A DNA stretch of 51,179 nt from Candidatus Saccharimonadota bacterium (GTDB taxonomy: Bacteria > Patescibacteriota > Saccharimonadia > Saccharimonadales > CAIOMD01). Shown here piece by piece: positions 1-51,179 of the stretch (position 1 is its first letter; each line of letters begins with the position of its first letter). The stretch spans positions 10,097-61,275 of the forward strand of contig DALYDK010000002.1 in assembly GCA_031973215.1 (NCBI GenBank), written 5' to 3'. A program made the translations under genes and the position numbers. The notes under the pieces are model-generated. The model had not been told where the DNA came from, did not search any database, and worked only from the letters and a program-made list of their open reading frames with translations.

Positions 1-2
1 CA

Positions 3-629
3 ATGGTTATTATGCTTGCCGGAGGAGCTGGCTGGCTAGAATTTCTTAATAATTCGAACTCAGTAAGTGGGGGTAGCGTTGCCTTTGGCGGGGTTACTAT
101 TCTTGGATTATTTTTGCTTTTTGTTGGAATAGTTGTAGCAGTAATTTTAGCTCCTGCATCAACCGTAGTTCAGCTAGAAAGTACCAGGGGAAATAAAATA
201 GACTTTAAAACAACTTGGGAAAAATCATTAAAATTTATTGGTAGATATATACTTATTTATCTAATAATTGGCCTAGCAATTATTATGCCAATATTACTTT
301 CAATTCTACTTATGACAGTCTTAATTGGCTTCTTACTTCTTCCTTTGGCATTAATATTTGCATTCGTAGTTGGTTTCTTTACAATGCTAGCCCCTTACCT
401 ACTTATTGATAAAGACCTAAAAGCCAGTGAGGCAATTGAGCAAGGCTACAATTTAGCTAAAATTCATTGGCAATGGCTCTTGGCAGTAATAATTGTAGGC
501 ATGGTCGCCGGATTTGCTTCTTACATTATTAGCTGGGTGCCAATCTTAGGATTCTTTGTTCAGCTACTAATTAGCGTAGGCGTTCTGTTTGTTACTGCAC
601 TTGTTTACGTAAAGAAAATAGCAAAATAG
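3..629 (+). CDS. Multi-pass membrane protein of unknown function, probably 5'-truncated by the window edge
   Basis: ORF is almost entirely hydrophobic helices with one short polar loop; no catalytic motif recognised. Confidence 0.75.
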   Translation: MVIMLAGGAGWLEFLNNSNSVSGGSVAFGGVTILGLFLLFVGIVVAVILAPASTVVQLESTRGNKIDFKTTWEKSLKFIGRYILIYLIIGLAIIMPILLSILLMTVLIGFLLLPLALIFAFVVGFFTMLAPYLLIDKDLKASEAIEQGYNLAKIHWQWLLAVIIVGMVAGFASYIISWVPILGFFVQLLISVGVLFVTALVYVKKIAK

Positions 630-677
630 AAAATATTGTATTCAGTAGATTAACTAGCTCTACGTTCATCAGGAACA

Positions 678-1490
678 TCACACATTATGAGGAGTATAAA
701 CCGAGATATTCTCCTCATTTTTCATCGCTAGTCGTGCTAGCTGAATAGTTGTGTGACTTTTCATTGATATGCTTGATTCAAAAATTTCGGTAATATAGAT
801 CCCGCTGACAGCGGTCACACGACTGTTTAATTTATCAAAAATGTTGCCTGATATAAATAATTGATCGTCTGAAAGTTCTACAGTTTTCATATTAAGGTCA
901 GCAATTCGTTTTTTTAGTTCCAATGTATCCCAATATACCTTTTTATTTGGCATGCTATTTGTATCTATCCATTCGGTAGCAGCCCATGATTGAACTGATT
1001 CATAGAAAGCTTTTTCTGCGGCAGAACCTGAGTCTTTTGAGCACCCTCCGCCAAGAACTACATATGGATATTTGTTATCATTAAGCAATATGCTGCATGC
1101 AACGTAATAACCCGAACAGGCAGATTCTACAAAACCGATGTTTACAGAATAATTTTCAGGTATAGTTAAATTGTTCCTCATGAGCATAAGTTTTATCAGT
1201 TCGTTAGAAAGCTTTGCGACAAAAGACCTTTCACATGACCACCAAGCGGCTAAGGAGATTCTTTCAATTGCCTCGCACTTAGCATTTTCAATAGATAATT
1301 TTTTGCTTTCATGTGCCGCAGAAGCAAACACTGCTTTATCAATAACAAAATCCATCTCGGCTCTTTCCATAGCAACCCTTGTAACCAAATCGCTAATTTT
1401 TGTACCAGTGGAGCACGGCCTGAATCCGCTATTGATATCCATTCTAACTGTTTTGACTGCCTCAAATGGCGTATCGATTATTTCATACAT
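678..1490 (-). CDS. Miniature YcaO-family protein (about 270 aa; ORF track extends to 1547)
   Basis: YcaO-like glutamate motifs VAMERAE, SAAHES..NAKCEAIER and GGGCSKD..AAEKAFYESVQ; C-terminus TPHNV. The upstream in-frame ATG at 1547 lies inside a GC-rich hairpin, so ATG 1490 (MYEIID) is preferred. Confidence 0.7.
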   Translation of the reverse strand: MYEIIDTPFEAVKTVRMDINSGFRPCSTGTKISDLVTRVAMERAEMDFVIDKAVFASAAHESKKLSIENAKCEAIERISLAAWWSCERSFVAKLSNELIKLMLMRNNLTIPENYSVNIGFVESACSGYYVACSILLNDNKYPYVVLGGGCSKDSGSAAEKAFYESVQSWAATEWIDTNSMPNKKVYWDTLELKKRIADLNMKTVELSDDQLFISGNIFDKLNSRVTAVSGIYITEIFESSISMKSHTTIQLARLAMKNEENISVYTPHNV

Positions 1491-1511
1491 ATTTCTAGCC
1501 AAAGCATTTTT

Positions 1512-1549
1512 GCTTGGGTCGGGCGAAGACAACTTCACCCGACCCAAGC
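1512..1549 (-). other. Long GC-rich intergenic stem-loop (17 bp including one G-U, 4-nt loop)
   Basis: Minus strand GCTTGGGTCGGGTGAAG-TTGT-CTTCGCCCGACCCAAGC; followed by AAAAA rather than a U-tract. Confidence 0.8.
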
Positions 1550-1559
1550 TTTATGACCA

Positions 1560-2069
1560 CTAAGCGGTCATGAGGTTCGCGGGCGCGAACATCTGTGCGA
1601 ATTTAGCTTGCCACACAGTAGTCTTGATAAGACTATCTAGCGCTGCAACGAAGTTGCTCGTAAGGGCTGGATCTCGCCAAAGCGACTGCTGCAGCGAGTC
1701 GCCGACAACAAGTGCCTGTAAATCCATACGAGCCACCGAAACCTTATCAGCAGCTTCAGCGATCAGTTTCTGCTGTTCGCTAAAGTCTACTATAGGTTCA
1801 GAGATGTACGACCAAAGCGTCGCAACGGTGCCTATTCTGTTCTTGGCCTCAGAGAGAGCTTTCTCACTAGCGCCAAGGAACTGAATCGCTTCCGATAGAG
1901 CACCGTCACTAATTATCGAATCTTCAATGGCAATATTTGCATCGAAGAACTTGGCCGATCCATCAAACAATGCCCTGCAATAACTCGCAAGCTGTTTGGT
2001 GTATTCTTCGAGAAACTGGGCAGAGGCATTAGCCCCGCCGTTTCCGCCAGCACAATTGATTCCTCCCAT
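1560..2069 (-). CDS. Hypothetical 169-aa protein with Gly/Asn/Cys-rich N-terminus and predicted helical body
   Basis: Perfect SD GAGGAGGT (2077-2084) 7 nt before ATG 2069; begins MGGINCAGGNGGANASAQ; hand-counted 60-nt lines are 43-57% GC. Confidence 0.8.
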   Translation of the reverse strand: MGGINCAGGNGGANASAQFLEEYTKQLASYCRALFDGSAKFFDANIAIEDSIISDGALSEAIQFLGASEKALSEAKNRIGTVATLWSYISEPIVDFSEQQKLIAEAADKVSVARMDLQALVVGDSLQQSLWRDPALTSNFVAALDSLIKTTVWQAKFAQMFAPANLMTA

Positions 2070-2130
2070 GGTAATCACCTCCTCGGGAGAATGTAGTTAC
2101 GATAAGGGAAAGTCTCCCAAATCTAAATGA

Positions 2131-2159
2131 AGAATAAAACAAAGAATATATATTGTCAA
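2131..2159 (-). promoter_or_regulatory. Sigma70-type promoter for the 169-aa gene
   Basis: TTGACA (2159-2154), 17 nt, TATTCT (2136-2131). Confidence 0.6.
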
Positions 2160-2168
2160 TTATATAAT

Positions 2169-3782
2169 TCAGTCAGATATATCAATTGAATTAGTGACAC
2201 CAATATTATTGACAAAATCTCTATCATGAGACACTAGTAAAATACCTCCTGGATAATTTAATAAAGCATTTTCAAGAGCTTCTATAGCCGGTATATCTAG
2301 ATTGTTTGTTGGCTCATCGAGTATCAATAAACCACTATTTTGAGCTGATATACTAGCTAGCAGAATCTTGGCGCGCTCACCGCCACTCAAAGCTCTGGAT
2401 GGGATTGTACTAAGAATATCCTTTTTTAGGCCGAACTTAATTAATAGGTTTATTGCATCATGAAGTTCCAGTGATGGCGAAAGCTCCCGAAGATTAGCGA
2501 GAGCAGAACCATCAATAAGCGGTAAAGTCTGATTTTGATCAATATATACTGTGTTAGCTTGCCTGCTAAGATAAACATCACCCATGCTCATTTCGTTAAC
2601 GCCCAAAATTCCCCTTATAATTGATGTTTTGCCAGAACCATTTTTGCCCTTAAGTAGCACCCTTTCTCCGGAGCGAATAGAAAACGAGATGGGGCCGATT
2701 TTATGACAATCACCATAGTCGACCTCTAAATTAGAAACTGAAAGTAGATTAATTCTTTTTTCGATTTCATTGTTGAATCCAAATTTTAGTGAAACATCCT
2801 CTTCTGGACGTTCAGGTTCCTCAAGGTGATCAAGGCGGCTGCTGATACTAACTGCGGCACTCGCAAGGCCGTTAGCTGCTTTTTCTTTACGGAAATGTGA
2901 CGTAAGCTTGTCATTATCACTATATGAACTATTAGAACCTGCCGAATTAGCCTTTACTCTTGCTGCTCTAGATGCTTTTTGTAACCTTTTTTTTTCTTTT
3001 TCGAATTGTTCGTAACGCTTAAAAGTAGCTTGCTTGGCATTCTCTCTGGCTTCAATATATTCGTCATATCCAAGACCAAATTGCTTAACTCCTTGGTCGC
3101 CACCCATTAACTCAATTATCCTACTCGTTGCATTTCTTAAAAACCTTCGATCATGAGATACCATTAAAAAAGCTGCCTTGGAACCTTCTATGAATTTTTC
3201 GAGTACTACAACTCCGCTATCATCAAGATTGTTGGTAGGCTCATCAAGAAGAACAACATCATAGCGGGAGGCAAATACAGCAGCTAGCGCAATACGCGTA
3301 CGCTGACCGCCAGAAAATTTACCAATTTCCTTATCTGTATCTATCATAGCAATATCAGCTCTTTTAAGGGCTTTTTCAAGATTGGATTCGAATGATGCTA
3401 CTTCAAATTTATCATATCGCTCAAGTGCATCAGCGTATAAGAGAAGCGTCCGTTCACTCTCAAAATTTTCGAGACTGGCACATTGTCTATCGAACTGTTC
3501 TCTGACCTCTTTTACGCCTGTAACTTCTTCTATAAATCCATAAACAGTATGATCAAACCAAGCACGCATATCCTGAGGTAGCATTCCTATTTCTTCATTG
3601 GTACGTATAATATCTCCGGAAGTTGGCGTTATGTCGCCATTGATTAATTTTAATAGTGTGGTTTTTCCGGCACCATTCGGTCCAACAAGTCCAATTTTTT
3701 CTCCACTATTAATCGAAAAGGAGACATTGTTAATGATCTCCTTCCCGTTTTTCTCATAATTTACATTATTGAGACTTATCAT
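2169..3782 (-). CDS. ABC-F family ATPase (two NBDs, no membrane domain)
   Basis: Walker A GPNGAGKT and GKNGSGKT, signatures FSGGQ and LSGGE, Walker B LLDEPTNNLD and ILDEPTNNLD, long interdomain linker; start placed at MISLNNV (ORF track 3815). Confidence 0.92.
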   Translation of the reverse strand: MISLNNVNYEKNGKEIINNVSFSINSGEKIGLVGPNGAGKTTLLKLINGDITPTSGDIIRTNEEIGMLPQDMRAWFDHTVYGFIEEVTGVKEVREQFDRQCASLENFESERTLLLYADALERYDKFEVASFESNLEKALKRADIAMIDTDKEIGKFSGGQRTRIALAAVFASRYDVVLLDEPTNNLDDSGVVVLEKFIEGSKAAFLMVSHDRRFLRNATSRIIELMGGDQGVKQFGLGYDEYIEARENAKQATFKRYEQFEKEKKRLQKASRAARVKANSAGSNSSYSDNDKLTSHFRKEKAANGLASAAVSISSRLDHLEEPERPEEDVSLKFGFNNEIEKRINLLSVSNLEVDYGDCHKIGPISFSIRSGERVLLKGKNGSGKTSIIRGILGVNEMSMGDVYLSRQANTVYIDQNQTLPLIDGSALANLRELSPSLELHDAINLLIKFGLKKDILSTIPSRALSGGERAKILLASISAQNSGLLILDEPTNNLDIPAIEALENALLNYPGGILLVSHDRDFVNNIGVTNSIDISD

Positions 3783-3936
3783 ATTCACATATTCTATCTT
3801 CTTTGATCTGATCAAGCAACAGATAATGTTCAGATATAATTAGCGCTAAACTTTTAGCTAATAACACCGTTGAATCCATCTGTATGTAGTTATGCAAATA
3901 AAACGCAACAAGTTAACAGATCGATACAATAAATAT

Positions 3937-3972
3937 AACAAAAAGACCCTAAAAAATTAGGGTCTTTTTGTT
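3937..3972 (-). terminator. Intrinsic, probably bidirectional, terminator downstream of tRNA-Leu
   Basis: Perfect 16-bp inverted repeat aacaaaaagaccctaa-aaaa-ttagggtctttttgtt. Confidence 0.85.
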
Positions 3973-4057
3973 TGGTACGCGAGAGAGGACTTGAACCTCC
4001 ACGCCTTGCGGCACTAGCTCCTAAGGCTAGCGTGTCTACCAATTCCACCACTCGCGC
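3973..4057 (-). tRNA. trnL: tRNA-Leu(TAG)
   Basis: GCGCGAG/CTCGCGT acceptor stem, D-loop TGGTAGA, anticodon loop CTTAGGA, long variable arm, GGTTCAAGTCC T-arm, encoded CCA. Confidence 0.97.
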
Positions 4058-4077
4058 TTAAAATTGGTACGAAGAAC

Positions 4078-4106
4078 ATTGTACAGTCCGAGGCATTAAA
4101 TTTCAA
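4078..4106 (-). promoter_or_regulatory. Promoter of tRNA-Leu
   Basis: TTGAAA (4106-4101), 17 nt, TACAAT (4083-4078). Confidence 0.65.
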
Positions 4107-4923
4107 TAACTGCAGCCAAGCACGCTTGACCAATCTTTTTTCTCTTGTCTGCAAGCATTGCAGCCATTTCGAGCGTATTACTTCCCTCTTCAACTACACG
4201 TCTTATGTCTTCATAAACATTTTTATCACCCATTAGATCCGGCTTTACGGGTCCACTAAGCATAACCACCATATCACCCTCTTTTGCTTCAATTGGCGGA
4301 TGTGGTGCAATATCCACACCTTCTTCTCCCATAACTGGCATTAGAACATCTCCATCGTTATCGACATGTTCAACAAAAAGTGGTTCTATTTTTTCTTCAG
4401 CATAATCTTTAGGAACTTTAAAAGCCATGCCTTTACCGAGATTTGCTGAGACTATAAAATTTCTATGTTTTTCGCCGTCCTCAACTCGTCGAATTATTCT
4501 TACTAAAGCTGCCGAAGCAAGTGATTGAGTAATTTCTGCCGTTTGATTTTTCTGATAAATTACACTATGCGCTTGATCAATTTTTAATGATAAATTATCT
4601 ACAGCGTGAGGCAGCTCGCCTACTTCGTCTACATTGAGATATAAACCATGAGAAGATACGCTTTTAGCATGAGAAGCTGCCCAGGTGTTTTCCTCGTCCG
4701 TGTGATGAGCATGAAAAAGTCCATAGACCTCATCCCCGCCGGGTAAAGGTTTATGCAAAAATGAAATCTCATTATCTAGCGGGTTAGGACCATAAACGAC
4801 AACGGCATGCTTATCTTTTTTCTCGAAAATGCCTTCAATAGGCTGCTCTTCAGTCCAGCCGTTTTTTCTTACTTCGTGGGGCGTTAGGCCTTCTGCTAAT
4901 TTAAGTCCGCTAATTTCCTTCAA
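4096..4923 (-). CDS. Hypothetical protein, PP2C/SpoIIE-like fold with degenerate active site
   Basis: Ordered pattern YGLFHAHH / LASAALV / SANLGKGMAF / EGDMVVMLSGP / GQACLAAVIEI parallels PP2C motifs DGHGG / TT / NxGDSR / GDxxxLxSDG / DNxTxxxx. Confidence 0.5.
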   Translation of the reverse strand: MKEISGLKLAEGLTPHEVRKNGWTEEQPIEGIFEKKDKHAVVVYGPNPLDNEISFLHKPLPGGDEVYGLFHAHHTDEENTWAASHAKSVSSHGLYLNVDEVGELPHAVDNLSLKIDQAHSVIYQKNQTAEITQSLASAALVRIIRRVEDGEKHRNFIVSANLGKGMAFKVPKDYAEEKIEPLFVEHVDNDGDVLMPVMGEEGVDIAPHPPIEAKEGDMVVMLSGPVKPDLMGDKNVYEDIRRVVEEGSNTLEMAAMLADKRKKIGQACLAAVIEI

Positions 4924-4970
4924 TTAAAACTCCATTTTGTTTATTTACCAACGAGTTATTTTAATATAGT

Positions 4971-5513
4971 TTACGGTTTTTGTCTAGCTTGCTTAAGATA
5001 AATGGTAATACTGCCATCGGCATAAGACTTTTGTAATTTTTTTTCAAAATTTTCACTAATTTCAGCTAAATAATTTTTAGGCAAAGACAACACAAATATG
5101 CCACCATCTTTAATATTACGAGCCAACTTCATTAGATGATTCAAATTAATTGCATCATAAGGCGGGTCGGCAATTACAATGTCAAACTGAGTTTCAAAAT
5201 TGTGGTCGCTCCAACTAGCAATATTAGCCCGGGTAATTTTTGAATTTTTTATTTCAAGATTATTTATATTGTTCGATATTGCATTAAACGCATTTTTATC
5301 TTGATCTATAAACATTACAAAAGATGCGCCTCTTGAAAGTGCTTCAATCCCAACTGCTCCGCTCCCAGCGTATGCGTCTAGAACGGTTAAGCAGCTAATG
5401 TCACCAAGACTATTAAACAAAGCTCCCCTCATTCTTTCGCTCATAGGGTGAGTGCGATGTCCTTTAGGGCTACTAATTATGCGCCCTTTATATTGTCCGG
5501 ATATGATTCTCAT
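4971..5513 (-). CDS. rsmD: 16S rRNA m2G966 methyltransferase RsmD
   Basis: MRIISGQYKGR start, LDAYAGSGAVGIEALSRGA SAM motif, DPPY. Confidence 0.92.
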   Translation of the reverse strand: MRIISGQYKGRIISSPKGHRTHPMSERMRGALFNSLGDISCLTVLDAYAGSGAVGIEALSRGASFVMFIDQDKNAFNAISNNINNLEIKNSKITRANIASWSDHNFETQFDIVIADPPYDAINLNHLMKLARNIKDGGIFVLSLPKNYLAEISENFEKKLQKSYADGSITIYLKQARQKP

Positions 5514-5549
5514 TAGTATAGGGTAGACCTTTTATCTAGTGCGTTCAAG

Positions 5550-6371
5550 CTAGATTTCGGCGGTAGTAATTTTTGCTTCTTTGGCAGCCATAAACCAGGC
5601 AAGTGTAACAGACTTCGCCATTTTAGGTGCTAAGTCTAGCCGAACTGTTTTTGCTAATTTTGGCGTCCAGCCTCTTTTATAAAAATCATCGTACATATTT
5701 AGCAGGGCAACTTCGCGAGCGGTCCGCTTAAAGAATTCAATTAACCCTATTTGCTGAACTTTTTTTATTTCATATTTATTTGGCTCGGCTATTCTGTAAG
5801 TCATTGGAGCCATAATCATAGCTGCGCCCATCTCAAAAAGTGCATGAGTGGTAAACAGCCCTTTAACACCCCACATTTCCCAGTTTTTAGCAAATACATC
5901 TAGCGCCGAGGTTCCGGGAATAACAACTTTTTTAAAAATTGTGTCTCTTGTTTCTTTTCCCTCTCCGCGGAGCTTTTCTAGCTCTTCTTCATACGGAAAA
6001 TGATGTGCAGGCGTTAATCCGTCAACAATGGCATGCGCCAACCAGCTAGCTTCAAAAGCTGACCTTTCATGATTTTGCTCTTTTAGTGCATTAACTAATT
6101 TTTCGTAGTGAGCCATAATTTGATCTATAAGCTGACCGTCTTCTGGATCGAAGGGATCATAAAAATGCCACGGCGCATGTTCGCCGTCTAACTTGGCCTT
6201 AGCGCTATCCGGGCCATTTTTGCCTTCAAAATGCAAAATTAATTTTTTACCAGGGAAGTCTTTGTTGTTCACTAATAAATTTGAAAGAACCTTCCTGGAA
6301 GATTTATCAATTTTTTGGTGCGCACCAACAATATTGCCCGAGACATTCGTCAGGGTCGATCCTGAATACAT
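5550..6371 (-). CDS. Zinc-dependent phospholipase C / S1-P1 nuclease-fold protein, no signal peptide
   Basis: H18, D55 (GPD), H69 (WHFYDP), H113-xxx-D117, H123, H176-xxx-E180. Confidence 0.7.
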   Translation of the reverse strand: MYSGSTLTNVSGNIVGAHQKIDKSSRKVLSNLLVNNKDFPGKKLILHFEGKNGPDSAKAKLDGEHAPWHFYDPFDPEDGQLIDQIMAHYEKLVNALKEQNHERSAFEASWLAHAIVDGLTPAHHFPYEEELEKLRGEGKETRDTIFKKVVIPGTSALDVFAKNWEMWGVKGLFTTHALFEMGAAMIMAPMTYRIAEPNKYEIKKVQQIGLIEFFKRTAREVALLNMYDDFYKRGWTPKLAKTVRLDLAPKMAKSVTLAWFMAAKEAKITTAEI

Positions 6372-6395
6372 GTATTTTAAAATCCTAAGTAATTA

Positions 6396-8438
6396 TTAAT
6401 TTAAATAAGTGAGTCTTGTAGCGTTGTTAATTGACTCTGCTAATTGTTTATATTTTAACATATTATCTAATAAATTCGGGTGTTTGTTGTCATAATCACG
6501 GACTTTAGAAATTAAAACAGTGTCAGTTAATTTAGCAAATTCAAAATCTAATTTGCCATGCTGGAGTGTGCCGTAAATAGCGCCAGGACCTCTCAGCTCA
6601 AGGTCAAGTTCAGCAAGTTCAAATCCATTATTAGTCTGAAGCATTGCTCTTAATCTTTTTGGCGGAGAGCTAGAATCGCTCATTATTAAATAGCATGTTC
6701 CATTTTCAGTGCCCCTGCCTACGCGTCCCCTAAGCTGATGTAGCTGAGCCAATCCAAACCAGTTGGCATCATATATAAGCATTTCCGTTGCATTTGGCAC
6801 ATCTACGCCAACTTCTATTACAGTGGTAGAAACAAGAACCTGAATTTTACCTAAACGAAATTCATTCATTATTTTATCTTTTTCGTCTGATTTTAATTTG
6901 CCATGAATTAAACCAACTGAAAAATTCTTAAAAACCGATTTTGATAGTTTTTCATATATTGTCTCTGCGTTATTCCTGTTTGTTAACGAACTTGATTCAG
7001 TAATTAACGGGCAAACAACAAATGCTTGGCGACCCTTCTGTAGCTGGCTGGCAACACGCTCGAATACCTGATTTAAAGAATTAGGCGATACAATCTCGGT
7101 TGTAATAGTTGCTTTTCTTTCGGGAAGTTCGTTAATTACGCTTATAGATAATTCTCCATATACTGTTAAGGCCAGTGTTCTTGGTATGGGCGTTGCAGTT
7201 AAGCATAGTACATGAGGCATATTTCCCGAGCTTCTAATAATTTTTTGTCTTTGCTCGACACCAAATCTATGTTGTTCGTCTATAACTAGTAAACTTAGGT
7301 TCCTCCATGCAATATCTTTTTCTAGTAAGGCATGAGTACCAACAACTAATTTTAAGCTCCCGTGCGCAATTGAATCTTTAATTTGTTTTTTTTGTTTGGC
7401 CGGCAATGAACCAACTAAAAGACCAATATTATTAGAATAGGTGCTGTGCTCTAGAGCTTTTTGCAGAGTCGTAAAATGCTGTCTAGCCAGTATTTCTGTT
7501 GGCGCCAAAAAAGCGACCTGCTGGTCTGATTCCATGGCCATTATGGCTGCCATTGCCGCTACTACAGTTTTACCCGAGCCAACATCACCCTCTACTAACC
7601 TATTCATAGGTGAATTAGTGTTAATATCTTTATATATTTGCCAGGCGACTTTGCGTTGGCTGTTAGTTAATTTAAAAGGAAGCTTTTTGACAAAATCTTG
7701 GGCAACTTTTTCTTTAAATGTAATAACTTGGGCGGTTTCTTTTAGGGCTTCTAGCTTAAGTGCCTTTGAGGCCATGTATGAGATCAGTATTTCTTCAAAG
7801 GCCATTCTTTCTTTGGCGAATTCTAATTTTTTGTCACTGATAGGAAAATGAAGATTAGTGTATGTGTCCTGCAGAGACATCAGCTGGTTGTCATTTACAA
7901 CATCTTCTGGAAGCCTTTCCTTAATAAGATCAAAATACGGCCTGGCCTGCCCGACTATTTTTCTTATATATTCGCTTTTTAGTCCGGCAGATTCTCTATA
8001 TCTTGCAATAATTAGCTCCTCGGAACTATTAGATGCAGTATTATTGTCAATTTCTATCTGTGGGTTCATAAGCTGAAGCCTACCAGCCTGAAGCTTATAC
8101 TCTCCTCTAATTAAATAAGTATCATTTTTTAAACTATCTTTACGATAAGGCTGATTAAACCAAACAACCTTAATTATTCCTGTTTCGTCTTCTGCAATAG
8201 CTTCGGTAATGTGAAGTGCCCGACGCATTCTTTTGCTAGACACTGAATGAATTTTTGCCCTTAAAGAAACGAGCCCTGGTCGAATAGCCGAAATACTCGT
8301 AATCACAGAAAAATCATTGTAGTTGGTAGGAAAGTTATTTAGCAGATCTTCTACTGTAAATATTCCAGCTTTTTCAAACTGAGCAATCCGCACAGAGCCA
8401 ACACCCTTAAGAACACCTATTGAATCAGATAACCGCAT
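6396..8438 (-). CDS. recG: ATP-dependent DNA helicase RecG
   Basis: GDVGSGKT, DEQHRFG, TATPIPRT, QLRGRVGRG, DLELRGPG. Confidence 0.97.
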   Translation of the reverse strand: MRLSDSIGVLKGVGSVRIAQFEKAGIFTVEDLLNNFPTNYNDFSVITSISAIRPGLVSLRAKIHSVSSKRMRRALHITEAIAEDETGIIKVVWFNQPYRKDSLKNDTYLIRGEYKLQAGRLQLMNPQIEIDNNTASNSSEELIIARYRESAGLKSEYIRKIVGQARPYFDLIKERLPEDVVNDNQLMSLQDTYTNLHFPISDKKLEFAKERMAFEEILISYMASKALKLEALKETAQVITFKEKVAQDFVKKLPFKLTNSQRKVAWQIYKDINTNSPMNRLVEGDVGSGKTVVAAMAAIMAMESDQQVAFLAPTEILARQHFTTLQKALEHSTYSNNIGLLVGSLPAKQKKQIKDSIAHGSLKLVVGTHALLEKDIAWRNLSLLVIDEQHRFGVEQRQKIIRSSGNMPHVLCLTATPIPRTLALTVYGELSISVINELPERKATITTEIVSPNSLNQVFERVASQLQKGRQAFVVCPLITESSSLTNRNNAETIYEKLSKSVFKNFSVGLIHGKLKSDEKDKIMNEFRLGKIQVLVSTTVIEVGVDVPNATEMLIYDANWFGLAQLHQLRGRVGRGTENGTCYLIMSDSSSPPKRLRAMLQTNNGFELAELDLELRGPGAIYGTLQHGKLDFEFAKLTDTVLISKVRDYDNKHPNLLDNMLKYKQLAESINNATRLTYLN

Positions 8439-8628
8439 TTATTGACCATTATACTAAAATTGTTTCATATTTTGGCCTACCTCAGTCAATTCTCAGATAA
8501 CAGTTTTAGCCTATTCTTAATAATTATAAGAATAGCAACCAACAAATAACCAAAAGCGATATTTTTGCATCGAATTGGCATATTTTTGCTATAATATATC
8601 GGTATACGAAGAGGTAAAACGGATATTA

Positions 8629-11337
8629 ATGAAGAATTCAAAAAAGTTATCTAAGGGCGAACGACGCCCTGTAAAAGGTCCTCGAACCAATCAGAGTCTA
8701 GGAGAAAAGCTCAAATCTAGCAAAGACGCCAAAATGCGTCGCAAAGCAGAACGACTTGCTAAATTACCAAAAAACCCAATAAAAAGATTTTTCTATTATT
8801 TTAATCCTAAGCATTTTGCTGAATATTGGTTTAATAGAGACGGTTTCTTTAGGTTTCTAAAAGTTGCCGGTATCGGACTCGCAATAATACTAGTTTTAAC
8901 AATGGGTGTTTTTGCATATTTCCGAAAAGACCTACCACGAAACATAACTGACCTTAAGACATGTAGCGACGGTGCATCGACCTTATATTATGACCGTACA
9001 GGTCAAACTTTATTGTGGTCTAGTTCGGGTGATGTTGAATGTTACCCTATACCACAAGATCAAATGCCAAAAAATGTTCAAAATGCTGTTATTGCAATAG
9101 AAGACAAAGACTTCTACAAGCACGGCGGTTTTAGTTTTTCTGGCATTATGCGTTCTGCCGTTAACAATGCTAGGGGTGGCGCAACTCAGGGTGGCTCAAC
9201 CATTACCCAACAGTTCGTGAAAAACTCTTTATTAACCCAAGATAGGAACGTTATCAGAAAACTTAAAGAGTTAATTCTGGCAACAGAACTTGAAAGAAGC
9301 TATTCAAAAGATGAAATTTTAACTGCTTACCTTAACGAAATATCATTCGGGGCTAGATATGCAGGTATAGAGGCAGCAGCTAAGGGATATTTTAACAAGC
9401 CCGCCAAAGACCTTAGCTTGGACCAAGCGGCAATGCTCGCAGCAATGATTCAAGCACCAACCTACTATTCTCCGTACGGTGAAAATACTCAAGAACTAAC
9501 TGTTAGAAGAAATTATGTTCTTAAGCTAATGAATGAGCAAGGATTCATTACAGAGCAACAAAAAGCTGAAGCCGAAAAAGCCGATACTATTGCTAGTGTG
9601 GTTCAAACAAAACCAGGTAAATACAAAGATATAATTGCACCGTATTTTGTAACAGAAGTACAAAAACAATTAGAGCAAGAATACGGCGCGACAAACGCTA
9701 GAAAAGCAGGCTTTAAAGTCACAACTACCCTAGATCTTAATTTACAAAAGAAAGCAGAAGAAGAAATTCAAAAAGGCGTAGTCAAGCTCGAAAGAATAGG
9801 CGGAGATAATATGGCTGCTGTAGCAGAAGATGTCCAAACCGGCCAAGTTCTGGCACTTGTTGGTGGTAGGGGCTGGGATTACCCAGGCTTTGGTGAAGTA
9901 AACTATGCAACAACCCCAAGAAGCCCAGGATCTTCTTTCAAGCCTTACGATTATGCTACTTTAATGACTCTTAACAAAAACTGGGGAGCTGGTTCTACTT
10001 TATACGATGTTCAGACCAATTTCGGCGGAGGCTGGACGCCTCAAAACTGGGATAAAAAATACTACGGAGCAGTTAGTATGCGTACTGCTCTTGGTCAATC
10101 TAGAAACATCCCAGCAATTAAAGCAATGTATATGGCGGGTATAAAAAACACCCAAGATATGGCTAAGAAAATGGGCCTCAAAAGCGGCGTAACAGGCTGC
10201 TACACAACAGGAACAGAAGACTGTCAGGAGATTTTATCTACTGGAATAGGTGATGGTGGCCAAGTAAAACTATCTGAGCATGTTCATGGCTTTAGTACCT
10301 TTGCAAGAATGGGTGTATACAAACCTCAGACTTACATTATGAAAGTTCAAGATATTCGCGGAAAAACTATATCTGAATATAAAGAAACTCCCGGTGAACA
10401 AGTTCTAGACCCACAAATTGCTTACACTATGAACGATATTCTAGCCGATACTAAAGCATCTATTTTAGGTACTCAGTACAGGGTTGCCGGAGCAAAATCT
10501 GCTTTTAAGACTGGTACAACCAACAATAATGAAAATGGTTGGTTGGTTGGATATACTTCTGACATTGTATTTGGAATATGGTCAGGTCACCACGAAAACA
10601 AGCAAATGACCCAATTCACCAATAGTGTTCTTGGGCCTGCTTGGAACGGATTTTTAACAGAAGCTATTAAAGGTCGCCCAAATAAAGGATGGACCAAGCC
10701 CGCATCTATGAAAACCGTTTGTATAAATCTTAACACTGGCTATGCTACCAATAGCGGTGGTAAATGTGACGTATTCCCTAGCTGGTACACCGCTCGTTAT
10801 CCAAACAATGACAAAAGAGCAACCATAGACACTGTATCGGGCAAATTAGCCACAGAATGTACCCCAGAACGCGCCAAACAAAGTATTGTTGGCGGTGGTA
10901 TAGCCTCAGAGCTTCCGTCATCTGACCCAATGTATCGAAACTGGATTGCACCAGTTACGGCAAGATACGGCCAAACAGGTGGCGCAATACCTACAGATAA
11001 AGATGATATTCATTCATGTGACCCTGCCGAAAAACCAACAATTGTAATAGAAGATGCCGTTAGTAATGGCGACGGAACATACACAATAAGTGCCCAAGTT
11101 AACAAAGGTAAGTACGATCTTAAAACAGTAAGCTTTACTATAGACGGAGTTGTGCCACCAGGAGCAAGCTTCGATGTTACAAACTCACAAAAAGTTAGCT
11201 TTAAATACACTCCAGCTGCTGCCGGCAGTACTACAGTATCGGCCACCGTGGTAGATAGTGTACTCTACGATTCGACCGCCTCTAAGGCACTGTCATTCAC
11301 GGTTAGCCCAGCCCCAGTACCAGTCCCATCCACATAG
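8629..11337 (+). CDS. Class A penicillin-binding protein (PBP1A-type) with C-terminal Ig-like domain
   Basis: One TM helix; transglycosylase AIEDKDF and GGSTITQQFVKN; transpeptidase SSFK, SRN, KTGT; start moved from 8575 to MKNSKK. Confidence 0.93.
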   Translation: MKNSKKLSKGERRPVKGPRTNQSLGEKLKSSKDAKMRRKAERLAKLPKNPIKRFFYYFNPKHFAEYWFNRDGFFRFLKVAGIGLAIILVLTMGVFAYFRKDLPRNITDLKTCSDGASTLYYDRTGQTLLWSSSGDVECYPIPQDQMPKNVQNAVIAIEDKDFYKHGGFSFSGIMRSAVNNARGGATQGGSTITQQFVKNSLLTQDRNVIRKLKELILATELERSYSKDEILTAYLNEISFGARYAGIEAAAKGYFNKPAKDLSLDQAAMLAAMIQAPTYYSPYGENTQELTVRRNYVLKLMNEQGFITEQQKAEAEKADTIASVVQTKPGKYKDIIAPYFVTEVQKQLEQEYGATNARKAGFKVTTTLDLNLQKKAEEEIQKGVVKLERIGGDNMAAVAEDVQTGQVLALVGGRGWDYPGFGEVNYATTPRSPGSSFKPYDYATLMTLNKNWGAGSTLYDVQTNFGGGWTPQNWDKKYYGAVSMRTALGQSRNIPAIKAMYMAGIKNTQDMAKKMGLKSGVTGCYTTGTEDCQEILSTGIGDGGQVKLSEHVHGFSTFARMGVYKPQTYIMKVQDIRGKTISEYKETPGEQVLDPQIAYTMNDILADTKASILGTQYRVAGAKSAFKTGTTNNNENGWLVGYTSDIVFGIWSGHHENKQMTQFTNSVLGPAWNGFLTEAIKGRPNKGWTKPASMKTVCINLNTGYATNSGGKCDVFPSWYTARYPNNDKRATIDTVSGKLATECTPERAKQSIVGGGIASELPSSDPMYRNWIAPVTARYGQTGGAIPTDKDDIHSCDPAEKPTIVIEDAVSNGDGTYTISAQVNKGKYDLKTVSFTIDGVVPPGASFDVTNSQKVSFKYTPAAAGSTTVSATVVDSVLYDSTASKALSFTVSPAPVPVPST

Positions 11338-11352
11338 ATCCGATAATAGTAT

Positions 11353-12192
11353 TTAATTATTGGATTTGTTGACGGTATTAAATAGCTTTTTTTCAGCCGG
11401 CGTCAACTTTTCATTAGGCTCATTTTTATTAGACTGTCTTTTTTGATTTCTGTTATTGGAATGACGATTTACCTGCTGATTTTTATTGTTTTTGGGTTTT
11501 TGAGACTTAATTACATTGCCAAAAAGCATTCTTCCGGCAACAGTTTGATGCGAACGGCTAATTTGAATATCAATAGTTTTACCTATAGCATTTTTGGCGC
11601 CGTCTACAACGACCATGGTGCCATCTTCTAAATAACCTACGCCCTGGTCTTTACTTGAACCTGTTTGAATAATTTTGAGCGGTACAATCTCGCCGGGCAA
11701 TACTACGGGCCTTAGAGCATGGGCAAGCTCGTTCACATTGAGCACCCTAACTCCTTTTATGCTAGCAACTTGGTTTAAGTTGTAGTCTGTCGTATAAAGG
11801 TCGGCATTAATTTTTTGAGCTAAGTGCACTAGTTTATCGTCTGTTAATTTATCAGACTCAACTGGGTCTTTAGAAATATGGACAGATACTCCGCTAAGTT
11901 GTTGTAGTCTTTGAATAATTTCAAGGCCATACCTTGCCCTTTCGCGCTTTTGCGAATCGTTGCCGTCAGCTAGTAGCTGAAGTTCAGAAATAATAAATTG
12001 TGGTACTTCTAAATTACTGGGTACAAAACCAGCCTGAGCTAGTTCTACGATGCGACCATCAATTAAAGCACAACTGTCTAGCAGTGCTTTTCTGTCTTTA
12101 CTTGGCTTAATAGAAATTGAACTATTCTTCTTTAGCAGAATTGTTAATATAACTGCTAATAAAATAGTTTGAATTATTAATAAAATTATCAC
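11353..12192 (-). CDS. Membrane-anchored PIN/TRAM domain protein (YacL-like)
   Basis: N-terminal TM helix, LLDSCALIDGRI, TDDKL, TTDYNL, TRAM GYLEDGTMVVV; GTG start. Confidence 0.88.
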   Translation of the reverse strand: MIILLIIQTILLAVILTILLKKNSSISIKPSKDRKALLDSCALIDGRIVELAQAGFVPSNLEVPQFIISELQLLADGNDSQKRERARYGLEIIQRLQQLSGVSVHISKDPVESDKLTDDKLVHLAQKINADLYTTDYNLNQVASIKGVRVLNVNELAHALRPVVLPGEIVPLKIIQTGSSKDQGVGYLEDGTMVVVDGAKNAIGKTIDIQISRSHQTVAGRMLFGNVIKSQKPKNNKNQQVNRHSNNRNQKRQSNKNEPNEKLTPAEKKLFNTVNKSNN

Positions 12193-12196
12193 TTTG

Positions 12197-13549
12197 TTAT
12201 CCTTTTGTTAAAAAATGGTTTAAGGCATCTCTAATATTTGTTGCCTCTTTATACCAACTTGGTTTTTTCATTCCTTTTTGCAGTTTTGGCCCTATTGCAG
12301 ATTTAAAACCTAATTTTTCTATTTCTTTTAGTCTTTTTTCTTGCCAAGATACTCTTCTTATTTCACCACTAAGGCCAAGTTCGCCAAAAACAGCTGCATC
12401 TTCTTTAAGTTGCATACCCTTTGCGGCTGAAGCAACAGCCATTACAATAGCAAGGTCTGCGGCAGGATCGCTAATTTTTAGGCCTCCTACAATATTAATA
12501 TAAACATCTTTGTCTTGCAGTTTCAATTTAGTGCGTCTTTCTAGCATTGCTATAAGCAGGTTCAATCTGTTTAAGTCATATCCGCTAGTAGCTCTTTTTG
12601 GATAGCCATAACTTGTTGTGTTAACCAAAGCCTGAACCTCTACCAGTACTGGCCTGCTGCCTTCAAGAGTAGCTAATACCACTGAACCGTCCACCACTTG
12701 CCTTTCTTCTAGTAGCGCAGCAGAAGGATTATCTACTATTTCAAGCCCAGTATCTTTCATTTCAAAAATTGCGGCTTCGTTAGTGGAACCATAGCGATTT
12801 TTTAGAGACCTTAGGACCCGGAGCCCCCCGTACCTATTGCCCTCAAGATGAAGAACAACATCGACCACATGCTCAAGCACCTTAGGCCCCGCAATAGAAC
12901 CCTCTTTGGTTACATGGCCAACCAATATTAAAGAGGTGTTGCTAGCCTTGGCCTGAATACTTAGCAGACTAGTGCTGTTAGTAATTTGGCTAATTGTGCC
13001 AAGACCACTACTTAGTTCCTTTAATGCAATAGTTTGAATTGAGTCTACAATAACTGCCATAAATTTGTCAGCCGAAATTGTGCTTGCAATATCATTCGCA
13101 CTACTAGAGCTCGCAAAAAATAAATTATCACTTGCTATTCCAAGCCTTGATGCTCTTGCAGAGACTTGTTCGGCTGACTCTTCTCCGCTTACATACAGCA
13201 CCTTACCCTTACGCGCAACTTGACCGGCCAGTTGCATTAATAGTGTGCTCTTACCTATCCCCGGCTCACCAGCAAGTAAAACTACGCCCCCAGGCACTAA
13301 TCCGCCTCCTAGCACCGTATTTATATCTTGGGTATCAAGTGAAATTCTGGGCTCTTGTTCATGGCTAGACATGTTAGCAATATTCAGCTTTTTTCCTGTT
13401 TTTGCGCTACTATTTGGTAACGCAGAAAAATCTTCAGCCACAGTTTCGACTATTGTGTTCCATTCGCCACAAGTATGACATTTTCCTGACCAACCTGGCT
13501 GGCTTGCTCCACAACTATTACAAATATAAGAATTACTTTTTTTTGCCAT
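12197..13549 (-). CDS. radA: DNA repair protein RadA/Sms
   Basis: C4 zinc finger, GEPGIGKST, KNRYG, Lon-like C-terminal domain. Confidence 0.97.
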   Translation of the reverse strand: MAKKSNSYICNSCGASQPGWSGKCHTCGEWNTIVETVAEDFSALPNSSAKTGKKLNIANMSSHEQEPRISLDTQDINTVLGGGLVPGGVVLLAGEPGIGKSTLLMQLAGQVARKGKVLYVSGEESAEQVSARASRLGIASDNLFFASSSSANDIASTISADKFMAVIVDSIQTIALKELSSGLGTISQITNSTSLLSIQAKASNTSLILVGHVTKEGSIAGPKVLEHVVDVVLHLEGNRYGGLRVLRSLKNRYGSTNEAAIFEMKDTGLEIVDNPSAALLEERQVVDGSVVLATLEGSRPVLVEVQALVNTTSYGYPKRATSGYDLNRLNLLIAMLERRTKLKLQDKDVYINIVGGLKISDPAADLAIVMAVASAAKGMQLKEDAAVFGELGLSGEIRRVSWQEKRLKEIEKLGFKSAIGPKLQKGMKKPSWYKEATNIRDALNHFLTKG

Positions 13550-13555
13550 ATAACT

Positions 13556-14551
13556 TTAGCTAGTATATATCTTTTTTGACGAATTGTCCTTTTCGTCCTC
13601 TATCTCGTGACCAAGAATTTCTTCTATAAGATCTTCAATGGTAACAATGCCAACTATTTTATGTCTTTTCTCGACCACAATAAGATGGCCTTTGGCTTTA
13701 ATAAAATATCTAAACATTGTGTCTAACGCAGTATTGGCTCCAACTATAGTTGTTTTATATAGATTCATACTTGAAGCAGTTAATTTTGAAGTTGTTATGT
13801 CTATGTCTACCAGCTCCTTCATTAAAATAACCCCATATACTTTGTTTTTCTTAATATCTAAAACAGGAATCCTACTATAACCTCGGTTTTTAATTTTATT
13901 TAAGGTTTTTTGATTAATCTGCTCATTTGGCTTAAGAAAAAAGGTGTTACTTATTGGCGTCATTATTGACGAAACTCTTTTTTCGCTAAGCTGCAAGGCG
14001 CCCTTAATTATTTCAACCTCATCTTCATCTAACTCACTACTGTCATGGTTAACATGTTCGCCAATTATTAGGCTCAGTTCGTTCCTTGTGTGAAGCGGGG
14101 TTTTTTCATCACCAAACCACTTATCTAATACCAATTGAAGAGGTTTGGCAAGCGGATAAGTAAAGTACTTAATGAACTGCAAAAATGGAACGAGCGCGCT
14201 ACATATGGCCAGTGCATTCCTAGTAAACAGAGCCTGCGGTAATAGTTCACCAAAAATAACTAAAAGAATTGTACTTATTGCTGCGGCCACAAAGCCGTTC
14301 ATTTTGCCAGCTAAAACAATTGAGCTTGCCGAAGCAAAAGCAACGTTGGTTAATAGTATAGAGGCTAGGGTTAAATGGGCATTCTGCCTAAATGGTAGTA
14401 CTTTTTTGGCCCTAGGATCACCTAGTTTTGCCTGTCTTTTTAGGTCTTGCAAACTCAGTGACATAACCGACACATTTAACCCAGAACAAACCCCCGAGCC
14501 AATAATTAACACTGTTACTTCTATAATAAATATGGCATCGGCGTTCATCAT
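13556..14551 (-). CDS. CNNM (DUF21) + CBS-pair membrane protein, probable Mg2+/metal transporter
   Basis: SGLNVSVMSL, LLTNV, FGELLPQ, GYSRIPV, GIVTIEDLIEEILG. Confidence 0.88.
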   Translation of the reverse strand: MMNADAIFIIEVTVLIIGSGVCSGLNVSVMSLSLQDLKRQAKLGDPRAKKVLPFRQNAHLTLASILLTNVAFASASSIVLAGKMNGFVAAAISTILLVIFGELLPQALFTRNALAICSALVPFLQFIKYFTYPLAKPLQLVLDKWFGDEKTPLHTRNELSLIIGEHVNHDSSELDEDEVEIIKGALQLSEKRVSSIMTPISNTFFLKPNEQINQKTLNKIKNRGYSRIPVLDIKKNKVYGVILMKELVDIDITTSKLTASSMNLYKTTIVGANTALDTMFRYFIKAKGHLIVVEKRHKIVGIVTIEDLIEEILGHEIEDEKDNSSKKIYTS

Positions 14552-14552
14552 G

Positions 14553-15515
14553 CTAATTAACTGATGATTTGACCCTACTGTCTAAGCTTTGCATAAGATC
14601 GTTCTGTTCAATAACCAGCAAGTTAACTTGTTCAACAATATTGTTGTACTGAACCAGTAGGCTTTTAAATTCGTTATATTGGGCATTATATGAGTTAACC
14701 AGTCTATTATATTCCGGCACTAGCGAATTATAACTCGACACCTGGCCTGAGCTAGAGTAGCCGTCTAGTCTTTTTTTCAATGTATTTATGCTTGCCTCAA
14801 GACTCAATAGTGCTGCTTCTGAATTTTCTATTTCTGCTTTTCTTAGTGTTAAATCTGCTTTATATTTGTCCACTTGACTATTAATGTCAGATAATACTTT
14901 TTCATAGCTCTGACTTTTACTTACGACAATTTTTCTATCGATAAAATATTTTGAATAGTATTGCTCAAGCTCGGGTCCCAAATTTTCTACCTCTGTTCCA
15001 AGTATTGAATGAAGTTCGTTGGGCACCACGCTAGGATCAGCCTTACGATAATTTTCAATAAGACTATTGATGCGAGGGTTGTTCATCCTTTGGAATGCTT
15101 CGGCCGTAAGTCCATCTACCTTATTCTTTTCAGATACACTCAGCCTATCATATGCTGCATGAAGCATTTCATGGGCACTGGTTACCTCTTCTACTCCGGC
15201 TAGTCTGTCGTCTGTAACATCGAATACGAAAATATTCTTGCCAGTATAACAGCCAAGAACAATGGTCTGCTCCTTACTCTCACATTCATTAGCAAATTCT
15301 TGACGGTCAGACAGCCTTGGGTCGTTTACATAAAAAATCTTTTTACCCTTATCGCTCATTCCGGAATTTTGCGCCAAGGCCTCTATTTGCGGAGTAGGCG
15401 AATAGCCCCTTAGTGTAATAAAGTCATAGACTGTATATTTATTAGACCAAAACCAAACCGCACCAAAAACTAGCAAAAAAACCGTAGCAATACTTACTAG
15501 AAATTTTTTAGACAT
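14553..15515 (-). CDS. Exported or membrane-anchored zincin-like protein with C-terminal coiled coil
   Basis: N-terminal hydrophobic segment; HEMLH (HExxH) plus downstream NELHSILGTE; heptad-rich last ~120 aa. Confidence 0.6.
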   Translation of the reverse strand: MSKKFLVSIATVFLLVFGAVWFWSNKYTVYDFITLRGYSPTPQIEALAQNSGMSDKGKKIFYVNDPRLSDRQEFANECESKEQTIVLGCYTGKNIFVFDVTDDRLAGVEEVTSAHEMLHAAYDRLSVSEKNKVDGLTAEAFQRMNNPRINSLIENYRKADPSVVPNELHSILGTEVENLGPELEQYYSKYFIDRKIVVSKSQSYEKVLSDINSQVDKYKADLTLRKAEIENSEAALLSLEASINTLKKRLDGYSSSGQVSSYNSLVPEYNRLVNSYNAQYNEFKSLLVQYNNIVEQVNLLVIEQNDLMQSLDSRVKSSVN

Positions 15516-15538
15516 TGTGTAAATAGTATACCAGTTTA

Positions 15539-18016
15539 TTACTCTGTGACTTTAGAGTAAGCAAGGTCTTTTTTGGTTGCTTTAACTTTAATAACCATTC
15601 CAGGTTTGTAGATTTCTTGCAATATTCCGTCCGCAATATGATCTTCAATAGTATCTTGTATCAACCTTCTTAGTGGACGTACGCCATTCTTTGGATCATA
15701 ACCCTTTTCAAGCAACCACTCTTTAGCTGAACCAGTAATGGCTAGGCCAATTTTTTTTCTTTGCAGCCTCTCTTGCAGTTCACTTATCTGAACATCGATA
15801 ATGTTTTTGACATTATCTTTTGTAAGCGCCCTAAAGACCACAACTTTATCTATTCTGTTAATTAGTTCAGGTCGCATGTGCCTTCTTAATTGATCAGAAA
15901 CTAATGTCTTATTTTTTTCATGTAACTGATTTAAGTCTTGCTCTTCGGAGCGAGTTGCACTAAATCCGAAATCTGCCTCTTTTTGGAGTAGGTGTGCGCC
16001 AATATTGCTTGTCATAATAATTATTGTGTTTTTAAAACTTACTTTTCTACCTTTGGCATCAGTGAGTTCTCCATCTTCAAGAATCTGAAGCATCATATTA
16101 AACACCTCAGGGTGAGCCTTCTCTATTTCGTCAAACAAAACTAGGCTGTATGGGTGTCTTCTAACTCTGTCGGTTAATTGGCCGCCCTCTTCATATCCTA
16201 TGTAGCCTGCTGGAGCTCCGACTAGCCTAGAAACAGTATGCCTCTCTCCGAATTCACTCATATCAATTTTAATAATTGCGTCTTCACGACCATAAAATTC
16301 TCTGGTTAATACCCTGGCGAGTTCGGTTTTTCCAACGCCGGTTGGCCCCATGAATATAAATGAACCAATAGGTCTTTTGTCGCTGCCTATGCCACTTCTG
16401 TTTCTTCTAATCGCCTTGGCAACTACTGAAACAGCTTCATCTTGACCTATAACAAACCTAGCTATATGCTTTTCAAGCTTAAGCAAATTTTTAGCTTCTT
16501 GCTTAACAATTTTTCGAACTGGCACACCAGTTGCCTGAGCTACAACGGCAGCAATATCGTCACTGGTAAGTGTTAATCTTTTGTGCTGAGCAGTTTTAGC
16601 CTGGAGCTCTTTTAGCTGAGCCTGAGCGGCGCTAATTTTTTGCTTAAATTTAGCTGCCTTTTCGTAATCTTCTTTTTCTACAGCATCGTCTCGCCTAACC
16701 GTAAGAAGTTTGATTTCTTTTAGTAGCGATCTGTATTCGCTTGGGGTTTTACCCTTATCTACTCTAAGAAGCGCAGCTGCTTCGTCTAGGAGGTCAATAG
16801 CTTTATCTGGCATAAATCTGTCCTGCATAAATCTGTCTGCAAAATAAACAGCGTCTTCAAGGACTTCATCGCCAATTACCACGCCATGGAATTGTTCATA
16901 ATTATTTCTGAGGCCTTTAAGTATAGTCAATGTTTCGGCCTTAGTCGTTTCTGGAACTACAACGGGCTGGAAGCGCCTTTCCAGCGCAGCATCTTTTTCG
17001 ATATGCTTATGATACTCATTGGTTGTAGTAGCACCGATAACCTGTATTTTACCTCTTGCTAGTGATGGCTTAAGAATGTTGCCAGCATCTATAGCGCCCT
17101 CGGCTGCGCCGGCGCCGACGAGTAAATGCATTTCGTCGATAAAAACAATAATATTTTTATCTTTCTCAAGTTCGGCCATTACTTTTTTTAGCCTGTCTTC
17201 AAATTCTCCGCGATATTTTGTACCTGCAACCATTGAGGCCAAATCAAGCATCACTATTCTCTTTTCCAGTAAACTATCTGGCACATCTTCGTTAACAATT
17301 TTTTGCGCCAAACCTTCTGCTACTGCCGTTTTTCCAACGCCCGGCTCGCCTATTAAGACGGCGTTATTTTTAGACCTTCTGTTAAGAATAGTAATAACTC
17401 TTTTAATAACATCCTCTCTACCAATAACCGGATCTAGCTTACCGTCGGATGCCAGACTAGTTAAGTCGGTTCCAAAATGCTCTAATGCAGTTTTTGCACC
17501 AGATCGCCTAGTTCTTGTAGCAGTTTTTTTAATGCTTTCATTATCTGAATCGTATTGTTGCTTCTGTAAGAAATTCTCCAGTTCATCTACTAGTCTATCG
17601 TTGTCTACATTCATATCCTTTAATAGCATTGCTGCGCGGCCATTTTTTTGCATTAGTAGACTATATAGTATGTGTTCGGTGCCACATACATCCTGGCTGT
17701 AATCTTGAGCAAAATCCCAGCTCATTTTTAAAGCTAGTTTTGCTGTTTCGCTAAGTCCCTTAGCTCCAATATTAATAGATAGGTTTTTAGGAGTTAAATT
17801 TAGAGCCAGCTGGGCTCTCTGGAAATTAACTCCAGCTTTATTTAAAATTTTATATGCGACTGAAGTTTCCTGAGTTAAAACACCTAAAAGAATATGCTCG
17901 GTGCCAACATATGCCGAGTTCTGAGCCCTTGCAATTTGATCAGCGGTTTTTAAGCTCATTAACGCATTGTCAGTTAAATGATTTAAATATTCTTGAAAGT
18001 CGGGTGAATCTGGCAT
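15539..18016 (-). CDS. clpC: ATP-dependent Clp protease ATPase subunit ClpC
   Basis: Clp-N repeats (GTEHIL twice), GEPGVGKT, UVR-like middle domain, GPTGVGKT, FGF ClpP-docking loop; SD AAGGA. Confidence 0.93.
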   Translation of the reverse strand: MPDSPDFQEYLNHLTDNALMSLKTADQIARAQNSAYVGTEHILLGVLTQETSVAYKILNKAGVNFQRAQLALNLTPKNLSINIGAKGLSETAKLALKMSWDFAQDYSQDVCGTEHILYSLLMQKNGRAAMLLKDMNVDNDRLVDELENFLQKQQYDSDNESIKKTATRTRRSGAKTALEHFGTDLTSLASDGKLDPVIGREDVIKRVITILNRRSKNNAVLIGEPGVGKTAVAEGLAQKIVNEDVPDSLLEKRIVMLDLASMVAGTKYRGEFEDRLKKVMAELEKDKNIIVFIDEMHLLVGAGAAEGAIDAGNILKPSLARGKIQVIGATTTNEYHKHIEKDAALERRFQPVVVPETTKAETLTILKGLRNNYEQFHGVVIGDEVLEDAVYFADRFMQDRFMPDKAIDLLDEAAALLRVDKGKTPSEYRSLLKEIKLLTVRRDDAVEKEDYEKAAKFKQKISAAQAQLKELQAKTAQHKRLTLTSDDIAAVVAQATGVPVRKIVKQEAKNLLKLEKHIARFVIGQDEAVSVVAKAIRRNRSGIGSDKRPIGSFIFMGPTGVGKTELARVLTREFYGREDAIIKIDMSEFGERHTVSRLVGAPAGYIGYEEGGQLTDRVRRHPYSLVLFDEIEKAHPEVFNMMLQILEDGELTDAKGRKVSFKNTIIIMTSNIGAHLLQKEADFGFSATRSEEQDLNQLHEKNKTLVSDQLRRHMRPELINRIDKVVVFRALTKDNVKNIIDVQISELQERLQRKKIGLAITGSAKEWLLEKGYDPKNGVRPLRRLIQDTIEDHIADGILQEIYKPGMVIKVKATKKDLAYSKVTE

Positions 18017-18087
18017 AAATTATTCCTTTCTTGGCATTAACACGGGCGCAAATTCAAATGATGCCAAAATAGTTTATAGTAAGTACC

Positions 18088-18116
18088 ATTATATAAAATT
18101 AGCACTCTTGTTGCAA
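18088..18116 (-). promoter_or_regulatory. Sigma70-type promoter of the clpC operon
   Basis: TTGCAA (18116-18111), 17 nt, TATAAT (18093-18088). Confidence 0.8.
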
Positions 18117-18125
18117 GAGTGCTAA
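18099..18125. promoter_or_regulatory. CIRCE operator (HrcA binding site)
   Basis: Exact consensus TTAGCACTC-N9-GAGTGCTAA overlapping the -35 and spacer of the clpC promoter. Confidence 0.93.
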
Positions 18126-18144
18126 TTGATTGTTTTAAAGAATT

Positions 18145-19317
18145 TTATTCTTGTCCGTGTTCTTCAATAGCCTCTAGTAGGCTACTTTCTAAGTCGGACT
18201 TTTTCTTAAGCTTTGGAGCATTGGCAGCGCCAACAATTTTGGGAGCTTCAACGACCGGCTTGGCCGCATTTTTAGCTTCTTGGTTGCTCTCGATGTCTAT
18301 TTCAAAGCCAGTTAATTTACTAGCCAGGCGGACATTTTGACCACTTTTTCCAATAGCAACTGAAAGCTGCTCTTCGGGAACTATTACTTTTGCTTTTTTA
18401 TTAGCATCGTCTATGACAACTCTAGTAACTTCAGTTGGGCTCAAAGCATTCGTAATATACTTAACATCGTCTTTATCCCAAATGACAATATCTATTTTTT
18501 CTTGATCGCCAATTTCGCTCATTACAGCTTGGACCCTTGTTCCATGACCACCGACAAATGTGCCAACCGGATCAACGCCTTGCACGGTGCTTGAAACGGC
18601 AATTTTAGCCCTAACTCCAGCTTCGCGAGCGATTGCCTTAATTTCTACGGCCCCTGAATCCATTTCTGGTACTTCCGCCCTAAAGAGCATTTCCAAAAAT
18701 TCAGGACAGCCTCTACTAACAACAAGCTGGGCGCCTTTATAGCCCCTTTCAACATCTTTTAGATATACTTTTAGTCTTTGGCCTGGGTAATATCGCTCGC
18801 CCTGGATTTGTTCACTCGAAGGCATAATACCCTGAGCTTTATTTAGTTCGAGCCTTACTAGGCGACCCTCTACTCTTGTAACAGTTCCATTTACTACAGT
18901 GTTAATTTTATCTTCAAATTCAGCCATGACAATTTCTCTCTCAGCTTCACGAAGTCTCTGTAAAATAACCTGTTTGGCCGTTTGGGCTGCAACTCGACCG
19001 AACGAATGAACCTCTTCTGATTCTTCTACTGTTTCGTCAATCTTAACGTCTTTTTGAATTTTTTTGGCATCAGCTAAGCTAATTTCTAAAAATTCATTTT
19101 CTACTTTATCGACAACAGTTTTTGTTACAAAGACCGTAACAGAACCTGTGTTTATATTAATTTGAGATCTTACTTCTTGCTCTCTGTCTCCGTAATCGCG
19201 TCTCCAGGCAGCGGCAAGCGCTTGCTCAACAGCATCCTGAACTACAGACTCGGGCAAATTTTTTTCCTCGGCTATTGCCTTAACAGCCATTACTAGTTGT
19301 TTGGTTTCTAGTTCCAT
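18145..19317 (-). CDS. nusA: Transcription termination/antitermination factor NusA
   Basis: FGRVAAQTAKQVILQRLRE, S1 domain, KH motifs AREAGVRAK and AIGKSGQNVRLA; SD AAGGAG. Confidence 0.97.
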   Translation of the reverse strand: MELETKQLVMAVKAIAEEKNLPESVVQDAVEQALAAAWRRDYGDREQEVRSQININTGSVTVFVTKTVVDKVENEFLEISLADAKKIQKDVKIDETVEESEEVHSFGRVAAQTAKQVILQRLREAEREIVMAEFEDKINTVVNGTVTRVEGRLVRLELNKAQGIMPSSEQIQGERYYPGQRLKVYLKDVERGYKGAQLVVSRGCPEFLEMLFRAEVPEMDSGAVEIKAIAREAGVRAKIAVSSTVQGVDPVGTFVGGHGTRVQAVMSEIGDQEKIDIVIWDKDDVKYITNALSPTEVTRVVIDDANKKAKVIVPEEQLSVAIGKSGQNVRLASKLTGFEIDIESNQEAKNAAKPVVEAPKIVGAANAPKLKKKSDLESSLLEAIEEHGQE

Positions 19318-19331
19318 ATTACTCCTTTATC

Positions 19332-19353
19332 AAAAAACCGACCTTTTGGTCGG
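19332..19353 (-). terminator. Terminator-like attenuator in the nusA 5' leader
   Basis: CCGACC-AAAA-GGTCGG-TTTTTT between extended -10 TGATACAAT (19377-19369) and SD (19327-19322). Confidence 0.7.
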
Positions 19354-19424
19354 AATTGGTACAACTTTATTGTATCATATTATTTGAGTAATAATAAATA
19401 TCTCTAATATCCGAAAGGAACCAA

Positions 19425-21929
19425 ATGAAAGTAAAAAGGCTTTATGATGCCTTTGCTCCAAGCAGCTATAATCTTAACTTAAAAATCAACAAGACTAAGT
19501 TAGTTTTTAGTGGCAAGGTGCGCATTAGTGGAATTGTTAAACAAAAAAATATATCTCTTCATGCGAAAGACTTAACTATAAAAAAAATAGAAGTTAACGG
19601 CACTGACATTTCTTACAAGAATAATATTGACGACGAACTTTGTATTAATAAAAGTTTTTCGGTTGGTGAACAGCTCGACTTAAATATTTCGTTCGAAGGC
19701 AAAATAACAAAACCTATGCACGGAATTTATCCCAGCTTTAACAAAGATGGCTCAACGATTATATCTACTCAATTTGAATCTCATCATGCCAGAGAAGCCT
19801 TTCCCTGCATAGATGAGCCAGAAGCAAAAGCTAGCTTTGACCTAACTATTGAATGCGAAAGCGGAAACGCTGTACTAGGCAACATGCCGGTGGCAGAACA
19901 AACTTCAAAAGGCAATATGTTGATTACAACTTTTGAAACATCACCAGTAATGAGCTCATACCTACTTGCATTTGTGATTGGCGATCTACAAAAAATAAGT
20001 GGCTCAACCAAAAATGGCACCATTGTTTCAATTTGGTCTTCTAAAGATCATCCCAAAAGCAACCTGAAGTTTGCCCTTGAAAGCGCTATAAAGTCTACTG
20101 AATTTTTCAATGACTATTTTCAAACAGATTATCCGCTTCCCAAGTGCGATCATGTTGCGCTGCCGGATTTTTCATCTGGAGCTATGGAAAACTGGGGATT
20201 AATAACCTACCGAGAAGTCTGCTTACTTGTCGACAGCAAAAAAACCTCTACGGCCACAAAAGAATATGTTGCGCTTGTTATTGCTCACGAAATTTCTCAT
20301 CAATGGTTTGGGAACCTGGTCACAATGCGCTGGTGGGATGATTTATGGCTGAATGAAAGTTTTGCTACCTTAATGGAATATTTAGCAGTAGATCACTCTT
20401 ATCCGGAATGGAATATATCTTTATCATTTGCTGCCCACGAAGCACTTGGTGCATTCAGAAGAGACAGCTTGAACGGAGTTCAGCCTGTTAAGTCTGAGGT
20501 TAATCATCCCGATGAAATAAGCACATTGTTTGACCCATCGATTGTCTATGCTAAAGGAGCTAGGTTATTGCTTATGGCCTACCACATAGTAGGCGAGAAA
20601 AGCTTTAGAAAAGGTCTTAAAAACTACTTTGCTAAATATGCTTATAAAAATGCCGAGGGCGATAATTTATGGGATGAGCTTTCGGAAGCTTCTGGCATTG
20701 ACCTAAAAACCATTATGAATACCTGGATTAAAACTCCCGGATTCCCGGTATTAGAAGTTAAATTATCAAAAGATGATAAAGAAATAGTTTTAAGTCAAAA
20801 TAAATATACTTTAGACAACTCAAAATCCAAAGATCTTTGGCCTATACCCCTTTTTGATAGTAAAAATTCTAAAATAATTTTTAACCAAAAAACCAACGAG
20901 TTTGCAGAATTTGATTCTTCGACCCTGTTTAATCAAAAGGGCGGACACTATCTCGTAAAGTACTCAAATTCTAAAACTAAAGATTTAATAAAAGAAAAAA
21001 TAATGAATAATCAACTCAAAGAAACAGAAAAATTATTTTATCTTAATAATCTTAATTTAGAGGCGCGAAACGGCCTAGCAAGTATGGTGGATTTTATGGA
21101 TGTCATAGATGCCTATAAAAACGAGACTGCAGAACCAGTTTGGAGCGTACTTTCAGTAGGCCTATCAGACGCAAAACGCATTATTGAAGGCAATGAAAAA
21201 GCCGAAAAAAAAGAAAAATTATTTGTTTATAGCATCGTCAAAGAACAACTATCGAGGCTTGGATGGACAAAAAAACAAGATGAACCTTCTAATGACACCA
21301 AGCTTAGAGATTTAATTATTGCACTAGCGGTCTACAGCGAACATCCCGATATTGTTGCTAAAATCAAAAAGTTATATCACGATAAAGGCATTAATCAGCC
21401 CGCTGAGCTTAGGGGCTCAATCCTATCGGGTGTTGTGAAACATTCTGGCAAGAAAGTATTTAAAGAGCTTCACGAATTGTATCCTAAGCAAACAAATAGT
21501 GATTTAAAAAACGATATATCATCGGCATTATGCAGCACAAAGAGTCCGGAGCTGGCGGAAATATTATTAAAATCTATAAAAGATAGTTCCTGGGTAAAAC
21601 TTCAAGATGTCGATAAATTTATTGTGCATCTTTTAGCGAATAAATTCACCAGAGCAACCGCCTGGAAATGGCTAACCAATAACTGGGGTTGGATAGAGAA
21701 GAATTTTGCGAGCGACAAGTCCTATGACCACTACCCAAGATATGCAGCAAATTGCTTTAGCAACCAAGAGTGGTATGACCGTTACAAAAAATTCTTCGAG
21801 CCAAAGAAGGATATTGTGTCGCTCCGCAGAAACATTGAACTTGGCGAAAAAGAGATTGAAAATAAAATAAGATGGTCCGAGCGAGACAAAGAAAAAATGA
21901 TTAACTGGCTAACAAGCTTAGTTGTTTAG
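19425..21929 (+). CDS. pepN: M1-family aminopeptidase (PepN/ERAP-like)
   Basis: GAMENWG, HEISH-x18-E (WLNES), ERAP1-like C-terminal region; SD AAGGA. Confidence 0.93.
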   Translation: MKVKRLYDAFAPSSYNLNLKINKTKLVFSGKVRISGIVKQKNISLHAKDLTIKKIEVNGTDISYKNNIDDELCINKSFSVGEQLDLNISFEGKITKPMHGIYPSFNKDGSTIISTQFESHHAREAFPCIDEPEAKASFDLTIECESGNAVLGNMPVAEQTSKGNMLITTFETSPVMSSYLLAFVIGDLQKISGSTKNGTIVSIWSSKDHPKSNLKFALESAIKSTEFFNDYFQTDYPLPKCDHVALPDFSSGAMENWGLITYREVCLLVDSKKTSTATKEYVALVIAHEISHQWFGNLVTMRWWDDLWLNESFATLMEYLAVDHSYPEWNISLSFAAHEALGAFRRDSLNGVQPVKSEVNHPDEISTLFDPSIVYAKGARLLLMAYHIVGEKSFRKGLKNYFAKYAYKNAEGDNLWDELSEASGIDLKTIMNTWIKTPGFPVLEVKLSKDDKEIVLSQNKYTLDNSKSKDLWPIPLFDSKNSKIIFNQKTNEFAEFDSSTLFNQKGGHYLVKYSNSKTKDLIKEKIMNNQLKETEKLFYLNNLNLEARNGLASMVDFMDVIDAYKNETAEPVWSVLSVGLSDAKRIIEGNEKAEKKEKLFVYSIVKEQLSRLGWTKKQDEPSNDTKLRDLIIALAVYSEHPDIVAKIKKLYHDKGINQPAELRGSILSGVVKHSGKKVFKELHELYPKQTNSDLKNDISSALCSTKSPELAEILLKSIKDSSWVKLQDVDKFIVHLLANKFTRATAWKWLTNNWGWIEKNFASDKSYDHYPRYAANCFSNQEWYDRYKKFFEPKKDIVSLRRNIELGEKEIENKIRWSERDKEKMINWLTSLVV

Positions 21930-22282
21930 TTTATTACAATAAAGTCTTCTACTTTTGGGAAATCACCACCCAAACTAATAACCGCTAAATACGCATCTTG
22001 GCTGTGTCCATGGTTAGATATCCAAATTTCCGCTGCAAAAGCCATCTGTTTTTGCTTTGCAAGGTTTACGGCAGCTAGCCCTCCGCCCTGATTATTGTTG
22101 CGTCGGTACTTAACTTCTACAAAGTAAATAATTCTATCTTTCTCTGCGATAATATCAACTTCACAGTATCTAGTCCGCCAATTTCGGTCAATGATTTTGT
22201 ATTTATTTTTTTTCAAATACTTACAGGCCTGATCTTCGGCTATGTCTCCTATGTACTTAGTTGAGTTGATATTTTCAGTCAT
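21926..22282 (-). CDS. YraN family (UPF0102) putative endonuclease
   Basis: G..AE..A..YL, NWR....EVDII, FVEVKYR. Confidence 0.88.
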   Translation of the reverse strand: MTENINSTKYIGDIAEDQACKYLKKNKYKIIDRNWRTRYCEVDIIAEKDRIIYFVEVKYRRNNNQGGGLAAVNLAKQKQMAFAAEIWISNHGHSQDAYLAVISLGGDFPKVEDFIVIN

Positions 22283-22303
22283 TTTCTATAGCATAGTTTA
22301 AAC

Positions 22304-23212
22304 ATGATAAAAGAAAATACAAAGTTCATAATTGCTACAAATTTTCCAGAAGGTTCAGAAAGAATTGAATATTTAGACAAGGAGATTATTGAGCCCATAA
22401 ATCAGGTAACAAATAGCGAAACAGAAATTCTATTCATGCCAACAGCCGCCCTTATGGCCTACTCAACCTACAAGTCTGCGGGTGAAGGTAAAATTCCCAT
22501 TGTTGTTCCGGTGGGTGGCGATGGAACAATTAACTGGCACTTGAATAATGCAGATATTTACCCGCATTCTACAATATATTTACCTCTTGCTAGCGGAACC
22601 GCAAATGACATAGCTACAACTATTCATAGCAACCCAACTAATGTAAGGAAGATTCTAGAAAAAGGCCGGCTAAGACAAGCCCGACCACTAAGAATCCAAA
22701 ATGGCCCCGTGCAAAAAAAGGCACTAGGTTACATAGGTCTAGGCATTACCGGCCAGTGCGCTAAAGAAATCAATAGCAGAAAAAATGTTAAACCAAGCTT
22801 ACTTAAAGATAGCGCAGTATCAATAAAGGGAATTTTGAAAAGTAGACGCTTGAAAGTTAACAATTCCTCGCAGCCAGTTTTAAGCAGCAACCATTTAGAA
22901 ATTGCTGCAGTTAATTCTAGAATGGCCAGTTTTTTATGGCCAAAAAATCCTTCTGTGTTCGAAGACCACTTTTACTTACTTTCTCCAGAAGGATACATAG
23001 GAACAGCCGGCTTAGCTATTAAAGGTCTAAAAAAAAGATTAAAAGGCAAAAAGATTAATCTTGGCGAATCAGTAGAGTTCGAAGTTGAAAATATTGGCAC
23101 AAAAAGACGACCCATTTACGGCCAATGCGACGGAGAAGAATTTTTGCTTGAAGATAGTAAAATTAATATAAGTAAAAACAGCAGTCCTATTAATATATTT
23201 TCATTAACCTAA
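22304..23212 (+). CDS. Diacylglycerol/lipid kinase family protein
   Basis: VGGDGTIN, LPLASGTANDIA, C-terminal QCDGE. Confidence 0.8.
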   Translation: MIKENTKFIIATNFPEGSERIEYLDKEIIEPINQVTNSETEILFMPTAALMAYSTYKSAGEGKIPIVVPVGGDGTINWHLNNADIYPHSTIYLPLASGTANDIATTIHSNPTNVRKILEKGRLRQARPLRIQNGPVQKKALGYIGLGITGQCAKEINSRKNVKPSLLKDSAVSIKGILKSRRLKVNNSSQPVLSSNHLEIAAVNSRMASFLWPKNPSVFEDHFYLLSPEGYIGTAGLAIKGLKKRLKGKKINLGESVEFEVENIGTKRRPIYGQCDGEEFLLEDSKINISKNSSPINIFSLT

Positions 23213-23767
23213 GCCTGATAGCTTTTTGATTGGCTTATAAGAAAAACGGTGAACGCCATTTATGGGACCGTATATTTTTAGAGCCTCTAAATGAGCTTTT
23301 GTACCATAGCCAACATGCTCGTCAAATCCATACCTTTGATACTTTGCAGATAATTTTTTCATATAGTCATCCCTATAAACCTTTGCATATATACTTGCCG
23401 CACTAACCTCGGGGTAAACATTGTCAGCACCAGTCTCGCACCTTGTATTAACTGGGTCAATATCACCCAGGTAATTTATATTTCCATCTACAATAACAGG
23501 TTCTTTAACATTTTTAAGTTGTTGGTATGCTTCTATAAAAGCCCTTTTAACCGCAAGTGATAGCCCAATTTGATCAATTTCTACCGATGAAATTACAGAC
23601 AAGGCTACGTCTGCATTTTCTTCAATTTCTTTGAATAATTTTAGCCTTTTGCCTCGGCTCATTTTTTTTGAATCTTTTAGTCCCTCTATGGGGCTATTTA
23701 GTCTAACTGCTGCAACCACCAACGGACCTGCCCAACAACCTCTACCAACCTCATCAATGCCGATCAT
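23204..23767 (-). CDS. rnhB: Ribonuclease HII
   Basis: GIDEVGRG, DSKK, VDG, SAASIYAKV, GYGT. Confidence 0.95.
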   Translation of the reverse strand: MIGIDEVGRGCWAGPLVVAAVRLNSPIEGLKDSKKMSRGKRLKLFKEIEENADVALSVISSVEIDQIGLSLAVKRAFIEAYQQLKNVKEPVIVDGNINYLGDIDPVNTRCETGADNVYPEVSAASIYAKVYRDDYMKKLSAKYQRYGFDEHVGYGTKAHLEALKIYGPINGVHRFSYKPIKKLSGLG

Positions 23768-23806
23768 ATACTTAAAATTATAAAATAAAATAGAAACAAT
23801 ATTAAA

Positions 23807-23832
23807 AAAATGCAGGCGTATGCCTGCATTTT
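23807..23832 (-). terminator. Intrinsic terminator after rplS
   Basis: aaaatgcaggc-gtat-gcctgcatttt with a T7 tract on the minus strand. Confidence 0.85.
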
Positions 23833-23854
23833 AATTATCAAACTTTGCTGAATT

Positions 23855-24373
23855 TTATTCTTCTTTGCGATCAGCAGTTGCTTGCTCAAATTTCTTTTGT
23901 TCTTCTGCTTCTTTAGCAGCTTTTTCGGCCTCAGCTTTTTGGTGCTCTAGCTCTTTTTTCTTAGCTAATTCTTCTTCGGCCTTCTCTGCCTCTAGGTCTC
24001 TTATTTCATTAACTGCTTTTTTATCGAACTCGAGACCAGTTAGACGAGTCGCCTTTCCAGTTCTTGTACGGATATAAGATAAATAATTACGCCTTACCTT
24101 ACTTCTTTTGGTAACCTCAATTTTTAGAACATTTGGTCCATGAAGTAGAAAACTTTTTTCGACTCCAACGCCGCTAGCGATTCTTCGAACAGTAATTGTA
24201 GAAGTTAAACTATTTTTCTTGCTAGTTCTAATAACCATTCCTTCGAAAATCTGGACTCTTTCTTTATTACCTTCTTTAATTTTTTGGTGCACCTTAACTG
24301 TATCGCCAGTTTTTACTTCAACAACTTGGTGTTTCTTGTATTTATCTTCAATTTTCTGAATTACGCTTTGCAT
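23855..24373 (-). CDS. rplS: 50S ribosomal protein bL19 with long charged C-terminal tail
   Basis: GDTVKVH, EGNKERVQIFEG, GVEKSF, KVRRNYLSYIR; SD GAGGT. Confidence 0.96.
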   Translation of the reverse strand: MQSVIQKIEDKYKKHQVVEVKTGDTVKVHQKIKEGNKERVQIFEGMVIRTSKKNSLTSTITVRRIASGVGVEKSFLLHGPNVLKIEVTKRSKVRRNYLSYIRTRTGKATRLTGLEFDKKAVNEIRDLEAEKAEEELAKKKELEHQKAEAEKAAKEAEEQKKFEQATADRKEE

Positions 24374-24473
24374 GAAACGATTAACCTCACGAGATTTACT
24401 TAAAATTTATATAATCAATCTGAATAAATATACCATATAAAACACAAAATAACAACCGTTTAACGGCATTTTA

Positions 24474-26069
24474 TTATGCTAAAACTCTTATTACTTCCTC
24501 TAGGCTAGTATCTCCGCTAATTGCCCTTAGCACTCCATCCTGAAGTAGCGTAATCATGCCGTCATTTATTGCTATTTTTTCAAGCATAGCTGCCGATATC
24601 TGATTCTGCGGTTTTTTGAGTTCTTGTTCTAGGCTAGGTGTCATTATTAGAAGTTCTCTTACTGCAAATTGCCCACTAAATCCAAAAGGATTTTCTGGAG
24701 AGCTTCCAGGTTTGTATAGAGTGAGGTTGCTTACATCTGGACGCTCTACATCTGGGGGCAAAGAGTCAACTATGTTTTGAATCCAATCTTTAGTTGCAGA
24801 ATCTGGACTATAAGAAATCTTAGATTTATCGTCTAGCCTTCTTAGTAGGCGCTGAGCGGCTACAAGTCTAATGGCAGATACAAACAAAGGATTATCACCA
24901 ACCGTATCAAGCATTCTTGTTAAAGCGGCAGTTGAAGAGCTAGCATGATAAGTAGATAGAACTAGATGACCTGTTAATGAAGATTGTAGCGCAGTTTTTG
25001 CAGTATCTACATCTCTGATTTCTCCCACCATAACAACATCTGGATCGAGCCTAAGTACCGCTCTAAATTTAGTTGCGAAAGCATATGGATCTTCCTGCGA
25101 ATTAACTGGAATTTGAGTTATACCACTAATATTGTACTCAACAGGGTCTTCTAGTGTAATGATTTTTCTCTCAGGATGGTTAAGTTCATTGATAATACTG
25201 TATAGGGTTGTTGTTTTTCCAGATCCTGTTGGCCCTACAAACAGAACCAAGCCACTTGGATGACTAATTATGTCATTAATAATTTCTTTCTCATCCGCCC
25301 TTAAATCCAACTTATCTAGACTCATAAGTTCGGGGTGCATATTGAATAGCCTCAGAACACAGTCCATACCATAAACTGCCGCTACAGTTTCAACTCTTAA
25401 GTTAACTTCAACAACTGCGCCATCAGCCATGGTGCTAGTTCTGTTGATGTGTCCAGTTTGAGCGTCAGTTGAATTTGTTGAAATATTAGCACTACTAGCT
25501 AAAGCAGATATTAAATGTCGATACTTTTCAGAGCTTAAATTGGCAACAGGATGCAAAACGCCGTCAACTCTAAATCTAATCCTTGCCCCGTTTTTGTCTG
25601 ACTCTAAATGAATATCAGAAGCATTTAACCTGTAAGATTGCTGTACCAAATAGGCCAGCATATCATCTGCCCTAACCTGAGATAAAGTTTCGGAGACGCT
25701 ACCAACCTGCTCTTCTATATTTTCAGAATTTAATGATATTTCATTATATACAACAGCCTTTGGAGGATCGTATCTCTGCATTAATTCTCTGAAGCCACTT
25801 TCAGAAATTAAAGAAAAAGTTACTCTTTGATCAGCAAATCTGTGCCTAAGCTCTTGCATAGTATTTTGAGAAGTTGTGTTAATTATCCCAAAGTGCAAAT
25901 TATAAGAATCGCTACTCAGCGGCACTACTTTAAAATTATAAAGTTCTTGAGTACTCAATATATTTTTGTTTATTGGAAGCTGCTGCGCACTGGTATCGAA
26001 ATAAGGTAGGTTTAATATTCTTGATCTTCTTAGTGTGCTTTGTTCATCGAGCTTTCTTGCATCGTCCAT
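24474..26069 (-). CDS. GspE/PilB-family type IV pilus or secretion ATPase
   Basis: ASDIHLE, RFRVDGVL, GPTGSGKTTT, LEDPVE, LRLDPDVVMVGEIRD, TGHLVLSTYH. Confidence 0.92.
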   Translation of the reverse strand: MDDARKLDEQSTLRRSRILNLPYFDTSAQQLPINKNILSTQELYNFKVVPLSSDSYNLHFGIINTTSQNTMQELRHRFADQRVTFSLISESGFRELMQRYDPPKAVVYNEISLNSENIEEQVGSVSETLSQVRADDMLAYLVQQSYRLNASDIHLESDKNGARIRFRVDGVLHPVANLSSEKYRHLISALASSANISTNSTDAQTGHINRTSTMADGAVVEVNLRVETVAAVYGMDCVLRLFNMHPELMSLDKLDLRADEKEIINDIISHPSGLVLFVGPTGSGKTTTLYSIINELNHPERKIITLEDPVEYNISGITQIPVNSQEDPYAFATKFRAVLRLDPDVVMVGEIRDVDTAKTALQSSLTGHLVLSTYHASSSTAALTRMLDTVGDNPLFVSAIRLVAAQRLLRRLDDKSKISYSPDSATKDWIQNIVDSLPPDVERPDVSNLTLYKPGSSPENPFGFSGQFAVRELLIMTPSLEQELKKPQNQISAAMLEKIAINDGMITLLQDGVLRAISGDTSLEEVIRVLA

Positions 26070-26154
26070 ATCTTTTTAAGTATATCAAAATGCTATTGCT
26101 TTTTAGCATTAATAGCAATTTATCTGATTCAGGTCACTTGATATACTTAAGTCA

Positions 26155-26667
26155 GTGACGGAAATAGCTCTTATATTACCTAATATCAGAAGTACCTACA
26201 ATGTCGGTAGTATTTTTAGATCTGCCGAAGTTTTTGGAGTTAAAGAGATTATTATTTGTGGCTACACCCCCTATCCTAAGCTAGACAACGATACCAGAAT
26301 TCCTCATTTGGCAAATAAAATTGATAAGCAAATTTCAAAAACAGCCCTGGGAGCGGAAAAACTTGTTCCATTTACTTACTTTACTGAAACCGAAGATGCT
26401 ATTATTTACTCTTTAAAAAACCACTATCGACCCGTAGCACTTGAGCAGCATAGCAATTCTATAGCACTAAATAATTACCAACCCAAAGGAAAACTTGCGT
26501 TCGTAATAGGAGAAGAAGTAGATGGATTGCCCGTGAATGTTTTACAAAAATGCGAAGAAGTTATCGAAATTCCCCAGCTTGGAACTAAAGAAAGCTTAAA
26601 TGTTGCTAGTGCTGTGGCCATTTTGTTGTACGATATAAGCATAGGTAAAAAAAATGAAAATTACTAA
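26155..26667 (+). CDS. TrmH/SpoU-family RNA methyltransferase
   Basis: NVGSIFRSA, IGEEVDG, ESLNVASA; GTG start. Confidence 0.9.
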   Translation: MTEIALILPNIRSTYNVGSIFRSAEVFGVKEIIICGYTPYPKLDNDTRIPHLANKIDKQISKTALGAEKLVPFTYFTETEDAIIYSLKNHYRPVALEQHSNSIALNNYQPKGKLAFVIGEEVDGLPVNVLQKCEEVIEIPQLGTKESLNVASAVAILLYDISIGKKNENY

Positions 26668-27349
26668 AACAATTGGCCGAAGTTTCTTAGTTCTGGCTTC
26701 TATGTTATTAATTATTAGCCTTCTAGGTTTTGCCTCGTTAGCATATGCCCAGTCGCAGCCTCTTAATGCAAACCTAATTATTGAAAAAACAAATTTCGAA
26801 CGAGAGCTAATTGGCGCCAAAAAGCTGAATATAAATGAAAACCTTATGAATGCCGCGCAAGCTAAAGCTGAGCACATGGCAAAGAATCAATATTTTTCGC
26901 ATAATTTACCCGACGGTACAGCACCTTGGCAGTTCATTCAAAATAGTGGATACGAATATTTAGAGGCCGGGGAGAACCTTGCTATAACCAATCAATCAGA
27001 CAGCCAGGTTGTGACAGGTTGGATGAATAGTTTGTCGCATAAAGAAAACTTACTAAATAAAAACTTCGCCGACATAGGAATCGGCATAGCCTACTTCGGT
27101 AATTATACAAACTATAAAAACACTTACGTTATTGTTGCGTTTTATGGAAAGCCTGGGGTAGAAAATAACGTTCCCTTACAGGTACAGCCCACAAGCCCAG
27201 CGGGAGGATTAGCCATAGTGGAACAAAAAGACTTTATTGGACCTTACGGTATATATGCAATAATTGGCGGTGCACTTCTATTAGCCGGAATAGTAATTGA
27301 GCTACTCCATATATCTGCTAATCATAAGCGGAAATTAAAAAATATATAA
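26654..27349 (+). CDS. CAP (SCP/Tpx-1) domain surface protein with C-terminal TM anchor
   Basis: Signal-like N-terminus; AQAKAEHM, YFSH, GENLA, WMNSLSH, IGIG; C-terminal hydrophobic helix and basic tail. Confidence 0.85.
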   Translation: MKITKTIGRSFLVLASMLLIISLLGFASLAYAQSQPLNANLIIEKTNFERELIGAKKLNINENLMNAAQAKAEHMAKNQYFSHNLPDGTAPWQFIQNSGYEYLEAGENLAITNQSDSQVVTGWMNSLSHKENLLNKNFADIGIGIAYFGNYTNYKNTYVIVAFYGKPGVENNVPLQVQPTSPAGGLAIVEQKDFIGPYGIYAIIGGALLLAGIVIELLHISANHKRKLKNI

Positions 27350-27355
27350 TTAATA

Positions 27356-30300
27356 TTAGTGGAGTTTAATATTGCTGCTATCAGTAATTTTTTTAAGTTT
27401 ATCTAGTAGGTCAGTGCTTGCATCTACCTTTGTGGGCAATCTTAAGGCTTGCTTAGAAGGGCCTATTACTAGCACGGTCTCGGTATTGCCCGGGGCGGCG
27501 TCTAGCTCTTCTTTGATTTTTTGAAGCAGCTCACTGTCGTCAGTGGAATCTAGCCTAATAAACAATTTTTTTTCGGCCTTAATATTTTGCCCCTCTGGTG
27601 GAACGCCAGCTAAACCTTCGTTGGTTTTTTTTAATTTTTTATTTGCAGATTTTTTCTTTTTTATTTTCTGAGTTTTACCTAGCGGATCATAAGTTCTTGC
27701 TTCATCTATAGTAATTTCATAAGCAGAGTCTACCAATATTTTGGGCTCCGTTATAGGGTTTCCTACTTTATCTTTGCCATTTACCTTACCGGTTGCAACT
27801 ATAATTTTATCTTTTTGCCATAAATTGGCGTTATCTTTGTAAGCCCCTGGAAAAACAACTAGCTCTATTTCGTCGCCCGCTATATCTTCAAGCTTAACGA
27901 AGGCCATCTGTTGTCCGTTTTTGGTGGTTATTTGTCTAAGGTCGGCTATGCTGCCTCCAACACTTGCATATGAACCGTCATATTCAGCAGTAACCTCAGC
28001 TATTGGTACTGTTTTTTCTCCTAATATAACTACAAATTCTTCAAGTGGGTGCCTAGATAGGTACAGACCAAGAAGTTCTCTTTCCCACTTTAAATATTCA
28101 TGGTCATTATATAAGGCCGAGGAGCTTGGTATGCTAACTTCTAATTTTGGTATCTCAATAGTATCGTCCGCTCCGAACAAATCAGTTTGCCCGGCAGCAG
28201 ACTCTTTATTTAGCTTGGCGCCAACAGCCAAGATATTGTCTAATGACTCCAGCAAAGCACCTCTATCTCCAAATCTGTCTAAAGCTCCACTTTTTATTAA
28301 ACTTTCCCAAACTTTACGGTTAACCAATCTACCATTTATTCTTGATAGAAAATCCGCTAGGTTTTTATAGGTGCCTTCTTTGTCGCGAACACCAATTATC
28401 TCTTCTGCAGCACCATGACCAACATTTTTAATAGCATCTAAGCCAAACCTAATCTCCTGCTCTTCTTCTAAAGCTTTTGGCACAACCGCAAACTCATGAA
28501 AAGATTCATTTACATCTGGGGGCAAAACCTTAATGCCCATGTGCTTACATTCGCTTATTTCTATTGCAAGTCTATCTGTGTCATCGTAATCGCTGGTCAT
28601 TAGTGCCGCCATAAAGGCCGCTGGGAAATGTGCTTTGAGATATGCCGTCCAGTAAGCCACTAAACCATAACAAGCGGCGTGACTTTTATTGAAACAGTAG
28701 GCAGCAAAATCTTCTAATTGCTTCCAGAAAACTTCCATAAGCTCATGGTTAATTCCACTGTGCTTCTCGCCGCCCTCAATCATTTTGTCTTTCATTTTTG
28801 CCAGCAAATCTGCATTCTTTTTACCAATTGCTTTTCTAAGTGTGTCGGCCTCGCCACCCGTAAAACCACACACCTCTTTAGAAATTTGCATAACCTGCTC
28901 TTGGTAAACCAAAATTCCATAAGTATTTTCTAGCGAATTTGCCATGCTAGGATGTGGATATTCAATTTCTTGCTGGCCATGTTTTCTAGATATAAAATCG
29001 TCTATAAACTGCATTGGCCCAGGCCTATAAAGAGCAACCATCGCCACTATATCTTCAAAACCTGAGGGCTTCAGATCTTTTAAATAGCGCTTCATGCCGG
29101 CAGATTCTAGCTGAAATACTCCTGTTGTATCGCCTCTTCCAAGTAGATCATATGTTTTCTTATCGTCTAAAGGAATTTTGCCAATATCTATATCTTTGTT
29201 ATAAACTTTTTTAATTATTCTTAGCGCATTTTTAATTATTGTTAAGTTAGACAAGCCCAAAAAGTCCATTTTTAAAAGTCCCAGTTCCTCTATAGGACCC
29301 ATTGGATACTGGGTAGAAACAACTCCTTTTTGGGCCATTTCTAAAGGTACGAATTTTACAATATCATCTGGAGCAATAACCACTCCGGCAGCATGAACGC
29401 CGTGACTTCTTATAGTTCCTTCAAGTCGTACGGCCATATCGAAAACCTGTTTAGCCTGCTCGTTATTTGTATATTCCGCTTTAAGATCGGGGCTTTCTAC
29501 AAGTGATTTTTCTAAAGGAATATGACGTCCCTGAACTGGAGGGGGAATAAGTTTTGCTATTCTATCTGCTTCTGAATATGGAACCTGAAGCACCCTAGCT
29601 ACATCCCTAACTGCAGCCCTTGCAGCCATTCTGCCAAAAGTAACTATATTTGCCACCCTGTCGGATCCATATTTTTCAACACAGTACTGAATAACTTCAT
29701 CGCGCCTAGTATCTTGAATATCAATATCAATATCGGGCATGCTGATACGGTCCGGGTTCAAAAATCTTTCAAAAAGAAGATCATACTTTAAAGGATCAAG
29801 TTCGGTTATATTTAGCGCATAAGCAATTATAGACCCAGCAGCCGAACCCCTTCCAGGCCCAAAAACTATTCCTTGGTCTTTGCCCCATTTTATAAAATCC
29901 CAAATAATTAAAAAGTATCCATTAAAGCCCATTGAATTAATAATTTCGAGTTCAAATCGTGCCCTGTTAGCCACCGGCTCTGGCAGTTTGGCTTTAATTT
30001 TTTCTATATCAGTTTCACTGCTTTCTGGTAAATAATATTTTTGCAAGCCTTGATATACAAGCTCAATTAAATATGATTGTTCGGTTTTGCCTTCTGGCAC
30101 TGGGAATTTTGGAATTAGTATTTTACCAAGCTCTATATCAACCTGGCACCTATCGGCTACTTTTTTAGTGTTTTCAATAGCATCAGGCCTATAATCACCC
30201 CAGCGCTCAATAATAACTGCCGGATCCTCTACATGAAGCGGATATTCTTTCAGGCTCATGCGCTTCTCGTCTGCTAAGAATGAGCCGGTACCTACACAGA

Positions 30301-31009
30301 GAAGTATTTCATGAGCATCTTGGTCTTCGTGCCTTAAATAATGAGCATCGTTAGTCACGACAAGCGGAATGTCGAGCTTATCGGCTAAAGATATTACTTT
30401 TTTATTGATTTCTTCTTGTTCAGCACTGTGTAAAGGGTTATCGGGGTGTCCATGATCTTGCACCTCTAGGTAATATCTATCTCCAAAGATTTTTTTGTAC
30501 CATTCGGCTGTTTCTTGGGCCCTTTTTACGTCGTTGTCTTTAAGGGCGTTGCCTATTTCTCCACCCATGCAAGCGCTAAGCACAATTAGGCCTTCGTTAT
30601 ATTTTTCGAGCAAGTCATGATCTATTCTTGGAAAGTAATAAAAACCGTCTAAATTGGCAATAGTAGACAGTTTCATTAAGTTTTGATAGCCAATATTGTT
30701 CATGGCTAGAATAATTAAATGAAAACGGTTTTTGTCTTTTGCCGGATCTTTATCGGTGTGCTTTCTGGCTGCAACGTATGTTTCGATGCCAATAATGGGC
30801 TTAATTCCAGCAGCTTTTGCCTCTTTATAAAACTCAATAGTGCCAGACAAAGTGCCATGATCAGTCATAGCAACAGCTTCGGAGCCTTTTTCTTTAATAT
30901 ACTTTATAAGGTCAGGTATTTTTGTTAAACCATCAAGCAAACTATACTGCGTATGGTTATGCAGATGGACAAAAGAAGACGAATTTAACTTACTAGTTTT
31001 AGCTCCCAC
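27356..31009 (-). CDS. dnaE: DNA polymerase III alpha subunit
   Basis: PHP HLHNH, TDHG, TNDAHY; GRGSAAGS; PDIDID; FNKSH; OB fold; GTG start with SD AAGGA. Confidence 0.97.
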   Translation of the reverse strand: MGAKTSKLNSSSFVHLHNHTQYSLLDGLTKIPDLIKYIKEKGSEAVAMTDHGTLSGTIEFYKEAKAAGIKPIIGIETYVAARKHTDKDPAKDKNRFHLIILAMNNIGYQNLMKLSTIANLDGFYYFPRIDHDLLEKYNEGLIVLSACMGGEIGNALKDNDVKRAQETAEWYKKIFGDRYYLEVQDHGHPDNPLHSAEQEEINKKVISLADKLDIPLVVTNDAHYLRHEDQDAHEILLCVGTGSFLADEKRMSLKEYPLHVEDPAVIIERWGDYRPDAIENTKKVADRCQVDIELGKILIPKFPVPEGKTEQSYLIELVYQGLQKYYLPESSETDIEKIKAKLPEPVANRARFELEIINSMGFNGYFLIIWDFIKWGKDQGIVFGPGRGSAAGSIIAYALNITELDPLKYDLLFERFLNPDRISMPDIDIDIQDTRRDEVIQYCVEKYGSDRVANIVTFGRMAARAAVRDVARVLQVPYSEADRIAKLIPPPVQGRHIPLEKSLVESPDLKAEYTNNEQAKQVFDMAVRLEGTIRSHGVHAAGVVIAPDDIVKFVPLEMAQKGVVSTQYPMGPIEELGLLKMDFLGLSNLTIIKNALRIIKKVYNKDIDIGKIPLDDKKTYDLLGRGDTTGVFQLESAGMKRYLKDLKPSGFEDIVAMVALYRPGPMQFIDDFISRKHGQQEIEYPHPSMANSLENTYGILVYQEQVMQISKEVCGFTGGEADTLRKAIGKKNADLLAKMKDKMIEGGEKHSGINHELMEVFWKQLEDFAAYCFNKSHAACYGLVAYWTAYLKAHFPAAFMAALMTSDYDDTDRLAIEISECKHMGIKVLPPDVNESFHEFAVVPKALEEEQEIRFGLDAIKNVGHGAAEEIIGVRDKEGTYKNLADFLSRINGRLVNRKVWESLIKSGALDRFGDRGALLESLDNILAVGAKLNKESAAGQTDLFGADDTIEIPKLEVSIPSSSALYNDHEYLKWERELLGLYLSRHPLEEFVVILGEKTVPIAEVTAEYDGSYASVGGSIADLRQITTKNGQQMAFVKLEDIAGDEIELVVFPGAYKDNANLWQKDKIIVATGKVNGKDKVGNPITEPKILVDSAYEITIDEARTYDPLGKTQKIKKKKSANKKLKKTNEGLAGVPPEGQNIKAEKKLFIRLDSTDDSELLQKIKEELDAAPGNTETVLVIGPSKQALRLPTKVDASTDLLDKLKKITDSSNIKLH

Positions 31010-31059
31010 TAGCTTCCTTTTTTATTTATCTTATTTATATTATAGACTGCTAGCAACAA

Positions 31060-31084
31060 AAAACCGCCCATAAAGAGCGGTTTT
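31060..31084 (-). terminator. Intrinsic terminator after the YtxH-like gene
   Basis: Minus strand AAAACCGCTC-TTTAT-GGGCGGTTTT(TT). Confidence 0.8.
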
Positions 31085-31104
31085 GCTTAGTAAAATTAAC
31101 AACC

Positions 31105-31506
31105 TTACTTATTTAGAAACTTAAATAGGTGATTTTTAGCCTTATTAGCTTCGTCGATAGCTTTGTCGAGGTTTTTGTCGTCAACGTCGCCGTGTCTCAT
31201 GCCACGGTAGACATCTTTAACCTTAAATTCAGCCTGCTTGGCTTGATCTATTAAATACTCCAATTTTTCTTGTGCGCTGCCTCGGAAATTTCCAACTTGG
31301 CTCATTGCTTGGTCGATGGTATCAGATAAACTTCCTTGAACTTCACTATATCTTTTATCTAGCTCTTCTTTTAGTTTTCCGCTAGCTTTTTTTAGATCAT
31401 CTCTGGTTTCTTTGCCACTCTTAGGAGCAGTTAATAAACCTGTTGCTACGCCAGCGCCAAAAGCAACTAGTGCTAAAATTGCAACTGCTTTAGTATTTTT
31501 TCCCAT
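31105..31506 (-). CDS. YtxH-domain protein
   Basis: GAGVATGLLTAPKSGKETR followed by an amphipathic helical region; SD AAGGAG. Confidence 0.85.
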   Translation of the reverse strand: MGKNTKAVAILALVAFGAGVATGLLTAPKSGKETRDDLKKASGKLKEELDKRYSEVQGSLSDTIDQAMSQVGNFRGSAQEKLEYLIDQAKQAEFKVKDVYRGMRHGDVDDKNLDKAIDEANKAKNHLFKFLNK

Positions 31507-31518
31507 AACTTTGACTCC

Positions 31519-31749
31519 TTATCTTCTTACTATTTTCATAATTAGGTTGGCTATCGCTGCAGGACCCGCAAATTGCTTAACAGTTTTGCTTGCTTCAACA
31601 ATATTGTCTGAAACAATCTCAGCATTTTCTGCAACTCTCTTAAGTTTCGTAAATACAATTATAGCTAAAATACTAGCTACTATTGCTAGTACCAAAAATA
31701 CTGCTAATGTAATTGATAAAATAATGACTAGGGTTTGATAGTAATCCAT
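31519..31749 (-). CDS. Small membrane protein, YtxG/DUF948-like
   Basis: One long TM helix plus short coiled coil, directly upstream of the YtxH-like gene as in ytxG-ytxH. Confidence 0.55.
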   Translation of the reverse strand: MDYYQTLVIILSITLAVFLVLAIVASILAIIVFTKLKRVAENAEIVSDNIVEASKTVKQFAGPAAIANLIMKIVRR

Positions 31750-31771
31750 AACAATATTATACCACAGAAAT

Positions 31772-32659
31772 TTATTTTAGTCTAGTGTGTAAATAGTGTT
31801 TAAATTCAGGGCCTATCTGCGGATCGCATAAGGCGTGATCGACCACGGCTTTTAAGTATTTAACCTTATCGCCAGCGTCATGGTAGACGCCTTCAATGAA
31901 CTTTCCATATACATCTTCTGTATTAGCAAGTTCATTTATAGCATCGGCCAGTACCAATTCGCCAGAATGGCCAGGTTTGAGCTTAGTTAGAATTGGCAAA
32001 ATACTAGGATTAAGCAAATATCCACTAACTGCAGCGTAATTTGACGGTGTTTTATCGGGACCTGGCTTTTCAATTAATCTGTTAATTTTAAATGCCCCGG
32101 GCATTATACTTTTGGCAATATCTGCCATACCGTACTTATTAGCATCCTTTGCTTCGACTTCTATTAGTGAAATCACCGAAGCTTTAGTTTTTTCATAAAC
32201 ATCTAAAAGCTGTTTTGGATGAGGAACTTCACTTCTAAAGAAATCGTCGGCAAAAAACATATAAAATGGCTTATCTTTGTCTAGTAGGTGAGATGCATTA
32301 ATAAGAGGTCGTGCATTGCCCTTTGGCGAACCTTTCTGTCTAAGATATATAAAGTTGGCCATTTCAGCAATTTCTCGTATCTGATTGGCTAGTTCTGGTT
32401 TGCCCTTTTGGATTAGTTCGTTTTCAAGTTCATCGCTTCTATCAAAATGATCTTCTATGGCCCGTTTTGTACTGCCCGTGACTATAATAATGTCAGTTAC
32501 GCCACTAGCTACCAGTTGTTCAACAATAATCTGAATAACTGGCTTGTCAATAATTGGCAGCATCTCTTTTGGCATGGCTTTTGTTTGAGGCAAAAATCTT
32601 GTCCCAAGGCCGGCAGCAGCTATGACTGCCTTGGTAGGCAGGTCTCTTTTAGAAGTCAT
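31772..32659 (-). CDS. galU: UTP-glucose-1-phosphate uridylyltransferase
   Basis: KAVIAAAGLGTRFLPQTKAMPKEMLPI. Confidence 0.9.
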   Translation of the reverse strand: MTSKRDLPTKAVIAAAGLGTRFLPQTKAMPKEMLPIIDKPVIQIIVEQLVASGVTDIIIVTGSTKRAIEDHFDRSDELENELIQKGKPELANQIREIAEMANFIYLRQKGSPKGNARPLINASHLLDKDKPFYMFFADDFFRSEVPHPKQLLDVYEKTKASVISLIEVEAKDANKYGMADIAKSIMPGAFKINRLIEKPGPDKTPSNYAAVSGYLLNPSILPILTKLKPGHSGELVLADAINELANTEDVYGKFIEGVYHDAGDKVKYLKAVVDHALCDPQIGPEFKHYLHTRLK

Positions 32660-32664
32660 TTTTT

Positions 32665-34125
32665 CTACACTCCTAGTTGTTTTTTAATTAATTCTTGGAC
32701 CTTGGCAGGATTAGCTCGGCCCTGACTAAGTTTCATTACTTGGCCAACCAAAAAACCAATGGCTTTCATTTCTCCGTTCCTAACGTCGTCGGCCGCTTTT
32801 TCGTTTTCTGAGATAACTTGTTCAACTATCATAACCAGCTCAGATTCATCAGATACCTGCAAAAGATTCTTTGACTTGGCAACATCCTCAGGATCTTGGC
32901 CCGTTTTAACAACTACAGCTAATACTTCTTTAGCAGCAGTAGAGCTGAGCATTGCGCCGTCTAGCATTGATGCCAATTTAACCATCTGGTTAGTAACCGC
33001 TGCAATTTGTTTAAGATTTATTTCACCATCTGTTATTAACCTCTGAAGCTCTCCAGTTAACCAATTTCCTACGATTTTAGCGGTTTTAGGATCTTTTTGG
33101 TCAAGTATTTGCCTTAAAATATCTGACATCTCTGGCTCTTCAATGATGGTATCAATTTGAGCTTCGGTCATACCTAACGATCCGAATAATGACCTTAGTG
33201 CACTAGGCATTGTTGGCATGGAATCAAGTTGCCTATCTATGTATTCCTGCTCAACTTCTATAGGTGGTAAATCTGGGTCTGGGAAATATCGGTAATCGTG
33301 CGCATCTTCTTTGCTACGCTGGGAAATTGTTTTTTGCTTGGCGTCATCCCATCCACGAGTTTCCTGGACCACTTTTTGGCCTTTTTCTAGAAGCTCTATC
33401 TGCCGGTTAATCTCGAATTCGACAGCTTTTTCTACAGATTTAAAGCTATTCAAGTTTTTAGTCTCACTTCTGGTGCCTAGCTTTTGAGGGTTGTCGCTCA
33501 CCGAAACATTAACATCGAATCTCATGTTCCCGTGGTACAAATCGACATCTGAAACACCAGCGTACTTCATAAGAAGGTATAGCTCATGAGCATAAGCCTT
33601 TGCCTCGGCGGCATTATGAATATCTGGTTCAGAAACAATTTCCAGTAAGGGGGTTCCGGCTCTATTCAAGTCAACCAGGCTGTAGTCTGCTCCACTTGGG
33701 TGAGAGCTTTTACCAGCATCTTCTTCTAGATGTGCCCTTGTTATGCCTACGCTAACAAATTCTCCGCCACCAAGAGGCGCTTCAACAACTCCCTTGCCAA
33801 CTATAGGTCTTTCAAACTGTGTAATTTGATAGCCTTTGGGTAGGTCGGGGTAAAAATAGTGCTTACGATCAAAATGGCTGACATTGGCAATTTCGGCTCT
33901 TAAAGCAAGACCTGCCTTAACTGCAAGATGAATTGATTCTTGGTTAAGCACAGGAAGCGTGCCTGGAAAACCTAAACAAATTGGAGAAATTAACGTATTT
34001 GGCTCAGCGTCTCGAGCGTCGTTACTTACCCCTGAAAACAGTTTTGTCTTTGTCTTAAGCTGAACATGGCACTCAACGCCAATTGTTGGTAAATATTTTC
34101 CCTTAACTAAGTACTTATCTGACAT
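32665..34125 (-). CDS. gatB: Asp/Glu-tRNA amidotransferase subunit B
   Basis: IGVECHVQL, RKHYFYPDLPKGYQI, HLEEDAGK, RYFPDPDLPP. Confidence 0.97.
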   Translation of the reverse strand: MSDKYLVKGKYLPTIGVECHVQLKTKTKLFSGVSNDARDAEPNTLISPICLGFPGTLPVLNQESIHLAVKAGLALRAEIANVSHFDRKHYFYPDLPKGYQITQFERPIVGKGVVEAPLGGGEFVSVGITRAHLEEDAGKSSHPSGADYSLVDLNRAGTPLLEIVSEPDIHNAAEAKAYAHELYLLMKYAGVSDVDLYHGNMRFDVNVSVSDNPQKLGTRSETKNLNSFKSVEKAVEFEINRQIELLEKGQKVVQETRGWDDAKQKTISQRSKEDAHDYRYFPDPDLPPIEVEQEYIDRQLDSMPTMPSALRSLFGSLGMTEAQIDTIIEEPEMSDILRQILDQKDPKTAKIVGNWLTGELQRLITDGEINLKQIAAVTNQMVKLASMLDGAMLSSTAAKEVLAVVVKTGQDPEDVAKSKNLLQVSDESELVMIVEQVISENEKAADDVRNGEMKAIGFLVGQVMKLSQGRANPAKVQELIKKQLGV

Positions 34126-34533
34126 CTACCATACTCCCAGATCTTTAAAGGCATGATAATAACCTTTAAGTGCTTCTTTGGCTTGTTTTTCGTTAACCTT
34201 AAATTTTGGTTCATGAACAATTTTGTTCCGCAGTTTATGAGCTTTCCAGACTTCATCTTTCCTTTTTAGTTTTGATTTAGCTGCGACTAATCTTTCGGCC
34301 ATTGTTGAACCCTGAAAGGCCAAGCATTTAAGAGCTTCATCTAATAACTTGTCAGCGTGAATAATACTTAATGAGCGGGTTTTTTCGTCTTTAAAAGCAA
34401 CTGAAATATCGCTCCACTCGTGTAGGAAATATTTTTTATCAATGCCTTTTGGAACATTTTTAGTATTAAGATTAATGGCAACTAAAATTACCACTGCAAT
34501 AACAATAATAATTATGAAAGCTGTTGTGGTCAT
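34126..34533 (-). CDS. Membrane-anchored protein with RxxxxH (HEPN-like) motif
   Basis: N-terminal TM helix; helical domain with ADKLLDEAL and HKLRNKIVHEP. Confidence 0.6.
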   Translation of the reverse strand: MTTTAFIIIIVIAVVILVAINLNTKNVPKGIDKKYFLHEWSDISVAFKDEKTRSLSIIHADKLLDEALKCLAFQGSTMAERLVAAKSKLKRKDEVWKAHKLRNKIVHEPKFKVNEKQAKEALKGYYHAFKDLGVW

Positions 34534-35960
34534 GTGATCTCCTGATATGCTAAAGCAGTTTCTAGAAGCTGCTTATCTTTTCTTTGAGGTGCCATAAACT
34601 GAATACCAACGGGTAAGTTATTTGCTTTATCTTTTGCAGGTACACTAATTGCCGGAATGCCAACTAAATTTACTGCTACGGTCATGATGTCGGCAAGATA
34701 CATTGTAAGCGGATCGTCAACAGCCGAACCTAAATCGAAAGCTGTAGAAGGGGCAGTTGGGCCAACTAAATAATCTACTTCTTTAAAAGCAGCTTCAAAT
34801 TCATTGATTAATTTTGTTCTAACTGTTTGGGCTTTTTTGTAGTAAGCGTCATAGTATCCACTACTTAGTACGTATGTACCAATCATAATTCTTCTTTTAT
34901 TTTCTGCTTCAAAACCCAGTTCCCTGGCTATACCATAAGAATCTTCCAGATTTTGGGCTTCTGGGACTGTTAATCCGTATCTTTGGCCGTCGTACCTGCT
35001 TAGGTTACTGCTCACTTCTGCAGGAACAATTATGTAATAGCAAGCCAAAGCTAGATCTATAGAAGGTAGGCTGATCTCTTTAATTACAGCACCGGCGCTT
35101 TCCAGCTCTTTAATAGCTTTTTTGACAGATTTTGATACTGAATCATCAAGTCCTTCGCTAAAGTATTCTTTAATTACACCGATTTTTTTGCCTTTTAATG
35201 TGGGCTTAATTTTTGAATAATCATCTTCGGATCTTTTTATAGTCGTAGAATCGAACCTATCTTGGCCACTCATAACTTCTAGTACCAAGGCCGCATCTTC
35301 TACCCTTTTAGTTAAGGGCCCGATAACATCTGTTGAACTTGCCATAGCAACAACACCGTATCTTGACACCAATCCATATGTTGGCTTGAGCCCAACAACA
35401 CCACAGTAACTGGCTGGTAGCCGGATTGATCCGCCTGTATCAGTGCCCAACGCGAATGGGACCATAGATAAAGCAACTGCAACACCAGAACCACCGCTGC
35501 TGCCTCCGGGAACTTTCGATTTATCATGCGGGTTCAAGCTTGGACCAAAGGCACTATTTTCTGTAGAAGAGCCGTGAGCAAAAGCGTCCAAATTAGCCTT
35601 AGCAACTAAAATGGCACCTTCAGATTCTAGCTTTTCAATTGCCGTTGCCTGTATTGGAGAATGAAAGGGCTCGAGTATTTTACTCGCTGCAGTTGTAAAA
35701 CCATTTTTGCTCAGAAAATTATCTTTTGCAATAAACGGAACTCCAGCAAGTCGCCCGACTTTTTCACCATTTAATATTTTTTTGTCTATTTCTTCCGCAG
35801 AGGCTAAAGCAGATTCTTTTAATACAGACAAAACTGCGTGGTATTCACCAAATTTTTCAATTCTACTTAGAGCTTGCTCTACCTGCTCTTTGGCTGTTGT
35901 CTTTTTAGACTGAACTGCAGCAGCTATGTCTGTAATTTTTGGCCATTCGTAAGAATCCAT
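34530..35960 (-). CDS. gatA: Asp/Glu-tRNA amidotransferase subunit A
   Basis: Amidase signature KDN, PGGSSGGS, GTDTGGSIR; SRYDG. Confidence 0.97.
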   Translation of the reverse strand: MDSYEWPKITDIAAAVQSKKTTAKEQVEQALSRIEKFGEYHAVLSVLKESALASAEEIDKKILNGEKVGRLAGVPFIAKDNFLSKNGFTTAASKILEPFHSPIQATAIEKLESEGAILVAKANLDAFAHGSSTENSAFGPSLNPHDKSKVPGGSSGGSGVAVALSMVPFALGTDTGGSIRLPASYCGVVGLKPTYGLVSRYGVVAMASSTDVIGPLTKRVEDAALVLEVMSGQDRFDSTTIKRSEDDYSKIKPTLKGKKIGVIKEYFSEGLDDSVSKSVKKAIKELESAGAVIKEISLPSIDLALACYYIIVPAEVSSNLSRYDGQRYGLTVPEAQNLEDSYGIARELGFEAENKRRIMIGTYVLSSGYYDAYYKKAQTVRTKLINEFEAAFKEVDYLVGPTAPSTAFDLGSAVDDPLTMYLADIMTVAVNLVGIPAISVPAKDKANNLPVGIQFMAPQRKDKQLLETALAYQEIT

Positions 35961-36253
35961 TAGCCTATCATCCTTTTGACTTTAATTTGTCCTTTTTCGA
36001 CTGCTGGAGCATTGGAAAGTAATTCTTGCCTACTAAGCTTATAATCTATTATTTTATCTTCTCTGGTAACATTAGTTAAGCCAGTGACCTGACTTGTGGG
36101 CTCTATCCCTTCGGTGTCTACCGACTGAAGAACCTCGACAAATTCAACAATCTTTGAAATTTCTTGCTTATATTTTGGAATTTCGTCATCGGTAAGTTTT
36201 AGCCTGCACAGTACAGCTAGCTTACGGATGTCCGCATCTGTTATTTTAGTCAT
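35960..36253 (-). CDS. gatC: Asp/Glu-tRNA amidotransferase subunit C
   Basis: LAVLCRL, NVTRED, NAP; TAATG overlap with gatA. Confidence 0.92.
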   Translation of the reverse strand: MTKITDADIRKLAVLCRLKLTDDEIPKYKQEISKIVEFVEVLQSVDTEGIEPTSQVTGLTNVTREDKIIDYKLSRQELLSNAPAVEKGQIKVKRMIG

Positions 36254-36336
36254 TAATAATAATTATAACTGAATATACTAACAATTTTAAGAAGTAGAAC
36301 TTTGCTTTTTTTGTGTTTTTATTTTATAGTAAATAT

Positions 36337-36903
36337 ATGAATCGTTCACCAGAAAATACTTTCCGCCCCAAAAGAGTGGCAGGCGCGCTGGGGGCTATAG
36401 GCATAGTCACATTAGTGGCTTGGGTTGGATCAGATCACAAAGACGTTACAGTTATACCGAAAATTCAGACAGAATCGGCTGCTGTATTAATTGATACTAA
36501 TAACGAAATTCCCGGACGATATTACGGGCCAGATAGCCTGCTTAGCGAACTTAATTCGGATGAAAAATCTAATGCAATCGTAAATATTAACTTAGCCTAT
36601 GAACAATTAGAAATGTCGCAGCCGAAATGGCTTAAAGATATTCATGAAGTCAAGGCGCTAGTCGATTTATGGATGAATGAATCACGTTGGCAACAAGACT
36701 CAGATAACCCAGAAAGCGACGCTTACGGCATACCTCAGGCAATAATTTCAAGGCAAAATATTAAACAAGGATACTTTTTAGGGTATGCAGACTACAAAGA
36801 ATCGGCTTACACACAAATTGCTTGGGGCCTATTTTATATCTCTGAAACCTACAAAAAGCCAACAAAAGCATGGGAGCATTGGCAAGATCATGGATGGTAT
36901 TAA
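36337..36903 (+). CDS. Membrane-anchored lytic transglycosylase (SLT/lysozyme-like) protein
   Basis: TM helix; LW.NESRW (catalytic Glu), NPESDAYGIPQA, TQIAWGLFYI, AWEHW...GWY; start moved from 36313 to MNRSP. Confidence 0.75.
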   Translation: MNRSPENTFRPKRVAGALGAIGIVTLVAWVGSDHKDVTVIPKIQTESAAVLIDTNNEIPGRYYGPDSLLSELNSDEKSNAIVNINLAYEQLEMSQPKWLKDIHEVKALVDLWMNESRWQQDSDNPESDAYGIPQAIISRQNIKQGYFLGYADYKESAYTQIAWGLFYISETYKKPTKAWEHWQDHGWY

Positions 36904-36907
36904 ACGG

Positions 36908-38887
36908 TTATTTCATCTTAGATTTAATATCAGCTATTAAATCACGCAGATCAGCAGCTTTTTCAAATTCTAAGTTAGCACTGGCTATATCCATTTGGGC
37001 GGATAAATCGGCAATAATTCTTGGGTATTCATCTTTAGGAATTTTTTTGAGATTTAGTTTAGCAGTCTTTGCTTCTTTGCTTTCAGCGCCTAGTTCTGCC
37101 CTTAGGCTGTCAGCTATCTGTTTTTTGATTCCCCTAGGGGTAATATCATGTTTTTTGTTATAGTCTTCTTGAATTTTTCGACGTCTGTTAGTCTCATCTA
37201 TTGCTCTTTGCATGCTACCAGTAATATGATCTGCATACATAATAACCTGGCCATTCTCATGCCTAGCAGCACGACCTATAGTCTGAATTAGAGCTGGCTC
37301 GCTCCGCAAGAAACCTTCTTTGTCGGCATCTAGTATTGCCACTAAGCTAACCTCTGGTAAATCGAGTCCCTCTCTTAGCAAATTAATTCCTACCAAAACA
37401 TCATAAACGCCCAGTCTTAAATCTCTTAAAATGTCAGTTCTATCTAAGGTGTCAACTTCACTATGAAGATACTGCACTTTAACTCCTAAATCTTCAAGAT
37501 ACTCTGTTAAATCTTCGGCCATTCTTTTTGTTAAGGTCGTAACAAGAACCCGCTGTTTTTTGCTAACTTTGTCTTTAATTTCTCCGAGCAAATCATCTAT
37601 TTGCCCCTCGATAGGTCTTACGTTAATTATTGGGTCAAGGAGTCCGGTTGGCCTAATGACTTGTTGAATTGGCTCAGAAGAACGATCAAGCTCATATGCC
37701 GCCGGGGTTGCAGAAACAAATATTGCCTGATTAATATGCTTTTCGAATTCGGTAAAATTTAGTGGTCTGTTATCTAACGCGCTAGGTAGCCTAAAGCCAT
37801 GTTCTACCAGTATCTCTTTGCGCGCCCTATCGCCGTTATACATTCCTCTGACCTGAGGCAAAGTCATGTGGCTTTCGTCCACCATCAGCAAAAAATCATC
37901 TGGGTAGTAATCAAGCAAAGTTGCGGGTTGCTCACCCGGCTCTCTGTTGGTTAGGTACCTGCTGTAGTTTTCGATACCTTTCACAAACCCAGTTTCTTCT
38001 AGCATTTCTAAATCGAATTTAGTTCTTTGACCTAACCTTTGCGCCTCTAAATACATATTGTTGGCGTTATAAAATTGAAGTCTTTCAGCTAGTTCATCTT
38101 GAATTTTACCCAGTGCAACTTTGAGTTTATCTTGAGGAGTTACATAGTGACTGCTTGGGTAAACGGTATAACTGTCTAGTTTTTTTTCTATCTCGCCAGT
38201 TAAAGGATTAATTTGAGTTATTTTCTCTATTTCATCACCAAAGAACTCAGCTCTAATTGCAATTTCTTCTCCGGCGGGAAAAACATCTACCACATCTCCC
38301 CTTACTCTAAATGTACTTCTGGCAAAAGCCACATCGTTGCGTTGATATTGAATGTCGGTAAGCTGCCTTAAGAACTTGTCGCGGACTTTTCGTTCGCCGG
38401 TTTTAATTTTTACTGCCATAGAACCGTAATCATCAACGCTACCAATACCATATATACAGGAAACACTGGCCACTATCAGAACATCTCGTCGACTAAGTAG
38501 AGCACTTGTAGCTGCATGGCGCATTCTATCTATTTCTTCGTTTATTTGGCTGTCTTTTTCAATGTAGGTATCGCTACGAGCAATATAAGCTTCCGGTTGG
38601 TAATAGTCAAAATAACTTACAAAATAATGTACTGCGTTTTCTGGGAAGAATTCTTTAAATTCGTTATATAGCTGAGCCGCTAAAGTTTTATTATGAGCAA
38701 GAATAAGTGTTGGTTTTTGGTACTCGTTAATGACATTCGCCATAGTAAATGTTTTACCGCTACCAGTAACGCCAAGTAGCACCTGGCTTTTTTCTCCGCC
38801 ACGTAGACCCTTAACAAGCTTCTCTATAGCTGCCGGCTGATCGCCCGTAGGCTGATATTTAGTAGTTAATTTAAAGTTATTACCCAT
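36908..38887 (-). CDS. uvrB: Excinuclease ABC subunit B
   Basis: [37 protein letters not shown]-terminal UVR domain. Confidence 0.98.
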
Positions 38888-38968
38888 AACCTTTGATTAT
38901 AGGCCAATAACTCAATAAATTCACTTCTTATAATATGCAATTAATGAATAATAAAACAATCATTAATA

Positions 38969-38997
38969 TTGACATTTTTAAACAATTATTATAAATT
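38969..38997 (+). promoter_or_regulatory. Sigma70-type promoter for the 96-aa gene
   Basis: TTGACA (38969-38974), 17 nt, TAAATT (38992-38997). Confidence 0.5.
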
Positions 38998-39035
38998 ATT
39001 TTAGTCCACCTTCCCCGTTACTTTAAGGAGTTACA

Positions 39036-39326
39036 ATGGACAACGACAGGACGCAGCAGATGCCCAAGGTCAAGGTCAGTTCGACGACGACCGAGGAAAT
39101 GCCCAAGAGCTTCCTAAGAGAAGCTACTCTCGATCTCCTGATCTACGCTACGATGATTGCAGCTATCGGTGCGCTCATCATAGGTATCGGCTACGGCATC
39201 ATCGAATACGCTTGGCCATCTTTAAGGCGAGCATTCACCCACCCGGTTGACACCGGGATCGTGATGGTTGCAGTCGGCACGATCAGCTTCTATGCGGGAG
39301 CATACTTGAAGCGGCGAAGGACGTGA
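39036..39326 (+). CDS. Hypothetical 96-aa protein with two TM helices, GC-rich
   Basis: SD AAGGAG; two hydrophobic helices; basic tail KRRRT; hand-counted lines are 55-60% GC. Confidence 0.75.
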   Translation: MDNDRTQQMPKVKVSSTTTEEMPKSFLREATLDLLIYATMIAAIGALIIGIGYGIIEYAWPSLRRAFTHPVDTGIVMVAVGTISFYAGAYLKRRRT

Positions 39327-39329
39327 CTT

Positions 39330-39389
39330 GCCCGAGATTTGGGTACTGGCGACAGCACAGCTCTCGCCAGTACCCAATCCGGGCTTTTT
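39330..39389 (+). terminator. Long hairpin plus U-tract after the 96-aa gene
   Basis: GCCCGAGATTTGGGTACTGGCGA / TCGCCAGTACCCAATCCGGGC followed by TTTTT. Confidence 0.8.
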
Positions 39390-39397
39390 AATTTTAT

Positions 39398-40033
39398 TTA
39401 TCCTTTGTGGGTAGATGATGCCGGGCCATGGCCACCATGACTAGATTTATCATCTAAATACCAAGTACTTGCTAATGACTTTGTGTCAATATCTCCGTAA
39501 AGCGCGTCTAGTTTCTGGACTATTTTTTCGACTAGTCTTTCAGGATTATCGTCTAAAATAACGAGTGACTTATGGTTGTTTTCAAGTTTTTGAAGTAATT
39601 CCGGAATAATATCTGCCGTACCGCCACTGCCAATAAGCACTCCGCACGGAATATTGCTTTCAAGAGCGGTTGTAAATTCATGCAAACTACCAAATCTGCC
39701 GCCAACGGTAATAACCGCATCAGATGATTGGACCAAGTAGGCATCACGACCAACGTAGTTCATGCCGGTATAATTTATAAAAGTAAATACACCTATCGGC
39801 AGTCTGTATTTATAAATATGCTCCCTTGGGCTTGTGGCGGGTGAAAATCCAATACTTATACCACCTGCTTCATGGGCAGCTTTAGCACCATAAAATGGCA
39901 AACCTACGGTCGCCCCTGTGGTTAATACATGACCAGCCCCGGCAACTGCGCGACCCACTCGCTCGGCAAGAGGCCTTGAATGTTCGACAGTTTCACCATT
40001 AGCAGCTCCAGACAAACAAATTGAATAATTCAT
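39398..40033 (-). CDS. LOG/SLOG-family nucleotide-binding protein
   Basis: LTTGAT.G, GGISIGFSP, GRDAYLVQSSDAVI, GGRFGSLHEF. Confidence 0.8.
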   Translation of the reverse strand: MNYSICLSGAANGETVEHSRPLAERVGRAVAGAGHVLTTGATVGLPFYGAKAAHEAGGISIGFSPATSPREHIYKYRLPIGVFTFINYTGMNYVGRDAYLVQSSDAVITVGGRFGSLHEFTTALESNIPCGVLIGSGGTADIIPELLQKLENNHKSLVILDDNPERLVEKIVQKLDALYGDIDTKSLASTWYLDDKSSHGGHGPASSTHKG

Positions 40034-41293
40034 TTAGAAACCCCTGCCTCCGTATATTTTGACCGTTTCGGGGTCTATCATGCTGTTATTTAGTTGCTTA
40101 AGCACTTGATTCTCTAGAGCTTTCTCGCCCATATAGCGCTCAAAGACTTCGTTCCAAAGGCTTTCCCTAAAATGATAAATTTCTCGGTTTTTGTAGGGGG
40201 TAGAGTTACTGTAACTGACCGCTATATCCATTAAGTTAAATGTGACAGGTCGACCTGAATGCATAACTCCAACAAAATCTAAATCTCTCCACCAGGCCAT
40301 TTGGGGGTCAACTTCAAACAGTAAATGTTCAGCTTTTCTCCAGTGCAAATCTTCTGGCTGAACATGCGGTTCAAAAATTTCTGGGTGATATTCTTTGCCT
40401 TCAAATTTTCCAAAATATCTCTGAATAACTCTCCAGTGAATTTTTTGCCCAGCCATAACAGCTCCAGATGAAGGATCGGCAATTAAAGTTTCGATAAATA
40501 TTTTTGCAAAATCTGGTTTAACTTGCTGAAGCTTAAAATAGGCGCTATATAGTTTAATTTCGTTTATATAATGGAATAAAAGTGATAGCACAGTAGTTGC
40601 TATTCCGGGAATTTCATGCTGCTTAACAGGCAACATCAGTATTATGCCCATTTCTTTAACGTGAGTTATATTATGCTTCTTTTTATGAACAAATTCTTCG
40701 GCAATATCTGACCATCTGTCTGCTGGCATAGGGACAATTTCTATATTTCGTTCTTCAAAATTGCTGGGCAGTAAATTATCGTACTGAGAGTCAAATTTAT
40801 TAAGCCAATCAGGACTTTCAGCGAACCTAAGTGCACCATAAATTTCAAATATATTTTCGGTTTTTAACATGCTATCTATGCTTTTATAGCCCATAATTTT
40901 CATTATGTTAGGTGGAGGTGTTTTCTTTAAAAACTCCTTTGCTACGCTTTTTTTAAGGACCCAAACTTTTTTACTAATTTTAGCTTTTTCGGCGGCACCC
41001 TTTAGCAAGGGAAGCAGTTCTTGAACCGTTTCTTTGCCTGAAGCACCAATAGTTTTCATTAAATTCGCATTATCTTTCTCAAACCTAGCAAGCAGGGCAG
41101 AATACAACTCTTTTCCGGTTGTATCTTTAGGGTCTAATCCTAAATCTTTTGTCTTTTGGATAACTTGGCCGATAATTTCGGCAGTCAAACGAACGTCAAC
41201 ACCAGGTTTACCGCTGGCTTTTTCTAATTGCGCTACGGCAATACTAAACATAGGCTCAGTAGCCCCCAGTAGTTCAGAAATAAGCTTTGACAT
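40034..41293 (-). CDS. Hypothetical soluble protein (419 aa)
   Basis: Long ORF with host-like composition; stop codon abuts the LOG start; no family recognised. Confidence 0.8.
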   Translation of the reverse strand: MSKLISELLGATEPMFSIAVAQLEKASGKPGVDVRLTAEIIGQVIQKTKDLGLDPKDTTGKELYSALLARFEKDNANLMKTIGASGKETVQELLPLLKGAAEKAKISKKVWVLKKSVAKEFLKKTPPPNIMKIMGYKSIDSMLKTENIFEIYGALRFAESPDWLNKFDSQYDNLLPSNFEERNIEIVPMPADRWSDIAEEFVHKKKHNITHVKEMGIILMLPVKQHEIPGIATTVLSLLFHYINEIKLYSAYFKLQQVKPDFAKIFIETLIADPSSGAVMAGQKIHWRVIQRYFGKFEGKEYHPEIFEPHVQPEDLHWRKAEHLLFEVDPQMAWWRDLDFVGVMHSGRPVTFNLMDIAVSYSNSTPYKNREIYHFRESLWNEVFERYMGEKALENQVLKQLNNSMIDPETVKIYGGRGF

Positions 41294-41340
41294 ATATAAT
41301 TTGTGTCTTAATAAATTAAATTGCTAATGCTAATATTTTA

Positions 41341-42324
41341 TCACAATTCACTGACATCTAACGGCATTTCATGAACAGTATTTTCTTGACTTAATATACC
41401 TGCCTTGGCACCAATTTTTCCAACAACACTAGTAGAATTTGCGCTTGCAAAAGTAACCGCCCATTCCAAAGACTCACCTGCCGCAATCATAGCAGTAAAG
41501 CCACTACTGAAGGCATCGCCTGCCCCAGTTCTATCTATAACAGGGACATCTTCATACATTCCAGCTCTAACAATGTGCCAACGATCTGTGGCTACAGCAC
41601 CCTTGGGGCCGTCTGTAACAATTACAAAATGAACATCCTTAGAAGCGGCACGAACCATATCTTCTATATTTTCACTTGGGTAAATTTCGGCCATTTCTTC
41701 TTTGTTCATAGATAAAATAGTAAGTTTTGGTATTAGTTCCTTTAGGTGTTCTTTATTGGCTAGCTCTTTCTTACCTGGGTTCATGGCGATTTTAATGTTG
41801 TTTTCTTCGGCGTATTTAAAGATAGTATCTATAACTTCAAAATTTCCCTCTAGCGAAGTAAGATAAATCCAGTCTGGGTGAGCTCCGTGGAAATCTTCAA
41901 AATTAACTTCGTAATGCGAACTGGCACCCCTGTAAGACATAATTGTTCGCTCGCCACTAGGAGCTAATAAAATACAAGAATAACCAGAGCCTACACTCTT
42001 AGAATAACCGACTAGGCTAGTATCTATTCCCTCTTTATGAAGATCATCTAAAATTGCTCTACCTGCAACATCATGGGCAATCTTGCCCATATATGCGCTA
42101 TGCAAACCTTGCCGGGCAAAGGTGACAGCACCGTTTGTTGCTCCTCCACCGGTACTAAAAATTACCTCTTCTAAATCATTTTTACTGCCAAGCTGAAATT
42201 CTTCTACGCATTCTCCATCAGGTTCACAAACCGGCTCAAATAAGGCGCCTTTTAAATAAACATCTTGTACTGCAGCGCCAATACTTAAAATCTTTATATC
42301 ATTTCTATTTTTTTGTTGATCCAT
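41341..42324 (-). CDS. PfkB-family carbohydrate kinase
   Basis: GGGATNGA, VTDGPKGA, DRTGAGDAF; start moved from 42342 to MDQQKN using the upstream TG-n-TATACT. Confidence 0.92.
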   Translation of the reverse strand: MDQQKNRNDIKILSIGAAVQDVYLKGALFEPVCEPDGECVEEFQLGSKNDLEEVIFSTGGGATNGAVTFARQGLHSAYMGKIAHDVAGRAILDDLHKEGIDTSLVGYSKSVGSGYSCILLAPSGERTIMSYRGASSHYEVNFEDFHGAHPDWIYLTSLEGNFEVIDTIFKYAEENNIKIAMNPGKKELANKEHLKELIPKLTILSMNKEEMAEIYPSENIEDMVRAASKDVHFVIVTDGPKGAVATDRWHIVRAGMYEDVPVIDRTGAGDAFSSGFTAMIAAGESLEWAVTFASANSTSVVGKIGAKAGILSQENTVHEMPLDVSEL

Positions 42325-42383
42325 AATTATAAAGTATACCACTTATGCTTTGAAAAATTTGCTCCAAGTACTACTATCGAAAT

Positions 42384-43028
42384 ATGTCATTTTTAACCAA
42401 AGATAAGCAGGTAAGCCTAAGGCCGCTTCAGGTAAGGAATATTAAATTCGAAAACCAAGACGCCGAATATTATACCGTTGGCTGGATGGCTTTTTGTAAG
42501 TTCCTAGGTAGAGTATCTATGCTTGACCAAAAAACACTTAACGACCGTCCGCTCAGATTATTAACTACTAGAATGTCTAACTCTAGTGTTGATAACTTTG
42601 AAGTATTTATTAAAGATATAGTTCTTCGCGATATCGATGATCCTGAAAAAAATTCCCTTAAGCATCTAATGGGGAAATTATCGATGCAATATTACGAATC
42701 AAATATGAATCATAGATTCAGAGGTACTCAACACGATTTAGGCGATTGGGCAAGAACGCCTAAATACCGCATTAATCAAAAAATGCTCGACGCTTTTTGG
42801 CTAAACTCATCGAATCAAGAAGAGGCAATTTTGGCTAGTAAAAACAATAACTTATATCGTCATAACGACAATATAAACGAGTTAGTAAATTATTATTTAA
42901 AGACAAGTAACTTTAGCCTAATTCAAGATAGCCTATACGCAGAATTAGACAGAGTCCACAAAGACCTAGAATATTATGTAGGGCACTACGATCCAGACCC
43001 TAGCTTGGGTAAATACGACCGTTACTAA
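42384..43028 (+). CDS. Hypothetical protein (214 aa)
   Basis: ORF fills the gap between pfkB and fba; TACTAT 6 nt before ATG. Confidence 0.65.
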   Translation: MSFLTKDKQVSLRPLQVRNIKFENQDAEYYTVGWMAFCKFLGRVSMLDQKTLNDRPLRLLTTRMSNSSVDNFEVFIKDIVLRDIDDPEKNSLKHLMGKLSMQYYESNMNHRFRGTQHDLGDWARTPKYRINQKMLDAFWLNSSNQEEAILASKNNNLYRHNDNINELVNYYLKTSNFSLIQDSLYAELDRVHKDLEYYVGHYDPDPSLGKYDRY

Positions 43029-43945
43029 GCAATAATAGCCCTGCCAACCGAATTGTAATTTTTCAACTTATTTTCTACAACTAATTGCACCGCTTCATAA
43101 ACTGCCGGCATTAATTTTACTACCGCGTATTCGTCCGGGTTATCCCTTAAAACTCGCTCAAGGGTATCTCTAAAAGCTTTTCTCATGTCTGAATTAACAT
43201 TTATTTTAGTTACCCCTATCCGAACTGCCTCTTCAAAATAATGACCCGGTGTACCGCTTCCGCCGTGCAAACTAATATTTACCGAACTTGGCAGGGCTTT
43301 TCTAATTCTCTCAAGAAGTGCTATATCCAAATTTTTTGGAACAGGATAACTGCCGTGTAAATTACCAACTGCTGCTGCGAATGTATCTATTCCGGTATCA
43401 CGTACAAAATTGCTAGCACCTTTTGGTGTACTAAAAGTTTTTTTAATATCATTGTAGTCAAAGGCTTCTTTATGAACATTAGATGATCCACCGAAATAAT
43501 GAGGCTCGCTCTCTACGGTTGCTCCAGTAAATTTGGCATACTCAACAACCTCTCGGGTTGCTTTGATTATTTCTTCGTCTGTTGCATTATGATTGGCCTG
43601 ACTAACATCTATATGAATAAACTCAAAGCCAGCATCAATACCTGCTTTAGCAGCTTCAACAGATGGGCTGTGATCTAGGTTTATATACATTTCAATACCA
43701 TATTCGGCCTTATAATTGTTTACCAAGTCTCTGACATTATTAAGACCCATAGCCTTAACCTCGCCATCACTAACCTCTACCATAACCGGTGCCTGCATTT
43801 TAGCAGCTGCCTTAGAAACAGCAATAAGCGTTTCTTGATTGTCTATATTAAAAGCACCTATAGCATAATGACCCTGCCGGGCTCGTTCCATAGCTTCTTT
43901 TGCTTGTAAGCACGTTTGTCTAATTTGCGATATTGTCATTGACAT
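43025..43945 (-). CDS. fba: Class II fructose-bisphosphate aldolase
   Basis: GAFN, LDH, VESE, AVGNLHG, LHGGSG, KINVNS. Confidence 0.9.
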   Translation of the reverse strand: MSMTISQIRQTCLQAKEAMERARQGHYAIGAFNIDNQETLIAVSKAAAKMQAPVMVEVSDGEVKAMGLNNVRDLVNNYKAEYGIEMYINLDHSPSVEAAKAGIDAGFEFIHIDVSQANHNATDEEIIKATREVVEYAKFTGATVESEPHYFGGSSNVHKEAFDYNDIKKTFSTPKGASNFVRDTGIDTFAAAVGNLHGSYPVPKNLDIALLERIRKALPSSVNISLHGGSGTPGHYFEEAVRIGVTKINVNSDMRKAFRDTLERVLRDNPDEYAVVKLMPAVYEAVQLVVENKLKNYNSVGRAIIA

Positions 43946-43986
43946 ATATTAACCATAACCTTTTCTACGCTAGTAATTATAACTAT

Positions 43987-44874
43987 TTATTCCAAAAATA
44001 TCATCAATAAACCAAGCAATGCCAATAAAAGTGCCGTGAATCTACGGACAAGATTATTGTTTTCTTTGAAAAAGTAGACCGCCAGAACACTGGTTAGAAC
44101 TATCTTTGAACTTGTTAAAATTATTGTTTTACTAAGCATGCCGCTACTAAGTGCGTAAATAAAGAAAAAGCCACTAAGGGCAGTCATAAAACCAGCAATA
44201 ATTGAAAATTTAAGAAACTTGGCATTTATTGGTTTTTTATTTTTTTGACCAAACAGATAATAAAAAAGCGTTGCTCCAATTAATTGAGCTATCCATCCAT
44301 AAAAAGCATAGTTCCATACTCCAGTTTTATCTATGGCAATTTTTTCAGCCGTCATACCAATCGCAAAAAAAATTGCCGCTAATACCACCAGAATAATTTT
44401 TGAATTATTGATACTTTTAATCATTTTCTGGCCATTATTATTTTTTAGATTAATACTAATTGATAGGTAGACTGCAATAAATATAAAAATGAAACCAAAA
44501 ATAAAATATTTAGATAGATTTTCGCCCAATAAGACCAACCCGAAAAGCGCTGCCGTCCAATAGTTTAAGGTCTGAACCACCACTGCACTTGCCGCCCCCA
44601 AAATTGAAATTAATTTAAACTGAATTATCCAATAAGCTGGAATGAATATTCCTTCGATAATAATATAAAATAAGGCCTCTTTGCCTGGATGGGCAGGCAA
44701 GTTAAAACTGTTTGCAAAAAAAGAAATAAGTACCCCGCAAATTGCCACACAAATATATACAACAAATGAAATCTGCAGAGTTTGATTTTTTAGAACCTGA
44801 CCTGTTTTTCTGTACCATAGAGTTAAAAAACTGCTAGATATTATTTGCAGTATAACTATTAGGTTCCAGGGCAT
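43987..44874 (-). CDS. DMT/EamA-family transporter
   Basis: About 10 TM helices in two repeats; LLGE and FFKE loop motifs; start abuts the tkt-C stop. Confidence 0.8.
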   Translation of the reverse strand: MPWNLIVILQIISSSFLTLWYRKTGQVLKNQTLQISFVVYICVAICGVLISFFANSFNLPAHPGKEALFYIIIEGIFIPAYWIIQFKLISILGAASAVVVQTLNYWTAALFGLVLLGENLSKYFIFGFIFIFIAVYLSISINLKNNNGQKMIKSINNSKIILVVLAAIFFAIGMTAEKIAIDKTGVWNYAFYGWIAQLIGATLFYYLFGQKNKKPINAKFLKFSIIAGFMTALSGFFFIYALSSGMLSKTIILTSSKIVLTSVLAVYFFKENNNLVRRFTALLLALLGLLMIFLE

Positions 44875-45867
44875 TTAGTGGGATTTTCCGGCTTGCAAAA
44901 GAACTTGATGGACCGCCATAGCAATATGCTTAGGAGTTAGTCCATAATGATCGAATAACTGGTCTGGCTTACCACTTTGACCATATAAATCTTTCACCCC
45001 AACTCTTCTTACTGGCACCGGATAATTTTCACTGACAAGTTCAGCAACTGCTCCACCTAACCCACCGTTAATTTGGGCCTCCTCTACAGTAACGGCACAT
45101 TTTGTTTTTTTGATACTTTCTAAAATTGTCACACCGTCAAGAGGCTTAATAGTTGGCACATGGATCACCTCCGCATCGATTCCGTCTTTAAATAGCATTT
45201 GGGCAGCCACCAGGCTTTGATATGTCATGGTGCCTGTAGAAATAATAGAAACTTCATGCCCGGGCTCAAAAACATAAGCTTTACCAATTTCGAATGGTGT
45301 TTTTTCTGAGGTAAAAACAGGTGTAGCTTCTCTTGAAAGGCGAAGATAATTAGGCTGCTTATTGGCTGCCATTGCCTTCGTCATTTTTTCTGCCTCTATA
45401 GCATCACCAGGTGCCAGAACCACCATATTTGGCATCACTCTCATTAAGGCAATGTCCTCAAGCATTTGATGAGTTGCCCCATCTGCACCGGTATATAAAC
45501 CAGCATGCGACCCAATTACCTTAACGGGTAATTCATTTAATGCGGCAGTTGTTCTGATTTGCTCCCAGTTACGCCCAGGACTAAAAGCAGCATAACTGCT
45601 AATGAAAGGTATTTTTCCTGTTAAAGCCAAACCCGCACCAACTGTTGCTAGGTTTTGTTCTGCAATGCCTACCTCGAAAAATCTATCAGGATATGCTTCT
45701 TTAAAGAGATGCATTTGGGTACTTTCTGTAAGATCGGCACAAAGAGCCACAACATCTTGGTTGCTTTCGCCAACTGCCCTTAGCCCTTCACCAAAACCTT
45801 TTCTTGTAGCCTTAAGTTCTAAGTCGCTATTTAGGTAGTCGGCTAAATGATAATCACCCCTACTCAT
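44875..45867 (-). CDS. Transketolase, C-terminal subunit
   Basis: ADLTEST, GIAEQN, DGATHQMLED, VEEA...GGLG; SD AGGAG favours ATG 45867. Confidence 0.93.
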   Translation of the reverse strand: MSRGDYHLADYLNSDLELKATRKGFGEGLRAVGESNQDVVALCADLTESTQMHLFKEAYPDRFFEVGIAEQNLATVGAGLALTGKIPFISSYAAFSPGRNWEQIRTTAALNELPVKVIGSHAGLYTGADGATHQMLEDIALMRVMPNMVVLAPGDAIEAEKMTKAMAANKQPNYLRLSREATPVFTSEKTPFEIGKAYVFEPGHEVSIISTGTMTYQSLVAAQMLFKDGIDAEVIHVPTIKPLDGVTILESIKKTKCAVTVEEAQINGGLGGAVAELVSENYPVPVRRVGVKDLYGQSGKPDQLFDHYGLTPKHIAMAVHQVLLQAGKSH

Positions 45868-46720
45868 GTTCACTCCTAATTTTTCCTTTTAGGGTTCTTA
45901 GCTCTTTTAAAGCCAAAACTGCTTGCTCATGATTAGGAGGCAAGCCATGCCAATGAAAGTCGTATTCCATAAAATCGACACCCTTGCCCGGTATTGTATA
46001 GGCAATTATCATCACCGGTTTTTCAACAACTGCTTTTGCCATTTCAAGCGCGTCTATAACGGCTTCTATGTTATTGCCATCTATTTCCATAACATGCCAA
46101 CCAAAAGCTTCCCATTTTGCTTTGAGATTTTCTAAAGGCACAACAGATTCAGTTGGTCCATCGATTTGAATGTTATTTCTGTCTATTATGCCAATTACAT
46201 TATTTAAGCCGTATTTAGGAGCCAGCATTGCAGCCTCCCAAATATTTCCTTCATTTAATTCACCGTCACCCATTACTACAAAAACCCAGCGATGATTTTG
46301 TTTGTTCAGACGCATCCCTAGAGCAACGCCAACTGCCTGGCTTAAACCACAGCCCAAAGGACCGCTAGTTGTTTCTAGCCCGGGTAATTTTGTTCTTTCA
46401 GGGTGGCCCTGAAGCCTGCTGCCAAATTGTCTTAGAGTAGATAATTCTTTTTTATCGAAATATCCTGCCTCGGCCATTGTTGCATAACGAACTGGCGCAG
46501 TGTGGCCGTTGCTAAGAATAAGAACATCTCTTTCATCCCAATCTGGGTTTTTTGGATCATGCCGCATGACATCAAAGTACAATGCTGTGAATATATCGGC
46601 TAAGCCAAGCGGACCCGCCGAATGTCCACTTCCGGCTTTTTCCAGCATAGAAATAATGTCACTGCGAATATCATTTGCTTTTAGTTCAAGCTGTTCTATG
46701 GTCAATTTTTTTTGGGCCAT
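45860..46720 (-). CDS. Transketolase, N-terminal subunit
   Basis: SGH, ILSNGH, LQGHP, GDGE...EG-x-NN TPP motif, GKGV. Confidence 0.93.
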   Translation of the reverse strand: MAQKKLTIEQLELKANDIRSDIISMLEKAGSGHSAGPLGLADIFTALYFDVMRHDPKNPDWDERDVLILSNGHTAPVRYATMAEAGYFDKKELSTLRQFGSRLQGHPERTKLPGLETTSGPLGCGLSQAVGVALGMRLNKQNHRWVFVVMGDGELNEGNIWEAAMLAPKYGLNNVIGIIDRNNIQIDGPTESVVPLENLKAKWEAFGWHVMEIDGNNIEAVIDALEMAKAVVEKPVMIIAYTIPGKGVDFMEYDFHWHGLPPNHEQAVLALKELRTLKGKIRSEHE

Positions 46721-46781
46721 TTTTTTATTTTCCTAAAATTTAGCTAGTTTTATTTTACCATAACTGTTATGTATTAAATAT

Positions 46782-47411
46782 CTAATTATTCAAGAGAATA
46801 TTCATTTGATCAAATACTTCTTTAGGCTTGTCTGTGCCCTGAATAGCACTTCCGACATTTATGACATCTACTCCACCTTTTTGTAAATCAACAATATTAA
46901 ATAGGTTTGCTCCGCCGTCCCAGCCGTACTCTAAATATTTTGTTATTTTTTTTGCATCGGCAATTTTTTCCAACATCCCAAGGTCGGCCGTCCCTCCGTA
47001 ATGACCTAAGTTGCCAGCAAAAATTAATAAGTGTTGTACGTGAGGAAAAATATAACTGACTTCTTGAATTGGGGTTTTTTGTAATATAGCCAAGCCGGTT
47101 TTAATATTATGTTCCCGCAAATCCGCTGCAAGCTTCGGAATATCGCAGTTGCTTTCAGCGTGCACTATAACCATATTTGGCTTTATTCTAATAAATTCAT
47201 CAAAAAACATTTGTGGCTCTTGGTACATTACATGCAAATCAACCAGCATATCTCCTAATTTTGAAATCATCGAAAGAGGTATGCTTTTAGAGTCTGTAAA
47301 TACACCATCCATAACATCTATTTGAATGCGACTCGCAAAACTAATTTTTTTTTGCTGGTTCACATAATCACTTTGGTCTGAAGCTAGCACGGTTGGGCAT
47401 ATTAAACTCAT
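46782..47411 (-). CDS. rpe: Ribulose-phosphate 3-epimerase
   Basis: P.VLA.D, IDVMDG.F, DLHVM, WDGG, VGSAI. Confidence 0.85.
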   Translation of the reverse strand: MSLICPTVLASDQSDYVNQQKKISFASRIQIDVMDGVFTDSKSIPLSMISKLGDMLVDLHVMYQEPQMFFDEFIRIKPNMVIVHAESNCDIPKLAADLREHNIKTGLAILQKTPIQEVSYIFPHVQHLLIFAGNLGHYGGTADLGMLEKIADAKKITKYLEYGWDGGANLFNIVDLQKGGVDVINVGSAIQGTDKPKEVFDQMNILLNN

Positions 47412-47505
47412 TACAAAAATTATAACCTAAACTCCTAAAAAAATAATTATGGTTATATTTTTAGATTATTCGTTGTAAAATTAATAAATAGACAGTAGAC
47501 AAAAA

Positions 47506-49167
47506 GTGGATAATATACAAATGCCCGAGCCAGAGGTAATATCTGGCAACCAGAATGCAGAGCCTAGCACAGCTCAACAACACCAAGAAGTTGATTCAGC
47601 TAGGAATCTTATATTGCAGCCATCCGAAAAGCAAAAATGCACCGAAATGTTAGGTAGGCTAGCCATTAGAAATGATCAAGAGTCCGTAGTAGAGCAAGAA
47701 CAGAATCAAAGATTATCACAAGTAAGCCCATATCCACACTACCAAAAGCCTAAGCTCGAATTGTCTCTTCCGAAAATTTCTTTTTCCAAGAGACTATTAG
47801 CGGCGGTTTTAGCCGGAACTTTTTTTATGGCGCTTCTAGGGGGCATGCTATTTTACAGTAACGGAAAAAAAGATGATCCTAATAAATTAGGCAGTAATTT
47901 ATATATAGCCGGGCTCTCGGTTGATGGGAAAAACCCCGAACAGGCCAGCAAAGAATTAAATAGCTTAGCAGAATCTCAAAAAATCAGTCTTACAATCAAC
48001 GACCAAAAAATAGAAACCTCTGCTCAAGAACTTGGCATCAACAGAGATGTAGCCCAGGCGATTAAAGAAGCTCAATCGAAGAAAAAAACAATAAAAGAAA
48101 AATTGGGAATAAAACCCAAAGAGAAGTTCGAAATTCCATTAAGATCTTCCGTAGACCAAAATAAACTAAAACTATTTGTTTCAAAAACACTCGGAGATCA
48201 AATGCTAGCTAAAGATGCCTCCGTTAGCCTTGACGGCGAAACTTTTGTTGTAAGCGAAGGCCAAAAGGGTTTGTCGATAGATTATGAAAAGCTTAGCGCA
48301 GACTTAAATTTAATACCCTTGAATAAAAAAGCAGAAATAACCGCTAGTGTAGTCATGGTAGATCCTTCCATAACTACTGATACCGCTAATAAGGCCAAGG
48401 CTGACGCAGAGCAACTCATAGCAGCTAAATATACGGTTGGTCACCCAACTATAGGCTCTAAGCTGCTTGGCAATAATTTAAAAACAAAATGGATTGTGTT
48501 TAGCCCGGATAGTAACAATAAAGTCATTAATGTATCAATAAACCAAGAAGCAGCCTGGAATGATTTTGTTTGGCTTACAAAACTATTCAATCAGGGGGCA
48601 AGTAATAGAATTAAGGTAAATATACCCGGTCAAGGTGCAACTGTAATAGATGAGGGCCGAGATGGTATCAATATGTCAGACGAAGAAATTGTCAAACAAA
48701 AAGCTATCTTCTTAGAAAAACTTTCAAAAAAAGAAGCCTACGATGCTAACATTAATCCTTCATTAGTTGCTAGGGCGGAAACTGTTTACGACGGCCAGCA
48801 ACGAATGGTCCTAGTAGATGCTCCAAACTTTAGAGCTTACGCCTTCGAAAACGGCCAGACGCTAAAGTCTGTACCTATTACTACTGGTAAAACCGGCTTT
48901 GAAACACCTACTGGTACCTACTTGATTAAAAGAAAGATTGCGATTAGCACCATGAAAGCCTGTTCCAACGGTGAATGCTGGTCAGTGCCAAACATAAAGT
49001 GGCAGTCTTATTTTACTAACGAAGGCCATGCCATACATGCCTCTGCGGCACCCGGCGCAGTCGGCAGATACAATATCAGCCACGGTTGTGTTGGCATGTA
49101 CGAAAACGATGCAAAATGGTTTTACGACTGGGCAGTTGTTGGTACCCCAGTTGTGATAGTTCGCTAA
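47506..49167 (+). CDS. Membrane-anchored L,D-transpeptidase (YkuD domain) with putative peptidoglycan-binding repeats
   Basis: TM helix, long extracellular stalk, TG..GFETPTG, HAIH...SHGCVGM. Confidence 0.85.
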   Translation: MDNIQMPEPEVISGNQNAEPSTAQQHQEVDSARNLILQPSEKQKCTEMLGRLAIRNDQESVVEQEQNQRLSQVSPYPHYQKPKLELSLPKISFSKRLLAAVLAGTFFMALLGGMLFYSNGKKDDPNKLGSNLYIAGLSVDGKNPEQASKELNSLAESQKISLTINDQKIETSAQELGINRDVAQAIKEAQSKKKTIKEKLGIKPKEKFEIPLRSSVDQNKLKLFVSKTLGDQMLAKDASVSLDGETFVVSEGQKGLSIDYEKLSADLNLIPLNKKAEITASVVMVDPSITTDTANKAKADAEQLIAAKYTVGHPTIGSKLLGNNLKTKWIVFSPDSNNKVINVSINQEAAWNDFVWLTKLFNQGASNRIKVNIPGQGATVIDEGRDGINMSDEEIVKQKAIFLEKLSKKEAYDANINPSLVARAETVYDGQQRMVLVDAPNFRAYAFENGQTLKSVPITTGKTGFETPTGTYLIKRKIAISTMKACSNGECWSVPNIKWQSYFTNEGHAIHASAAPGAVGRYNISHGCVGMYENDAKWFYDWAVVGTPVVIVR

Positions 49168-49189
49168 AAAAGATAGAATTATTAAATAT

Positions 49190-50431
49190 ATGAATACTTT
49201 AAGCCAAGAACTAAAGTGGCGAGGCTTCGTCAACCAAACTACTTTTAAAAACATAGAAGAACTAGATAATGAACCAATTACATTCTACTGGGGAGTAGAC
49301 CCTAGCGCTAGCTCAATGCATATAGGCCAACTGGCAATGGCAATGATGATAAAGCAATTTATTAAATATGGGCATAAACCCATTTTATTAGTCGGCGGAG
49401 CGACTGGTATGATTGGCGACCCTGACGGAAAAGATAACGAACGAGATCTTAAAAGTGTTGAAGAAGTCGATAATAATAAAAGGCAAATTGCCAAACAGTA
49501 CAAGCACCTATTCAATGGATATAAATTTGAAATTGTAGATAATTACGATTGGTTTAAGAATATAAACTACCTAGATTTTCTAAGAAACATAGGTAAGGTT
49601 GTTCCAATGAGCCAAATGCTTGGCAGAGATTTTGTCCAAACAAGACTTGGGGAACAAGGTAGCGGAATTAGTTATGCTGAGTTTAGCTATTCATTGATTC
49701 AAGGGTATGATTATTTGCACCTTTTCAGAAATAATAATGTTTCGCTGCAGGTTTGCGGTAGCGATCAATGGAGCAATAGTATTGCTGGGGTCGAACTTAT
49801 CCGAAAATTAGAAAACAAAGAAGCTCACATATGGACAGCTCCCTTAATAATAAATAAAAGTACGGGCAAGAAGTTTGGTAAAAGTGAAGCGGGCGCCATT
49901 TGGCTAGATGAAGAGCTTACTAGCGTTTACCAGTTTTATCAATTTTGGCTAAATGTAGATGACCAAGGTGTTGAAGATTACCTAAAAATTTACACCATGC
50001 TCGGCCAAGAAGAAATTACTAAAATTATGTCTGCCTTTAATGAAAAACCCGAGGAAAGACTGGCCCAAAAAACACTTGCCCATGAAGTGACTTCAATTGT
50101 TCACGGCCAAGAACGAGCAACAAGCGTCCAAAGAATAAGCGAAGTTTTATTTGGAAATATAAGCTATGAGGCATTAACTAAAAATGACTTTCATGAACTT
50201 AGTAGTGAGATTCCAGTAATTTCCTATAATAAACAACCCTTAATAGACTTATTAGCAGAAGGCAAGCTGGCATCTAGCAAAGGAGAAGCAAGAAGATTCT
50301 TAGAGGCTGGAGCAGTCTACATTAATGGCGAAAAAGTCACTGGCGATAGCTATATATCAGATAGCCAGTTTATTAATGATTTTCTTATTATCCGCAGGGG
50401 TAAAAACAGTCAAGTTTTAATTAAAAAATAG
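49190..50431 (+). CDS. tyrS: Tyrosine-tRNA ligase
   Basis: GVDPSA..HIGQ, QGYD, GSDQW, KFGKSE, C-terminal S4 domain. Confidence 0.97.
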   Translation: MNTLSQELKWRGFVNQTTFKNIEELDNEPITFYWGVDPSASSMHIGQLAMAMMIKQFIKYGHKPILLVGGATGMIGDPDGKDNERDLKSVEEVDNNKRQIAKQYKHLFNGYKFEIVDNYDWFKNINYLDFLRNIGKVVPMSQMLGRDFVQTRLGEQGSGISYAEFSYSLIQGYDYLHLFRNNNVSLQVCGSDQWSNSIAGVELIRKLENKEAHIWTAPLIINKSTGKKFGKSEAGAIWLDEELTSVYQFYQFWLNVDDQGVEDYLKIYTMLGQEEITKIMSAFNEKPEERLAQKTLAHEVTSIVHGQERATSVQRISEVLFGNISYEALTKNDFHELSSEIPVISYNKQPLIDLLAEGKLASSKGEARRFLEAGAVYINGEKVTGDSYISDSQFINDFLIIRRGKNSQVLIKK

Positions 50432-50444
50432 TTTAGAATGTTGC

Positions 50445-50891
50445 TTAAATTTCATCAAGTTCTAGGTTGCGCCTAATATATCTAGGGGCTTTGGCAAATG
50501 GCGTATTAAGCCAAGCGTCGACTATCGGTTGCCAATCTTTCTTTGCACTCAAAACGTCCGATGGTAATGCTAAAACATTGCTGTCTTCGTCATTACGAAT
50601 ACCTTTAGCAGCTTGAACACTGTAACCCAGGCCAGCCCTTACTCCTTTAAAGCGGTTTGCTGCCATCAACATACCTTGGCCACTTCCGCAAATTAATATT
50701 GCCCTTGTCTCTTTGACGTCCGAAGACAACATTTTTATTACTGCAGCCGTTGCAAACACCGGAAAATCATCTTGGCTATCATACTGCTTGTCTCCAGCAT
50801 CCTCGGCTGAATAATTTTGCGCCTTTAAATAATCAAGAATTTGCTGTTTTAAATGAAAGCCATTATGATCGGCTGCAACAATAATTTTCAT
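50445..50891 (-). CDS. rpiB: RpiB/LacA/LacB sugar-phosphate isomerase
   Basis: ADHNG, DFP, CGSGQG, ANRFKGVRA; SD AAGGA. Confidence 0.88.
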   Translation of the reverse strand: MKIIVAADHNGFHLKQQILDYLKAQNYSAEDAGDKQYDSQDDFPVFATAAVIKMLSSDVKETRAILICGSGQGMLMAANRFKGVRAGLGYSVQAAKGIRNDEDSNVLALPSDVLSAKKDWQPIVDAWLNTPFAKAPRYIRRNLELDEI

Positions 50892-50899
50892 CTTGTCCT

Positions 50900-51179
<280 letters not shown>

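Follow-up and report, generated by a model that had tools for sequence, protein, structure and literature searches.

A conserved three-gene module in Saccharibacteria joins an ABC-F ATPase, an N-terminally tagged helical-bundle protein and a minimal YcaO

A 51,179-nucleotide stretch of DNA from Candidatus Saccharimonadota bacterium (hereafter the window) carries three co-oriented genes, encoding an ABC-F ATPase, a 169-aa protein that begins with Gly-Gly-Ile-Asn-Cys after its Met, and a small putative YcaO enzyme. Do these genes form a modification system, in which the YcaO acts on the N-terminus of its neighbor and the ABC-F ATPase provides self-protection, as the original prediction proposed? 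All of the described elements are present on the minus strand, where expected or very near it, as follows:

3973..4057, minus strand: tRNA-Leu, with a canonical U-tract terminator at 3937-3972; it adjoins the module and is not a member of it
2169..3782, minus strand: ABC-F ATPase (ORF 2169-3815, likely ATG at 3782)
2131..2159, minus strand: sigma-70-like promoter of the tagged-protein gene (TTGACA-17-TATTCT, 10/12 positions), directly after the ABC-F stop codon
2106..2118, minus strand: small predicted 5' leader stem-loop GGGAG/UUCCC, located early in the leader of the tagged-protein mRNA, from the consensus fold of 8 related leaders
2052..2069, minus strand: invariant tag Met-Gly-Gly-Ile-Asn-Cys, codons 1-6, from the homologue alignment
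1560..2069, minus strand: tagged protein ("MID"), 169 aa, ATG at 2069, starting MGGINCAGGNGGANAS; tag, tether and four-helix bundle
1553..1571, minus strand: small stop-codon hairpin predicted by folding, whose loop contains or adjoins the TAG stop of the tagged-protein gene
1512..1549, minus strand: 17-bp G+C-rich stem-loop between the tagged-protein and YcaO genes, with an A-rich rather than U-rich tail
678..1490, minus strand: minimal YcaO, 270 aa, ATG at 1490 in frame; homologues have 263-272 aa

The three genes constitute a conserved, previously undescribed module of Saccharibacteria (TM7) epibionts, a genuine arrangement that lies far outside chance expectation. The order ABC-F, tagged protein, YcaO is repeated in about ten Saccharibacteria lineages whose flanking genes differ; it is kept amid unrelated flanks in the window and in loci L004, L007, L010, L012-L017, L021, L023, L025 and L036, and the triad is still intact at an ABC-F identity as low as 43%. 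The arrangement recurs wherever a lineage had a readable context, homologues of the 169-aa protein adjoin YcaO and ABC-F in almost all lineages, and in Saccharibacteria the ABC-F gene always stands directly upstream of the tagged-protein gene. Among 185,579 species genomes examined, the tagged-protein and YcaO families were both found only in Saccharibacteria. The two families are also similar in size (34 and 30 clusters, respectively). The description of three genes following tRNA-Leu holds for the window but does not extend beyond it, as none of 15 other loci has tRNA-Leu beside the module. Decay in some strains marks the module as accessory: YcaO is deleted in L001-3 and frameshifted in L010/11, losses that look recent, yet the tag is kept in these lineages, and the ABC-F gene is intact where the tagged-protein and YcaO genes decay. 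Loss of the module is frequent.

Whether the downstream enzyme is a YcaO received a divided answer from the proposed search of 678-1490 with PF02624: this copy scores 24.9 bits against a gathering score of 25.7, with only profile positions 120-240 of 325 aligned, whereas 19 of 24 relatives carry a precomputed match. The AlphaFold2 model (pLDDT 85.6, pTM 0.88) agrees with the prediction, as Foldseek matched it to 30 YcaO chains at E <= 1e-3 with a fold probability of 1.00, the best being the M. kandleri YcaO 6ci7/6cib (E = 3.8e-8; TMq 0.64-0.66 for 6ci7). On its modeled fold, the small enzyme can be placed with confidence in the YcaO superfamily (PF02624/IPR003776), where the archaeal thioamide-forming YcaOs are its nearest matches.

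The enzyme is shorter than the canonical YcaO domain by about 95 residues, which are absent between ATP-site helices 1 and 2. Its invariant motifs are G29..M41-E42-x-x-E45, E73-x-x-E76-R77..W83W84, G147GGC150..E164-x-x-Q167 and a C-terminal FTPHN; E42, E45, E73, E76, R77, E164 and Q167 are invariant in the mini-YcaO family, and two invariant Cys residues lie beside the ATP-site motifs. The ATP-site mapping is a motif alignment and not a structural superposition, in which motif 1 was placed by eye and motifs 2 and 3 by HMM alignment to MusD, which sets the register of the ExxER..WW and GxGx..E..Q motifs and is the only solved structure reached by the YcaO sequence profile, at a non-significant E = 0.08. 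In E. coli YcaO, E202 is essential, and the E202A substitution abolishes activity (PMC13063428). Assignment to the SagD-type TOMM cyclodehydratases was considered and rejected: TIGR03604 (SagD family) gives 34.2 bits against a cutoff of 219, over residues 77-193 only, neither an E1-like or Ocin-ThiF-like partner with an RRE nor a dehydrogenase lies within 5-6 kb at any locus, and the family alignment lacks a C-terminal PxPxP, the conserved C-terminus being [VF][FY]TPHN[VLMF]. It is the PxPxP C-terminal motif that defines azoline-forming TOMM cyclodehydratases. No TfuA gene adjoins the module in the loci examined, which does not exclude thioamide chemistry because TfuA-independent cases exist (PMC13063428).

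The tagged protein has no match in Pfam, NCBIfam or PADLOC, and its fold search returned generic helical-bundle matches only; judged by sequence, it is outside any known family, forming 34 clusters when 5.8 billion proteins are searched, while a set of 1.84 billion holds 72 representatives. The proposed architecture, a short tag on a helical body, is reproduced by the AlphaFold2 model (pLDDT 84), in which the tag is predicted to be disordered because its pLDDT is below 50, and residues ~12-159 form a four-helix bundle that is strongly conserved as a folded domain. GGxNC is indeed the most conserved block: the tag reads M-G-G-[I66/V9/Q2/K1]-N-C in 78/78 tagged homologues, while body identity falls to 31-38%. 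Its codons vary synonymously with the amino acids fixed, it occurs once per locus (one chance match in 359 kb, six frames), and it holds a single Cys, apart from an NCNC duplication in some homologues. The tether that follows has 9-23 residues (median 15) and is Pro- or Gly-rich, with Pro directly after the tag in 41/78 homologues, often as PPP, and poly-Gly in 24/78. GGINCPPP is the ancestral tag-plus-tether, and the window's own tether is rich in Gly/Asn/Ala, not in Pro.

The promoter and perfect Shine-Dalgarno sequence (SD) ascribed to the middle gene are both in place. GGAGG (2078-2082) lies 8 nt upstream of ATG 2069, and TTGAC(A)-17/18-TATGAT/TATAAT recurs at the promoter position in most of 15 distinct ABC-F-to-tagged-protein intergenic regions, being not evident in L004 and incomplete in L025. 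Divergent lineages carry another hairpin at the position of the 5' leader stem-loop, and most lineages have a counterpart of the stop-codon hairpin with a different sequence. The 17-bp stem-loop, likewise part of the original prediction, belongs to an 81-nt fold of -46.3 kcal/mol (z = -8.3; 0/200 shuffles as stable), and stem-loops at this place in 8 other lineages (z -2.6 to -8.6) are built from five unrelated stem sequences. Compensatory changes affect 5/17 pairs, with 95% of cells paired, against 0-1 in slid controls, a pattern that reveals selection on the RNA structure between the two genes. No SD is recognizable before the YcaO gene. A tagged-protein gene with its own promoter, 5' hairpin, SD and covarying 3' hairpin, next to a YcaO gene that lacks an SD, suggests that the substrate is abundant and the enzyme scarce, and the conserved hairpin fits the high substrate-to-enzyme ratio that had been envisaged.

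The ABC-F ATPase shares with both the housekeeping proteins (EttA, Uup, YbiT, YfmR) and the antibiotic resistance (ARE) proteins (VmlR, Vga, Msr, Lsa) two ABC domains (Pfam ABC_tran x2), a conserved inter-domain linker and the lack of a membrane domain. It reaches 401 bits against NF000355 of NCBIfam, a generic "ribosomal protection-like ABC-F" model with a cutoff of 380, and differs from the ARE proteins in that it stays far short of the threshold for each named family (Vga, Msr, Lsa, Sal, OptrA and the producer type), at 182-267 bits where 680-1450 are required. In a comparison with PDB structures, it is about equidistant from Uup, EttA, VmlR and YbiT, housekeeping and ARE proteins alike, and membership of an ARE family was rejected. 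Its identity between loci is 43-79%, with the linker conserved, and it is more conserved than the products of the other two genes. Since no ARE family can be assigned and the gene persists where its partners decay, the proposed self-protection is an unsupported assumption. The protein is probably a ribosome-binding translation ATPase, whose tie to the YcaO and the tagged protein is seen in conserved gene order only.

What, then, do the other two genes do? We tentatively favor, at somewhat under an even chance, an explanation in which the YcaO and the tagged protein are enzyme and protein substrate, the YcaO modifies the N-terminal tag and the product is a modified protein; this core would be Saccharibacteria-specific and vertically inherited. 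A dedicated promoter, a perfect SD and an mRNA capped by the 5' hairpin and the strong 3' hairpin would give a high output of the tagged protein, and read-through with no SD a low output of the YcaO. The bundle would serve as a built-in docking ("follower") domain, from which the ~15-residue tether brings the disordered (M)GGxNC tag into the active site, where the YcaO would spend ATP on activating one of the tag's backbone amides. Most likely, the thiol of Cys6 would then attack the carbonyl of Asn5 to give an Asn5-Cys6 thiazoline (-18 Da); other outcomes would be ATP-dependent cleavage of the protein, a macroamidine at its N-terminus or a thioamide (+16 Da). While the anatomy, conservation, co-occurrence, YcaO fold and RNA structures are established here, the tag as substrate, the chemistry and the expression ratio are inferred. 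A conserved disordered N-terminal tag on a helical body, a YcaO neighbor and a conserved hairpin together make an N-terminal substrate with a folded follower a reasonable reading. The original prediction listed a protease, dehydrogenase, E1-like partner and exporter as absent, and none is conserved near the triad; with no conserved protease or exporter nearby and a folded, conserved body, a released RiPP is no more likely than a modified protein, which would be the most likely product. Co-occurrence, the invariant disordered tag, the constrained tether, the Cys-YcaO correlation, the YcaO fold and the expression design, to which the raised GC3 of the tagged-protein gene belongs, all speak for the pairing. 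On the other side stand the tags kept without YcaO in L001-3 and L010/11, GGINP peptides (described below) that function without YcaO, the acidity of both proteins, which precludes charge complementarity of the EcYcaO-uL16 type, the missing features of azoline formers, the thioamide-forming enzymes as best fold matches, and the ATP-site mapping by motif alignment.

YcaO enzymes are known to modify whole proteins, as in McrA and uL16, by recognizing tertiary structure (PMC13063428), and gene adjacency and the folded bundle suggest that the mini-YcaO may likewise act on a folded protein. Similar to the McrA-glycine YcaO (M. kandleri 6CI7/6CIB) and E. coli YcaO/uL16, it is a stand-alone enzyme with no E1-like partner, and its substrate is presumed to be recognized through tertiary structure as in those systems (PMC13063428). 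However, it has 270 aa in place of ~365-590, with about 95 residues missing from the segment that links ATP-site helices 1 and 2; its presumed substrate is the product of the adjacent gene; the target would be a disordered N-terminal tag and not an internal loop; and neither TfuA nor acidic-basic charge complementarity is present. Structured, protein-like leaders are recognized by a YcaO cyclodehydratase in the nitrile-hydratase-like (NHLP) systems, in which a protein-sized domain engages the azoline-forming enzyme by protein-protein contacts, as proposed here (PMC12455567); there, the domain is N-terminal, the Cys-rich core is C-terminal and the cyclodehydratases are full-length TOMM enzymes, while the tag here is N-terminal with one Cys, rarely two. 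YcaO chemistry can also end in cleavage, as in the ATP-dependent peptidase activity of MusD (PMC10885120), although MusD, a cyanobactin enzyme of 784 aa and several domains, removes a dipeptide from the C-terminus. The analogy with bottromycin (BotC/BotCD), drawn in the original prediction, captures a putative N-terminal core that starts with Gly after Met removal, a putative recognition element C-terminal to it and a partnerless YcaO. In bottromycin, the macroamidine spacing is four residues before Cys, the same as in the tag. Membership in the bottromycin type was rejected, since every tailoring enzyme is missing (no aminopeptidase, amidohydrolase, follower hydrolase, P450, radical-SAM methyltransferase or exporter in any locus examined), and a conserved 150-residue four-helix bundle with a single YcaO replaces the follower of ~35 residues.

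Untagged relatives occur in three lineages on Gram-positive-type contigs (L027, L029-31, L032-35), without YcaO and without ABC-F. In this split system, a separate mini-ORF encodes a 15-29-aa peptide with GGINPRP, followed by a ~155-aa helical bundle and an MFS transporter; the mini-ORF abuts the bundle gene with gaps of 3 and 12 nt in two lineages and lies ~40-45 nt upstream in the third. The free peptides are proline-rich, GGINPRPRP(F/Y)P, and GGINP replaces GGINC in all three lineages, i.e., Cys occurs with YcaO and Pro without it. Since the GGINP peptides work in the absence of any YcaO, the motif has a YcaO-independent function. Class II bacteriocin operons combine a small peptide, a four-helix-bundle immunity protein and a transporter, and offer a lead for the split relatives only, which share with them a Gly-Gly peptide of 15-29 aa followed by the bundle and a transporter; unlike class II bacteriocins, they have a pre-GG segment of 5-8 residues, no C39 peptidase, an MFS rather than an ABC transporter, and a larger bundle of unrelated sequence.

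Other explanations weigh these observations differently. The YcaO might target another protein, either a ribosomal protein (cf. E. coli YcaO/uL16) or the ABC-F itself, with the tagged bundle as an accessory factor, possibly a sulfur carrier that bears a Cys6 persulfide on its flexible arm and replaces TfuA/ThiS. We consider this unlikely, even though the nearest folds are TfuA-independent thioamide-forming methanogen YcaOs, the neighbor is a ribosome-binding ABC-F, two invariant Cys residues adjoin the ATP-site motifs, the single invariant Cys of the tagged protein sits on a flexible tether, and thioamidation of uL16 near the peptidyl transferase center is established with its sulfur donor not known (PMC13063428). 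A carrier needs neither an invariant GGxN before Cys nor a strict N-terminal position, it cannot explain the change of Cys to Pro in the untagged relatives, and the expression design implies that the product greatly outnumbers the enzyme. Somewhat less probable is a full RiPP pathway along the lines of the original prediction. In it, YcaO modification would precede release of the tag, alone or together with the tether, as a small product directed at the ribosome; the bundle would act as follower or carrier, and the ABC-F, or the MFS pump of the split system, would protect the producer. PRP-repeat antimicrobial peptides bind the ribosomal exit tunnel, and the proline-rich GGINCPPP and GGINPRPRP(F/Y)P resemble them; many YcaO products, such as bottromycin, klebsazolicin and phazolicin, target the ribosome; one subfamily is accompanied by an ABC-F and the other by an MFS transporter, both classic answers to tunnel-binding inhibitors; and the module is accessory and frequently lost. 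Such a pathway sits poorly with loci that hold no conserved protease, exporter or further tailoring enzyme beside the triad, with the window's Gly/Asn/Ala-rich tether, with a bundle conserved as a folded domain, and with an ABC-F that lies outside the ARE families and outlasts the other two genes.

It is also improbable that GGIN(C/P)-Pro/Gly at the start of an ORF is hard to translate or arresting, with the ABC-F helping the ribosome through and the YcaO not tied to the tag. Housekeeping ABC-F proteins do resolve stalling at proline-rich motifs (PMC10895253, PMC11381351), Pro (often PPP) or poly-Gly frequently follows the tag, and the split-system motif lies in a mini-ORF close before the bundle gene. 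However, synonymous variation with fixed amino acids and a shift from Pro-rich to Gly-rich tethers fit a flexible spacer better than an arrest motif, no attenuator structure is present where the gap between mini-ORF and bundle gene is 3-12 nt, and the strict co-occurrence of Cys and YcaO would be left without a reason. That the gene order is inherited synteny among unrelated neighbors with no shared function is disfavored as very improbable: Saccharibacteria genomes are small and densely packed, and the ABC-F gene forms a separate transcription unit with a slower rate of evolution, but the triad is still together at 43% ABC-F identity amid flanks that differ by lineage, the YcaO and tagged-protein distributions match and are very narrow, and the RNA structure between their genes is subject to selection. 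As a long shot, GGIN(C/P)-Pro peptides, free or tethered, and their four-helix-bundle partners could form an unrecognized peptide system of Saccharibacteria and Gram-positives that engages the exit tunnel or peptidyl transferase center, in which the YcaO would turn Cys into a thiazoline as a proline surrogate and the ABC-F or MFS would confer self-protection; if true, an ultra-small epibiont would possess a ribosome-directed weapon or regulator built on a protein scaffold.

The base composition of the tagged-protein gene (G+C 0.50 overall; GC3 0.51 vs 0.31 +/- 0.03 in 41 other ORFs) had been read as a sign that the genes may have been inherited separately. The gene is indeed richer in G+C than its neighbors, but its raised GC3 persists in every orthologue and the triad is inherited as a unit, so that the composition is not a sign of separate acquisition.

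The candidate modification module lies on the minus strand of the window, where tRNA-Leu, an ABC-F gene, a gene for a 169-aa protein with an N-terminal MGGINC tag (the tagged protein) and a YcaO-like gene share one orientation. The anatomy given in the original prediction was accurate, as genes, start, promoter-like site and stem-loop were all found as described:

Features of the locus in the window
3973-4057, minus strand, tRNA-Leu with a canonical U-tract terminator
2169-3782, minus strand, ABC-F gene encoding two ABC domains
Immediately past the ABC-F stop codon, promoter-like TTGACA-17-TATTCT
1560-2069, minus strand, tagged-protein ORF of 169 aa, with its ATG at 2069 and GGAGG eight bases before it
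1512-1549, between the tagged-protein ORF and the YcaO gene, stem-loop of 17 bp (z = -8.3)
678-1490, minus strand, YcaO-like ORF of 270 aa, the ATG at 1490 being the in-frame start that fits the homologues

The 270-aa protein is, as judged from its predicted structure, a genuine but minimal YcaO. The expected match of 678-1490 to the Pfam YcaO model (PF02624) fell short, at 24.9 bits against a cutoff of 25.7 and over profile positions 120-240 only, and the SagD-type model gave 34 bits against a cutoff of 219; the YcaO fold itself was recovered with AlphaFold2 and Foldseek. The model built from 16 family members (pLDDT 85.6, pTM 0.88) matched 30 solved YcaO chains with a probability of 1.00, led by the TfuA-independent, thioamide-forming enzyme of Methanopyrus kandleri (E = 4e-8, TMq 0.65) and followed by McbD, LynD, TruD, M. 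jannaschii YcaO and E. coli YcaO. By sequence profile, MusD was the sole solved structure reached (E = 0.08); the N-terminal part found no PDB match in this search, and the antibody light-chain matches of the full profile were spurious. Positions invariant in the family alignment comprise M41-E42-x-x-E45, E73-x-x-E76-R77 followed by W83-W84, V145-L-G-G-G-C150, E164-S-x-Q167-S-W and Y-W-D at 186-188, and the C-terminus carries a conserved FTPHN. The MusD profile alignment pairs ExxER..WW with the second canonical YcaO motif and GGGC..E..Q with GxGx..E..Q, likewise canonical; the first canonical motif (GxG...ExxER) was matched by eye to G29..A-M-E42-R-A-E45. The first two motifs are about 125 residues apart in MusD and only about 27 in the minimal enzyme, which therefore lacks roughly 95 residues of the canonical domain. 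The acidic residues presumed to bind ATP/Mg appear to be kept and invariant, in a mapping that follows the motifs rather than a structural superposition. Two invariant cysteines, C26 (FRPC) and C150 (GGGC), adjoin the ATP-site motifs, an unusual arrangement for YcaO enzymes that could be relevant to sulfur transfer or redox control.

The tagged protein opens MGGINCAGGNGGANAS and continues as a long helical body; in its structural model (pLDDT 84), residues 1-14 are disordered and a four-helix bundle follows. No Pfam, NCBIfam or PADLOC model matched it, a sequence-profile search of the PDB gave no match, and fold searches of the PDB and a viral structure library returned generic helical bundles only. 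Homologues formed 34 clusters, none of them named, among 5.8 billion proteins searched, and HMMER, run exhaustively over 1.84 billion representatives, retrieved 72. The expectation that GGxNC would be the most conserved block was borne out, since M-G-G-[I 66, V 9, Q 2, K 1]-N-C is fixed in all 78 tag-bearing homologues retrieved while the bundle falls to 31-38% identity. The tag stands at the annotated start in 74 of these proteins and is preceded by a probably mis-called start in the other four; the Cys is followed by Pro in 41, Gly in 24 and Asn in eight, and three tagged proteins contain NCNC. The low-complexity tether that links tag and bundle spans 9-23 residues (median 15; 17% Pro, 14% Gly), and the ancestral N-terminus is MGGINCPPP. 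Every tag position except the Met start codon shows synonymous codon differences, and selection therefore acts on the peptide and not on the DNA. Over 359 kb read in six frames, GG[IVKQ]N[CP] is seen where expected, one copy per locus, and a single further time by chance. A lipoprotein or signal peptide was rejected, as the six residues ahead of the Cys are too short and a hydrophobic segment is lacking. A known defence system was likewise rejected, with PADLOC matching neither the tagged protein nor the YcaO, as was a mobile element: tblastn matched neither the window's tagged protein nor the untagged homologue P0123 to any of 72,556 plasmids, nor the window YcaO to any of 50,697 phages.

Nine loci were found in a scan of 185,579 species (one genome each), eight labelled Saccharibacteria/TM7, including oral taxon HOT-348, and one labelled Nomurabacteria. 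Among the loci and contigs with homologues (L001-L036), the order ABC-F, tagged protein, YcaO is kept in every lineage with enough context (window, L004, L007, L010, L012-L017, L021, L023, L025 and L036), in keeping with the predicted neighbourhood of tagged-protein homologues with YcaO and ABC-F. Across these lineages, identities are 43-79% for ABC-F, 32-65% for the tagged protein and 37-53% for YcaO; their ranking is broadly congruent, and the three genes were therefore inherited together. The flanking genes are unrelated between lineages. The adjacency to tRNA-Leu is peculiar to the window and absent beside 15 other loci, and the tRNA was rejected as a component of the system. Two further neighbours, a 275-aa protein lacking a family match (4096-4923) and a 208-aa multi-pass membrane protein with a weak DUF4013 match (3-629), are not kept beside the module elsewhere.

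The module is accessory, with four cases of decay or disruption. In L001-3, YcaO is deleted exactly past the tagged-protein stop codon and the preceding DNA is 90% identical to L012; in L010/11, a frameshift splits YcaO (L010 4995-5820); in L022 (1194-2361), the tagged-protein gene is frameshifted and YcaO truncated, the sister contig L021 being intact; and in L026, an IS30-like transposase gene (3-875) stands 22 nt ahead of the start codon for the tagged protein, in the place taken by the promoter and the ABC-F gene in the otherwise identical L025. An intact ABC-F is present in L001-3, in L010 and in the portion within the L022 contig, while the L026 contig begins inside the transposase. The gut-derived L001 (6515-7010; also L002 and L003) has lost the stop codon, giving a 196-aa product with tRNA-Gln next.

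The bundle motifs (Y..xA.YC..LF, AN..xE, LQ..IW, WQ..FA) recur in about a dozen representatives, each about 155 aa long, that lack both tag and tether. One metagenome scan for such untagged relatives found none; L032-L036 came from a later one. Genomic context was read for three untagged lineages (L027, L029-31 and L032-35), in which neither ABC-F nor YcaO occurs. In all three, a downstream MFS transporter gene overlaps the bundle gene, and a mini-ORF with a strong Shine-Dalgarno (SD) sequence lies just upstream of it, encoding respectively MIKALGGINPRPNPK; MNKTHATRGGINPRPRPFPPK, longer in L030; and MNKNSKRGGINPRPRPYPHMI:

GGINPRPxP mini-ORFs of 15-29 codons
L027, 482-529
L030, 5899-5988 (L029 holds a shorter variant)
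L032, 3890-3955

The same GGIN element thus occurs in two forms, joined to the bundle or as a co-translated peptide of its own, and the residue after GGIN is Cys where YcaO is present and Pro where it is absent. Fusion of mini-ORF and bundle by TAG read-through or recoding was ruled out: TAG terminates ordinary genes in those loci, the mini-ORF of L029 ends prematurely in a different register, and in L032 two stops and a gap of about 40-45 nt precede the bundle gene. The hosts are probably Gram-positive bacteria and not Saccharibacteria, because one contig encodes an antigen I/II surface adhesin and the G+C of the untagged contigs is 44-55%.

In the best-supported reading, which we hold at somewhat less than even odds, the N-terminal tag is a putative substrate that the minimal YcaO would modify on the protein encoded next to it, with presumed contact between the two proteins; the bundle would be a built-in docking domain for the enzyme and the tether would govern the reach of the tag. 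Whole proteins are thioamidated by YcaO enzymes through tertiary-structure recognition (PMC13063428), structured, protein-like leaders are bound by a YcaO cyclodehydratase (PMC12455567), and one YcaO cleaves peptides (PMC10885120). Against modification of the tag count the absence of azoline-forming-enzyme features, the persistence of the tag after recent YcaO loss, and the GGINP peptides, which function without any YcaO. As to the putative product, the nearest folds speak for a thioamide, the strictly N-terminal four-residue spacing is compatible with a bottromycin-like macroamidine, and both the Cys/Pro correlation and the NCNC variants speak for a thiazoline. A thiazoline is a five-membered backbone ring, much like proline; because of this likeness, and because Cys accompanies YcaO where Pro stands without it, it is attractive to read the correlation as cyclodehydration of Asn5-Cys6, which would place the thiazoline in the tag.

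The proposed role of the ABC-F protein in self-protection found no support. It scores 401 bits against a cutoff of 380 on the generic NCBIfam 'ribosomal protection-like ABC-F' model and lies far under the cutoff of every named resistance family. Because it is equidistant from Uup, EttA, VmlR and YbiT, is more conserved, linker included, than both neighbours, and outlasts their decay, its pattern fits an immunity protein no better than a housekeeping translation factor; the conserved gene order argues for some link to the other two genes. Housekeeping ABC-Fs help ribosomes through proline-rich stretches (PMC10895253, PMC11381351).

No description of the module was found in full-text literature on YcaO with Saccharibacteria, YcaO with ABC-F, or ABCF with Saccharibacteria. 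Within the known field of YcaO-dependent post-translational modification, it would stand out by the truncated enzyme, the N-terminally tagged, co-encoded putative protein substrate and the split counterpart in other bacteria. Most of what is known of YcaO enzymes comes from peptide natural products, and McrA and uL16 are, to our knowledge, the only two established protein substrates; if the proposed modification is true, the module would supply a third YcaO-protein pair, encoded side by side and directly testable. At 270 aa, the enzyme would be the smallest YcaO we know of and could help to define the minimal catalytic core of the family. The module belongs to a Saccharibacteria epibiont whose genome measures about 0.7 Mb and in which every retained accessory gene probably matters for life on its own host; hardly any of the lineage-specific genes of this epibiont is known to have an assigned function. 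The GGINP mini-ORF, untagged bundle and MFS transporter suggest a wider peptide-and-bundle biology, so far undescribed.

The tagged-protein message is predicted from its signals to be very highly expressed, stable and monocistronic, with low read-through into the YcaO gene, and we infer an abundant substrate alongside catalytic amounts of enzyme. In most lineages, a near-consensus promoter right past the ABC-F stop is followed by a hairpin near the 5' end and by an AAGGAGG ideally spaced from the start codon; no SD is recognisable ahead of YcaO in the sequences read across lineages. The 3' hairpin was found in eight of eight other lineages tested (z -2.6 to -8.6) with five unrelated stem sequences, and six alignable sequences show compensatory double changes in five of 17 pairs with 95% of cells paired, against 0-1 compensatory pairs in slid controls. 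Since its tail is A-rich, not U-rich, whereas a normal U-tract terminator follows tRNA-Leu in the same genome, a role in stability or partial attenuation is likelier for the hairpin than efficient termination. In most lineages a small second hairpin (window 1553-1571) holds the tagged-protein stop codon in or near its loop; tRNA was the only Rfam match in the window, so that no known RNA family was found for the hairpins.

The GC-richness of the tagged-protein gene had been taken as a hint of separate inheritance. Its GC3 is 0.51 in the window, against 0.31 +/- 0.03 for 41 other ORFs. Seven of eight lineages have values of 0.50-0.92, where the genes on either side have 0.24-0.50 (outliers: L004, L007, L010, L012, L021, L023 and the window), the extreme being L023 (0.92 versus about 0.45). 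An excess so persistent across lineages is therefore not due to recent transfer, and horizontal acquisition was rejected on this ground and on the congruent identity ranking. An overlapping antisense gene was also rejected: its frame is open only at the highest GC3, being broken by 3-4 stops in both the window and L007 and by 18 in L025, and the open frame is a by-product of high GC3. Codon optimisation and mRNA stability are possibilities.

At the stop-codon hairpin, placed alike in L004, L012, L021 and L023, the non-coding 3' arm changes together with the coding 5' arm from lineage to lineage. A UCUCCC upstream of the SD (window 2061-2090) can pair with the Met-Gly-Gly GGGAGG or compete with the GGGAG of the 5' hairpin and, although no covariation was seen, might act as a switch affecting initiation. 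The only peptidase noticed in the window, an 834-aa M1-family aminopeptidase (19425-21929), lies 17 kb off among housekeeping genes and is unlinked to the module in other loci. Two proteins on short contigs, P0127 and P0128 (L028 179-910; 243-244 aa), start MGGINC and carry a differing, longer C-terminal region.

Follow-up and report, generated by a model that had tools for sequence, protein, structure and literature searches.

A gene on the minus strand of a Saccharimonadia genome, which we call X, very likely encodes an active cytoplasmic metallo-phosphoesterase with the fold of phospholipase C (PLC) and P1 nuclease, where the prediction concerns the class of enzyme alone. The whole explanation, according to which this active enzyme cleaves a nucleic-acid or nucleotide phosphoester, has a probability of roughly 0.45. 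The gene lies within a window of 51,179 nucleotides, by which we mean the whole stretch of DNA that was analysed.

The recG-X-rsmD operon

X belongs to a cluster of co-directional genes with the following layout.

6396..8438, minus strand: recG, the first gene of the operon (NCBIfam equivalog, 746 bits); its stop codon lies 24 nt before the start of X
5550..6371, minus strand: X, 273 amino acids, with its ATG at 6371 and a protein that begins MYSG
4971..5513, minus strand: rsmD (16S rRNA m2G966 methyltransferase), the third gene (PF03602, 5e-40), starting 36 nt past the X stop codon
4096..4923, minus strand: a 275-amino-acid open reading frame, the fourth gene, 47 nt past rsmD, with no family match
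3937..3972, minus strand: a strong hairpin terminator whose 16-bp stem leads into a run of T

The four genes share one orientation, are separated by gaps of 24–47 nt and are followed by a single terminator. Because the hairpin at 3937..3972 is the sole convincing terminator downstream of recG on the minus strand, we place the end of the operon there, and the gene at 4096..4923 is probably co-transcribed with recG, X and rsmD. The first-pass annotation had proposed an open reading frame at 5550–6371 in an operon with recG and rsmD on either side, and this arrangement is borne out: both neighbours are identified by family matches, recG stands directly upstream of X in 78 of 79 loci (and in 23 of 23 in another locus set), and rsmD stands directly downstream in 67 of 69. 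Conservation is higher for X than for RecG in 75 of 77 loci, and higher than for RsmD in 73 of 77. A relative with 25% identity also has recG upstream, with a ComEA-like gene downstream. Outside Saccharimonadia, one distant relative (L024) keeps the link to recG, while four others lie in unrelated contexts. The linkage to recG may reflect a single ancestral insertion that was kept by operon inertia.

The product of X is a soluble, basic (pI 8.5), all-alpha protein with the zinc PLC/S1-P1 nuclease fold. The annotated absence of secretion agrees with its composition, as the protein has no signal peptide or transmembrane segment, its maximum mean Kyte-Doolittle hydropathy over 19 residues is 1.18 and its N-terminus is polar. 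Its relatives are likewise basic, with a median pI of about 9.1 and a net charge of about +5 to +6, and X carries six invariant Trp residues. Compared with the canonical enzymes (roughly 245–270 amino acids), X has an insertion of roughly 50 residues at positions 124–175, specific to the X family, and a C-terminal helical extension of roughly 70 residues at about 199–265.

Fold and family membership

The AlphaFold (AF2) model of X is all-alpha, with a pLDDT of 85.6 and a pTM of 0.84. When compared with the PDB by Foldseek, its top 23 matches are all zinc PLCs, alpha-toxin N-domains or S1/P1 nucleases, with a probability of up to 1.0 and a TM score of up to 0.57, in agreement with the superfamily fold that had been assigned from the sequence. 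The PLC branch reaches an E-value of 7e-4 and the nuclease branch 0.1. The published DPAM/ECOD assignment for SEML1_0504, which occupies the corresponding position in Southlakia epibionticum, is 'Phospholipase C/P1 nuclease' with a score of 0.996 (PMC10633639).

Sequence searches detect this relationship faintly. The zinc PLC family PF00882 (Zn_dep_PLPC) has no match to the X protein even at E ≤ 1, and none in a six-frame search of its genome. Among X relatives, PF00882 is the commonest Pfam match, with weak matches in 18 of 28 and 19 of 35 relatives, though at 14.9–25.0 bits all fall under the gathering threshold of 26.8 bits. The S1-P1_nuclease family PF02265 (gathering threshold 29.5 bits) matches neither the X protein nor its genome, and gives sub-threshold matches in 5 of 28 relatives (best E-value 0.046). 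A profile built on X scores 23.2 against P1 nuclease and about 17 against cytoplasmic PF00882 proteins, and direct sequence searches of the PDB with the single X protein or with the profile returned no matches. We also found no viral structural relatives of X, and no PADLOC match that would signal a defence-system role. X is about equally distant from the PLC and the S1/P1 nuclease branches, and we propose that it forms a branch of its own, the third in the zinc phospholipase C/S1-P1 nuclease superfamily and restricted to Saccharimonadia.

Conservation of the metal-ligand residues

The residues of the putative active site are encoded at the following positions, given in plus-strand coordinates for a gene on the minus strand. 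The eight side-chain ligand codons were read from the DNA, and every residue named in the first-pass annotation is present.

6360..6371, minus strand: codons of the N-terminal motif M1-Y2-S3-G4, with Met1 the proposed main-chain metal ligand
6318–6320, minus strand: H18
6207–6209, minus strand: D55
6198–6200, minus strand: K58, likely a phosphate clamp by analogy
6165–6167, minus strand: H69, which with W68 belongs to the motif WHFYDP
6033–6035, minus strand: H113
6021–6023, minus strand: D117
6003–6005, minus strand: H123
6003..6035, minus strand: core motif H113-A-I-V-D117-G-L-T-P-A-H123, in exact register with H116...D120...H126 of P1 nuclease (hhalign)
5844–5846, minus strand: H176
5832–5834, minus strand: E180

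The order of ligands in X is His, Asp, His, His-x3-Asp, x5-His and His-x3-Glu, which fills all eight side-chain positions of the superfamily, and the spacings H-x3-D-x5-H and H-x3-E are exact. The question of whether these ligands vary among homologs was examined in 247 distinct full-length relatives, with identities down to about 21%, and no variation of note was found: D55, H113, D117 and H123 are present in 247/247, H18 and E180 each in 246, H176 in 245 and H69 in 236. Judged from these sequences, the ligand pattern is far beyond chance.

We aligned X with P1 nuclease by hhalign, having checked that the sequence used is that of PDB 1AK0. Five ligands fall into register (D55 with D45, H69 with H60, H113 with H116, D117 with D120 and H123 with H126), while H18 and the final H176-x3-E180 pair receive no placement and were assigned as ligands by order, spacing and invariance alone. 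In the same alignment, K58 corresponds to Arg48 of P1 nuclease (Lys68 of S1) and F70 to Phe61. In S1/P1 enzymes, the basic residue at Asp+3 touches the phosphate and the Phe at His+1 stacks the nucleoside (PMC5201275). Within the class, 223 of 227 close relatives retain K58; distant relatives do not.

The N-terminus and the ninth ligand

In the canonical enzymes, the N-terminal residue is itself a metal ligand (PMC10576769, PMC5201275). In Listeria PC-PLC, the main chain of W1 binds metal 3, and the addition of one residue before W1 abolishes activity (PMC10576769). X begins Met-Tyr-Ser-Gly and has nothing equivalent to this canonical ninth ligand, a processed Trp1 that binds through its main-chain N and O. 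The N-terminal motif M-[Y/F/W]-[S/A]-G is nearly invariant among X relatives. Of 227 close relatives, 222 have Tyr, Trp or Phe as residue 2. Among 160 relatives, 133 carry their first His at position 18, and residue 2 is aromatic in 132 of these. Because the N-terminus is near-invariant and its register is fixed, the sequences suggest Met1 as a substitute, and a retained Met1 probably replaces Trp1 as the main-chain metal ligand in X. According to this mechanism, the retained, deformylated initiator Met1 would serve as the ninth ligand in place of the amine and carbonyl of processed Trp1, and the near-invariant aromatic residue 2 would stop methionine excision, which would fix the register. 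In the AF2 model, residues 1–14 have a pLDDT below 50, and N-terminal length varies among distant relatives. One relative, P0215, has a Trp after a signal-peptide-like stretch that stands in the same register as the N-terminus of X.

Distribution and essentiality

X is a single-copy gene in 265 of 301 Saccharimonadia genomes and was found in none of about 376 other Patescibacteria. About 12% of the class has lost the gene cleanly, and these losses extend to some genomes of one genus in which X is otherwise retained. At 13 empty sites we found no remnant of X; recG abuts rsmD in 12 of them, and the remaining gap holds an unrelated small secreted open reading frame. We considered two replacements for the lost gene. 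Substitution by a canonical S1/P1 nuclease where X is absent was rejected, as no PF02265 match occurs in 26 genomes of the class. In sister genomes that lack X, the gene for a different small protein with the PLC fold overlaps the fpg start; replacement by this 213-amino-acid, fpg-linked PF00882 paralog was also rejected, as it occurs in just four genomes of one genus, too few and too clustered, none of which is among the genomes matching X.

Published transposon sequencing of a cultured relative, Southlakia epibionticum ML1, bears directly on the importance of X. SEML1_0504 (268 amino acids) is scored ES/ES/ES and class I essential (Wang et al. 2023, Cell; PMC10633639), with normalised reads that fall from 184 to 0.7 to 0 (PMC10633639). 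Class I genes are depleted already at T0, and 61 Southlakia genes are essential from the first time point (PMC10633639). Tables S1 and S2 of that study label SEML1_0504 'Zn dep PLPC domain-containing' and, by ECOD, 'Phospholipase C/P1 nuclease'; it appears as a supplementary table row, and its essentiality and fold are not discussed in the text of the paper (PMC10633639). SEML1_0504 shares with X its position (PBP, TyrRS ... RecG, gene, RsmD), its strand logic and a near-equal size. It is almost certainly the ortholog of X, as judged from position, length and fold rather than from sequence alignment.

In the same experiment, recG was scored NE/NE/GD and rsmD NE, and recG, xth, fpg, ung and comEC are all non-essential (PMC10633639). 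As Southlakia can do without recG but not without the gene at the position of X, RecG-dependent repair is not what makes X essential, and since the Southlakia repair genes and comEC are non-essential, gene context leaves the essentiality of X unexplained. We also rejected X as a missing AP endonuclease or DNA 3'-phosphatase, as ExoIII, Fpg, UDG and MutY are present in Southlakia and none of them is essential.

Comparison with known enzymes

We compared X with two groups of characterized enzymes. The S1/P1 nucleases P1 (PDB 1AK0), S1 (5FBA), TBN1, AtBFN2 and SmNuc1 have the same all-alpha fold as X, with Foldseek probabilities of 0.6–0.93 and TM scores of about 0.41–0.44. The H-x3-D-x5-H core of P1 nuclease, its Asp45, its His60-Phe61-x-Asp63 and its Arg48 all have equivalents in X. 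The chemistry of these enzymes uses three metals and hydroxide-mediated phosphoester cleavage, with an Asp as base (PMC5201275). They are secreted, periplasmic or vacuolar, whereas X is predicted to be cytoplasmic, and their processed Trp1, disulfides and glycans are missing from X. X differs further by its additional C-terminal helical bundle and by being an essential housekeeping gene in a recG operon. The ligands of the third metal are about 53 residues apart in X and 23 in P1. The final ligand pair of P1 nuclease is His-x3-Asp, with Asp as the last ligand, whereas X has H176-x3-E180, a pair in which 246 of 247 relatives share the Glu.

The zinc PLCs (Bacillus cereus PC-PLC 1AH7, Listeria PC-PLC 8CQM and the clostridial alpha-toxin N-domain 1CA1/1KHO) are the best structural matches, with E-values down to 7e-4 and TM scores of 0.54–0.57 on the query. 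The 14-residue spacing from D55 to H69 and the H-x3-E pair match the PC-PLC ligand list given in the first-pass annotation. The equivalent of D55 is required for the activity of Listeria PC-PLC and is the proposed general base in the Bacillus enzyme (PMC10576769). The known zinc PLCs are secreted pro-enzymes that need a free Trp1, whereas X starts with Met1-Tyr2 and lacks both a signal peptide and a propeptide. X is not a virulence factor but a near-universal core gene of an epibiotic bacterial class. Homologs of the zinc PLCs were known from Bacillus and Clostridium only, according to a 2023 paper.

Within X and its family, we counted as nuclease-like the K58/P1 Arg48 and F70/P1 Phe61 correspondences, the basic character of the family and the profile score against P1; counted against a nuclease substrate were the better scores of the PLC branch in Foldseek and Pfam and the final Glu ligand. 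A third comparison concerns endonuclease IV (Nfo), which uses three zinc ions to cleave phosphoesters at DNA 3'-blocking groups and AP sites inside the cell. Nfo demonstrates that such metal chemistry operates in the cytoplasm for DNA-end cleaning, but its TIM-barrel fold is unrelated to X.

Proposed activity and competing explanations

The first-pass annotation had named an intracellular nuclease, a phosphodiesterase and lipid scavenging as alternative roles. In the reading that we prefer, X would bind three divalent metal ions in one cluster, zinc by analogy with the P1/S1 nucleases and PC-PLC. A metal-bridged hydroxide, positioned by D55, would attack the phosphoester in line, as in those enzymes, and K58 at Asp+3 would by analogy hold the phosphate. 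X would act on single-stranded RNA or DNA, or else on nucleotides or ends that carry a 3'-phosphate, and would yield 5'-nucleotides or clean 3'-OH ends that could feed RNA turnover, RNA processing or nucleotide supply. Saccharibacteria lack nucleotide synthesis (PMC10633639); a nucleotide-releasing role would suit them because the organism cannot make nucleotides. A 2026 preprint argues that host RNA is a food of Patescibacteria. We consider it doubtful, though worth stating, that X turns a host macromolecule (imported RNA or ssDNA, or phospholipid) into building blocks by means of a Met1-based active site.

It is rather unlikely that X is instead an intracellular phospholipase C or lipid head-group phosphodiesterase, which would act on host-derived phospholipids at the inner membrane leaflet. 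The diacylglycerol would be re-used, for example by glycosyltransferases, in a lineage without de novo fatty acids or phospholipids. The nearest structural and Pfam matches of X do lie in the PLC branch and its final Glu agrees with the PC-PLC ligand list, while the six invariant Trp residues and basic surface would suit interfacial binding; yet neither a membrane-binding domain nor a hydrophobic segment is present in X, and both K58 at Asp+3 and the adjoining DNA/RNA genes point elsewhere. Saccharibacteria have no fatty-acid synthesis (PMC10633639), which makes it plausible that a step of lipid remodelling is essential to them. Lipid genes give a divided picture. A relative of X in a distant CPR genome is tightly packed into one operon with a lipid kinase gene (DAGK_cat/YegS), and in genus g6 strong CdsA matches occur in 10 of 11 genomes that lack X compared with 1 of 7 that have it (Fisher p = 0.0025). 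However, this anticorrelation is absent outside genus g6, where CdsA occurs in 23 of 258 X-bearing and 0 of 25 X-lacking genomes, and the signal in genus g6 may be a single evolutionary event. A pathway of PLC and DAG kinase found no support, as DAGK_cat does not co-vary with X (7/13 X-bearing versus 6/13 X-lacking genomes). In Southlakia, moreover, neither a DAG kinase nor CdsA is annotated, and the lipid genes there (PLD-like, GDPD, CDP-alcohol transferase and Lnt-like) are all non-essential.

That X is a small-molecule phosphodiesterase or phosphomonoesterase is improbable. Its substrates would be glycerophosphodiesters, cyclic or linear dinucleotides, pAp, 3'-nucleotides, nucleotide-sugars or CDP-alcohols, and the insertion between H123 and H176 together with the C-terminal extension would shut the cleft to polymers and membranes. 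The size of these two additions is consistent with such a role, and a narrow substrate is attractive because a non-specific cytoplasmic nuclease or PLC would be dangerous. S1/P1 enzymes also have 3'-nucleotidase activity (PMC5201275). Architecture is nevertheless the sole positive support, no context gene indicates a particular metabolite, and Southlakia already has a GDPD and an oligoribonuclease, both non-essential (PMC10633639).

Finally, it is very improbable that X leaves the cell by a route that needs no classical signal, such as a type IV secretion system (T4SS), to act on host membranes or nucleic acids, or that it is a catalytically dead structural protein. The canonical relatives act outside the cell although X has no signal peptide, a T4SS is needed for the epibiotic growth of Saccharibacteria (PMC10633639) and X is essential in co-culture. 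Against a dead protein stands the strict conservation of all catalytic residues. A further point against this reading is that the Southlakia counterpart of X is class I essential and depleted at T0 like core functions. Effectors are usually fast-evolving and located in accessory loci, whereas X is a single-copy gene in a housekeeping operon and is more conserved than RecG and RsmD.

Significance

The fold of X is not itself new, as its label is public in a supplementary table (PMC10633639) and in automatic UniProt names. X extends a superfamily of secreted toxins and nucleases to an intracellular housekeeping role, and it points to Met1 as a novel way of supplying the N-terminal metal ligand. 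If true, a Met1 held in place by an aromatic residue at position 2 would be an undescribed way to run a normally extracellular chemistry in the cytoplasm. CPR/Patescibacteria build membranes and nucleic acids without biosynthetic pathways, and X bears on how they do so, as its fold predicts phosphodiester cleavage of lipids or nucleic acids, both of them classes of molecule obtained from the host. If the macromolecule reading is true, X would convert RNA or ssDNA to 5'-nucleotides, or host phospholipid to diacylglycerol, inside the epibiont.

A putative zinc-enzyme gene between recG and rsmD

Gene X, on the minus strand of the window, had been described in the first-pass annotation as encoding a cytoplasmic trinuclear zinc enzyme of the phospholipase C (PLC)/P1 nuclease type, suggested to serve as a nuclease, as a phosphodiesterase or in lipid scavenging.

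Features of the X locus
5550-6371, minus: X, 273 aa, N-terminus MYSGSTLTNVSG, read from DNA
6396-8438, minus: recG, 5′ neighbour of X (NCBIfam equivalog, 746 bits)
4971-5513, minus: rsmD, 3′ neighbour of X (PF03602, 5e-40)
4096-4923, minus: apparent fourth operon gene, 275 aa, 47 nt after rsmD
3972-3937, minus: terminator, the sole convincing one on that strand

The profile matches bear out the claimed neighbours. Because the spacings are 24 nt (recG-X), 36 nt (X-rsmD) and 47 nt, and a lone convincing terminator follows, the four genes look like one operon. The fourth gene's product has no match in Pfam, NCBIfam or PADLOC, and its position is not conserved; in the cultured relative Southlakia epibionticum, an Lnt-like gene follows rsmD. 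All eight predicted metal-binding side chains (H18, D55, H69, H113, D117, H123, H176 and E180) are present in the DNA, with W68-H69 lying in WHFYDP. By composition, the protein has a pI of 8.5 and zero cysteines; it lacks a hydrophobic N-terminus or transmembrane segment (top 19-residue hydropathy 1.18), in agreement with its description as non-secreted.

Ligand conservation and fold

The X protein matches nothing in Pfam, NCBIfam, PADLOC or the PDB sequences. Its relatives number >3,900 at 90% clustering, every one annotated as hypothetical and mostly from Saccharibacteria, and the family is narrow, as just 199 representatives are obtained at 50% clustering. No variation of the ligands that would speak against a metal site was found among 247 distinct full-length relatives, with identities down to about 21%: D55, H113, D117 and H123 are kept in 247/247, H18 and E180 each in 246, H176 in 245 and H69 in 236. 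In some relatives, such as P0152 (365 aa) and P0156 (453 aa), a long stretch of low complexity, rich in Ser, Pro and Thr, separates the H69 region from the helix that follows, and the C-terminal tail is highly basic (e.g. KRRRTTRQKRSHYRGRRGQE). Another, P0183 (245 aa), is a fragment whose first 140 residues resemble a signal peptide and low-complexity region, joined to an X-like domain that begins past the helix of the first His; it could represent a secreted or chimeric form, or else an assembly artefact.

An AlphaFold2 model built with 28 relatives is confident and all-alpha (pLDDT 85.6, pTM 0.84), with pLDDT <50 at residues 1-14 only. As the first-pass annotation anticipated, each of its first 23 Foldseek matches in the PDB is either a zinc phospholipase C or an S1/P1-type nuclease, and those ranked lower are noise. 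The PLC branch (clostridial alpha-toxin N-domain, Bacillus PC-PLC and Listeria PC-PLC) reaches E-values to 7e-4 and TM-scores to 0.57, compared to E-values of 0.1-0.6 and TM-scores of about 0.41-0.44 for the nuclease branch (S1, TBN1 and AtBFN2). A search for viral structural relatives found none. Weak matches to PF00882 occurred in 18/28 and 19/35 relatives and to PF02265 in 5/28, all under the curated cut-offs.

Profile comparisons with a P1 nuclease sequence 100% identical to PDB 1AK0 align the X core WLAHAIVDGLTPAHH with P1 FLVHFIGDMTQPLHD, equating H113/D117/H123 with H116/D120/H126; when extended, D55 corresponds to D45, K58 to R48 and H69-F70-x-D72 to H60-F61-x-D63. Here, the PC-PLC ligand numbering is that of the first-pass annotation, and P1 residues carry their usual numbers. 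The first His and the final H-x3-E remain unplaced because X has about 50 inserted residues (124-175). In a like-for-like comparison, the X profile reaches 23.2 with P1 nuclease but about 17 with two cytoplasmic PF00882 proteins of sister genomes; consequently, we treat X as a third branch, neither clearly PLC nor clearly nuclease. In contrast to the canonical enzymes, X is intracellular and has an architecture of its own, being set apart by the 50-residue insertion, by an extended C-terminus and by Met1 at its N-terminus. It forms a distinct branch under Pfam cut-offs that is restricted to one class, Saccharimonadia.

A candidate N-terminal ligand

In canonical enzymes, the ninth ligand comes from the backbone of the Trp that begins the mature protein, as stated for S1 nuclease (PMC5201275). 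For Listeria PC-PLC, PMC10576769 describes metal 3 bound by the W1 main chain, activity kept by W1F only among W1 substitutions, inactivation by one residue added ahead of W1, and a disordered loop following W1 in the crystal.

X, unlike these enzymes, has neither a signal peptide nor Trp1, but its first residues vary unusually little. The first His lies at position 18 in 133/160 relatives; within these, position 2 is Tyr, Phe or Trp in 132/133 and the start is MYSG or MYAG in 117/133. Across close relatives, position 2 is Y/W/F in 222/227. The distant relative P0215 has a signal-peptide-like stretch to ...PATA and then a Trp exactly 17 residues before its first His, the register of Met1 in X. 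Methionine aminopeptidase leaves Met in place before bulky residues, and we therefore propose that a deformylated Met1 would be retained in X, providing its amine and carbonyl as a metal ligand, and that the aromatic position 2 may be conserved partly to hold Met1 in place. This proposal, drawn from sequence, is weakened by the model's uncertainty over residues 1-14 and by the differing N-terminal lengths of distant relatives.

Distribution, loss and essentiality

X occurs in 21/401 sampled genomes of the phylum, all 21 within the class, and in none of about 376 phylum genomes outside it. Within the class, it is a single-copy gene in 265/301 genomes (230/260 high-quality ones). It is found in at least 587 GTDB species representatives, nearly all labelled Saccharibacteria or Saccharimonadales and one Limnocylindrales. 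In two locus sets, recG lies directly upstream in 23/23 and 78/79 loci, and rsmD directly downstream in 67/69. X is better conserved than RecG in 75/77 loci and than RsmD in 73/77.

About 12% of lineages have cleanly lost X, across several families and genera, including one genus with both states. In 12/13 class genomes without X, recG abuts rsmD, and none of the 13 retains a detectable trace of X between them; within an older recG-rsmD pair, X thus shows a clean presence/absence polymorphism. The thirteenth genome (G573, L028:2031-2623) holds an unrelated GC-rich ORF there, whose small product bears a signal peptide, MRKQLIGLVLVGVAAMLALTGVASA..., and insertions may recur at this junction.

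Tn-seq data exist for Southlakia, which Wang et al. 2023 (PMC10633639) rendered genetically tractable. In their Table S1, SEML1_0504, an 807-bp 'hypothetical protein' gene, sits between RecG (SEML1_0505) and RsmD (SEML1_0503); beyond RecG are TyrRS and PBP, likewise in relatives of the window. From position, size and fold, we infer that SEML1_0504 is the ortholog of X.

Published Tn-seq values (PMC10633639): HMM calls; insertions/normalised reads at T0, T1, T2
SEML1_0504: ES/ES/ES; 16/184, 1/0.7, 0/0 (input DNA: 30 insertions/36 raw reads)
RecG, SEML1_0505: NE/NE/GD; 83/3,293, 89/1,000, 60/405
RsmD, SEML1_0503: NE/NE/NE; 15/587, 24/846, 22/410

SEML1_0504 falls in the 61-gene class I essential set (PMC10633639). 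Since the genes downstream of it are dispensable, polar effects cannot account for this. Table S2 of that study labels it 'Zn dep PLPC domain-containing' (ProtNLM) and ECOD 'Phospholipase C/P1 nuclease' (DPAM 0.996); it is absent from the main text.

Candidate substrates

We tentatively favor a predicted activity on a nucleic-acid or nucleotide phosphoester, with a probability of roughly 0.45; weaknesses on both sides permit only a weak commitment. The neighbours recG and rsmD point this way, as do a 25%-identical relative that keeps recG upstream with a ComEA-like gene downstream, residues of S1/P1 type at Asp+3 (Lys) and His+1 (Phe), the basic character of the family, and the reliance of Saccharibacteria on nucleotides from outside, possibly from host RNA. 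As comEC is deletable, the essential supply of nucleotides does not come from DNA uptake (PMC10633639). A separate 213-aa PLC-fold protein in sister genomes, overlapping the fpg start with holA next, also fits. However, repair genes are non-essential in Southlakia, the recG linkage may reflect one ancestral event, and no canonical S1/P1 nuclease was found to take over where X is lost in a search of 26 class genomes.

The 213-aa protein (L048:1276-1917, minus, genome G519; MPSWNIH...) is a cytoplasmic PF00882-family member at 28 bits, over the Pfam cut-off. It recurs at loci L051 and L052, its 3′ end overlapping the start of fpg/mutM and a holA-like gene following fpg, in just 4 genomes of one genus, none among the X-matching genomes of the class survey; the gene before fpg in Southlakia encodes a HAD-family phosphatase. 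In G635, a genome that also carries X, a 320-aa protein lacking a signal peptide (L047:1042-2004, minus; MPNLLTH..., PF00882 41.8 bits) is encoded beside an SDR-family gene and one for a small membrane protein. Cytoplasmic PLC-family proteins are thus sporadic in the class.

Action on phospholipid is possible but rather doubtful. The PLC branch is the better match by Foldseek and Pfam, the final ligand is Glu, and a DAGK_cat/YegS lipid kinase is encoded in the same operon as one distant CPR relative. Within genus g6, CdsA occurs in 1/7 X-bearing versus 10/11 X-lacking genomes (p = 0.0025), nearly a mirror image of X, but this anticorrelation is gone outside g6. Furthermore, DAGK_cat does not co-vary with X, and in Southlakia neither a DAG kinase nor CdsA is annotated and the lipid genes present are non-essential. 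The distant CPR relative (24% identity; L043 and L044, 4001-8393, plus; GCA_001818775.1 and an ENA contig) heads a tight run with an M17 leucyl aminopeptidase, the kinase and a class V aminotransferase, the last three overlapping by 4 nt. The window has its own DAGK_cat (PF00781) match, at 36 bits (about 22439-22693, plus; G000:C2:32535-32789; ORF about 306 aa); the family is patchy in the class (13/26 genomes tested). Just about 34/301 class genomes have a strong CdsA (PF01148) match, and separate ORFs of ~180-200 aa match profile positions 169-231 only, suggesting that they are truncated or belong to another family. Action on a small phosphoester is improbable, and an exported or non-catalytic X still more so.

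Implications

The fold label of X is not new, being already in the published supplement (PMC10633639) and in automatic UniProt names. New or unexplained are an intracellular, class-restricted branch and a slow-evolving core gene whose same-position counterpart in a cultured relative is essential, yet which some lineages have shed. The interest of X is moderate to fairly high because a genetic system already exists in which a few assays would reveal its function.
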